Shown here: positions 1 through 28,443 of the stretch, piece by piece | Layout: every line of letters starts with the position of its first letter | Numbering within the stretch: the first letter of the stretch is position 1 | Source: a virus | Taxonomy: Duplodnaviria > Caudoviricetes | Strand: one strand, 5' to 3' | IMG/VR virus record: IMGVR_UViG_3300005805_000350 | Location: 1-28,443 of that record | Length of the DNA stretch: 28,443 nucleotides | Made by a program: the position numbers and the translations under genes | The notes under the pieces: model-generated | The model's input: the letters and a program-made list of their open reading frames with translations, nothing else | What the model was told of the DNA's origin: nothing | The model's database searches: none

Positions 1-62
1 GGGTTACGATCCCCGACCTCAGCCTTGACAGGGCCGTGTTCAGACCACTAAACTATGGCGGC
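1..62 (-). tRNA. tRNA-Asp(GTC), 3' end cut by window edge
   Basis: Minus: GCCGCCA TA GTTT AGTGGTCT GAAC; anticodon arm CGGCC-CTGTCAA-GGCTG; T-loop ATCGTAA. Confidence 0.85.
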
Positions 63-98
63 AGAATAAGTGCTGATAGCCGCGGCTATCAGCGGGGG

Positions 99-153
99 TT
101 TCGGGCTTTACCAATAAGCTACGACATTCCGAATCGAACGGAATTCTCCGAAA
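99..153 (-). ncRNA. Minimal permuted tRNA-elbow mimic (T arm then D arm, no acceptor stem)
   Basis: TTTCGG-AGAA-TTCCG TTCGATT CGGAA-TGTCG-TA-GCTT ATTGGTA AAGC-CCGAAA. Confidence 0.6.
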
Positions 154-155
154 TA

Positions 156-236
156 TGGTGGACCTACAGGGAATTAAACCCATGGGCGACTTGGATATCA
201 TCATTTCGAATAAGTCGCTGTAGTCATCTTCGGCCC
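156..236 (-). ncRNA. tmRNA-TLD-like / D-stemless Ala-identity RNA ending in ACCA
   Basis: GGGCCGA...TAGGTCC ACCA with G3:U70; no D stem; stem GCGACTT/AAGTCGC; degenerate T arm GGG TTTAATT CCC. Confidence 0.5.
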
Positions 237-244
237 ATTGTTCT

Positions 245-329
245 TGGTGGTTGACCAGGGATTCGAACCCCGTATGCCGGAGGCCACGGTTTTACAGACC
301 GCTGAAGTCGCCAATGCTTCTCGTCAACC
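245..329 (-). tRNA. tRNA-Tyr(GTA)
   Basis: GCGGT-CTGTAAA-ACCGT, long variable arm, GGTTCGAATCC, ACCA. Confidence 0.95.
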
Positions 330-336
330 TTAATAT

Positions 337-432
337 CATAATGAAACATACTGCCCAATCAGTCACAAGTGTAAGTTGGTCCCTTGCGGGTGTCCTTGAA
401 TGGTGGGTGTCGAACCCACATGTTTCATTATG
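337..432 (-). ncRNA. Terminal-stem RNA family member A (contains a T arm)
   Basis: 13-bp inverted repeat CATAATGAAACAT (337-349 / 420-432) enclosing GTGGG TTCGACA CCCAC and CCC-GCAA-GGG. Confidence 0.55.
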
Positions 433-515
433 GTGCCTCAGAAGGGAGTCGAACCCTTACGCCTTGCGGCGCCGGATTTTGAGTCCGGTGCGTCTGCCAG
501 TTCCGCCACCGAGGC
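431..515 (-). tRNA. tRNA-Leu(CAA)
   Basis: CCGGA-CTCAAAA-TCCGG, long variable arm, ACCA. Confidence 0.95.
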
Positions 516-522
516 AATTGTT

Positions 523-562
523 TGGAGCGGGCGAAGAGGTTCAAACTCTCAACAAACTCCGC
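523..562 (-). pseudogene. Gly-type tRNA minihelix/remnant (acceptor + T arm only)
   Basis: GCGG...GAGAG TTTGAAC CTCTT CGCCCGC T CCA; no D or anticodon arm. Confidence 0.45.
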
Positions 563-576
563 TGTTTGATGCACAA

Positions 577-667
577 CCATATTGAAACACACTCTATGCC
601 TAACATTGGCAGCGGCAGATTGCGTACTAGCTGGGTTTCACACTGACAAGAATATGTTTCATTATAG
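577..667 (-). ncRNA. Terminal-stem RNA family member B
   Basis: Minus arms TATAATGAAACATATT ... AGTGTGTTTCAATATGG. Confidence 0.55.
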
Positions 668-744
668 CCATATTGGAGCATACTAGCGGGAACTACCCTC
701 AAGAAAGGCATCGTGACCCTTTCAGATAATATGCTCCAATATGG
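668..744 (-). ncRNA. Terminal-stem RNA family member C
   Basis: Perfect 15-bp inverted repeat CCATATTGGAGCATA (668-682 / 730-744). Confidence 0.6.
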
Positions 745-765
745 TGCGTGATATTGCTACCACGC
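742..765 (-). ncRNA. CCA-ended microhelix
   Basis: GCGTGGTA-GCAA-TATCACGC-ACCA. Confidence 0.5.
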
Positions 766-782
766 TACCATATGTCCTGTGC

Positions 783-793
783 TGTTAAAGAAC
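783..793 (-). promoter_or_regulatory. boxA antitermination element
   Basis: GTTCTTTAACA vs rrn boxA TGCTCTTTAACA; three identical copies in 783-1290. Confidence 0.55.
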
Positions 794-812
794 CAATTCA
801 GCTCACTTGATA

Positions 813-833
813 TGGCACCCACCTGCGTGGGCG
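813..833 (-). ncRNA. CCA-ended microhelix
   Basis: GCCCAC-GCAG-GTGGGT-GCCA. Confidence 0.4.
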
Positions 834-842
834 CACATATTG

Positions 843-1040
843 TTAGGCCAGCTGGTAAGTGACGCGGATCTTAGCGCCGTTCCCCAGCTTTAGCGTGACT
901 GCGCAGCTACCATCCTTGCGAACACTGCGACGCTGACTTACAATCTCAACAGCTTGGTTTCGCGCAACATTGGTCACAATGCGGCGGCTGCGAAGCTGTT
1001 TGCTCAGCAGTTCAACCAGGGTTTGATTGGATTTAGCCAT
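843..1040 (-). CDS. Small basic hypothetical protein (65 aa)
   Basis: ATG preceded by AGGAG SD; downstream of sigma70 promoter and boxA. Confidence 0.75.
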   Translation of the reverse strand: MAKSNQTLVELLSKQLRSRRIVTNVARNQAVEIVSQRRSVRKDGSCAVTLKLGNGAKIRVTYQLA

Positions 1041-1091
1041 GCTTATTTCTCCTAGTAATATGGCAACATTGCCATATCAAGTGAGCCAAAT

Positions 1092-1102
1092 TGTTAAAGA
1101 AC
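1092..1102 (-). promoter_or_regulatory. boxA antitermination element
   Basis: CGTTCTTTAACA about 20 nt downstream of a -10 box. Confidence 0.7.
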
Positions 1103-1122
1103 GTTTACTAACTTATGCAGCT

Positions 1123-1151
1123 ATTATACTGCCATTGTTAATTAAAGTCAA
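1123..1151 (-). promoter_or_regulatory. sigma70-type promoter
   Basis: TTGACT-17 nt-TATAAT. Confidence 0.8.
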
Positions 1152-1156
1152 CCAAT

Positions 1157-1272
1157 CGCCATTCAACTGCACACTCACAGGACTTGAACCTGCCAACCTC
1201 GCTCCATACGGGGCGAAGCTAGATCCCACCTCTATCAGCGTGGCCTACGCCTTTGTGTGCATGTGGATAGCG
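1157..1272 (-). ncRNA. tRNA-like structured RNA without D arm or CCA
   Basis: TGCACAC/GTGTGCA stem, two internal hairpins, T arm GCAGG TTCAAGT CCTGT; own promoter and boxA. Confidence 0.55.
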
Positions 1273-1279
1273 ACTGGTT

Positions 1280-1290
1280 TGTTAAAGAAC
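1280..1290 (-). promoter_or_regulatory. boxA antitermination element
   Basis: CGTTCTTTAACA downstream of promoter 1309-1337. Confidence 0.7.
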
Positions 1291-1308
1291 GTTAACTGCA
1301 ATATCGTT

Positions 1309-1337
1309 ATATTAACAAAGATTGGGTTAAAAGTCAA
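1309..1337 (-). promoter_or_regulatory. sigma70-type promoter
   Basis: TTGACT-17 nt-TAATAT. Confidence 0.65.
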
Positions 1338-1357
1338 CTTACTTTTAGCACTGTAAG

Positions 1358-2140
1358 TCATTGATTTGTATAGCTTTTTATTGCAGATTCTAGTGCTGTA
1401 CGTACATCACGCATACCATAATAGGCAGGAATTACACAGGTTGACCTTGCCGCTGCTGTGGCCTTTACAAATTCATCCTGTTCAAACCATTCAGCATTTT
1501 CAATGCCTAACAGTTTAGCTATCTCATAATTGTTTATACTGCCTTGATTTACTAGGTTATATGCAGCATTTTCAACCCCAGCCTCTAATAGCTCACAGGC
1601 TACTCTTATGGCCTCATCATGGTCAGTCAAACTATTTTCTCCGCTGTGCGCTAACTTGCCACCAGCAGCATAACGTTTTAGTTTAGTTAAGAGGTTTTTG
1701 TTTTCCTCTTTGGCAGTGAAAGGCATTCTAATTCTAAATACCACACTGCGATTTTTTAAATAGCTGTCGCTAAGTCCTTTGCTGATACTATAGGTACTAC
1801 CAAAAAAGTTTGGTTCAGCATCCTCACTATCTATCACACCTTGATATATACATCCACTGCTAAAATGGGCTAACCGTTGTTGTAATTTATTACAGGCTTC
1901 ATATAACAAAATTGGAAATACACTGTTACCCATCATAGTAACTTCTTTTTGTTGTTCACAGGCATCAACATTTGGTACACCCGTAACTCCAGCACAGTTT
2001 ACTACCCAATCGTAAGTATTGTTAGCTATAGCATCAAAAACTTGTTGATGGCTCACTAGCTCAACCGTATGGTTACGTTGTTGTAATTGTTGAAATACCT
2101 TTTTACCGGTCCATCCTCTACCCACCACTAGTAATTTCAT
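1358..2140 (-). CDS. NAD(P)-dependent epimerase/reductase, RmlD-like (NDP-rhamnose synthesis)
   Basis: N-terminal GRGWTG Rossmann motif, NCAGVTGVPNVDACE, SSGCIY, YSISK (YxxxK). Confidence 0.85.
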   Translation of the reverse strand: MKLLVVGRGWTGKKVFQQLQQRNHTVELVSHQQVFDAIANNTYDWVVNCAGVTGVPNVDACEQQKEVTMMGNSVFPILLYEACNKLQQRLAHFSSGCIYQGVIDSEDAEPNFFGSTYSISKGLSDSYLKNRSVVFRIRMPFTAKEENKNLLTKLKRYAAGGKLAHSGENSLTDHDEAIRVACELLEAGVENAAYNLVNQGSINNYEIAKLLGIENAEWFEQDEFVKATAAARSTCVIPAYYGMRDVRTALESAIKSYTNQ

Positions 2141-2192
2141 TGTTTATCCTCTATATGGATATTTAAAGACTAAGGTTCTTGTACAAAAATAA

Positions 2193-2270
2193 TGGTGCAG
2201 GAAGTCTGAATTGAACAGACATATCCGGCTCTTCAGACCGGCGCAATAGGACCACCTCTGCCATTCCTGC
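2193..2270 (-). tRNA. tRNA-Phe(GAA)
   Basis: CCGGT-CTGAAGA-GCCGG; GCAGGAA/TTCCTGC ACCA. Confidence 0.9.
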
Positions 2271-2275
2271 ATTGC

Positions 2276-2390
2276 AGGCTCGCTGTTTACGTGCTAACCG
2301 TTACACTAAGTCCAGCGACCAACCTGGGTGCGGAGTCGAACCGCTCTCTCTTTTTCACAGTAAGAATAATAAGATTGCTGAAACGAGCCT
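2276..2390 (-). ncRNA. YrlA-like circularly permuted tRNA mimic, CAGCAA family
   Basis: AGGCTCG/CGAGCCT terminal stem, TTTCAGCAA, T arm GCGG TTCGACT CCGC, closed acceptor CCAG..CTGG, D arm TAGTGTAACGGTTAGCAC. Confidence 0.7.
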
Positions 2391-2403
2391 AAAGGTCTAT
2401 ACT

Positions 2404-2477
2404 TGGAGCGGGATAGGAGAATCGAACTCCTTTGACTAGCTTGGAAGGCTAGGACACAACCAATATGCCAATCCCGC
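2404..2477 (-). tRNA. tRNA-Gly(TCC)
   Basis: CTAGC-CTTCCAA-GCTAG; U73 CCA. Confidence 0.95.
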
Positions 2478-2483
2478 ATTGTT

Positions 2484-2561
2484 TGGTCCGAGTGGCAGGA
2501 TTCGAACCTGCGGCCTCCTGCTCCCAAAGCAGGCCGTCTAGCCAGACTGACATACACTCGG
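2484..2561 (-). tRNA. tRNA-Pro(TGG)
   Basis: CCTGC-TTTGGGA-GCAGG; C1:G72, ACCA. Confidence 0.95.
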
Positions 2562-2597
2562 ATAATACTATTTACACACTAACAATCAATGTGTAAA

Positions 2598-2626
2598 ATT
2601 ATAATGTCTCTGCATTATAATGTCAA
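2598..2626 (-). promoter_or_regulatory. sigma70 promoter (perfect consensus)
   Basis: TTGACA-17 nt-TATAAT. Confidence 0.85.
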
Positions 2627-2642
2627 CACTTTTTGAATAAAC

Positions 2643-2757
2643 AGGATGCATTCTCTTTGGGCGGCTGTCCTACCATTAGACTAAAGTCCTTGCGGACCTG
2701 TGGGAATCGAACCCACACTCGCTGCTTTTGGCAAGAAATATTTGCTGTAAGCATCCT
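2643..2757 (-). ncRNA. YrlA-like circularly permuted tRNA mimic, CAGCAA family
   Basis: AGGATGC/GCATCCT stem, TTACAGCAA, GTGGG TTCGATT CCCAC, AGGTCC-GCAA-GGACTT, TA GTCT AATGGTA GGAC. Confidence 0.8.
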
Positions 2758-2762
2758 AAAAC

Positions 2763-2835
2763 TGGTTGCGGTCGCCGGAGATGATCACGGTCCTTTAGGT
2801 TATGAGCCTAACGTGCGCCACTACACTACCCCGCA
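2763..2835 (-). tRNA. tRNA-Met(CAT), fMet-like, atypical or possibly degenerate
   Basis: TTAGG-CTCATAA-CCTAA; end CCGCAACCA; T-loop ATCATCT; mismatches in acceptor and T stems. Confidence 0.7.
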
Positions 2836-2844
2836 TTTGAAACT

Positions 2845-2920
2845 TGGTGGAGGATAACGGGATCGAACCGTTGACCTATAGCTTGCAAAGCTACCGCTCT
2901 CCCAGCTGAGCTAATCCCCC
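2845..2920 (-). tRNA. tRNA-Ala(TGC)
   Basis: GGGGGAT/ATCCTCC with G3:U70; loop TTTGCAA. Confidence 0.97.
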
Positions 2921-2928
2921 AAATCTTT

Positions 2929-3003
2929 TGGTGCCACGTGTCTGGATCGAACAGACGACCTATCGCTTACAAGGCGATTGCACTACCACTGTGCTAACAT
3001 GGC
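2929..3003 (-). tRNA. tRNA-Thr(TGT)
   Basis: ATCGC-CTTGTAA-GCGAT; ACCA. Confidence 0.95.
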
Positions 3004-3124
3004 ATATCCTTTACAGCGAGGGCAATTTCCGGAAAACTGCGCGGCTCACTGTTTCGTCCTCTAAAATATAACAAGGAGTTTACAACAATGTCAGGGGAGG
3101 ACTCTTCAGAAGGTACCCTGCATC
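3004..3124 (-). ncRNA. Type I hammerhead ribozyme
   Basis: CCTT-CTGAAGA-GTCCTC..GAGGAC-GAAA-CAGTGAG..CTCGCTG-TA-AAGG; complete catalytic core, GUA cleavage triplet at 3014-3012. Confidence 0.85.
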
Positions 3125-3133
3125 ACGTTTACT

Positions 3134-3162
3134 ACTATATAGTATTCCTTATTTCATGTCAA
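3134..3162 (-). promoter_or_regulatory. sigma70-type promoter
   Basis: TTGACA-17 nt-TATAGT, just upstream of the hammerhead. Confidence 0.75.
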
Positions 3163-3582
3163 CTATTTTTCATAACTCCAACCTAACTGTTGCATCAATT
3201 TCTTTTTAACACGTAAGTTAGGATTACGGAAGATACCAGGATCATCAAACCCTAACATTACAGCCACTTCAGTTACTGCACCGCTGCGACAGATGCCCGC
3301 TGTGCAATGTACCACAACATTCATTTGGTTGTGTTTTGCATGTTGCAGTAACTTCACTAACTCTGCGGCTTGTTGTTCAGTGATGCCATGTTCCTCAGCA
3401 CCCTCGTCCTTATCTTCAATATCAAGAAATTGAAAACGATGCACTTCGCAAAACTCTCTTTGAGTTTCAGGCCACCAGGGGCTCACCGTATCCGCTATTT
3501 GAATCAGCATGCTGTTAGCACCAGGATCTGGAAAATTGTTCTGTGCGACATCTATGGCCGCTACGTTTCTAATCCACATCAT
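3163..3582 (-). CDS. Cys-based (PTP/dual-specificity-like) phosphatase
   Basis: HCTAGICRS = HCx5R catalytic loop. Confidence 0.8.
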   Translation of the reverse strand: MMWIRNVAAIDVAQNNFPDPGANSMLIQIADTVSPWWPETQREFCEVHRFQFLDIEDKDEGAEEHGITEQQAAELVKLLQHAKHNQMNVVVHCTAGICRSGAVTEVAVMLGFDDPGIFRNPNLRVKKKLMQQLGWSYEK

Positions 3583-3591
3583 AGTTCCTTT

Positions 3592-3777
3592 TTATGTAAT
3601 ACTCTTTTTTATAACCCAACGAAATTCTAAATCGTAGGTTCTAAACGGCAATGCAATACGGCCTTCGCGTATAGCTCGGTGAAGCAGTTCATGCCTGCCC
3701 GCAGTGTTAGTAATTCCAATTAGTTCACCTCTGTAAATTACTTCACAGTCATATTTGTCTAACGGGCTATCACTCAT
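3592..3777 (-). CDS. Small hypothetical protein
   Basis: AGGAG SD; fills the gap between tRNA-Cys and the phosphatase. Confidence 0.7.
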   Translation of the reverse strand: MSDSPLDKYDCEVIYRGELIGITNTAGRHELLHRAIREGRIALPFRTYDLEFRWVIKKSIT

Positions 3778-3794
3778 ATTGCACTCCTTAAATT

Positions 3795-3880
3795 TGGAGG
3801 ATCAGGTAGGATTCTAACCTACGTGGGTATTAACCGTCCGCTTTGCAGGCGGATGCATTCGCACACTCTGCCACTGATCC
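3795..3880 (-). tRNA. tRNA-Cys(GCA) with long variable arm
   Basis: TCCGC-CTGCAAA-GCGGA; variable arm GGT-TAAT-ACC; U73; T-loop TTAGAAT. Confidence 0.85.
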
Positions 3881-3886
3881 AATGTT

Positions 3887-3978
3887 TGGCGGAGAGTATA
3901 GGATTCGAACCTATGCACCGGGTTTCCCCGGTGGACGGTTTAGCAAACCGCTGCCTTCAGCCACTCGGCCAACTCTCC
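3887..3978 (-). tRNA. tRNA-Ser(GCT)
   Basis: GCGGT-TTGCTAA-ACCGT; long variable arm; G73. Confidence 0.95.
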
Positions 3979-3985
3979 ATGTTCT

Positions 3986-4059
3986 TGGCTCCGGTGGACA
4001 GAATCGAACTGCCATCAAAAGTTTTGGAGACTTCTGTCTTACCATTAGACTACACCGGA
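3986..4059 (-). tRNA. tRNA-Trp(CCA)
   Basis: GAAGT-CTCCAAA-ACTTT; G73. Confidence 0.93.
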
Positions 4060-4670
4060 ATTATTTTTTTTACGCCACCTAAAACCCATCCTTGTGTTAA
4101 TAAATTTTGTATATCTTCAGGATGCGCCCATTTAGCCGTGATACCATTATTGATTAGTTTTTTATTTTTTTGTGTCAAAGATAGTTTTTGTTTTTGTTCA
4201 GCTGAAATAGTTTTTCCTAAATTGATCTGTCTGACATGTTTTTTGAATGTCTCTGGATCTTTTTTGGCCCAATTATTCGACGCTAATTTTTTCCTTGTTT
4301 CTTCGGTTGTCACCTGCTTCAATGCAGACTGACGTATCTTTTCTTTGGTTTCTTCAGAATGCTTTCTACCAGCAAATGCACCTATAATACCAGGATTTCC
4401 ACCAGATCCGCCAGGCTTTATATTATATGTATTTGCTGTTGTTATAAAATCTTCAGTAACTATCTCTGCTTCTTTAGCAAACATGTCTTTTTTATTAGTA
4501 AAGACAAATAGAATTTCTTTCTTGAAATTCTCAATTCCGTATTTTACTATAGCTCTTTTAAGATATTTTCCCGATCCCATGTAACCATCATTTATGTCTT
4601 TGGTTGCATGAGCACCTATATAAACTTTATTATCTAATAAATTTGTTATTTTGTAAATAAGATAGAACAT
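4050..4670 (-). CDS. GIY-YIG homing endonuclease (Seg-like) with NUMOD3 motifs
   Basis: [45 protein letters not shown]; stop codon lies within the tRNA-Trp 5' end. Confidence 0.9.
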
Positions 4671-4695
4671 ACTACCTCCTATACTTATTTATGCA

Positions 4696-4729
4696 AGACC
4701 GGTGCACCACCATTTATGCGTCTGGGCCT
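4696..4729 (-). pseudogene. Orphan 5' half of a tRNA (Trp-like)
   Basis: AGGCCCAGACGCATAAATGGTGGTGCACCGGTCT; GCACCGGTCT resembles the D/anticodon junction of enterobacterial tRNA-Trp as recalled. Confidence 0.45.
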
Positions 4730-4760
4730 TTATGTTTCTATTATACAGATTAGCGTATTT

Positions 4761-5087
4761 TTAGTCTACACTCATTTCACCAAAATCACGCACTACACCA
4801 GGAGCATCCCAGTATATGCAACACATTCTATTGGTGACCCATTGGTTAACCTTTTTATGTGCGCAGAAAAATGCGGTTTTAGCTGTGCCTTTGCCAGGCA
4901 ATGTTACCAAGTCGCTGATCTTGGCATTTTTGAGATCTTTCTTATCTTTAATCTTTAACCCACCGTTACTGTTTAATTCGCCGGGTTCTACTGCTCTAAC
5001 ATCAGCACCCTTTTTCCAACTACAGTTACCGCAGTTGGTTCCTACTACTTTGGGTGCTGCTTCATTAATAATTTGTATTATACGCAT
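4761..5087 (-). CDS. Cys-rich hypothetical protein, putative virion-internal
   Basis: MRIIQIINE N-terminus; CGNC..C..CC; TATAAATA at 5093-5100. Confidence 0.7.
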   Translation of the reverse strand: MRIIQIINEAAPKVVGTNCGNCSWKKGADVRAVEPGELNSNGGLKIKDKKDLKNAKISDLVTLPGKGTAKTAFFCAHKKVNQWVTNRMCCIYWDAPGVVRDFGEMSVD

Positions 5088-5092
5088 AACAT

Positions 5093-5100
5093 TATTTATA
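5093..5100 (-). promoter_or_regulatory. T4-type late promoter TATAAATA
   Basis: Exact match; NATAAATA variants also at 4686, 9257, 9838, 15176, 28408. Confidence 0.65.
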
Positions 5101-5110
5101 CAAATTAATT

Positions 5111-5189
5111 TGGCGACACGTATGGGATTCTAACCCATGATCTCCGCCGTGACAGGGCGGCGCATTAAGACAGGCTATGCTAACGTGCC
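5111..5189 (-). tRNA. tRNA-Asp(GTC)
   Basis: CCGCC-CTGTCAC-GGCGG; G73; T-loop TTAGAAT. Confidence 0.92.
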
Positions 5190-5196
5190 ATTGTTT

Positions 5197-5275
5197 TGGC
5201 TCCGCATCTGGGAATCGAACCCAGCTAGTCATTGATTAACAGTCAAGTCCGTGCACCATGCTCGGATTCTGCGGA
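5197..5275 (-). tRNA. tRNA-Asn(GTT)
   Basis: TTGA-CTGTTAA-TCAA; TCCGCA/TGCGGA G CCA. Confidence 0.88.
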
Positions 5276-5283
5276 ATTGTCTT

Positions 5284-5357
5284 TGGTGCTCCCAGCCGGT
5301 AACGATCCGACGTCTCAGCTTTACCAAAGCCGTGTAATACCTTTATACTATGGGAGC
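5284..5357 (-). tRNA. tRNA-Thr(GGT)
   Basis: CGGCT-TTGGTAA-AGCTG; T-loop ATCGTTA. Confidence 0.88.
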
Positions 5358-5369
5358 GAAATTAAATTA

Positions 5370-6077
5370 TTAACCAACCCAACGAGCATAAAGCCCGTTG
5401 TCGGTACCACCCTCTTCAGGATGTTTGGCACTGTAAATTTGTATGCCTTGAATTAAAGATTTTAATTCTTGGCTCTTACCAGCACCTGATACTGGAACAC
5501 TTATCGTAATCCTACCACCTTTACGACCCAACACTTCTGCATCACCCTTCTTCAACAGCCGTATTAATCTTGCTGCATCAGGGTCATCAACATCAGGGTA
5601 TGCTTGCCAATCTGAACTGTATATTGATACATATCCTGATACTTCTACGCCGGGAATCCGATGTAAATTGGTCCACAAGCGTATAGCTTCTGGTGTTTGC
5701 GATTCATCTGCTACCACTGTAAGACCTAAAATCTTTGTGGCAATAATATATAACAATTGACCCAGACCCTGTCCACGATAGTTACTATCCAATACTACAT
5801 TGGCCACCATCACTGCTCTGGGCAATGGAAATGGGGTAGGACGCACAGCTAGATAACCCACTGCTTGAATTTTTTGCGGATTCTTAATATCAAACAGGTA
5901 TATAGCTTTGGATGATCCAGTAAATGGTGATTGATAGGAACTAAACGTGTATCCATACTGTTTATTACCAGGAACAGGTTTAATAGTTTTACGTTCAGCG
6001 GCACTGATCTTCTCTTGAGAGAAGTCTACAGATCCTTTATCACCGCGTTGACGCTGTATTTCAGATATTCGCATCAA
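5370..6077 (-). CDS. GNAT-fold acetyltransferase-like protein
   Basis: VVLDSNYRGQGLGQLLY acetyl-CoA binding motif A; AIRLW motif-B-like segment. Confidence 0.65.
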   Translation of the reverse strand: MMRISEIQRQRGDKGSVDFSQEKISAAERKTIKPVPGNKQYGYTFSSYQSPFTGSSKAIYLFDIKNPQKIQAVGYLAVRPTPFPLPRAVMVANVVLDSNYRGQGLGQLLYIIATKILGLTVVADESQTPEAIRLWTNLHRIPGVEVSGYVSIYSSDWQAYPDVDDPDAARLIRLLKKGDAEVLGRKGGRITISVPVSGAGKSQELKSLIQGIQIYSAKHPEEGGTDNGLYARWVG

Positions 6078-6101
6078 GTATTTATTTTACTTTAATACTT
6101 T

Positions 6102-6192
6102 TGGCGGAGAATAAAGGAATCGAACCCTCAGCCCTACTAAGGTGCTGGCCGGGTTTTCGAGACCCGTTGCCCACCATTGGGCGCTATTCTCC
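6102..6192 (-). tRNA. tRNA-Ser(CGA)
   Basis: CGGGT-CTCGAAA-ACCCG; long variable arm; G73. Confidence 0.92.
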
Positions 6193-6202
6193 CTAAATTA
6201 AA

Positions 6203-6304
6203 TAGGTTCGCTTGTTCCTTGCGGAAAAGATGATCAGTCTCTGCCTCGGCTACTCTAACTTCGTAGGTCAAAGCTACCCTTGCTGTCAACGGCACTTGCG
6301 AATT
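6203..6304 (-). ncRNA. Structured RNA with ACAGCAA motif and Arg-like anticodon hairpin
   Basis: TTCGC/GCGAA ends, GACAGCAA, GCTTTGAC-CTACGAA-GTTAGAGT, TTCC-GCAA-GGAA. Confidence 0.5.
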
Positions 6305-6307
6305 CTG

Positions 6308-6399
6308 TGGCGGAAGGTAAAGGATTTGAACCTTTGTGCACTTTTCAGCGCCCACTGACTTCCAATCAGGGCCAATAGACCAAACTCTGGCAACCTTCC
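6308..6399 (-). tRNA. tRNA-Ser(GGA)
   Basis: CTGA-TTGGAAG-TCAG; long variable arm; G73. Confidence 0.9.
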
Positions 6400-6403
6400 A
6401 AAT

Positions 6404-6440
6404 TGGTTGGATCTGTGGATTATAGTGACATACAGACCCA
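6404..6440 (-). ncRNA. CCA-ended hairpin (microhelix)
   Basis: TGGGTCTGT..ACAGATCCA-ACCA. Confidence 0.45.
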
Positions 6441-6456
6441 TGCTGCCACTGCGCAC

Positions 6457-6546
6457 TGGCGGAAGCGGTGAGATTTGAACTCACGAAACCTTTCGGTTTG
6501 CTAGTTTTCAAGACTAGTGCAATCAGCCGGACTCTGCCACGCTTCC
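6457..6546 (-). tRNA. tRNA-Ser(TGA)
   Basis: CTAGT-CTTGAAA-ACTAG; G73. Confidence 0.95.
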
Positions 6547-6552
6547 AAATTT

Positions 6553-7335
6553 TTACACTTGTTTGGTGGTAGCAAATATATCATGACCAACCACCATATA
6601 ACTATATCCTAACTTCTTTAAAACTTCTATTAACTTTGCTCTACCTTGATCACTGGTGTCCTGTCTTTGACTATCACCGAGATTTAAATACTCTACATAC
6701 AAGTCAGGCTTAAACTTTTCTATGGTCTGAGCTGCACCATTTATTACATCTAAATCTAATCCTTCAGCATCAATTTTAATATAATCAACTTTTGGTACTC
6801 TATGTTCCAACACAAATCTATCAATGGTTGTCATTTTGATACGCTGCATAGCACCGGCTACGGATTTGTATGTATCACTGAGATCAGCACCACCTAACGT
6901 AAATGCAGCAAAACTACCAGGTTGATCATAATCTACTTCAGGTATTTCAATCCATTTTTCTTCTCTGCCTATTGCAGTTTCATATGCATAGACATTAAAA
7001 ATATTGTTGATAGCAAGATTGCCACATAATATTTGAAATACCTGTCGTTGTGGTTCAAAACAATAAAGTTTACCACCTCTTTTAGCTAACCAAGGTGCGA
7101 TAAATGTAGCAAATGTGCCAATGTTAGCACCAATATCAATCACCACAGGATCAACGGTATTAATCAAAGCTTTACTAGCTATATCAGTTTCAACGGTGTT
7201 GTTATTGCCGTGGTCTAACAAAAATCTCCCTACGCCAACACCATCTGGTCCACTATCATTTCTGTTTAAAATCATAGTGCCGTGATCACAGCTGACTAAT
7301 ATATTGCGAATAGGTTTGTCATCTAAAGTAAACAT
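6553..7335 (-). CDS. FkbM-family methyltransferase (start revised to ATG 7335)
   Basis: VIDIGANIG, FEPQ, YIKIDAEG; the longer ORF start overlaps a tRNA. Confidence 0.9.
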   Translation of the reverse strand: MFTLDDKPIRNILVSCDHGTMILNRNDSGPDGVGVGRFLLDHGNNNTVETDIASKALINTVDPVVIDIGANIGTFATFIAPWLAKRGGKLYCFEPQRQVFQILCGNLAINNIFNVYAYETAIGREEKWIEIPEVDYDQPGSFAAFTLGGADLSDTYKSVAGAMQRIKMTTIDRFVLEHRVPKVDYIKIDAEGLDLDVINGAAQTIEKFKPDLYVEYLNLGDSQRQDTSDQGRAKLIEVLKKLGYSYMVVGHDIFATTKQV

Positions 7336-7386
7336 ATTAGTAATTAGTCCTAAGCTTGACCACAACACAAAATGTGACACATTATT

Positions 7387-7462
7387 TGGTAGTCCCGGAA
7401 GGATTCTAACCCTCAACGTTCCGCTAATCGGGCGGACATTCTAACAATTGAATTACAGGACC
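7387..7462 (-). tRNA. tRNA-Ile(GAT)-like with aberrant anticodon loop
   Basis: Full cloverleaf; TCCGC-CCGATTA-GCGGA (C33, U37); T-loop TTAGAAT; ACCA. Confidence 0.7.
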
Positions 7463-7471
7463 ATTGTTTTT

Positions 7472-7546
7472 TGGCAGGAGATGTAGGAATCGAACCTACG
7501 AACCTGGTTTCAAAGACCAGTATGTCTACCACTCCATCAATCTTCA
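7472..7546 (-). tRNA. tRNA-Gln(TTG)
   Basis: CTGGT-CTTTGAA-ACCAG; unpaired 1:72, G73. Confidence 0.88.
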
Positions 7547-7555
7547 ACTGATAAA

Positions 7556-7636
7556 CCATAATGGAACATACTCCACACTCTTATACGCCCGCGCTTTGTA
7601 AGCCGTTAAAATATAAGCGAATATATTCTAGTATGG
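7556..7636 (-). ncRNA. Terminal-stem RNA family member D
   Basis: Minus arms CCATACTAGAATATATT ... AGTATGTTCCATTATGG; starts at the tRNA-Glu CCA. Confidence 0.55.
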
Positions 7637-7709
7637 CGTCCTGTGGGGGAATCGAACCCGCCCTCTGTGGCTTGAAGGGCCACGGATCTCACCAGAAATC
7701 CAACAGGAC
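7634..7709 (-). tRNA. tRNA-Glu(TTC) with C33
   Basis: GTGGC-CCTTCAA-GCCAC; GTCCTGT/ACAGGAC G CCA. Confidence 0.88.
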
Positions 7710-7724
7710 AAAAACTGCTGGCTG

Positions 7725-8294
7725 TTACACCAGCAGCTTCTTAACGCGACTATGCTTAGGCAAGAAATCCTTAAGGAACATCATTTGATCTGCCAAAATA
7801 TTTCTATTTTGTAAAACCAATGCTTCAGCCTTGTCTGGAACATAAGGAACATACAACAATTCTAAACCAGCTTCCTTAAGTGTCATGTCATCTTTGTGAG
7901 AATTGCATGGCGTGCATGCAGTTACACAATTTGTCCACGACGTTGGACCACCCTTGCTAGCAGGAACAATATGATCCCTAGTCAATTGATGATCTTTAAA
8001 TTCTTTGCCACAGTATGCACAAATATGCAGATCTCGCCTAAACAAGTTTCGGTTGTTCAGCGTAGGCGTCCGATTCACATATTTGAATTTGGAATTTAGA
8101 GCTACAATGCTGGCAACTTCAACTTGAGAGCGCTGACCTGTCATGCGTGAAGTGCCACCCTTAAACATAAATTCCTCATCGCCAAATTCCCAGCCAATGA
8201 GACCTTTGCATTTTAGAGTAACCGCATCCTGCCAGGTGATCCAATTGTGCGGCTGACCACCACTGTTTAATGCCAGTATCAAGTTACGCATCAT
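7725..8294 (-). CDS. McrA-like HNH endonuclease
   Basis: RDLHICAYCG, LTRDHIVPASKGG, WTNCVTACTPCNSHK; GGAG SD before ATG 8294. Confidence 0.88.
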   Translation of the reverse strand: MMRNLILALNSGGQPHNWITWQDAVTLKCKGLIGWEFGDEEFMFKGGTSRMTGQRSQVEVASIVALNSKFKYVNRTPTLNNRNLFRRDLHICAYCGKEFKDHQLTRDHIVPASKGGPTSWTNCVTACTPCNSHKDDMTLKEAGLELLYVPYVPDKAEALVLQNRNILADQMMFLKDFLPKHSRVKKLLV

Positions 8295-8342
8295 GCTCTC
8301 CAATTAAAAATTTTACTTTTAGATATTTACTACAAATAAAAC

Positions 8343-8436
8343 TGGTACTCCCGGAAGGAATCGAACCTTCACCATGCCCTCATCTAGAGCTAAACCGGAA
8401 TATAAAGCCGGCGTTCTACCATTAAACTACGGGAGC
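8343..8436 (-). tRNA. tRNA with TAT anticodon (Ile-UAU) and long variable arm
   Basis: CCGGC-TTTATAT-TCCGG; variable arm GCTCT-AGATG-AGGGC; A73 CCA; 94 nt. Confidence 0.8.
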
Positions 8437-8447
8437 ATAAAATAAAC

Positions 8448-8503
8448 AGGATGGACTTTTTCACTTTTTGACAGTAAGTTTTTTAATTTGCTGTAACCAT
8501 CCT
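8448..8503 (-). ncRNA. Short CAGCAA-family RNA with Asp-like anticodon hairpin
   Basis: AGGATGG/CCATCCT stem, TTACAGCAA, ACTT-A-CTGTCAA-A-AAGT. Confidence 0.65.
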
Positions 8504-8511
8504 CAAAACTT

Positions 8512-8590
8512 TGGGGTGATAGACCAGACTCGCACTGGCTAATATACTGTTTCACGGACAGTAGGCTCGACTACTTCGCTTTCTATCACC
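8512..8590 (-). tRNA. tRNA-His(GTG) with C33
   Basis: G-1:C73 eight-bp acceptor; ACTGT-CCGTGAA-ACAGT; T-loop TGCGAGT. Confidence 0.88.
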
Positions 8591-8599
8591 ATTGTATCT

Positions 8600-8677
8600 T
8601 GGTCTCCCATGCTGAGTTCGAACCAGCGTTATTCCTGATCCCAAATCAGGTACCATACCAGGCTAGGCGAATGGGAG
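8600..8677 (-). tRNA. tRNA-Pro(TGG), second copy
   Basis: CCTGA-TTTGGGA-TCAGG; C1:G72 ACCA. Confidence 0.92.
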
Positions 8678-8692
8678 ATAGTTCTTAAAATT

Positions 8693-8776
8693 TGGTGCCC
8701 CAGGGGAGACTCGAACTCCCACGCCTCTCGGCAACGGCTTCTAAGACCGTCATGGCTACCATTACATCACCGGGGC
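8693..8776 (-). tRNA. tRNA-Leu(TAG)
   Basis: ACGGT-CTTAGAA-GCCGT; long variable arm. Confidence 0.95.
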
Positions 8777-8782
8777 AAATAT

Positions 8783-8856
8783 TGGAGCGGGTAGCCGGTT
8801 ACGCTCCGGCGATTTCACTTTGGCAAAGTGATAGGTTACTATTACATCATACCCGC
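8783..8856 (-). tRNA. tRNA-Gly(GCC), divergent elbow
   Basis: TCACT-TTGCCAA-AGTGA; U73; T-loop AGCGTAA; D-loop AATAGTA. Confidence 0.85.
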
Positions 8857-8861
8857 GTATA

Positions 8862-9251
8862 TTATCTTAACGAAAGACCTCTCGCCTTTCGACCGTTACC
8901 CTTATTACCACCGCCATAACTTTTAGTTTGGCTATGACAATTAGGACATATTAATCTTAAATTGCTTGGCATATTATTGCCAGCATTTCCGTCTATGTGA
9001 TCTACTTGAAGTACAATAGGTTTATTATTGTATTCGCTTATTCCGCAACATTCACAATTATAACCATTTACTTCAGTTAATACTTTACGCAAAGTGTTTC
9101 TTTCGGTTACTTCACCAAGTTTAAATCTTTCAATTGTTCCTTTAAATTGTGCTTTACCCTGACAAGAGTTGCTACAGTATATATTAAACTTTTGACGTGA
9201 CCACTTAGACTCAGTTCCGCAATTTTTACAGATATAGGTAGAATGTTTCAT
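8862..9251 (-). CDS. HNH homing endonuclease with N-terminal Zn ribbon (start ATG 9251)
   Basis: CKNCG..YCSNSC; CECCG..LQVDHIDGN..NLRLICPNCHSQT; GATAAATA just upstream. Confidence 0.88.
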   Translation of the reverse strand: MKHSTYICKNCGTESKWSRQKFNIYCSNSCQGKAQFKGTIERFKLGEVTERNTLRKVLTEVNGYNCECCGISEYNNKPIVLQVDHIDGNAGNNMPSNLRLICPNCHSQTKSYGGGNKGNGRKARGLSLR

Positions 9252-9279
9252 ACATTTATTTATCATTCTACCGCACAAA

Positions 9280-9302
9280 TCTACCAACTGAGCTACACCC
9301 GC
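9280..9302 (-). pseudogene. Orphan canonical 5' fragment of tRNA-Gly
   Basis: GCGGGTGTAGCTCAGTTGGTAGA, then abrupt loss of tRNA similarity. Confidence 0.75.
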
Positions 9303-9335
9303 ATATAACTATTTAACACCCTCTTTGGAAGGTGT

Positions 9336-9406
9336 ATAATAAAGTGTACCACCTTCTAATCCGCACCATTACAGGTTATCCAAACCAGTATGATACACTT
9401 TATTAT
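9336..9406 (-). ncRNA. Terminal-stem RNA, divergent member E
   Basis: Perfect 13-bp inverted repeat ATAATAAAGTGTA (9336-9348 / 9394-9406). Confidence 0.45.
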
Positions 9407-9524
9407 CTGCCATTTATACTCCGCCGTTATCGCCAGCGTTTCATCCGGTCAGCCGCCCGTTTGCAGGATGTTTATAGTGCCCTGCGAGACCTCGTTTCTC
9501 ACCACACTTTCTCTTTCTTACACT

Positions 9525-9553
9525 ATCCTAACAAAGTTTTTAATTTTTGTCAA
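9525..9553 (-). promoter_or_regulatory. sigma70-type promoter just downstream of the attenuator terminator
   Basis: TTGACA-17 nt-TAGGAT. Confidence 0.6.
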
Positions 9554-9557
9554 CTAC

Positions 9558-9592
9558 AAAAACAAAAACCCCAGGGTGTTTAATCCTGGGGT
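9558..9592 (-). terminator. Intrinsic terminator of putative attenuator
   Basis: ACCCCAGG-ATTAAACAC-CCTGGGGT followed by TTTTGTTTTT. Confidence 0.85.
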
Positions 9593-9616
9593 CCTTTTGA
9601 GTTTGTGGAATTTTAT

Positions 9617-9763
9617 TTAACTATTCCGCCCTTCTCCCAAGGACCCCTTGCTAGGCTCTACTGCACGATCATTACTGCCACTGATAATGGTCCAATATGA
9701 TGGCATAAAGCCTATCTGTTTGGCCCCACATGTCAGTTTATGTAACGAAGTTCTTTGCATCAT
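9617..9763 (-). CDS. Putative attenuator leader peptide (48 aa) containing all 20 amino acids
   Basis: MMQRTSLHKLTCGAKQIGFMPSYWTIISGSNDRAVEPSKGSLGEGRNS; AGGA before ATG; GGGGTCCTT in the ORF complements the terminator 5' arm. Confidence 0.75.
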   Translation of the reverse strand: MMQRTSLHKLTCGAKQIGFMPSYWTIISGSNDRAVEPSKGSLGEGRNS

Positions 9764-9770
9764 GTTTCCT

Positions 9771-9799
9771 ATTATATTGTATCTAGTCTTTATTGTCAA
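9771..9799 (-). promoter_or_regulatory. sigma70 promoter (perfect consensus) for the leader ORF
   Basis: TTGACA-17 nt-TATAAT; ATG lies 7 nt after the -10 box. Confidence 0.85.
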
Positions 9800-9858
9800 C
9801 AACAAAAATAACTTTTGACAAAATTTCCTTATAAATTTATTTATGCCTTCTAAAACAA

Positions 9859-10047
9859 TTACTTATCTTTAGGCTGCATTTTTGCTATAATCTTATTTAT
9901 AATACTACTACCAGTATTTGTCAATAAAATTGGTAAAATTGCATGAATCAATAAAACAAAACCTGCAAGTAAACATAAACCTGCCATTGTTGCAGCATGC
10001 TTGGCATGCTGTGTATATGTCATGTTTACTTGTTTTAAATGATCCAT
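9859..10047 (-). CDS. Small membrane protein (DUF6356-like)
   Basis: HLKQVNMTYTQH..hydrophobic stretch..HAILP pattern. Confidence 0.6.
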   Translation of the reverse strand: MDHLKQVNMTYTQHAKHAATMAGLCLLAGFVLLIHAILPILLTNTGSSIINKIIAKMQPKDK

Positions 10048-10062
10048 ACACTATTTATTCTT

Positions 10063-10139
10063 TGGTGGGCCCACTAGGATTTGAACCTAGGACCAAGCGA
10101 TTATGAGTCGCCTGCTCTGACCAACTGAGCTATAGGCCC
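10063..10139 (-). tRNA. tRNA-Ile2(CAT), lysidine type
   Basis: GGGCCTATAGCTCAG..GGCGACTCATAATCGCTTGGTC resembles bacterial Ile2 rather than Met. Confidence 0.8.
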
Positions 10140-10150
10140 AACGTTCGCTT

Positions 10151-10179
10151 ATATTATACTGGTATCCAATTACTGTCAA
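10151..10179 (-). promoter_or_regulatory. sigma70-type promoter for tRNA-Ile2
   Basis: TTGACA-17 nt-TAATAT (TATAAT overlaps at 15-nt spacing). Confidence 0.6.
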
Positions 10180-10182
10180 CTC

Positions 10183-11727
10183 TTATCTGCGAGCTCTTGT
10201 TTTGGGCTGGCCCGCAGCAGGCTCACTACGTCTAGCACGTAATTTTTCAACTGAATGGGTTTTTGGTTTGATGTCTACTTTGGCTTTCTGTACAGTCTGA
10301 GCTAGATCACTGTCAGTTTCATCCGGTACATCTTTGGCCCCACCACGAAGAATCTTAAAGGTAAAATTGCCTTTTATACCAGTGCTGTAATAAGTTTTAC
10401 CAGCACTAAATTTGACCCCAGTTACACTTTTGCTGGGCCACTGTGCGGTAAACTTGTCCAATATCCATTCGCTGCCTTTATCTTTGGCTTTGGTATAAAC
10501 CTGTATTAATGCTCCGTTGTTCAACAAACCGCTAGCTACTTCACTAAAGTCTGTATTTTCATTTATATGCTCAGCTACTTTATGTGCCACTGCTGCTAGG
10601 CTGTGAAAATATAAATTTACACTATTAGGGTTGTCTGTGGGCTTATTTTCAATGAGATTCTTTAAATTCTTGCTGATTTTCATGCCTTGTACTTGCTCTA
10701 ATTTAACTAGCGGCTGTTTATACATAGCAATGATGTCTGCTTCATCCTTTTCATTGATGATACCAAACTGTTTACCCAATACCAAAGGTGCATTACGTTG
10801 ACCCATTTTGACCACAGTTTCAACTATTTTTAATACTTCTTGTTGTTTTTTTCCGCTTATATTTTTAGCTTCCCTACTGAGATCCAACAGGTTCTTTGCG
10901 CTGGCTTGTGCTCCTGCGGCTGCTTTGCTACTTACTTTAATTGTAGAACCACTGCGACTAGTTATAATACTGTCGCTTAGACCTTCAGTTTTATCTGTAC
11001 CAAAACTAATTAGGGTTTTCTTAAATCCAGTTTGCCCCATGAATACTGTGGCAGCTTCTTCAGCATTACCTTCCGCAGTGCCAGCTAAGAGACTGATAGG
11101 ATGTAATAATTCACAAAAATAGTTAGTAAATGCACTGAAACTTATGTCTTTGGGAGCAGGTATAGTTATTGGGAATGGACTTCCAGCAGCTATCATCTGT
11201 GCTACCTTAGTTAAAGGACTAGCAGGCCCAAACTTTTCAGATATCTGATTTACAATATCTTTGGGTGTTAAATCACTGGCTTTGGTCAAAATATCCTGGG
11301 GCATTAATCCAGCCTGACTCTTAGCAGCTACCCTACTGTTATATCTATACCCTGGGATACCTGTTTGGTTATCCCATAAATTCTGTGTGGGATCTGGGTT
11401 TACACTTTGGAATGGTTTAATGAAGATTAATTTTTGTCTATCAGGGGTGGAAAAAGTAGCCACACCAAAAGCTAGATCATTGCTTTTAAATTTGCCTACG
11501 ACATTTACTGTAGCGTTACCAAAGCTTTTGCTTATTTTTTGTAGAGCTGAAGCGGTAGCTTCTGGGCTGGCAAAGGTTTGCGCATTATCTGGATAAAATT
11601 CCACTGAATCCACGTAAATTTTGTCATCAGCGTTAGTGGTACTAACGAATTCTTCCCCAGGTTTCCTAGCACCTAATCCACGACTTTCCACTAGCCTATT
11701 ATCAATTATGTTTAGAAGATCCCTCAT
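10183..11727 (-). CDS. Hypothetical protein (514 aa), possibly virion-internal
   Basis: Long ORF; MRDLLNII..LVE N-terminus; weak D..IKVSSK PD-(D/E)xK-like segment. Confidence 0.8.
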   Translation of the reverse strand: MRDLLNIIDNRLVESRGLGARKPGEEFVSTTNADDKIYVDSVEFYPDNAQTFASPEATASALQKISKSFGNATVNVVGKFKSNDLAFGVATFSTPDRQKLIFIKPFQSVNPDPTQNLWDNQTGIPGYRYNSRVAAKSQAGLMPQDILTKASDLTPKDIVNQISEKFGPASPLTKVAQMIAAGSPFPITIPAPKDISFSAFTNYFCELLHPISLLAGTAEGNAEEAATVFMGQTGFKKTLISFGTDKTEGLSDSIITSRSGSTIKVSSKAAAGAQASAKNLLDLSREAKNISGKKQQEVLKIVETVVKMGQRNAPLVLGKQFGIINEKDEADIIAMYKQPLVKLEQVQGMKISKNLKNLIENKPTDNPNSVNLYFHSLAAVAHKVAEHINENTDFSEVASGLLNNGALIQVYTKAKDKGSEWILDKFTAQWPSKSVTGVKFSAGKTYYSTGIKGNFTFKILRGGAKDVPDETDSDLAQTVQKAKVDIKPKTHSVEKLRARRSEPAAGQPKTRARR

Positions 11728-11866
11728 GCCCTGCCTTTGGTTATTATACCATATTTATTGTTTTATTTAGAAACTCATTGTATAATAGTTTTTTTATGCT
11801 GTATTGCAGCATAAATAAAATTACAAACAATGTACCGCACTTAAATTTTGTATAGGAGTATTAAAA

Positions 11867-11995
11867 ATGTTGACCCAAATTAAAAATCGTATTCTCTCAG
11901 CCATTCATCAACTTCAAACCGTTCGTAATGCAATGCAGGTTTGGAACTACACTCACAGCGTAGAAAAAGTCCGTAAGGCAATGGCCAAAGCCTAA
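11867..11995 (+). CDS. Small protein (42 aa), not in ORF track
   Basis: AGGAG SD, CATAAATA at 11810; MLTQIKNRILSAIHQLQTVRNAMQVWNYTHSVEKVRKAMAKA; stop abuts convergent gene. Confidence 0.65.
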   Translation: MLTQIKNRILSAIHQLQTVRNAMQVWNYTHSVEKVRKAMAKA

Positions 11996-12766
11996 TTACT
12001 TACGTTCTATATCTTCTTCAATACATGCATTTCCGTATTGAATTTCGATTACTTTAAGCGGAATGTCAGTGGTATTACACAGTTGATGCCACTGCATTTT
12101 GTCAATATGAATGTGGTCAAATTGTTCAAATCTTCCCAATAATTCCATATCAGTGCTACGATTTATACTATAAACATCAGCAGTGCCTTCAGCTACGAAC
12201 CAATGCTCTGAACGATCTTTATGCCGTTGCATACTAAGACGTTGCCCTGGTTGAACTGTAAGTTCTTTGACTTTTACATTGTTGTTAGGTTCGTGCAATA
12301 CACGATAATATCCCCAGTTTCTATCAGTTTTAGGTGATTTCCATTCTTCTAAAATCCAGCTAGAGCTATTGGCCTTATCTTCCCCACCAATACCAAACAC
12401 AAACTCTACATCGTCAAATACCATTTCAGGTATATTTTGTTTGGTGCGATCTCCGCCATTTGCAAATACAATTTGACAATTTGGGTATAGTTCCTTGCAT
12501 TTACGTATTGCATCTATGCTGCTGCCATCACTATCATCATAGTCAATAATGGTATCATCCACCATATAAAGGTTTTGTATGATATTCATACGTTCTAATA
12601 CAGGCATAAAAGGCCTACCTTTTTTACGGGTAAGCCAAGCATCTGAATTCACAGCAACCACTAATTTTTCACCTAATTTCTTAGCGGATTCAAATAATTT
12701 TATGTGTCCGCTGTGTACTGGATCAAAGCCACCAGAAACCAAAACAACTCTTTGAATTTTTTTCAT
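11996..12766 (-). CDS. Cytidylyltransferase-like domain fused to type II mannose-6-phosphate isomerase cupin
   Basis: SGGFDPVHSGH (HxGH), FANGGDR, WGYY..LSMQRHKDRSEHW..IEIQYG..EEDIER; start ATG 12766 overlaps upstream stop. Confidence 0.88.
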   Translation of the reverse strand: MKKIQRVVLVSGGFDPVHSGHIKLFESAKKLGEKLVVAVNSDAWLTRKKGRPFMPVLERMNIIQNLYMVDDTIIDYDDSDGSSIDAIRKCKELYPNCQIVFANGGDRTKQNIPEMVFDDVEFVFGIGGEDKANSSSWILEEWKSPKTDRNWGYYRVLHEPNNNVKVKELTVQPGQRLSMQRHKDRSEHWFVAEGTADVYSINRSTDMELLGRFEQFDHIHIDKMQWHQLCNTTDIPLKVIEIQYGNACIEEDIERK

Positions 12767-13215
12767 AATGTTATATCCTCCATACCTGCCACACGGAGCC
12801 TTGTGATATTGTTTAATGAAAAGCCTTTGCCTTCTAAACCTTTCATAAGTCCCAACCATTTATTGCGCAACAATGCTACTTCGTTGATTAGTGTTTCATA
12901 ATCAACGACCTCATCCTCGCCATCAACATATTTTTCAGCATCTCTTGCTGTTAGAGCTCGTGCATAGGTCTCTAAGTATTTCTTAAAGTGATTTCTACGT
13001 ATTCTACGTAGTTGAATGTTCATATAATTTAAAACAGCTTCAATTTCTTGAAGCTGATTAAATCTATGTTCAGTAACGCCAGGAAGGTCAGCTATGTTTT
13101 TTTCAAAGTGACCTTTTATTCCACATTCTTTTCTAGCTTGCGCTAGTTCACCTTCGTAATATGCAATAAAATCTGGCAAATTACCTATGTCTTGAACTAC
13201 TTTGCTGTACCACAT
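12763..13215 (-). CDS. uvsY: UvsY-like recombination mediator
   Basis: 150-aa helical protein, KYVDGEDEV..KGF pattern, next to uvsX. Confidence 0.7.
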   Translation of the reverse strand: MWYSKVVQDIGNLPDFIAYYEGELAQARKECGIKGHFEKNIADLPGVTEHRFNQLQEIEAVLNYMNIQLRRIRRNHFKKYLETYARALTARDAEKYVDGEDEVVDYETLINEVALLRNKWLGLMKGLEGKGFSLNNITRLRVAGMEDITL

Positions 13216-13451
13216 TAGTATTGATCGTCATCGTCAGAGTCATCGTCAGAGTCCACAGCATCACCAATGTATTCCTCATAGCTTCGTTTAGTGTAAGCAT
13301 CACAGTCCGCAAAAGTATTGAGGTTTTCATCGTTTAGGCTGTCCACAAGAATACTCATAAGGTGGTCACTGGCCTCTTGCCTATCTTTGGTAGGAATATA
13401 TTGTTTTAAAGTAATATATACTTCGCTCAGTAGTTCTACATCAACGCTCAT
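13215..13451 (-). CDS. Small acidic hypothetical protein
   Basis: Translationally coupled; Asp-rich tail. Confidence 0.75.
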   Translation of the reverse strand: MSVDVELLSEVYITLKQYIPTKDRQEASDHLMSILVDSLNDENLNTFADCDAYTKRSYEEYIGDAVDSDDDSDDDDQY

Positions 13452-13456
13452 AGCAG

Positions 13457-14518
13457 TTATCCTTTATCTTGCTCAGCGGGTTCAACAATTTTCCTATGTG
13501 GATTCTTTTGAAAATCTTCCATAACCTTGTCCAAAGAATTATCCTCATTACGTTCCCACGCTTTGCGGAATTGTTTGATTGTTGTTCCATCTGACAAAGT
13601 GTATTTAAGACTATTACCTTCTTTTGTTAATAATCCTTTGGCTTCCATCATATCAACTAAACCACTATAAGGATTCATCCCCTGCTCATAAGGAATCTTA
13701 ATTTGAACATTTTCAAAAGGCTTAGCATAACGAGTTTTCATAATCTTGCAGGCTGCTCGAATTCCACGAACTTCTGAAATCTTATTACCTTCTTCATCTT
13801 CCTTAAGTTTTAGCTTTTTCATAGCTACCACAATACTGCTGGCATAGATAAAGCCCTGCCCACCACTGATTTTGTCATCGGGATCAAACATGTCTTGGCT
13901 AGCATAGGTATGATTTGTAGCAACCAAACCTAAATTTAAACTACCAAACATGTTTACGCAATTGCGAACCAATGCTGTCAGTGCTTTGGGTTTACGCCCC
14001 ATATCACCCTTCATGTCACCAGCTTCAAATTGGTTTACATCAGTGGGTGTCAACATCATACCCAAACTGTCCAATACAAACAAAACTTTGGGTCTGTCTG
14101 CTTCTGGCAGTGTTTTATATTCTTTGACAAACTCTGAAATCATTTTAGCTACATCATCAATCATAGCCATATTGAGTTTTAGAAGTTTATCTTCGCTGGT
14201 GTCCACGCCTAATGCATGTAACCAAGCTTCATCCAATGCATTTTCTGTATCAATTAGAATACAGTAGATACCCTGTTCTTGTGCATGACGAATTAGATTA
14301 CCGGAACAAATAAAGCTTTTGCCGGCACCAGATTCACCAGCAAACACAGTAACTTTGCCCAAAGGTACACCTTTTTTAAAGTCACCGCTAATCAAATAAT
14401 TTAATGTATAATTGCCTGTGCTGATCCAATCTGTTGGATCTGTAAAACCAACACTGATACCATCAATGCTTTTGGTTATACTTTTACGAAATTTAGAGAT
14501 ATCAAACGGCCTGTTCAT
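13457..14518 (-). CDS. uvsX: RecA/UvsX-like recombinase
   Basis: Walker A GESGAGKS, IDTENA, LDSLG, NHTY, SGGQG. Confidence 0.93.
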   Translation of the reverse strand: MNRPFDISKFRKSITKSIDGISVGFTDPTDWISTGNYTLNYLISGDFKKGVPLGKVTVFAGESGAGKSFICSGNLIRHAQEQGIYCILIDTENALDEAWLHALGVDTSEDKLLKLNMAMIDDVAKMISEFVKEYKTLPEADRPKVLFVLDSLGMMLTPTDVNQFEAGDMKGDMGRKPKALTALVRNCVNMFGSLNLGLVATNHTYASQDMFDPDDKISGGQGFIYASSIVVAMKKLKLKEDEEGNKISEVRGIRAACKIMKTRYAKPFENVQIKIPYEQGMNPYSGLVDMMEAKGLLTKEGNSLKYTLSDGTTIKQFRKAWERNEDNSLDKVMEDFQKNPHRKIVEPAEQDKG

Positions 14519-15171
14519 GTTTTCTTTCCTTTTCTGTTAAGTTGTGCTAATCTTCTTGCTTCTGACCATGGCTTTCCCTTACAGCCACCCCATCGCTTCT
14601 TACGGTCTTCGGCTGTCATAGTTAGTAACTGAGTCTTTTGTATTTCACTTATACGTTTCTTTATTTCATCAGAGTGGTGATAATTTCTTTGTGCCTGAGA
14701 TACTTTCATTTTAGCCTTCGTCTCTTCTGTATGCTTTAGACCCAGGTGCCCATTTGAATTAAACTTTCCCTTTTTCGTTTGTTGCATTTTTTTAATTCTT
14801 AGAGCCTTTGATTCTGCGGTTTCACTATAAGTTGTTAAAACTACAGAACCAGTGTCGGGGTCTACATATCGGCGATTTAACCGTAACGAATTTCCTTTAT
14901 TTTCTCTTATGCACAGTTGCTCATACCAGAAACAAACTTCATACTCTGTATGTCTAAATAAGATCTTAACATCAAACGAATCCTTGCCGTATAGACCTAT
15001 TAACTCCTTCACTCTCTTTGACGACGTATAATAATGAATCCACAAATCCTTTTCGGGTGCTCGTTTCAACCTGACATTCGCCGCCCTAGAACCATAATAA
15101 AACTGACCTGTTACTCTATTTTTGATAAGATAAACATATGACTGATGCATAACTTTTCCAATAAGTTGCAT
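14515..15171 (-). CDS. GIY-YIG-type homing endonuclease with NUMOD3 motifs
   Basis: YVYLIKNRVTGQFYYGSR, YYTSS..YGKDSF, GLKHTEETKAKM. Confidence 0.82.
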   Translation of the reverse strand: MQLIGKVMHQSYVYLIKNRVTGQFYYGSRAANVRLKRAPEKDLWIHYYTSSKRVKELIGLYGKDSFDVKILFRHTEYEVCFWYEQLCIRENKGNSLRLNRRYVDPDTGSVVLTTYSETAESKALRIKKMQQTKKGKFNSNGHLGLKHTEETKAKMKVSQAQRNYHHSDEIKKRISEIQKTQLLTMTAEDRKKRWGGCKGKPWSEARRLAQLNRKGKKT

Positions 15172-15185
15172 AGATTATTTATGCT

Positions 15186-15203
15186 GTCGAATGGTCGTGC
15201 CAT
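15186..15203 (-). pseudogene. Orphan former 5' end of uvsX (MARPFD)
   Basis: ATG GCA CGA CCA TTC GAC vs current start MNRPFD; GGGGA SD upstream. Confidence 0.7.
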
Positions 15204-15228
15204 GATAATTTCCCCATAAAAAGATAAT

Positions 15229-15252
15229 GGGTGGGTAATTTCTTACCCACCC
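15229..15252 (-). terminator. Hairpin/terminator after gp32-like gene
   Basis: GGGTGGGTAA-GAAA-TTACCCACCC then ATTATCTTTTT. Confidence 0.6.
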
Positions 15253-15262
15253 TCTGTGACTA

Positions 15263-16264
15263 TTACTGCTTTTGACGATTGCGAATCATTGCCAAAATAT
15301 CTTCTGCTCTCTGTCCTGCAGGTTTAGCTGCGGGAGTTTGAACAGGTGCAGTTGATTCCGCTTCATCTGTATCAAACGGTGCTTCATCTTCCTCAACCTT
15401 AGCTGCTGGAGTTGCTACAGCTTTGGCAGCAGGCTTGCTGGCTGCAGGAGCCGGATTACTAGCTGGTGCTGTGTTAATGTTCAAACCATTGGGTTTGAAG
15501 TAAGCACCCCAACGTTCCATATCAAATGGTTCCCCATTGACGGAAGCTTCAAACATTTCTTTAATGATTTTCAGCTCAGTATCATTGGGTTTCTTTGGAA
15601 GGAAATCACTGAGATTATACAGCCCATAAAGCTCAATAGCTTTAAGTTCATCTGAGGTCAATGCACTTTCTTTCCTAGCCCAAGTGCTGGTGCTGTAATC
15701 TGAATAACCACCCTTGCTGGTTTTCTTGATATTGAAATCAAGACCACCTTGATAGTCAATGGGCAGATTTTCCAGTTCAGGATCCATCAACGCATTCTTA
15801 ACAAGATTAAAAATCTGTGGGCTGATTACAAACCTACGAATTGGATTCTCTGGGGTCTTGTCGTCGGACATGGGGTTGTCACGAACAAAGCCTTGGAAAA
15901 GATAACTTTTCTTTTTCCAATATTTACGACCCATTTCCTCCAAACTCTTGTCTTTAAACCAAGTACGAACCTCTGCAAGAATTGGGCATGCTTCGCCCCA
16001 CATCTCAACACAGGGTACTTGAACAAAAGTTGGTTTGCTTTCTGCTTGCCCTTTGATGCCTGCGAATGGCAGTTTAATCATCAAACGTTCAACCCAAAAG
16101 AAAGTGTTGTTTGTATTTGCGTCTGGGAGGAATCTTACACGGGCTGTGGTGTTTTCTGCGATGTTCCAATGCGGATAAATTCCGTTATCGCCACCATTTG
16201 AATTGCTGCTGCGGTTGTCTTGTTGCTGAAGTTTTGCACGAATTTCTGCTAATGAAGTTGCCAT
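15263..16264 (-). CDS. T4 gp32-like single-stranded DNA-binding protein
   Basis: RVRFLP, CVE..CPI, GLDFNIKK..YSDYSTS, acidic Ala/Pro-rich tail. Confidence 0.85.
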   Translation of the reverse strand: MATSLAEIRAKLQQQDNRSSNSNGGDNGIYPHWNIAENTTARVRFLPDANTNNTFFWVERLMIKLPFAGIKGQAESKPTFVQVPCVEMWGEACPILAEVRTWFKDKSLEEMGRKYWKKKSYLFQGFVRDNPMSDDKTPENPIRRFVISPQIFNLVKNALMDPELENLPIDYQGGLDFNIKKTSKGGYSDYSTSTWARKESALTSDELKAIELYGLYNLSDFLPKKPNDTELKIIKEMFEASVNGEPFDMERWGAYFKPNGLNINTAPASNPAPAASKPAAKAVATPAAKVEEDEAPFDTDEAESTAPVQTPAAKPAGQRAEDILAMIRNRQKQ

Positions 16265-16411
16265 AATGTTCTCCTATAAGATGGTCTTAGTATGCCTAGA
16301 TACATTATACACCTTGTATAACGTAACAATTTTATTTATGTCTGAGACAGGAAAAGTAAAATTTTTCTTTAGCACCCACTTAGTATAGTGAGTCTATGCA
16401 GGGATATCAAC

Positions 16412-17821
16412 TTATTTGGTTAAACCCGCCAAAACTTTTATAAAACTGATATCTTCGTGAACACCTTTACCAGCCGGTGCTTCGTATTCCCAACCGGTAC
16501 TACCATACTTTGTACCGTTGCCGTAACCATAATTGAAAACACCAAACTTAATCTTGTTCCAATCAATATCGGCCTGTGCCATTATATCTTTGGCGCGGCT
16601 TACTTCTTGTTTGCTTTCTAACCAATATGTGCCATTTAAAAATTTGAAATTAAAACCGTTGTGTGATAATAATTCTCTAACTGATTCGTTCTCAGCATCA
16701 CCATCCAAATCATTTTCTCTTTCGCCGGTTGCATCACTGAAACTTAGAGGACTGGCTTCGCCGTCTACATTAACATCGTTTTCGTTATGGTCCTCAGTTA
16801 CTTCATTGGCCCAACTTTCAAACTCCTCTGCCACAGAGTCTTGGCGAGTTTTATATGCCTTTGCTACTATGGGTAGTGCATCCATTAAACGTTCATCAAA
16901 TACTTTACGTGTAAATCTTTCTTTTAATGCATCAATATCAACTTCATTTTCTGTTAATGCATCAGGTTGCCATAATTCCTTGTATTGTTGATATCCTTTT
17001 TGACCACGCATAGTAAAGAGGTCTCTATGTAATGCACCATAGTGATCAATTGCTGCTTCAACCATTGCTGAAGTTTCTGCATCTTCAAATGTTTTACCGC
17101 GCATATTTCTAACAAATATTCTGAGATCAGACATCTCTTTGATAATTTTACCAATATGCTGTCCAAACTCATCCAAAATAGTGCCACCATTTTTTACATG
17201 GCGAGCATAGGCACGTGCACCGTTTACAGTGGTACCTTCTGGTAATAGATATCTTTCGCCACTACCAGTTTCAATAAAAATCTTTTGTATGTTTCTGCTA
17301 CGACTACCAACTTGTTCTTCCTGTACAGGTTTACTGTGACGTACAATTATTCTTACATTTTCTAATTGTTGATAGCTGCTACGACTTGTGCCGTATAGTT
17401 GGCTTTCATTTACTGCTTTGCCCACATCACTGGTATCGACTAGTTTAGAATCCTTACTGAGTTGAATCATATCACGTAGCTGCATTTTATCTTTAGTAAA
17501 GTTTACTAGATCAAATTTGAATCTATGTGGGTTAGCGATTTTCATTCGCAGGTTTTTTAGGAATCCATACCAACGATCTCTTTCAGTGTCATCCATTTTA
17601 TCAGTAATAGACTGGTCAGTAAAGACCTTCATTACCTTATTAGGAAATATACCTATGGTTATCACTGCATAGTCTTTGCCTTGATCTCTATAAGCAAATT
17701 CAAAAAATCTAGCATTCTTTGGTACCACAGTGCTTTGCCACTTTTCATCTCGCATTTCCACTGTGAATGAATCTGCTAATAAATCATGTAAATCTTCGGC
17801 TAATTTTTCAATGTCGTTCAT
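16412..17821 (-). CDS. Hypothetical head-associated protein (469 aa)
   Basis: Long ORF after terminase; ends in IKVLAGL motif. Confidence 0.8.
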   Translation of the reverse strand: MNDIEKLAEDLHDLLADSFTVEMRDEKWQSTVVPKNARFFEFAYRDQGKDYAVITIGIFPNKVMKVFTDQSITDKMDDTERDRWYGFLKNLRMKIANPHRFKFDLVNFTKDKMQLRDMIQLSKDSKLVDTSDVGKAVNESQLYGTSRSSYQQLENVRIIVRHSKPVQEEQVGSRSRNIQKIFIETGSGERYLLPEGTTVNGARAYARHVKNGGTILDEFGQHIGKIIKEMSDLRIFVRNMRGKTFEDAETSAMVEAAIDHYGALHRDLFTMRGQKGYQQYKELWQPDALTENEVDIDALKERFTRKVFDERLMDALPIVAKAYKTRQDSVAEEFESWANEVTEDHNENDVNVDGEASPLSFSDATGERENDLDGDAENESVRELLSHNGFNFKFLNGTYWLESKQEVSRAKDIMAQADIDWNKIKFGVFNYGYGNGTKYGSTGWEYEAPAGKGVHEDISFIKVLAGLTK

Positions 17822-17836
17822 AGTATAGTATTTAGT

Positions 17837-19402
17837 TTATAACATAATAAAGGGCATTGGCATAATCAGTTCTTCGCCATTATCGCTTAGTTTTTCGTCC
17901 AAGGAAGGATCAAATTCCTTTAAAAACACTACCATTCTTACGGCTAGCAGCATACTCATTACAAGGTCATCAGTTTCACCTATTTTAGCAGCAAAACTAT
18001 TACCTGATGCTACGAATGTTTTAAGTTCACTGATCAGAGACTTGCTAGCGATATGTATTTTTCTAGTTTCAACTAACTGTTTAAATTTAGCACATGCAGC
18101 TAATTTGCTTTTTTGTGTGGTTAAAAACCCTTTTCTAAAGCGTCTTACATGCCCTTTACGTGCTGGTTCACTGAGGAAAATGCCTTTTATATTTTCCTCA
18201 CCATACTCGTCAATTGCTATCAATGCTGCTTCACCTAAGGTATTATTCTCTACGCTGTAATAGATGTCATTGATGCTATCAATTTCTTCAAATATGTATT
18301 TGGTAATTTCTGACAGGATTTTTGCCTGTTGCTGCACAGGAGTTTTATTGTGTTGCCATTCAGCTATTTGTTTCATTTCTGGTAATTCTAATACCTGTAT
18401 AGCTGCTGGATCTCCACCAGTACCTAAACTTGGATCTAGTGCTACCAAGTAAACACTACCTTTTTTAGGTTTACCGTACCAACGTACCTGCCCTTGTTTG
18501 CTGACAGGATCTATGCCTGCCATTTCTGTTAAATGAATAGGATTAATTAATGTTTCATCATAGATAATGAATTCGCATTCCATTTCACGACGGAAACGTT
18601 CTTCACCTAATTGAGCTCTTTGTTCAGCCGCCCATTTTTCATCTCTATCAGGATGTTCATACCAATAACTACGGAAGGCTTTAAATCCATTTACGCCTAT
18701 ATCAGTTTCATTTCCATATGCATCTAAACATTTATTGGCCTGACGCCATATAGAAGCAAATTGATCCTCGTCACTGCTAGGGGTTGATGTAATAATACAT
18801 TTACCACCTGTTGCTAGTGTCGGGCTAATTGAGGTCCAAAATTCTTTAGCAATAGTAGGTCTAACGAAGGCAAACTCGTCAGCATATAATAGTGATATAC
18901 TCATACCACGACCAGTGTTTTCTGTAGTGGTTGTACTGATAATACGTGATCCATTATCAAAGTCAATGCTGCCTTTATTATAGCTAGTAACACCTGCTCT
19001 AATAAAGTTTGGCACAGATTCATAAGCATAGCGGACACGCTGCATAATTTCTTGCGATCCACCAAATTTATGTGCGGCTACTAATATAGTGCTGTCAGGT
19101 ATAAACATCGCATACCAAAGTAGATATCCAGCGGCCGTAGTTGATTTACCTGTTTGTCTAGGCATTAAACTTATACTAAATCTATAATTGTGATAGGTAT
19201 GAACCAATCTTTTTTGATAATCAAAAGGATGGTATTTCATTCTACCTTTGGTTGGATGTTGGATATAAAAGTAGTTTGATAGAAAGTATTCTGGTCCAGT
19301 GACTGGATCAGCGCATTTAGCTATTTCCCTAATCTGTTGTTCAGTATAAGTTTCTTTAGTATTAGGTTTTTTAATTAATACTGTTTCTAAGGTCTTAGCC
19401 AT
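17837..19402 (-). CDS. terL: Terminase large subunit (T4 gp17-like)
   Basis: PRQTGKST Walker A, LLYADEFAF Walker B, ITSTP, ALDPSLG and TDDLVM nuclease motifs. Confidence 0.95.
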   Translation of the reverse strand: MAKTLETVLIKKPNTKETYTEQQIREIAKCADPVTGPEYFLSNYFYIQHPTKGRMKYHPFDYQKRLVHTYHNYRFSISLMPRQTGKSTTAAGYLLWYAMFIPDSTILVAAHKFGGSQEIMQRVRYAYESVPNFIRAGVTSYNKGSIDFDNGSRIISTTTTENTGRGMSISLLYADEFAFVRPTIAKEFWTSISPTLATGGKCIITSTPSSDEDQFASIWRQANKCLDAYGNETDIGVNGFKAFRSYWYEHPDRDEKWAAEQRAQLGEERFRREMECEFIIYDETLINPIHLTEMAGIDPVSKQGQVRWYGKPKKGSVYLVALDPSLGTGGDPAAIQVLELPEMKQIAEWQHNKTPVQQQAKILSEITKYIFEEIDSINDIYYSVENNTLGEAALIAIDEYGEENIKGIFLSEPARKGHVRRFRKGFLTTQKSKLAACAKFKQLVETRKIHIASKSLISELKTFVASGNSFAAKIGETDDLVMSMLLAVRMVVFLKEFDPSLDEKLSDNGEELIMPMPFIML

Positions 19403-19405
19403 AGT

Positions 19406-19693
19406 TTACTTTTTAATAGGTTTTTCGCCGGTCATATAAGGCAAACTGAACCAGAGTTTAAACCATTCTTCTGTGCCAGGTTTAATATTATGTTTGCGCA
19501 TAAGTTCAGCTTTTTCATTGGCTGTTTTTGAAATATTTGACCCTTCATTAAAATATTTGTTATATTTTTGAGGATCATTAATTCCTGCCAACACTTTTAT
19601 GTTGGCTAAATCATCTTCATCCAAAACACAGTCCGGCAACAAAGCATCCTGTGTTGGTATAAAGTCTGCGCGAGTAATTCTACGTTGTGTCAT
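19406..19693 (-). CDS. Hypothetical protein
   Basis: IKVLAGI motif; IKPGTEEWFKLWF C-terminus. Confidence 0.75.
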   Translation of the reverse strand: MTQRRITRADFIPTQDALLPDCVLDEDDLANIKVLAGINDPQKYNKYFNEGSNISKTANEKAELMRKHNIKPGTEEWFKLWFSLPYMTGEKPIKK

Positions 19694-20073
19694 TTCTTTT
19701 TAATTGGCCCCTGAGGCTTTAATGGACTTACGTTGTTAACGTCTTTGGCTTCTTCGCTTTCGTCAGTGCTTATTTGTTTGGCACCATTACTCCATGGTTT
19801 TCCAATTAATTTTAATGCCAAAAGTAAAGTTTCTTCATCAGCATCTGTATAGTTGGCTACAATCATATTCTCACCAAACTCACTTGCTGAATCAAATTCT
19901 TGTTGATTTGCAGTGCGGGCTGCTGCCATAGCTAGACCCATACGATATTGCATATAGAAATCTTGATTCTGTAATGACGGTAGTATATATGTTTTTCTTA
20001 ATGTATGTTTTGTGCCGGTGGTAATACTGCCAGTACCACTATATGCTTCGTTAATTACTTCTTTTATCTTCAT
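19690..20073 (-). CDS. Hypothetical virion protein, paralog 1 (127 aa)
   Basis: MKIKEVINE N-terminus. Confidence 0.8.
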   Translation of the reverse strand: MKIKEVINEAYSGTGSITTGTKHTLRKTYILPSLQNQDFYMQYRMGLAMAAARTANQQEFDSASEFGENMIVANYTDADEETLLLALKLIGKPWSNGAKQISTDESEEAKDVNNVSPLKPQGPIKKK

Positions 20074-20078
20074 GGAGA

Positions 20079-20462
20079 TTAAACTCCATATTTGTTACGT
20101 TTACGTTTAGCGACAGGACTAACTTTATTAATAATATCTATCTCCTGTGCATGCCATGGTCCCGGATTTTCATTGGTCCAATGACTACCAATTATAGAAT
20201 ATGCTTGTTGTAACATTTTTTCTTCGTGCGGTGTCATTGGGGCGGAAACATTATTTCTACCCGCCCAAGATTCAGAATCTATCGGTACCTCGCAGGGATT
20301 CACGCCATCACAGCCAGCTACTGCCATCATAACGCGATTTAATTCATAGGTCCTATCTGCAAAATTTTCGTCTCTGAATTTATGCAGGCCCATAGCAGCA
20401 CGTCGGTATCTTTTTGGCACATTACCAACTTTATCTTCTATTATAACTTCTTTAATTTTCAT
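20079..20462 (-). CDS. Hypothetical virion protein, paralog 2 (127 aa; start revised to 20462)
   Basis: MKIKEVIIE; the longer ORF overlaps the upstream gene. Confidence 0.8.
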   Translation of the reverse strand: MKIKEVIIEDKVGNVPKRYRRAAMGLHKFRDENFADRTYELNRVMMAVAGCDGVNPCEVPIDSESWAGRNNVSAPMTPHEEKMLQQAYSIIGSHWTNENPGPWHAQEIDIINKVSPVAKRKRNKYGV

Positions 20463-20463
20463 A

Positions 20464-21129
20464 TCACCAGGCTCTGCAGGACCAGTAACGTGCTTTCCAA
20501 CGAGGACCGGGGTTAGCACAATTATGACGTGCCCTAAAACTCTTACGACGCTTTGGATTACTTTTCTTAATACGCATCTTCTTGTCACCAAAGTTCACTT
20601 TCACTACATTGCCTTTGGGACCTTTTACGTAAACCTTGCTTTTAGCTACATCACCTTTCATTGGCTTGCCAAGAGGAACTTCACGTCCTCGGTATTTGGC
20701 TTCTCTCATACCAAATGCTTCGGGTGGATTATCACGTAGCATCTGCTCAACATGTTTGACCCAACCACTAACATCGCTAGAACCAATTTCTTCTACATCG
20801 CCAACAAAATCAGCTACTTCATCCACAGCAGCCAATAGACGATCAGGTCCATATTTCAACAAATCTTGCCGTTGATTCATTATTCTACGTATAATGGATT
20901 GGGCTACAGGATTGTCTTCATCAACATTTTCTGACAGATCTTCCGTTACTGCCTCAAACAAAGCGCCGCTAAGATGTAAAAGAGTAATAGCTTTATCATC
21001 AGCTTCTACAATGACACCATCACCTGTAAAGCCAACAATGGATGATTCAACTACTAAATCACCAACTTCAATACTGAAGCCGTCACCTACTTCTGGTGAC
21101 TCATTTATGATAATGTCATTAATTTTCAT
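20464..21129 (-). CDS. Hypothetical virion protein with basic C-terminal domain
   Basis: MKINDIIINE; acidic N half; RRKSFRARHNC..ARYWSC C-terminal domain. Confidence 0.8.
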   Translation of the reverse strand: MKINDIIINESPEVGDGFSIEVGDLVVESSIVGFTGDGVIVEADDKAITLLHLSGALFEAVTEDLSENVDEDNPVAQSIIRRIMNQRQDLLKYGPDRLLAAVDEVADFVGDVEEIGSSDVSGWVKHVEQMLRDNPPEAFGMREAKYRGREVPLGKPMKGDVAKSKVYVKGPKGNVVKVNFGDKKMRIKKSNPKRRKSFRARHNCANPGPRWKARYWSCRAW

Positions 21130-23942
21130 TTTTTGGTTTCTTTCTTTATGCTGTTATAATCTCTAAGTAGATTCAACCCCATATTTTCTAAGCTGTCAAT
21201 TTCTTCCTTTACTTTTTTAACAGCCATTGGGTTATCGCTGAAACGTGCGCTGCCATCTGGATCCATATCTTTTTCCTCACCAGCAACATCACCGTCGCCA
21301 CCTTTGGTTTGTGCTTGGATTGGCAACACAGTTTCATCTGGTGTAGTGCTAGCTTCATAACGTGAATCTTTTTCTTCATCTACGGCCTGCACGGTTACAG
21401 GAGTAGCTTGTGCTTGCATACCAGACAATGTCAGCATCTGCATCAAATCATCAGCTGCCTGTCCAGTGGCGTTAATGTTAACGCTCTTTTCTCCCATGCT
21501 GCTCATAGTAGTGGTTACGTCCATACGGCTCTGCTGTTGGCTGCTTTGACCTGATATTGGACTCATATCACCACATTCAGCTAATCCTGCCAAACGTTTC
21601 ATTTCATTGATACCATCATCCTCTTTAACAGGATATTCCTTACCACCAACTGTGATTTTTTCACCTGGTTGAATGCCGTCTTTTTTCGCATCTACTACCG
21701 CTTTGCTGAATGCGTTGCCTTCTTCCATATCATCCTCACCCATATAATCTTCTGGACGACGATCACCTACATAAGGAAACAATTCATCTAGTTTATTATT
21801 GATCCACTCGTAAGGATCACCATCTCTAGCTTGTGCTGTACCGTATGGCATCTTGTCCATATAATATGACATTAATTGATCCATAATTGCTTCGCTAGGA
21901 CCTTGTCCTTGTTCTAACTGTGCTATCAACTCATCATAAGTATCGTCGCCTAGATGTTTCTTAAGTTGATGTTGTTCGTATCCCAAAGCTGATTTTTCAA
22001 CTTCAGGATCCATAGCTTCATTAACCATTCTGTCAATCTTTGAAGTTGATTCTTTCATTTTGTGTACTGCGCTAGGTTTAGCTTTGGCTTTAGGTTTCTC
22101 ACCACCACCCATGGCTTTTGATAATGCGTCTGGGCTATATTTGGCCACATGTCCCGTAATGTCAGAACCTTTCTTTGGACGACCACGTCCTTTTTTCTTA
22201 GCTGGTTCTGCTTTTTTGCCATCGTCCTCGTCATCATCACCTTGATATTCAGTACCATACTTGCCCTTATGTACACGAACTTCTTCAGCCATTTTCTTTT
22301 TCTTAGCATCTTTTGCTGCTTTTTTCATTGGCTCTTTTTTGTTGCCATCTTTGTCAAGATCTAGAAAGTCTGGACGTTTGCCTTCTTCTATGCCTTGTTC
22401 CTTAAGGTTGTAGTCGGGGCCCGATGCAGTACCACCAACATGTTGAGCCATTTGTCGCATTCCAGCTGTGTTTATTGTTTGGGTTCTCTTTAGTCTATTT
22501 GGATATTTTTTTGCGAACGCTATTAACTGACGGGCTGTATTTTCATCGTATGTTTCTACACTACTTGCGTCAGGATCAACTTCTGCCCCGTTCATATTGG
22601 CAATTTGATCAATCAATGTATCATCTAAGATAGCAAATGTATGTTTCATAAGGCCGTCTTCCGCCATACTTTGCTTATTTTTTTGTAGATAGAAATAGGC
22701 CTTTAGTATTGCTTTTGGTCTAAAAATTTCTTCATAAAAACCAGGAGAAATTTCCTTAGCACGCTCTTTGGCAATCATCAATATTTTTTGGACATCTTTT
22801 TTAGTCAAATTTGGATTTTTTTCTAAAACATAATCTGCGTATATTTTTGACATATAATCTTGGGTCACATCATAATCCTCAGATCCTTCCGCCACACCTT
22901 GCGGACCTTTAATTGCTTGCAATAAGGCACGAGCCACAACACGGTCTTTTTCCTGCTCATCATTGTCTAATTGAGCATAGTTTATTTTCATCAACTTAGC
23001 TCTTTGCTGTAACTTTGCATCGAGTTTGCCTGCTTGACGTAGTTTTTCTGTATCATCAAATTGATCTGGATTTGCGACAAATTTTTGTGCGGTAACATTC
23101 CACCCTTTGTGAATAGCATCAGCTATTTGCTCGATATCTGTTACACCAGAATCAATCATTTTCTTGGCGTAGGTAGCTGACATCATATTAGCCTGCCAAC
23201 CAAACGTATTACCAGGACTGCTACGACCGTATCCGTAGGCCTTGTCTAATGCTTCGTCACTGATAGTGGCCAATTGTTGGATAGATAAATTGGTATCTTC
23301 AGCTATTTTCTTTTTCTTTTTCTTGGCATCTTTGGCAGCGTTGGATATTGTTTCTTTTGTGTTATTATCATTATCTACATCTGGATAGTCTGGGCGTTTG
23401 CCTTCTTCTATACCTTCGCCATAATAAGTTGAACTAATTGAATGCCTGAAATCAACTTTACCAGTCATCGGGTCATATTGGTGTGAATTAGTGTCACCAT
23501 AATCATATTCGTGTTGTATGAAGTAGCCATTGTTTGGTGTTTTGCTAAATGTTATTTTGCCATCACCATACATTTTTTTCATCTGTGCTCTGGCAATTTC
23601 TTTTGGTCTAGATGATTTGGGTGTTGCCTCCAATTCTGGACGTTTGCCTTCCGACACACCTTGTTCATCAATCTTCTTAGCAATTTTATGTGCTTTCTTA
23701 ATAGTACTTTTCTTTAAAGGTGGTTTATCACCAGTAGACTTCATTGCCTGTGCCATACCAATAGCATATGGATTTTTGGCTTGCTTCTTTTCGCTCAGTG
23801 TTTTTGTTTCATCAAGCTTTTTAGCTAAAACCTGCTCCATACTTTCTTGCAGTTGAGTCTTAGCTACGGGTTTAGTTTCCACCTTAGCAGGCTCTTGTGC
23901 TACTTTGTTAAAACTGGCTAAAATTTTATAAATGTCGTTCAT
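21126..23942 (-). CDS. Large modular head-internal/scaffold-like polyprotein (938 aa)
   Basis: Repeated QG(V/I)xEG linkers, KRPD..DxDxD repeats, AT-hook GRGRPKK, RyR-like module, MKRLAGL. Confidence 0.8.
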   Translation of the reverse strand: MNDIYKILASFNKVAQEPAKVETKPVAKTQLQESMEQVLAKKLDETKTLSEKKQAKNPYAIGMAQAMKSTGDKPPLKKSTIKKAHKIAKKIDEQGVSEGKRPELEATPKSSRPKEIARAQMKKMYGDGKITFSKTPNNGYFIQHEYDYGDTNSHQYDPMTGKVDFRHSISSTYYGEGIEEGKRPDYPDVDNDNNTKETISNAAKDAKKKKKKIAEDTNLSIQQLATISDEALDKAYGYGRSSPGNTFGWQANMMSATYAKKMIDSGVTDIEQIADAIHKGWNVTAQKFVANPDQFDDTEKLRQAGKLDAKLQQRAKLMKINYAQLDNDEQEKDRVVARALLQAIKGPQGVAEGSEDYDVTQDYMSKIYADYVLEKNPNLTKKDVQKILMIAKERAKEISPGFYEEIFRPKAILKAYFYLQKNKQSMAEDGLMKHTFAILDDTLIDQIANMNGAEVDPDASSVETYDENTARQLIAFAKKYPNRLKRTQTINTAGMRQMAQHVGGTASGPDYNLKEQGIEEGKRPDFLDLDKDGNKKEPMKKAAKDAKKKKMAEEVRVHKGKYGTEYQGDDDEDDGKKAEPAKKKGRGRPKKGSDITGHVAKYSPDALSKAMGGGEKPKAKAKPSAVHKMKESTSKIDRMVNEAMDPEVEKSALGYEQHQLKKHLGDDTYDELIAQLEQGQGPSEAIMDQLMSYYMDKMPYGTAQARDGDPYEWINNKLDELFPYVGDRRPEDYMGEDDMEEGNAFSKAVVDAKKDGIQPGEKITVGGKEYPVKEDDGINEMKRLAGLAECGDMSPISGQSSQQQSRMDVTTTMSSMGEKSVNINATGQAADDLMQMLTLSGMQAQATPVTVQAVDEEKDSRYEASTTPDETVLPIQAQTKGGDGDVAGEEKDMDPDGSARFSDNPMAVKKVKEEIDSLENMGLNLLRDYNSIKKETKK
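22381..23663 (-). repeat. Dispersed 17-bp CAAGGTGTGGCGGAAGG-like repeats delimiting cassettes
   Basis: Copies at 22381-22397, 22657-22673, 22885-22901, 23401-23417, 23647-23663. Confidence 0.65.
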
Positions 23943-23946
23943 GATA

Positions 23947-24561
23947 TTACCTTCCGTTACCTGCTGGCATCTTTTTTGCTACTGGAATTTTATTTTGATG
24001 TGTACCAATTGGACTCATGTTGCCCATTGGTAACTCATTGGTTGTTTTGGCTTGTTTGGTATCACCACCTGCTGTCTCAGGATATTGATACTTGCGAGTT
24101 TCCTCCAGTTCTTTAATCAAACTAGGAATACGTGCATCACCAACTAGATCCTTATCTGCTGGTTCTGCTTTCATAACATCATCCAACAATACTGGCTCAC
24201 CGTCTTGATTACTTTGTTCTTTACCATCCAATGCTGCTTCATATGGACTATGTGTTGGAGTTACCTTTACACAAGCTTGATTTAAACAGCATCCTTCTGC
24301 TACTAATAAACGAACCTGCTCGTCATTGCAGGGATAGTGAAGTACAACATCAATTATATTAATTTCAACTGGACCCATGTTTGGAAACTGTGGACTTTCC
24401 TGTATTGGTAAACGTTTTGGCTTGCTTAGACTGTCTACCTTGTACATTTCTAGCACAATTTTCATCTTATCCAGCATCTCACTGGTTACTTCACCAGCGA
24501 TTCTTATTCTAAAGTCAAAGGTTCTGTGACTCTCTGTAAGGTATTTTTTAAAGGTTTTCAT
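23947..24561 (-). CDS. Hypothetical protein with T4 capsid-targeting-like N-terminus
   Basis: MKTFKKYLTE vs T4 internal-protein CTS MKTYQEFIAE. Confidence 0.78.
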   Translation of the reverse strand: MKTFKKYLTESHRTFDFRIRIAGEVTSEMLDKMKIVLEMYKVDSLSKPKRLPIQESPQFPNMGPVEINIIDVVLHYPCNDEQVRLLVAEGCCLNQACVKVTPTHSPYEAALDGKEQSNQDGEPVLLDDVMKAEPADKDLVGDARIPSLIKELEETRKYQYPETAGGDTKQAKTTNELPMGNMSPIGTHQNKIPVAKKMPAGNGR

Positions 24562-24601
24562 AACTAATCCTATTATGTTATATTTAGCAATTTTTGATAT
24601 T

Positions 24602-25090
24602 TTACCTAGGCTTATTTAGGATTTGCGCTAGTAAAGCATTGCGATCCAATACGTGTCCTTCGCCTTCTATAGGCGTGTCAGAACCTGCACCATCCTGCCT
24701 CATTTGGTGGTCTAAACGCATCTTTTTTAACTGTAGATCTACCATGCGCAGTTTTTTATCCAACTTTGCTTGTTTCGCACTAATGGCATGCCCTAATAAT
24801 ACCCCTGCGGTTTGAAACACAGTACCGCTAAATCTAGCTTCCATATTCATGCCCAAATCCATTAAATCATTGAACTTATCTTTAGCTAGGGTAGCCAATT
24901 CATCCAACTCGGTATCACTGGCGTCTAAATCACGTACTCTAGGCAGTGCTTCATCAATCTTATCTATAGTTTTATCTATATCTTTAAAAACCTGTTGTTG
25001 ATCTGCTAGTGCAGTTTGGGCTTCTGCAGGGGTTACATCTTCTGGCAAATTCTCAGGTAGGTTAAATAATTCAGTTAGTTTTTTCGTCAT
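24602..25090 (-). CDS. Putative terminase small subunit (gp16-like)
   Basis: 162-aa helical/coiled-coil protein in morphogenesis cluster; size and pattern only. Confidence 0.5.
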   Translation of the reverse strand: MTKKLTELFNLPENLPEDVTPAEAQTALADQQQVFKDIDKTIDKIDEALPRVRDLDASDTELDELATLAKDKFNDLMDLGMNMEARFSGTVFQTAGVLLGHAISAKQAKLDKKLRMVDLQLKKMRLDHQMRQDGAGSDTPIEGEGHVLDRNALLAQILNKPR

Positions 25091-25100
25091 AGTATATTAT

Positions 25101-25535
25101 TTAACGTTTTTTGCCTTGATGAAATATTTGATCCTCGCTAACCACTCTAAAAGTAAGCCCGTTTGCTGCACAGTATTTCCTAGCTGCTTCCCATTTATAC
25201 ATATTTAGAGCCACCATTGCTTTATCCCTAGTAGACTTAGCTGCCTCTAACATAGTTTCTTTTTTGGGTTTGACTTCAACTACCTCTGCGTGCCTAACAC
25301 CATTCTTATCTTCATAAATTATAAGAAAGTCTGGCACATAGATAGTATTTTTGTTGGTAAAGGGGTTTCTATAGTTGATGTGTATTGCTTCACTAGCCCA
25401 TTGTAATATAGCTGGATTGTTATCTAAAAAAGTACAGAAGACATGTTCCCAAGAGGATCTATAATGAGGTGGTTTCTTGCCGATATACTTTTGCGGATTT
25501 TTAACTTGATATATTCCGTTGGCATACTTACTCAT
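25101..25535 (-). CDS. Head completion nuclease (T4 gp4-like, TnsA-type PD-(D/E)xK)
   Basis: NPQKYIG, YRSSWE, WASE, YVPDF, VEVKP, KWEAA. Confidence 0.88.
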   Translation of the reverse strand: MSKYANGIYQVKNPQKYIGKKPPHYRSSWEHVFCTFLDNNPAILQWASEAIHINYRNPFTNKNTIYVPDFLIIYEDKNGVRHAEVVEVKPKKETMLEAAKSTRDKAMVALNMYKWEAARKYCAANGLTFRVVSEDQIFHQGKKR

Positions 25536-25542
25536 TATACTC

Positions 25543-25926
25543 TCACGCCAAAATAGTTCTAGATACGTAGAGATTAGATCTAGGAGTAGTTTTTATGGCC
25601 AGCAAGCTAGTGTTAATTCTACTAGTATTCAAATATAAGGTAAGCACAGCATTTAACTGGCCGTTGGGCAAGTTTTGAAACTCACTTAACACTGTCATTG
25701 GATCTTCCCGTTGTGCCTGTGCCGTATCAATAACTGCTTGTGCTAAAAGTTTAGCACTACTAGTATTACCTGTTTGTTGTTCAAAAAAACTAACTATAGC
25801 ATCGTTAGTATTTTGACTAACCGTAAATGGCTCTGTAAAAAAGTTATTAAAATACCTTGTAGTTTGTGTGGTCCCACTGGTATAAAAATTACTAGGTTGT
25901 TCTGGATTATAGATTGGGTTGACCAT
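25543..25926 (-). CDS. Hypothetical protein
   Basis: Tightly packed ORF in structural cluster. Confidence 0.75.
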   Translation of the reverse strand: MVNPIYNPEQPSNFYTSGTTQTTRYFNNFFTEPFTVSQNTNDAIVSFFEQQTGNTSSAKLLAQAVIDTAQAQREDPMTVLSEFQNLPNGQLNAVLTLYLNTSRINTSLLAIKTTPRSNLYVSRTILA

Positions 25927-25939
25927 ACCGTACCTTACC

Positions 25940-28402
25940 TTATTTTTGATTTATTCCAGCTGCTGGGTTGTTCAATGCTGTAATTGGATTACCTTTTGCG
26001 TCTGTGGATCTTAGTCCTGGCTGCATAGGTGCAGCTCCTAATTTTTCACCTTGGCTTGCTGAATACCATTGTGTATATGGATTTGTAATAGGACCTTTAA
26101 CAATATTTTGAACTTCTCCGGTTGCTGACGTTGTAACTACTGTTCCATCCTTATAAGTATAGACTATGTCACCGTTGAGTTGACTTGTCTTACTTATTAC
26201 GTTTTGTTGCGGATATCTAGGATTATATCCACCAGTTCCAACCCAAGTGCCTACAACATTCTGAATACTTCCAGTTACACTATTAACACCTTGCAGTATT
26301 GTTCCAGTAGTTGGATTCCTAATAGGTTGTAGGCCTCCCGGAGCGACATAGTTAGCAATATTTTTTGTTGCTGCACTATCAAATGCTGATCCTATCTGCG
26401 CATTAACCACACTACCACCACCAATGGTGGTAGAGCCTCTACTAACTGATGGAACTAGTCCTGCACCTCGATTTACAACACGAACATTTACCTTATTAAG
26501 AACTGTAATTTGACCAGTTTCAAGGTTGTTATAAAGCTGTGTTTGTGTTGGAAGTGTAATGGCACCCGATGCTGCTAAATCTCTTGTACTAGTAGGATTC
26601 ACATTAGTATTTTGAGGAGGTAAAATATAATTTTCATTATTTTTTGGAGTTGGTGCACTTGAAGATCCTGGATAAATTTGTAGAATTTGATTTTGATTAT
26701 TTCGAATCACTACCGTTCCATCTGCATAAGTTATAGTTCTTATCGCAGGACTTGCAAAACTAAACGAATCTGAAATAATATTATTTTCAGCATAGTTTGA
26801 ATCATACCCGTAGTCATATCCGCCATCAGAATTAAATGTATTATCATTAATAATAGGATCATAACTAAATCCGTCAATCGATCCAACCTGTGTATTATCT
26901 AAACTAAACTCTTCTGATTGGCCAAAATCTTGATAAGAATAAACAGATACTTCACCAGTTATGGGTTGTCCAGTTTCTGAATCAATTGTGATACCGTCAG
27001 ATGGGGTAGTAGTTTGAAATATCTTAGTTACTTCCGCATTTACTTGGTTAACTGCATTATCAATTCCTGTGTTTACGGTTGATGTAAATTCTTCAATTCT
27101 TGTTGTTACGGGGTTAACAATGTTCCTATCTATGTATTGATTAACAGTATTTACACCTCTATTCCAAAGATTGTCAACTGCAGAATTAACTGCTGCAACA
27201 GGTGCTCTGACTATAGCCTGACCAGCTGCCTGCAATGTTCCACCCAAAGTTACTGCATTAGTATTCACTGGATATGGGTAAGGAGATGCTCCTGAAGTTA
27301 ACGCTCCACTAATAGTTCTATCTTCAACTGGCGCTGGTAATTGTGATGATCCATATGGTCCACCATATCCTGGTGTTCCGCTTAAAGTAGGCGCAAATAC
27401 ACTTTTTAGTGTACTATTAATTACACCGTCTAAAACTTTTGCACCAACTTGTCCTAATGCTACGCCAGCGACACTTTTAAAGTTAACATTTTTTAAATTT
27501 TGAAAAGTCCTATAAACGTCTAAAGCTTGACTTGTTAGACCTTTACCACTTCCTGTGTTATCAGGTCTTGCAAGATCTCTAGCACCCCCCGCTAATGTTC
27601 CGATTATTCCAGCATCAGTATAAATGTTAGTAACACTCTTGCTGATTGGACTTGGAAAATTATCATAATTAATGGTACCAAACCCCGGCATTTCTGTTAC
27701 ATTTATAAACCCTGTTTTATATTTTACAGTTTCATATGCCACAGTCATGGTAGCATCAACTATGCCGCTGCTATTAGATGAGTCTAGTTCGCCGTGTCTC
27801 CAATTTGTAATTGTTGGATTAATTAATTCATATTCTGTGAATCTTTTATTATGTAAAGAAAATATCTGTATTGATCTTAAAAATGGAATAAGACTTTGCA
27901 TTCTAGGGGTATATCCCCATTTGTTTCTTAATCTATTTTCATATTTGTGTGGCACACCATATAATTGTTCAGTATAATCACTGTCCCTAAAGTAATATGT
28001 ATAATAATCATTCCAAAAATTTGTTACAATGTCTGCTGCATCATCATGGAATGTTACTGATATTGGATCATAATTTATTTTATTAGTAACAATATTTTTT
28101 CTATTATATGCGTTGTATGTTTTCGTATCAATATTGAACTTTGGCATATCAACACGTTTGGCCAATATACCTGTTTGATATTGTTCTAATAAACTTTGAC
28201 TGCTAATGCTATTACCGCCAAAACTAGCCAACAAACTAGTTAAAGCACTCTCATTAATATTGATGCAAACATAATATAGAAATGATTGTTTAGGTGCAAG
28301 TCTAAATGTATCTGCAATGAATAATTTAGTGGCGTGGGTATAATAATGAGTATATACTCCAGGCGTTAATGGTTTTAAATCAGCGTTGTATAATGAGGCC
28401 AT
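25940..28402 (-). CDS. Tail-tube/baseplate tube-initiator-like protein (gp19/gp54-like N domain) with long G/T/N-rich extension
   Basis: KRVDMPKFNID..YNRK..NYDPISVTFHDD..LINPTIT..TVAYE; start ATG 28402 after TATAAATA. Confidence 0.7.
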   Translation of the reverse strand: MASLYNADLKPLTPGVYTHYYTHATKLFIADTFRLAPKQSFLYYVCININESALTSLLASFGGNSISSQSLLEQYQTGILAKRVDMPKFNIDTKTYNAYNRKNIVTNKINYDPISVTFHDDAADIVTNFWNDYYTYYFRDSDYTEQLYGVPHKYENRLRNKWGYTPRMQSLIPFLRSIQIFSLHNKRFTEYELINPTITNWRHGELDSSNSSGIVDATMTVAYETVKYKTGFINVTEMPGFGTINYDNFPSPISKSVTNIYTDAGIIGTLAGGARDLARPDNTGSGKGLTSQALDVYRTFQNLKNVNFKSVAGVALGQVGAKVLDGVINSTLKSVFAPTLSGTPGYGGPYGSSQLPAPVEDRTISGALTSGASPYPYPVNTNAVTLGGTLQAAGQAIVRAPVAAVNSAVDNLWNRGVNTVNQYIDRNIVNPVTTRIEEFTSTVNTGIDNAVNQVNAEVTKIFQTTTPSDGITIDSETGQPITGEVSVYSYQDFGQSEEFSLDNTQVGSIDGFSYDPIINDNTFNSDGGYDYGYDSNYAENNIISDSFSFASPAIRTITYADGTVVIRNNQNQILQIYPGSSSAPTPKNNENYILPPQNTNVNPTSTRDLAASGAITLPTQTQLYNNLETGQITVLNKVNVRVVNRGAGLVPSVSRGSTTIGGGSVVNAQIGSAFDSAATKNIANYVAPGGLQPIRNPTTGTILQGVNSVTGSIQNVVGTWVGTGGYNPRYPQQNVISKTSQLNGDIVYTYKDGTVVTTSATGEVQNIVKGPITNPYTQWYSASQGEKLGAAPMQPGLRSTDAKGNPITALNNPAAGINQK

Positions 28403-28420
28403 ACATATATTTATATGAAT

Positions 28421-28443
28421 AAAAAAGCCCACAATTGTGGGCT
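28421..28443 (-). terminator. Intrinsic terminator of upstream unit
   Basis: AGCCCAC-AATT-GTGGGCT-TTTTT. Confidence 0.65.

Follow-up and report, generated by a model that had tools for sequence, protein, structure and literature searches.

The window analysed here is the whole of a 28.4-kb virus record, ~8% complete, and since it encodes a terminase, a gp32-like SSB, UvsX, UvsY, and head and tail proteins, it can be attributed to a large T4-like phage. Its first 10 kb carry a minus-strand array of ~25 tRNA genes (21 with default ARAGORN settings, 25 with a relaxed setting). In this array tRNA-Thr(UGU) (2929..3003, minus strand; 67.8 bits, CCA encoded) heads a Thr-Ala-Met run, with tRNA-Ala(UGC) and tRNA-Met(CAU) (2763..2920, minus strand) following after spacers of 8 and 9 nt, likely in the same transcript. 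Between tRNA-Thr and a promoter-like site lies a complete type I hammerhead ribozyme motif (minus strand, 3123-3004). At least half of the words sampled from the region were present in seven runs of two studies (lake/freshwater metagenomes), the best of which may come from the source sample, and only 5-6% of them in the RNA runs; runs with a small share of the words were excluded as evidence, X10 and X12 having no coverage of the ribozyme. Contigs from two runs of one study span 3002-3400 with six differences, and the four that are listed fall outside the ribozyme. Four homing-endonuclease-like ORFs (two GIY-YIG, two HNH; 4050-4670, 7725-8303, 8862-9287 and 14515-15171, minus strand) are also present, three of them within the tRNA array, where they could help array segments to move. 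A 514-aa ORF without a Pfam or PHROG match (10183-11727, minus strand) lies just upstream of the array, and the tRNA called Ile(UAU) (8343-8436, minus strand) is unusually long (94 nt), as are the Ile(UAU) genes of the related contigs L452, L459 and L059.

Read 5' to 3' on the minus strand, the motif begins with the strand AUG-CAGGG (3116..3123), whose predicted pseudoknot partner is the start of loop II (duplex -11.9 kcal/mol), followed by the 5' strand of stem I, UACCUU (3110..3115; 4 bp formed by CCUU 3113-3110, plus a conserved UAC), as delimited by the motif script and the homologue alignment. The catalytic core C3-A9, CUGAAGA (3103..3109; CUGANGA in 5/5 members of the family described below), leads into a 6-bp stem II (3056..3102 including its loop; GUCCUC 3102-3097 with GAGGAC 3061-3056), in which the G10.1-C11.1 pair is intact and which carries a 35-nt loop II (3096-3062) with the pseudoknot partner (3096-3088) and a UCCUU tract (3077-3073). 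The core segment G12-A15.1, GAAA (3052..3055), is followed by a 7-bp stem III (CAGUGAG 3051-3045 with CUCGCUG 3020-3014; pairing probability 0.88-1.00), whose extension (within 3014..3051) comprises an internal loop that is asymmetric and conserved (YCGC over C), a helix of 2 bp, and a hairpin at the apex with a palindrome in its loop region (UCCGGA in the window and in L452, UCUAGA in the other three members). The motif ends with the GUA triplet (3014-3012; GUA in 5/5 members) and the 3' strand of stem I, AAGG (3011-3008). A hammerhead cuts directly 3' of H17, and by the hammerhead consensus the cut is predicted between 3012 and 3011, so that 3004..3011 doubles as the 8-nt leader AAGGAUAU of the tRNA. 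The assignment to type I follows from the 4-bp stem I, which is open at its ends. Set against the consensus for this type, the motif has the core C3UGANGA9, G12AAA15 and U16.1 H17, three stems around the core with stem I open, a G10.1-C11.1 pair, covariation in all three stems, and, as the predicted pseudoknot, a tertiary contact between stem I and loop II that is weak for the window and L452 taken alone.

The sigma70-type promoter-like site TTGACA-17-TATAGT (3134..3162, minus strand) has 11/12 consensus matches, with transcription predicted to start near 3127, and ends 24 nt before the ribozyme core; likewise, TTGACA-17-TATAAT stands 25 nt before the core in three of the four homologues. The fourth, L452, lacks an adjoining promoter; its ribozyme is preceded by, and fused to, another structured RNA. 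Hammerhead-free tRNAs elsewhere start 8-44 nt behind strong promoters. The stop codon of a dual-specificity-phosphatase-like ORF (HCxAGxxRS motif; 3163-3582, minus strand) adjoins the -35 box of the ribozyme promoter, with no terminator listed between the two; no relatives of this ORF were found in the viral contigs. On the opposite strand, a 32-codon ORF (3088-3186, plus strand) with an AAGGAG upstream and a hydrophobic C-terminal half overlaps both ribozyme and promoter; this antisense ORF with its Shine-Dalgarno-like site was considered as the reason for loop II and rejected, three homologues having no equivalent start. An earlier note, made from the letters of the window, had described a hammerhead with a full core and stems I-III, cleavage between 3012 and 3011, an 8-nt leader on tRNA-Thr(UGU), which starts at 3003, and a sigma70 promoter just upstream, and the present analysis agrees with it on each of these, the cut itself being a prediction.

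The motif is the sole hammerhead match on either strand of the window (stems of 4/6/7 bp; script covering all three topologies). Among 300 dinucleotide shuffles, 13 gave any 3/3/3-bp match, three a 4/4/3 match, and none a match of 4/6/3 or better. The Rfam hammerhead models nevertheless gave no match in the window, and the homologue L459 reached 22.7 bits on Hammerhead_3, below the cut-off of 48.5; this is likely a limit of the models, explained by the long insertions, and not a criterion for the class. Simple folding of the motif is no better than that of shuffles (z -0.8), since in the resulting structure loop II takes up the 5' tail and stems I and II are missing; the program cannot hold a pseudoknot. 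In the window, nested folding favours the pseudoknot helix over stems I and II by 6.5 kcal/mol (the program being unable to hold both). Stem I itself is weak (-2.8 kcal/mol). The lack of an Rfam hammerhead match, a stem I of only 4 bp, and a minimum-energy nested fold without stems I and II could together be taken to mean that the window copy is a chance match or is inactive, i.e. misfolded by its enlarged loop II or by the competing UCCUU tract. This seems very improbable, however, with a perfect core, no shuffle out of 300 matching the motif, compensatory changes in the window's own stem III, and a score of 100.7 bits on a model of the family (with the window in the training set).

Homologues were found by exact-pattern scans, L452, L459 and L460 being longer versions of L149, L293 and L300. 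L149 was recovered among 59 loci picked by core and T-loop, many of which were tRNA-Phe genes, whose anticodon arm mimics CUGAAGA; L149, L293 and L300 were recovered among 114 loci picked by core and stem I, where a tRNA was not required; and L341 was obtained from 117 metagenome loci by a scan covering 47 of 64 parts. Two more viral scans gave already known contigs only (1 of 26 loci and 3 of 16 loci), a GTDB scan gave no members in 29 loci, and the exact window-specific pattern occurred in none of the viral contigs. With blastn against annotated phages no homologue was found, the matches being tRNAs or short chance matches. ORF 11996-12859, used as bait, yielded 80 loci, of which only L059 has tRNAs, and L059 has no hammerhead. 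With the family model, neither the window nor three member contigs nor the 80 related loci gave a second copy, and on 70 selected loci the scores, L341 apart, were only weak (<=33 bits). A match of 22.7 bits in the phage genome G004 was rejected as a member, since the core is absent.

All five members have UACYUU-CUGANGA-GUYCUC, GAGRAC-GAAA, the 7-bp stem III, the YCGC-over-C internal loop, the apical hairpin and GUA-AARGAUA. Their alignment has an invariant core and pairing in 98.9% of 95 cells; among the 19 pairs, two-sided changes occur in 6. Column shuffles attained these pairing and covariation values in 0-1 of 500 cases, and slid controls reached 36-55% pairing. Since there are only five sequences, and three are closely related, the figures lend support but do not amount to a significance test. 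The phages that carry three of the four homologues are distant from that of the window (terminase 34-36% and UvsX 26-29% identical). The five members make up a small and apparently undescribed hammerhead subfamily, missed by Rfam, which is tied to tRNA 5' ends in unrelated phages.

The candidate pseudoknot of the window pairs CAGGG 3120-3116 with CCCUG 3096-3092, and AUG 3123-3121 with CAU 3090-3088 across a bulged A. Between members the two strands differ yet stay complementary (CAGGG/CCCUG, UUAGGC/GCCUGA, GUAACAGC/GCUGUUAC and AAUAACAG/CUGUUAUU), and the cognate loop is the best partner for 4/5 tails when identical loops are counted, the exception being the L452 tail, which pairs slightly better with the loop of another member than with its own. 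Shuffled tails paired as well in 86, 97, 3, 8 and 11 of 2000 cases across the five members, the first value being that of the window, whose pseudoknot is thus borderline by itself and remains a candidate with its support coming mainly from the homologues. The earlier suggestion of a pairing between the 5' tail and loop II is strengthened by these data, as a prediction, because complementarity is present in 5/5 members and the partners change together. The same cannot be said of the accompanying idea that the long loop II is special and possibly regulatory: its length is not conserved (35 nt in the window versus 11, 19, 19 and 19 nt in the homologues), and when it was considered as a cis antisense guide no target in the partial contigs beat shuffles. 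The only recurring parts of loop II are the 5' pseudoknot strand and, in 4/5 members, the UCCUU tract, which is complementary to AAGGA of the leader and which, we assume, resembles the 16S anti-Shine-Dalgarno sequence.

The predicted cut precedes Thr(UGU) by 8 nt in the window and Lys(UUU) by the same distance in L452; in L459, L460 and L341 it stands 10 nt ahead of Asn(GUU) sequence. tRNA sequence adjoins the ribozyme in 5/5 members and an intact tRNA in 3/5; in L460 and L341 the cut is followed by no more than the 5' half of tRNA-Asn, which in L341 carries a mismatch in its D-stem beside an intact ribozyme. The 5'-side adjacency reported for the window, for which a survey across phages had been proposed, thus recurs in all four homologues, 8-10 nt before tRNA sequence, although a link specific to tRNA-Thr can be dismissed, the neighbours being Thr, Lys and Asn (with only the Asn 5' half in 2/5). 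In three tRNA-blind scans (two that found members and a third) every member found still adjoins tRNA sequence. As a baseline, 409 pattern-picked loci gave 32 distinct hammerhead-like cores, three of which are family cores that adjoin tRNA sequence; none of the other 29 listed has a tRNA within 300 nt downstream, where some may be chance matches and flank lengths varied. De-duplication in this set concealed L043, where a type III hammerhead stands 106 nt upstream of tRNA-Met, and a generic hammerhead pattern (48 loci) likewise found no tRNA nearer than 106 nt. From this baseline, the tight link to tRNAs is a property of the subfamily and not of phage hammerheads generally. The tRNA-Asn gene of L460 (minus strand, ~680-870) and that of L341 are split, the 5' half being followed by an Asn-anticodon cloverleaf with a ~17-bp stem and without CCA, and the final T-arm and CCA end does not pair with the first acceptor strand; the split gene could have arisen by rearrangement or could serve as a tRNA decoy.

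Upstream, the neighbour of the ribozyme varies among members (an ORF, tRNA-Cys or another RNA). The window, L459 and L460 agree in their array order (Ser(GCU), Cys and ribozyme, followed by Thr and Ala) and may therefore represent one transferred block, leaving two or three independent contexts; the window tRNA-Thr and the L459 tRNA-Asn are 73% identical. Such a common order suggests block transfer, and together with the patchy presence of the ribozyme among relatives it would fit a generic promoter-proximal hammerhead without a role tied to tRNAs, which entered tRNA arrays once, then moved with array segments, and which insulates or punctuates transcripts, including read-through from the phosphatase gene. 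Hammerheads are indeed common between phage genes (PMC3088659), and in the window the stop codon at the -35 box, with no terminator listed there, would permit such read-through. We nevertheless regard this explanation as improbable: 0/5 members precede a protein gene, the tight spacing has survived a change of neighbour and array order in L452, and the upstream context differs among members.

The reading that we prefer, tentatively and at slightly less than even chances, is that the tRNA-array hammerhead cuts itself off the front of the transcript and so leaves a 5'-OH pre-tRNA with an 8-nt leader for the host RNase P. Transcription would start near 3127, the ribozyme would fold with its pseudoknot and self-cleave at 3012/3011, the weak stem I would let go after the cut so that the leader becomes single-stranded, and RNase P would remove the leader by cutting at 3003. 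The cut would also swap the 5'-triphosphate for a 5'-OH, the end that hammerhead cleavage chemistry gives (PMC6765202). With the leader tied up in stem I until cleavage, cleavage would gate the maturation of the first tRNA. Most bases of the leader are predicted to be unpaired after the cut, and its length fits the median tRNA-tRNA spacer of 7 nt in the member arrays (n=26). It also matches the footprint of the RNase P protein, given as N(-8) to N(-3) (PMC5602109). In fact, the proposed step resembles the pre-cleavage of polycistronic tRNA transcripts of E. coli by RNase E, which leaves 4-8-nt leaders for RNase P (8 nt in the case of hisR), whereas RNase E is a host protein nuclease (PMC7049720) and the hammerhead a cis-acting RNA that gives a 5'-OH end.

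Several observations speak against dedicated tRNA processing. There is one ribozyme copy per contig, in arrays of up to ~25-29 tRNAs; other promoter-first tRNAs are free of ribozymes; an intact ribozyme stands beside a broken tRNA-Asn in L460 and L341; the 8 nt of the leader are accounted for by the ribozyme's own stem I strand and are close to the ordinary spacer of the arrays; and RNase P accepts E. coli leaders of 2 to 52 nt (PMC7049720). In G004, a close relative of the window's phage (338 kb, 97% complete, UvsX 84% identical), the orthologous Thr(UGU) gene (84% identical) lies behind a promoter-like site with another folded element and no hammerhead. The ribozyme is, then, an optional and mobile accessory and not a general need of the array. 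The element in this G004 slot, between the promoter-like site and tRNA-Thr(UGU) (L059, 19075-19179, plus strand), is a folded RNA closed by UGGCUG/CAGCCA (z -1.68).

The main alternative, possible if on balance rather unlikely, is that the ribozyme is active but that selection acts on what it releases, a ~110-nt 5' fragment of its own with a self-cut 3' end (2',3'-cyclic phosphate). The motif would then be one of many non-coding modules of the array, each trailed by a short spacer and a tRNA, hence the adjacency. Parts without a catalytic role are conserved (the YCGC/C internal loop of stem III, a two-sided change from GC/GC to GG/CC, the UCCGGA/UCUAGA palindrome, and UCCUU in 4/5), and in 4/5 members the promoter starts the RNA just before the pseudoknot strand, so that the cut removes the ribozyme only. 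That the ribozyme outlasts a broken neighbouring tRNA, and that in G004 this slot is occupied by a different folded RNA, also point in this direction. On the other hand, the L452 ribozyme is fused to an upstream RNA and has no adjoining promoter, loop II ranges in length between 11 and 35 nt, the partial contigs yielded no antisense target better than shuffles, and the gap between ribozyme and tRNA has no extra spacer. A search of five contigs gave no RtcB or TROVE/Ro60 gene, but four are only fragments, so that this negative carries little weight. If it were true, the fragment would count as a new small RNA of phages, one whose extension is conserved. It does not exclude the self-removal reading.

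The identity of the tRNAs that follow the cut raises one more alternative, namely that the ribozyme stands at the head of a counter-defence cassette and speeds up or gates the supply of phage tRNAs, which would make good the losses to host anticodon nucleases, for instance the PARIS effector AriB. The main AriB targets are given as Thr(UGU), Lys(UUU) and Asn(GUU) (bioRxiv 10.1101/2025.02.04.636281), which are exactly the three tRNAs after the cut; the naive probability of this is 0.001 for AriB-type tRNAs and 0.04 for any U36 tRNA, and the full E. coli site UAAUC|A is absent from all three. Yet the pattern was spotted post hoc with a target set chosen to fit, there are three contexts only, which are not independent (common array order; Thr and Asn 73% identical), and absence of the site is common among tRNAs. 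We consider the alternative doubtful, though it would amount to a ribozyme-controlled counter-defence. An extended version, in which promoter and ribozyme form a mobile head, a 5'-side counterpart of the theta ribozymes, that would hold the leader, respond via the stem III extension or the UCCUU loop, and gate the AriB-target tRNAs (Lys-UUU, Thr-UGU, Asn-GUU), strikes us as no less speculative.

Compared with known ribozymes, the motif resembles the type I pseudoknot hammerheads of bacteria and phages (Perreault et al. 2011, PMC3088659; Rfam clan CL00010) in its consensus core, NUH triplet and open stem I, as well as in its intergenic location in a phage and its pseudoknot; in that paper, a pseudoknot replaces the loop-loop contacts in ~40% of hammerheads. 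Unlike the hammerheads described in its main text, the family of the window has a conserved stem III extension, a long and variable loop II, no Rfam match and a fixed place before a tRNA, and in that main text the word tRNA appears once, in the reference list.

In one respect the motif may work like the theta (HDV-like) ribozymes of gut phages (Kienbeck et al. 2024, PMC10879173), namely as a phage ribozyme that adjoins a tRNA; as there, a self-cleaving RNA stands beside phage tRNAs of varied identity, and for theta a takeover of a tRNA-processing step at the 3' end has been proposed. Its three-way junction differs from the nested double pseudoknot of theta, and it sits on the 5' side with a predicted cut 8-10 nt from the tRNA, so that RNase P would still be needed, whereas theta cuts at most 5 nt from the tRNA 3' end. 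The window phage is from freshwater, while the theta ribozymes described there are mostly from gut phages. A theta identity of the motif itself was rejected: the minimal HDV-like fold with its catalytic C is absent, and the cut is not within 5 nt of a tRNA 3' end. If self-removal from the tRNA transcript is the right reading, phages flank tRNAs with self-cleaving RNAs at either end and employ two unrelated folds to do so.

In the literature searched, which mostly excludes subscription papers, no primary publication was found to describe a natural hammerhead at the 5' ends of phage tRNAs; the supplementary lists of Perreault 2011 could hold members. The introduction of PMC13481778 mentions hammerheads adjacent to phage tRNAs, citing Kienbeck 2024 and a Liu 2024 paper. 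The cited works do not appear to show this, Kienbeck 2024 being without hammerheads (0 occurrences of the word in the main text of PMC10879173) and Liu 2024 being cited elsewhere in PMC13481778 for the HYER ribozyme. According to a 2019 review (PMC6765202), the specific purpose of phage hammerheads is still to be defined. Most of them precede genes of unknown function, which leaves little to measure, whereas a tRNA neighbour at fixed spacing across distant phages offers a direct readout, i.e. the mature tRNA with versus without a core mutation. Whether self-removal or the released 5' fragment is what is selected, a hammerhead subfamily has been missed by Rfam.

The arrays hold further structured elements. 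A repeat motif, CCAUAUUGAA...GUGUUUCAAUAUGG, closes structured RNAs between tRNAs in the window (336-352, 577-593, 668-684 and 7556-7572) and in L149 (868-752, minus strand), and one RNA closed in this way lies directly upstream of the L149 ribozyme. Other hammerheads, of type I and type III, occur in L176 (minus strand) and L162 (plus strand) at 601-730, with tRNA-like elements directly 3' of them that ARAGORN did not call; in the one of L176, the T-arm precedes a D-arm-like hairpin. After tRNA-Met of the window, a Y RNA-like element (2640-2757, minus strand) combines a terminal stem AGGAUGC/GCAUCCU, which has a CAGCAA bulge, with a tRNA-like domain in permuted order, the T-arm preceding the D-arm; its YrlA match is weak (27.8 bits), its fold has a z of -2.37, and this fragment has no TROVE gene. 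A shorter element with the same ends lies at ~8440-8505, before tRNA-Ile(UAU).

Follow-up and report, generated by a model that had tools for sequence, protein, structure and literature searches.

The bases that hold the D- and T-loops together at the elbow of tRNA are textbook invariants. The tRNA cluster of one lake phage raises the question of why several of its genes carry other bases there, changed in matched pairs. Does this reflect decay, relaxed constraint on a preserved fold, or selection for escape from an enzyme that reads the elbow?

Rewired tRNA genes of the cluster

The window (the whole stretch of 28,443 nucleotides analysed here) comes from a lake PA5oct-like jumbo phage. A cloverleaf parser that leaves the T-loop letters unscored finds 24 CCA-ending tRNA genes in the window and none in five shuffles of it. 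In six of these 24 intact genes the invariants of RF00005 (G18, G19, U54, U55, C56 and A58) are not all kept and are replaced in matched pairs. The genes concerned, with two further ones named in a sequence-only reading of this DNA, are the following:

3795..3880, minus strand: tRNA-Cys(GCA) with long variable arm, U19:A56 (ARAGORN, Rfam, parser)
5111..5189, minus strand: tRNA-Asp(GUC), U19:A56, canonical and rewired homologues both known (ARAGORN, parser, Rfam alignment)
5284..5357, minus strand: tRNA-Thr(GGU), A54:U58 and A60 (ARAGORN, parser, Rfam alignment)
7387..7462, minus strand: tRNA-Ile(GAU)-like, U19:A56, anticodon loop with C33 and U37 (Rfam, parser)
8512..8590, minus strand: tRNA-His(GUG), G-1, A18:G55, C33, irregular D-arm (parser)
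8783..8856, minus strand: tRNA-Gly(GCC), A54:U58 and A18:G55, stepwise homologues (Rfam, parser)
1..62, minus strand: second tRNA-Asp(GUC), A54:U58, 3' end truncated by the contig end (Rfam, sequence inspection)
2763..2835, minus strand: initiator-like tRNA-Met(CAU), letters A54 and U58, T- and acceptor stems mismatched
245..10139, minus strand: rest of the tRNA cluster, 18 parsed genes with U54-U55-C56, serving as internal control

All eight genes named earlier lie on the minus strand at the positions first given, and the matched swaps are real: U19:A56 in Cys, Asp and Ile, which share the T-loop UUAGAAU and a GU D-loop without GG, A54:U58 in Thr and Gly, and A18:G55 in Gly and His. Two more genes had been claimed for A54:U58. 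The cut-off Asp (1-62) fits the pattern, whereas Met 2763 is degenerate and probably decaying; because its stems are mismatched and both default ARAGORN and the Rfam gathering score miss it, it is weak evidence for rewiring. The cluster also shows turnover and decay in Met 2763, Gln 7472 and gene fragments.

Cys, Asp, Ile, Thr and Gly form cloverleaves with a 7-bp acceptor stem, 5-bp anticodon and T stems and 3' CCA, and, of the six clean cases, these five score above the RF00005 gathering threshold. His does so by the parser only; its D-stem pairs poorly, and RF00005 does not find it even at E<=10. In homologues of His from further lake samples the T-stem is altered on both sides, and positions 54-56 have no change listed. 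It had been feared that formal alignment would shift the numbering until the pairs vanish. In the RF00005 alignment the T-loop numbering of the five genes holds at full posterior, and GU (Asp, Ile) and AG (Gly) fall on consensus G18G19. The D-loop of Cys is the exception: the alignment favours U18-G19, and our G18-U19 is based on homologues with the same D-loop layout. The bases at 19:56, 18:55 and 54:58 are complementary or, by the covariation counts given below, matched; from this we infer the geometry of the contacts.

The window's share of rewired genes exceeds the base rate of phages by a modest margin only (6/24 against 43/386, about 11% or 1 in 9; P=0.044). All six clean cases have G34 anticodons (6/11 vs 0/13, p=0.003, a post hoc comparison), and in the wider set the effect is weak (61/350 vs 91/738, odds ratio 1.5, p=0.025). 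Among named phages, Asp has partial matches only and Gly none.

Covariation across phages

Structural alignment with covariation statistics, proposed as a check of the sequence-only reading, bears out its paired changes in IMG/VR. A56 is accompanied by U19 in 61 of 66 distinct tRNAs (G18U19 with A56 in 34/40), G55 by A18 in 98 of 103, and A54 by U58 in 72 of 96, the remaining 24 having A58. A further set is provided by 1088 neighbouring tRNAs, for which the elbow was not a selection criterion. Here U56 goes with A19 in 20/21 cases and, for U55 loops, G56 with C19 in 5/6, while UUC loops have A58 in 935/936 and a purine at 57 in 936/936. All four Watson-Crick pairs are found at 19:56, and U19:A56 is retained with 20 different anticodons. 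Where 54:58 is swapped, position 60 is frequently A as well. From these sequences, the elbow would appear to allow any Watson-Crick pair at 19:56, G:U or A:G at 18:55, and U:A, A:U, G:G or A:A at 54:58.

Matched elbow swaps are a pattern common to many phages, and the covariation counts exclude chance as their source. Stem pairing is the same in rewired and canonical genes, and there are near-identical homologue pairs of which one is canonical and the other rewired. Together with the covariation, these observations argue for selection on fold rather than decay, as had been supposed. Pseudogenes with chance mutations might be suspected from the broken stems of Met 2763, the poor D-stem of His and C33/U37 of Ile. 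However, in hundreds of genes the two sites of a pair change together at 75-95%, the stems are intact and the His homologues conserved. This makes decay highly improbable; it is refuted for the class and may hold for Met 2763 alone.

In bacteria elbow rewiring is rare. A pattern search of 121 bacterial genomes gave one tRNA-like match without C56. Searching them for a changed base 54 yielded 78 matches; inspected by eye, none of these resembled a tRNA, and a reversed control gives similar match counts. Among named phages, T5 carries A19:U56 in tRNA-Ile(GAU), which according to its GenBank note is a working amber suppressor after anticodon change. A literature search found no paper on rewired elbow pairs in phage tRNAs.

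Relaxed constraint or selection on the elbow

The same covariation could arise if selection acted on the fold alone, without anything to escape from. Phage tRNAs are backed up by those of the host, so single elbow mutants may persist until a change in the partner restores the contact. This explanation is absent from the drivers considered in the sequence-only reading. We take it as a serious rival that explains part of the data, although as a full account it seems rather unlikely. Deviations at U8, A14, R15 and Y48 are 2-3 times more frequent in rewired tRNAs (rewired vs canonical: non-U8 34/152 vs 79/936, non-A14 32 vs 91, non-R15 39 vs 87). Uncompensated intermediates are present (5/66, 5/103 and 6/40), and both the full range of 19:56 pairs and the turnover within the cluster fit as well. 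On the other hand, rewired genes show no relaxation at G53:C61, Y32 and R37, the purine at 57 is strictly kept in UUC loops, and U19:A56, a weaker pair in place of G:C, is nevertheless kept with so many anticodons.

The distribution among genomes also speaks against mere relaxation. In the pooled set (81 rewired of 595 tRNAs, 39 clusters) none of 5000 permutations is as uneven, although the canonical-anchored sample, taken by itself, shows no significant clustering (p=0.09, 22 clusters). Large sets, presumably of equal redundancy, are almost wholly canonical (1/36 rewired in L050, 2/25 in G004). At the other extreme, one phage has 23 of 24 tRNAs rewired, with about ten T-loop types; 20 of the 24 are changed at position 55, mostly by one change, a pattern about as expected from independent per-position rates.

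Possible escape from T-loop nucleases

We suggest, tentatively, that the rewired tRNAs may well still be functional and may have been selected for loss of the T-loop nuclease motif UUC. The three swap types of the window affect positions 54, 55 and 56 respectively, and each removes one base of U54-U55-C56. A candidate nuclease is on record. Cash, a type III CRISPR-linked Schlafen nuclease from a Chloroflexi bacterium studied in E. coli, cuts most host tRNAs 5' of U55 within the UUC motif and no longer does so once U54 or U55 alone is changed; its authors leave the cutting of phage tRNAs open (PMC13462974). A second T-loop-cutting tRNase is on record as well. Cash would be the best model for the opponent of the rewired tRNAs, as a candidate only.

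In the proposed mechanism, the phage tRNAs would be expressed and fold into the L shape, with changes in the D-loop and at 58/60 as compensation. Among 22 listed runs carrying this DNA there is no RNA run, which says nothing for or against expression. The flat 19:56 platform would remain for stacking by RNase P and the ribosomal L1 stalk, and host synthetases would charge the products. The rewired tRNAs could then outlast the cutting of host tRNAs and so keep translation going. Somewhat less confidently, we propose a second, isotype-independent tRNA counter-defence: an elbow rebuilt with alternative pairs would block Cash-like nucleases, some phages would hold a near-complete nuclease-proof translation kit, and the variants would define an unrecognised elbow-pair code.

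Three aspects bear on this proposal. Firstly, the rewired tRNAs carry their changes in a motif that a defence nuclease is known to cleave, and the presumed resistance of U19:A56 is the weakest link, because C56 mutants are not mentioned in the text and searchable supplement files of PMC13462974. Secondly, UUC is absent from 6/24 window tRNAs and kept in 18/24, so protection would be partial. Thirdly, among neighbours D-loop-only variants keeping UUC (14 of 18 listed) outnumber T-loop-only variants (three), which is the opposite of a T-loop-first path. A Pfam scan of 58 ORFs of the phage with 23 rewired tRNAs, whose record is about 75% complete, gave two PD-(D/E)XK endonucleases in the cluster, an HNH and RNA ligases, and no decisive self/non-self nuclease candidate.

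The swaps might instead be responses to host modification. T-loop modification enzymes have their own base requirements; the rewired pairs might be independent of m5U54, pseudouridine 55 and m1A58, or avoid them, and might be stable without modification where it becomes scarce during infection. The changes at 54, 55 and 58 do remove modified bases (PMC7912444). As the 19:56 swaps, three of the six clean cases, and the weaker U:A pair are left unexplained, we consider this quite improbable.

Suggested escape at the DNA level

Homing endonucleases and integrases had also been suggested as drivers, and two endonuclease genes lie in or beside the cluster:

4050..4670, minus strand: free-standing GIY-YIG endonuclease within the tRNA cluster, full-length homologue of T4 SegB (38% identity over 216 aa, E 6e-37)
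8862..9287, minus strand: HNH endonuclease, flanked by a canonical 5' tRNA-Gly fragment (9280-9302) and by the rewired Gly

SegB recognises GGTTCRANTCC at tRNA 3' ends (PMC2330249), a motif supported in PMC13096335. Rewired genes could thus be immune to a SegB-type enzyme, their own or that of a co-infecting phage, cutting the T-loop consensus of any isotype. Every swap breaks this consensus, the window encodes the homologue, and escape from a rival phage's enzyme needs no local gene. Yet loss of the consensus does not track presence of the enzyme. Only 5/65 tRNAs at loci of the SegB homologue are variant, and rewiring is similarly frequent with and without a GIY-YIG gene in the cluster (17/129 vs 61/431, p=0.89; the SegB-homologue query supplied three of the eight GIY-YIG clusters). 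The full consensus is retained in 10/24 window genes, and G52, where a change would be cheap, is altered less often in rewired than in canonical genes (127/152 vs 611/936 keep it). The suggestion therefore keeps its precedent and its homologue, lacks an association with rewiring, and is in our view improbable.

The HNH gene could be thought to form a cassette with an immune tRNA; we rejected this, as its sole good homologue (L690, 54%) has the same layout and precedes a canonical tRNA-Ala. None of the contigs compared with the window joins across this gene, an observation that bears neither way.

tRNA genes are frequent integration targets, and integrases using their 3' ends as attachment sites might be evaded by rewiring. 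In genome G006, however, the 3' half of a U19:A56 tRNA-Arg(CCU) is repeated 11.5 kb away beside a tyrosine integrase, so this rewired gene serves as an attachment site and is still used. Attachment sites are isotype-specific, and stem changes would suffice for escape. We regard integrases as a very improbable driver. Restriction-site avoidance was likewise rejected. Outside the cluster TCGA is scarcer than expected (18 sites against 40, 10.2-28.4 kb), but G57 to A57, a free change, already removes it and GAATC persists in the A56 genes, which leaves the swaps unexplained.

Implications and comparison with known systems

Rule-bound replacement in about one in nine phage tRNAs offers a natural map of pairs that preserve the L shape. 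Gene finders miss real phage tRNAs (in the window, default ARAGORN misses Ile, Gly and His), and the rewired ones would be useful scaffolds for orthogonal translation. If nuclease escape is true, it answers the question that the Cash paper poses on phage tRNAs, and the elbow joins the anticodon arm as a site of tRNA-based immune evasion.

Rewired tRNAs share with the canonical bacterial-type tRNA (RF00005; G18-U55, G19:C56, U54-A58) the cloverleaf, stem lengths, 7-nt T-loop, G53:C61, purine 57 and encoded CCA, and differ in that, of the three elbow contacts, one or two are made by other, matched bases. Natural working tRNAs with an altered 54-58 pair are also found in eukaryotes, namely initiator tRNA and tRNA-Ala; they have A54-A58 rather than A54:U58, without the 18:55 or 19:56 swap (see also PMC7566577). 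The target consensus of T4 SegB (PMC2330249) is T-stem-loop DNA, and its homologue in the window's cluster has no statistical link to rewiring. Cash (PMC13462974) cuts at the 54-56 motif that every swap here removes, and is a candidate opponent, not the element itself. A further likeness, by analogy, is to nuclease-resistant phage tRNAs (van den Berg 2023, PMC10264068; PARIS, retron-Eco7 and P2-OLD rescue tRNAs), which are also altered at the cut site of a host defence. T-loop, D-loop and elbow are not mentioned in PMC10264068, and for OLD, too, the anticodon arm is where resistance maps. In those tRNAs the changes lie in the anticodon arm and are isotype-specific, whereas rewiring affects the universal elbow and extends over at least 20 anticodons.

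The tRNA cluster and its rewired elbows

The window is a 28.4-kb fragment of a jumbo myophage, encoding terminase, UvsX, UvsY, single-strand binding protein, head closure and tail tube genes. Its terminase is 56% identical to that of Pseudomonas phage PA5oct and 51-52% to those of Atu_ph07 and Phosso, and its best metagenome matches are lake and freshwater samples. tRNA genes were called with a custom cloverleaf parser whose score takes in the stems and positions 8, 14, 15, 21, 32, 33 and 37; T-loop letters do not count, and positions 18-19 are read from the D-loop alone. With this parser the window yields 24 CCA-ending tRNA genes, and five shuffles of it yield none. Six of the 24 are missing U54-U55-C56 (UUC) and are here termed rewired.

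1-10139, minus strand: tRNA cluster with interleaved short genes, including one GIY-YIG and two HNH endonucleases
3795-3880, Cys; 5111-5189, Asp; 7387-7462, Ile-GAU: U19:A56
5284-5357, Thr-GGU: A54:U58
8512-8590, His: A18:G55
8783-8856, Gly-GCC: both A54:U58 and A18:G55
1-62, Asp, cut off at the window end: A54:U58
2763-2835, Met: A54/U58 letters, T- and acceptor stems broken

The sequence-only reading describes the swaps correctly, the A54:U58 of Met being weak because of its broken stems. Nor do the pairs generally vanish on formal alignment. Rfam places the T-loop register at full posterior, and GU or AG falls on the consensus GG in Asp, Ile and Gly; for the Cys D-loop the model favours a register shifted by one base, and it misses His. 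These molecules are tRNAs by structure, though they lack the invariant bases.

The cluster holds further unusual genes. At 8343-8436 lies a tRNA whose anticodon is UAU and whose variable arm is 24 nt long; relative L390 has a similar gene. tRNA-Gln(UUG) at 7472-7546 has a canonical elbow and two acceptor-stem mismatches. Two CCA-ending elements have a U56 T-loop:

about 158-240 and 523-570, minus strand: the anticodon arm of one is oversized; the other, a Gly-like remnant, lacks both the D arm and the anticodon arm

Covariation and selection on fold

One partner of each pair was fixed in a pattern, IMG/VR was scanned and the other partner was read off. Fixing A56 gave at least 120 loci, of which 74 parse as tRNA (66 distinct, 20 anticodons); among the matches listed, 61 of the 66 have a GU D-loop without GG and five keep GG, related genes being non-independent here (21 are CAU tRNAs). 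Fixing G18-U19 gave at least 121 loci (60 parse, 57 distinct); once 17 with a true GG elsewhere in the loop are removed, A56 occurs in 34 of the remaining 40 among the matches listed. With A54 fixed (at least 122 loci, 102 parse, 96 distinct), U58 is found in 72 and A58 in 24 of the matches listed. With G55 fixed (at least 126 loci), A18 is found in 98 of the 103 that parse among the matches listed, 65 of the 103 being non-independent CAU tRNAs.

Neighbouring tRNAs not chosen by elbow (n=1088) include 152 without UUC. Here A19 goes with U56 in 20 of 21 cases and, for U55 loops, C19 with G56 in 5 of 6; the 54:58 pair is U:A in 1004, A:U in 48, G:G in 18, A:A in 9, C:A in 7 and other in 2. Stem pairing does not differ between rewired and canonical neighbours.

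Homologues bracket the change. In a UvsX relative, Asp has G19:C56 and is similar in the rest of its body. Gly genes form a series that starts with a canonical one (L731), passes through A54:U58 (L332) and ends with the double swap of the window. Nine of ten distinct Gly genes carrying the same anticodon arm as the window's Gly are canonical (22 of the 119 loci parse), which makes it probable that the window's form is derived. His homologues from two other lake runs show 7-14 differences, both sides of pair 52:62 among them, and none of the 20 differences listed is a change at 54-56. The elbow swaps are genuine and come with compensating changes; they are widespread among phages and rare among bacteria. 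Given the covariation, equal stem pairing and bracketing homologues, we are confident that they reflect selection on fold rather than decay, as first proposed.

A54:U58 is presumably, from base-pair geometry, no simple flip of the reverse-Hoogsteen pair. Position 60 changes along with it (A60 in 37 of 48 A54:U58 tRNAs), which suggests a refolded loop. That any Watson-Crick pair appears to be allowed at 19:56 would fit elbow reading by stacking, the way this flat pair is described as being read in RNase P, the L1 stalk and T-boxes (PMC4810234, PMC3664808). Phage T5 tRNA-Ile(GAU) has A19:U56 in its sequence; according to its GenBank note, an anticodon change makes it an amber suppressor. The note gives the anticodon as CAU, taken here as a slip.

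Distribution in phages and cells

UUC is absent from 43 of 386 phage tRNAs beside canonical anchors (11%), and the window's 6/24 is modestly higher (P=0.044). One 83-kb phage record (G001) has 23 of its 24 tRNAs rewired, others 9/19, 7/18 and 2/25. Rewiring is spread very unevenly among genomes when the sets are pooled (39 clusters, 0/5000 permutations); the canonical-anchored set by itself shows no significant unevenness (22 clusters, p=0.09). For testing resistance across a whole tRNA set, G001 would be the first choice.

G001:C1:62700-75500 (L002, L1035): the 23/24-rewired tRNA cluster, holding two PD-(D/E)XK (PF11645) endonucleases
L611, L634, L637, L649, L586, L619 and others: U19:A56 tRNA-Arg genes (CCU, CCG), each standing alone, from genomes of Acidobacteriota and clostridia; one is an integration site

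A single tRNA-like non-C56 match, compensated (C19:G56), comes from 121 genomes of the phylum of record G010. Among 120 GTDB matches for A56, 22 are tRNAs, 16 of them with U19; the U19 cases are stand-alone Arg genes (Acidobacteriota, clostridial records included) and phage-like arrays. These matches indicate that the swap is tolerated in cells yet is mainly a phage trait.

Possible drivers of rewiring

Integrases had been named among the agents that rewired genes might escape. This does not hold for the U19:A56 tRNA-Arg of genome record G006, the 3' half of which is repeated beside a tyrosine integrase; judging by this arrangement, the swap is no block to integration.

Homing endonucleases had been named as well. 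T4 SegB is reported to cleave tRNA genes at GGTTCRANTCC (PMC2330249; PMC13096335), and rewired genes could escape such an enzyme of a rival phage. A SegB homologue is indeed encoded in the window's own cluster, but we consider this driver improbable. Loci with SegB homologues hold tRNAs in 20 of 80 cases, and only 5 of their 65 distinct tRNAs are variant; clusters with a GIY-YIG gene have 17/129 variant tRNAs, those without 61/431 (p=0.89). Moreover, 10 of 24 window genes retain the full SegB consensus, and G52 is retained more in rewired than in canonical genes.

4050-4670, minus strand: full-length SegB homologue, 38% identity over 216 aa
4692-4728, minus strand: 5' half of Ala-UGC, directly ahead of the SegB homologue gene
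9280-9302, minus strand: Gly D-arm, 5' fragment directly ahead of an HNH gene

Both fragments are followed by ATAAATA, a late-promoter-like word, and L690 (2430-2470) has the same layout ahead of an intact Ala. The arrangement suggests insertion of endonuclease genes into tRNA genes. In several phages (L949, L950, L952, L959), as at window 3986-4670, a close SegB homologue is found immediately upstream of tRNA-Trp(CCA); Trp or its neighbour may mark the target.

The best explanation and most likely driver, directly testable, is escape from T-loop nucleases, a candidate that we hold tentatively, at somewhat less than an even chance. The three swaps strike positions 54, 55 and 56, one apiece, and loss of UUC is common to all rewired genes. 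Cash, a type III CRISPR-associated Schlafen nuclease, is reported to cleave 28 tRNAs of E. coli; its main site is the T-loop, 5' of U55 within the UUC motif, and a single change at U54 or U55 abolishes cutting; its authors leave the fate of phage tRNAs as an open question (PMC13462974). C56 mutants are mentioned neither in the text of that paper nor in six of its supplement files. Any of the three swaps would remove the motif, and a nuclease of this type might then be unable to cut. A bacterial competition toxin is described as a second T-loop cutter (PMC9086364), and the contacts of Cas12a3 with the T-arm as confined to the backbone (PMC12851939). The six clean rewired genes all carry a G34 anticodon, and two, Ile and His, have C33 in place of U33. 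Non-U33 is about three times commoner in rewired (12/152) than in other neighbouring tRNAs (26/936), which is notable given that anticodon U-turns are another feature read by Cash.

UUC is retained in three quarters of the tRNAs of the window, which counts against nuclease escape and favours relaxed constraint with compensation. The latter is also favoured by D-loop-only variants exceeding T-loop-only ones (14 vs 3) and by greater deviation of rewired genes at U8, A14, R15 and Y48, of which parsing is perhaps part of the cause. G53:C61, Y32 and R37 are, however, not relaxed in rewired genes, and we regard this explanation as a serious alternative, less likely than nuclease escape and more likely than the endonuclease one.

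Up to four back-to-front tRNA look-alikes, all with a canonical UUC T-loop, may represent Y-RNA-like RNAs or serve to decoy T-loop nucleases:

2636-2761, 2281-2391, 338-432 and about 66-170, minus strand: order T-arm, hairpin and, in most, D-arm

Against YrlA one of them reaches 27.8 bits, short of the gathering threshold, and the first two adjoin on a contig from another sample.

Comparison with known tRNAs

Within the open-access literature, which leaves out subscription journals and older T5 tRNA papers, we found no description of elbow covariation in phage tRNAs and no match to "U19-A56" or its spelling variants. A term search of the principal paper on phage tRNA escape (PMC10264068) gave no mention of T-loop, D-loop or elbow; among the terms looked for in a T-loop review (PMC7912444), eukaryotic A54-A58 was the sole case. 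Resistance to the OLD nuclease is reported to map to the anticodon arm (PMC12445682). Resistance of that kind lies in the anticodon arm; the rewired tRNAs of the window are changed in the elbow. And while canonical tRNAs have invariant elbow bases, the rewired tRNAs keep the structure and replace the invariants in pairs.

Follow-up and report, generated by a model that had tools for sequence, protein, structure and literature searches.

Leader-peptide attenuators of amino-acid operons include trpL, hisL and leuL and the multivalent thrL and ilvL, and in Escherichia coli the pheST attenuator, with its pheM leader, senses charged tRNA and controls a gene of the translation apparatus. It has long been asked why phages carry tRNA genes. 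Phage tRNAs can defeat tRNA-cleaving defences, and a T5-like tRNA-Tyr counters retron-Eco7, a rescue that depended on a strong promoter (PMC11555353, in the parts of the paper available). A leader of broad composition is known from the mycobacterial whiB7 (wblC) gene: according to the available parts of PMC10274678, the upstream ORF (uORF) of Mycobacterium smegmatis whiB7 contains 19 of the 20 amino acids, its composition sets the starvations that are sensed, and loss of its translation leads to read-through.

The locus described here lies in a viral record that is a linear contig, approximately 8% complete, and the whole stretch of 28,443 nucleotides that was analysed is called the window. 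The contig encodes terminase, UvsX, UvsY and SSB, and its terminase shares 56% identity with those of Pseudomonas phages PA5oct and Paride, 52% with that of Sinorhizobium phage Phosso and 51% with that of Agrobacterium phage Atu_ph07. The DNA datasets that matched the window best were lake-water metagenomes, which may be its source; in a comparison with four DNA runs, a 2022 freshwater contig was identical to it across 9500-9782, and no RNA dataset carrying the window sequence was listed. The promoter, leader ORF, antiterminator and terminator are all on the minus strand, and the features are as follows.

9799-9771, minus strand: sigma70-type promoter, TTGACA-17-TATAAT, 12 of 12 consensus positions
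9763-9617, minus strand: leader ORF, 48 codons, 20 amino-acid types, 39 different codons
9763-9656, minus strand: predicted sensor segment, codons 1-36, with an internal Met at codon 20
9647-9634 (core 9647-9639), minus strand: predicted antiterminator 5′ strand, inside the ORF, 11-12 nt past the first base of Glu36
9601-9588 (core 9596-9588), minus strand: predicted antiterminator 3′ strand, overlapping the terminator 5′ arm
9592-9558, minus strand: intrinsic terminator hairpin with U-rich tail, predicted by folding
9553-9525, minus strand: second promoter-like site, 10 of 12 consensus positions with an extended -10, directly past the terminator
9330-9512, minus strand: conserved structured RNA, first element past the terminator, ends approximate
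1-8856, minus strand: tRNA array, interspersed with genes for homing endonucleases and others, likely the regulated output, truncated by the contig end

The original prediction had described a perfect sigma70 promoter, an ORF beginning 7 nt further on, an extendable 9-nt complement between the ORF and the terminator, and a tRNA array downstream. All of these were present, and recounting gave the same totals (20 amino acids and 31 different codons in the first 36 codons, 39 codons in the whole ORF). The 20th type is reached with Glu at codon 36. Cys, Trp, Tyr, His, Phe, Asn, Asp, Val and Glu each occur once in the sensor segment, Ala makes up 2 of the 48 residues of the leader, and no PHROG or Pfam match was found for the ORF. 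Because only 7 nt separate the -10 box from the ATG, the transcript of the window leader would be leaderless or nearly so, transcription being predicted to begin at the ATG or immediately ahead of it. Upstream of the leader, on the minus strand, are a 10/12 promoter, a tRNA-Met gene and a DUF6356 gene (9859-10179). No convincing terminator was seen ahead of the leader promoter, and upstream transcription may enter the attenuator.

In the comparison that the original prediction had proposed, such diversity was rare: among 6386 windows of 36 codons taken from the 25 genes of the window, 4 contained 20 amino acids and none contained 31 or more different codons. Base-shuffled open frames reached 20 amino acids in 115 of 20,000 cases (approximately 0.6%) and 31 codons in 437 of 20,000.

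Relatives were sought in IMG/VR with a pattern of the terminator only, and 120 of about 270 loci, together with the window, gave 111 distinct elements. Under a rule blind to amino-acid content (an ORF of at least 30 codons whose end lies 15-48 nt ahead of the terminator), a leader ORF of approximately 47 codons was present in 110 of the 111 elements, the remaining one being truncated. All 20 amino acids were found in 86 of the 110 leaders and 19 in a further 18. The antiterminator strand was present in 106 of the 110 and was read in all three frames (64, 38 and 4 leaders), so that it is the RNA, not the peptide, that is conserved there. Same-strand tRNA genes followed 63 of the 64 elements having 2.5 kb of flank, in keeping with the predicted order of short ORF, terminator and tRNA genes. 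Of 92 elements, 89 had a promoter no more than 130 nt upstream of the ATG, and in 19 of 79 elements, including the window, 10 nt or less separated the ATG from its -10 box.

The same terminator pattern was applied to cellular genomes as a control (121 of about 240 loci, 118 distinct elements). An ORF of 30-70 codons was found in 36 of the 118, the antiterminator in 3, and an ORF with 20 types in 2 (67 and 69 residues). The leader element was not found in cellular genomes, where 12 nhmmer matches were restricted to the terminator part. Variant terminators yielded 27 further viral elements, 17 of them with 20 types. A metagenome scan (120 loci minus 5 too short, 8 duplicates and 12 previously found) yielded 95 new leaders, 76 with 20 types, and tRNA genes were downstream in 37 of 37; the pattern used in that scan contained the antiterminator, whose presence is thus not a test there. 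More than 200 distinct related elements share the three features overall. Among 40 records checked, each of the 5 complete genomes (347-400 kb) had one match.

Covariance searches with Rfam gave no match over the element at E ≤ 1 in the window and no credible match in 20 short homologous loci at E ≤ 5 (best 19 bits, cut-off 42 bits); in relatives, the best 150 of 172 Rfam matches were to tRNA, tmRNA and an intron. Peptide searches with the leader gave 11 loci (43% identity over 27 residues) and no real phage match. Two other ways of finding relatives were discarded: the antiterminator-complement pattern alone gave 68 loci, only 3 of them genuine by eye, and an upstream gene of 514 aa, tried as a syntenic partner, had the element within 6 kb at only 3 of 80 loci. 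In two relatives, permuted (two-piece) tmRNA genes were seen upstream of the leader (L131:1083-1324 and L429:3068-3280).

Selection for completeness was analyzed in 105 leaders (the 110 minus 4 without antiterminator and 1 longer than 55 residues), whose mean identity was 33%, and in 52 representatives, all less than 65% identical. All 20 types were present before the antiterminator in 32 of the 52 representatives, compared with 2.4 in column shuffles (maximum 9 in 2000), and in none of 210 alternative frames; coverage is thus kept while the peptide diverges, as the original prediction had anticipated. The metagenome leaders behaved in the same way (18 of 32 complete before the antiterminator, 2.6 in shuffles). 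Cys occurred exactly once in 93 of the 105 leaders, spread over 22 alignment columns. In 37 disjoint close pairs, with cases counted in both directions, a partner in which a sole-copy residue was replaced had that residue elsewhere in 74 of 84 cases (61 of them more than 2 residues away), whereas a partner that kept it had an extra copy elsewhere in 64 of 558 cases (53 more than 2 residues away). An internal Met was present in 98 of the 105 leaders and in 46 of the 52 representatives (null, 35.4); such a Met would be required for sampling of the elongator tRNA. Indels were multiples of three in 18 of 33 cases in the sensor and in 8 of 52 past the stop codon, a difference that arises partly by construction. 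Together, these comparisons indicate that full 20-residue coverage is itself under selection and is more than an inherited trait.

A small trans-acting protein, with the terminator merely ending its transcript, would be consistent with the pN/pS of 0.46 measured in 37 pairs of relatives, with a Trp that occupies one alignment column in 98 of the 105 leaders, and with a positionally conserved Asp-Arg-Thr-Pro-Glu motif. This explanation is very improbable given the mean identity of 33%, a C-terminal part read in three frames and rare residues that move yet persist; moreover, it gives no role to the covarying complement of the terminator arm. The remaining alternative, an untranslated ORF that lies by chance beside an ordinary terminator, can draw on the approximately 0.6% probability that a single such ORF has all 20 types, but it is barely credible against more than 200 distinct elements that all combine the three features and the absence of any complete frame among the 210 alternatives, and it is contradicted by the column shuffles, the relocation of sole copies and the covariation described below.

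Synonymous codons were also nonrandomly used. The leaders contained 30.9 distinct codons on average, compared with 29.6 (maximum 30.2) when synonymous codons were permuted within alignment columns. Among the 52 leaders, the codons present more often than in this null (given in parentheses) were GCC in 47 (36.1), CAG in 48 (36.1), CCY in 43 (33.8) and ATA in 35 (28.4). When each alignment column was counted once, four-codon boxes favoured C over U (68:42, with 73 U expected from neighbouring genes) and split boxes favoured U over C (119:39, with 100 expected). In the metagenome replicate, GCC was present in 30 of 32 leaders (null, 24.7), and the ratio of TAT to TAC was 38:1. Under wobble rules, the preferred codons are either readable by a single isoacceptor or recognized through its weaker pairing. 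This codon choice fits sensing at the level of the tRNA; in known leaders, synonymous codon bias is explained by isoacceptor reading (PMC1183508, in the parts available). The original claim that the leader samples nearly every tRNA is overstated: the 20 amino acids and several isoacceptor-specific codons are kept, but codon coverage is incomplete, with CGG present in 1, AGG in 0, GTY in 14 and CTY in 23 of the 52 leaders.

The predicted switch lies between the end of the sensor and the terminator. In the window, GGGGTCCTT (9647-9639) is the exact complement of AAGGACCCC (9596-9588), and the pairing extends to 9647-9634 with 9601-9588; a 9-nt complement arose in 109 of 20,000 codon shuffles. 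By folding, the antiterminator hairpin had -26.9 kcal/mol (equalled in 0 of 200 shuffles) and the terminator -18.2 kcal/mol (1 of 200 shuffles as good). Seven core antiterminator pairs were kept in 126-131 of 131 elements, and the terminator stem covaried at one pair (C-G in 50, U-G in 46 and U-A in 35 of the 131). Covarying antiterminator pairs, which the original prediction required of homologs, were found at two positions. Among disjoint element pairs chosen as differing on the antiterminator 3′ side, both sides had changed with pairing kept in 26 of 28 at the first antiterminator pair (A-U or G-C) and in 7 of 8 at the second (C-G or U-A). The U-A form needs 13 changes on a quick tree, at least 4 of them forced by well-supported branches.

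The last new amino acid was 10 or 12 nt ahead of the antiterminator in 49 of 106 leaders, and 10-12 nt is about the edge of the cover of a ribosome. In folds of the nascent RNA in which the terminator 3′ arm was absent, the antiterminator formed in all 36 leaders with the ribosome absent or at least 12 nt upstream and in none of the 36 with the ribosome closer, a threshold that follows from the assumed 12-nt ribosome cover. At equilibrium, the naked full leader of the window folded as the terminator in 78%, and with stalls at codons 6-10 the antiterminator reached only 0.01-0.04. Because equilibrium folding gives no clean switch, the switch would depend on the order of co-transcriptional folding. 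No conserved protector or pause hairpin was found in the coding part, for which there was no consensus structure (alifold energy 0.0); absent translation would therefore also give read-through. A 5′ hairpin in the fold of the window itself was considered as a protector and rejected, since it is not conserved in relatives, and a lineage-specific hairpin is possible. In line with the caution originally attached to stalls at codons 35-36, Glu36, and often Val too, is at or beyond the edge of the sensed zone, and Val was missing ahead of the antiterminator in 14 of the 105 leaders.

In ten cultured jumbo phages, a total of 359,815 bases surrounding the tRNA clusters was examined. A motif-free leader detector, tuned after two leaders had been spotted by eye, gave three matches, each ahead of a same-strand tRNA cluster, in three of the ten phages. 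No leader was found in the fetched tRNA regions of Paride, PA5oct, Vibrio 2.275.O, A4, BF, XacN1 and BcepSauron, and these seven are weak negatives, a relaxed detector having missed both leaders of RsoM2USA. The leaders are as follows.

PV764938.1, 419754-419918 (element L560:9755-9985): Phosso leader, 54 codons, annotated as hypothetical
MF403008.1, 339118-339246 (L566:2619-2747): Atu_ph07 leader, without Cys, annotated as hypothetical
MG752970.1, at 87361, minus strand: RsoM2USA leader, found blind by the detector, unannotated
MG752970.1, at 112124, minus strand: RsoM2USA leader, 25 codons, found by eye, unannotated

In Phosso and Atu_ph07, both alphaproteobacterial phages, a leader, antiterminator and terminator precede the main tRNA cluster; Phosso, which has the same layout as the window, is cultured on Sinorhizobium meliloti. 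The Phosso leader contains 19 types, all before the antiterminator, and only Cys is missing; correspondingly, 0 of 50 tRNAs over the next 45 kb is a tRNA-Cys, with two Cys genes elsewhere. It also contains Tyr, yet no tRNA-Tyr was called in the same 45 kb. The Atu_ph07 leader has 13 types before the antiterminator, which match 15 of the 17 downstream tRNAs. In RsoM2USA, the leader at 87361 has A, D, F, G, I, K, M, N, Q, R and V upstream of the antiterminator and precedes a cluster of 22 tRNAs, 18 of which match, and the leader at 112124 has C, E, H, L, P, S, T, V, W and Y and precedes a cluster of 17 tRNAs, all of which match (leader-cluster match on amino acids, Fisher P = 2.5e-4). Both fold as antiterminator versus terminator. 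Behind one of the two, leader B, the first tRNA starts 72 nt past the stop codon. An unannotated ArfA-like gene is the first behind the terminator of the leader at 112124 (25.7 bits, cut-off 25.5).

No detectable shared sequence was found between the nucleotide profile of the freshwater family and the elements of the cultured phages. Within the freshwater family, when a residue was missing from the leader its tRNA was also missing in 8 of 15 cases, compared with 42 of 422 cases in which the leader had the residue (P = 0.016 by permutation within loci; the 23 of 40 loci whose array was complete in the fetched DNA). With all 40 loci, the count was 12 of 24 (P = 0.009). Opposite cases, in which the leader lacked a residue whose tRNA was in the array, were 7 of 15. 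Leader content thus tracks tRNA content in relatives.

The reading that we favour, with a probability of about three in four, is that the element is a ribosome-mediated transcription attenuator that would raise phage tRNA transcription when ribosomes are held up in decoding almost any amino acid. Host RNA polymerase would start at the leader promoter, followed by a ribosome. A ribosome keeping pace would advance into codons 37-48 and cover the antiterminator 5′ strand, the terminator would fold, and transcription would end near 9560. If the ribosome waited at any of codons 2-36, or never started, the antiterminator would pair with the terminator 5′ arm as this arm emerged, and polymerase would read on into the structured RNA and the tRNA genes. 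New tRNA would then shorten the wait and close a feedback loop.

With one codon per amino acid, the leader would respond poorly to mild starvation and better to the severe loss of a tRNA species. Destruction of tRNA, whether by host nucleases or by turnover in the infected cell, is a more likely trigger than starvation for three reasons: extra tRNA cures only the loss of tRNA and not amino-acid starvation, single codons respond weakly to mild starvation, and the leaders follow the tRNA content. Starvation in poor waters may nonetheless act as a trigger. The low sensitivity of single regulatory codons in theory (PMC1183508, in the parts available) would also suit a general translation-coupling sensor, in which any drop in initiation or elongation would free the antiterminator and codon-specific stalls would add little, with ribosome shortage, antibiotics and dormancy as inputs. 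Such a sensor would agree with the lack of a conserved protector hairpin, with the antiterminator that untranslated nascent RNA forms in 36 of 36 folds, and with the rise of whiB7 expression on start-codon loss (PMC10274678, in the parts available). However, the selection for all residues, the wandering single Cys, the internal Met, the isoacceptor-specific codons and the split leaders of RsoM2USA are left unexplained by it. We consider it unlikely as a replacement for the attenuator reading, alongside which it can operate.

Control in the window phage is probably partial, as the original prediction had cautioned. The weaker promoter-like site at 9553-9525 probably gives a basal level and the attenuator a boost. 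Strong promoter-like sites within the array at 3162, 2626 and 1151, also foreseen, probably serve its far part. In relatives, a promoter was found within 120 nt past the terminator in 6 of 108 elements, and one matching 11-12 of 12 positions lay within 2.5 kb downstream in 31 of 62. With default settings, ARAGORN called 21 tRNA genes in the window, 20 of them downstream of the leader on the same strand and one (Met) upstream; with relaxed settings, 24 were downstream, and additional ones were found by Rfam.

The structured RNA at 9330-9512 has similar sequence behind 82 of 102 relatives and, in 32 sequences, a covarying first hairpin with an invariant loop; no Rfam match was found for it. An ORF of at least 35 codons starting 45 nt or less past the terminator was present in 73 of 102 elements, 70 of them one family by eye. 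In relatives, the protein of approximately 52 residues encoded there would be the first regulated product; it is basic and helical-looking (L087:3052-3204, L100:3051-3209 and L125:3052-3213), with no Pfam match (6 of 6) and no Atlas match above 0.87. The main output could be this first unit (the small gene and the structured RNA), with internal promoters setting tRNA levels, and the frequency of the small ORF, of the RNA and of internal promoters (31 of 62) would favour such an arrangement. We judge it improbable: the small gene is absent in the window, promoters immediately past the terminator are found in only 6 of 108 elements, leader content tracks tRNA content, and the first tRNA behind RsoM2USA leader B lies 72 nt past the stop codon.

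The array of the window had several further peculiarities, all on the minus strand. An HNH gene (9287-8862) lies between a 5′ tRNA fragment (approximately 9302-9281) and a degenerate tRNA (8856-8786) with a GCC anticodon, placed as if inserted into a tRNA gene. A cloverleaf with a GTG anticodon at 8512-8592 is likely a tRNA-His that was missed by ARAGORN and Rfam, and a tRNA at 8343-8436, whose TAT anticodon decodes ATA without lysidine, has a variable region of unusual length. Short hairpin RNAs occur among the tRNA genes at approximately 8445-8500 and at 2667-2828, the latter with a weak Rfam YrlA match (2667-2717, 27.8 bits, below the cut-off) and tRNA-like pieces (2700-2828). Genes within the array lie at 3163-3582, 5370-6077, 6553-7416 and 1358-2140, and the types found in the array are phosphatase-like, weakly GNAT-like, an FkbM methyltransferase, a nucleotide-sugar epimerase and three homing endonucleases.

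A wider proposal, tentative and held at slightly less than even odds, is that in large phages every tRNA array is gated by a leader whose amino acids and isoacceptor-specific codons are those of the array, an all-20 leader corresponding to a complete array. The leader would be a built-in alarm for tRNA-destroying host immunity, providing counter-defence tRNAs and rescue factors such as ArfA on demand. A real feedback sensor would mean that the phage gauges its tRNA supply and reacts to it, and that the threatened tRNAs can be read from the residues and codons of each leader; the 240-nt element would also offer a small, naturally occurring detector of decoding stress.

In the open-access literature, no description of an all-amino-acid leader was found (subscription papers, the supplements of PMC5737381 and files 1, 2 and 4 of PMC10690425 were outside this search), and "attenuat" had 0 occurrences in the full texts of PMC5737381, PMC10690425, PMC11555353, PMC11242549, PMC6102473, PMC7824862 and PMC8504454. 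For the tRNA-Tyr system, the parts of PMC11555353 available describe a strong promoter and no demand-driven control.

The geometry of the trp, his and thr attenuators, to which the original prediction had appealed, is present in the order of promoter, short ORF and intrinsic terminator (here predicted) and in the opposition of antiterminator and terminator, without the codon runs, as had been remarked. Also shared with that type, according to the parts of PMC1183508 available, are a ribosome position that decides the structure, an antiterminator 5′ strand in the 3′ part of the ORF, and biased synonymous codon choice. The trp-type leaders have runs of one to three amino acids, a protector or pause hairpin (1:2) that enforces termination, and biosynthetic or synthetase genes under control, whereas the phage leaders have all 20 amino acids with the rare ones once, no such hairpin that was found, and tRNA genes downstream. 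The pheST attenuator concerns one amino acid and a synthetase gene, and the phage leader all amino acids and viral tRNA genes. The whiB7 attenuator, compared by description (no sequence likeness is expected), shares the broad composition and the opposition of antiterminator and terminator; in the available parts of PMC10274678, its coverage varies by species, its Ala enrichment is conserved and its output is a transcription factor. In the phage family, by comparison, full coverage is selected, Ala is 2 of 48 in the window leader, and tRNA, HNH and other genes, with no whiB7, lie downstream. Judged from these sequences, the element is real, conserved and distinctively selected, and it would be a known attenuator mechanism in a new form and a new role.
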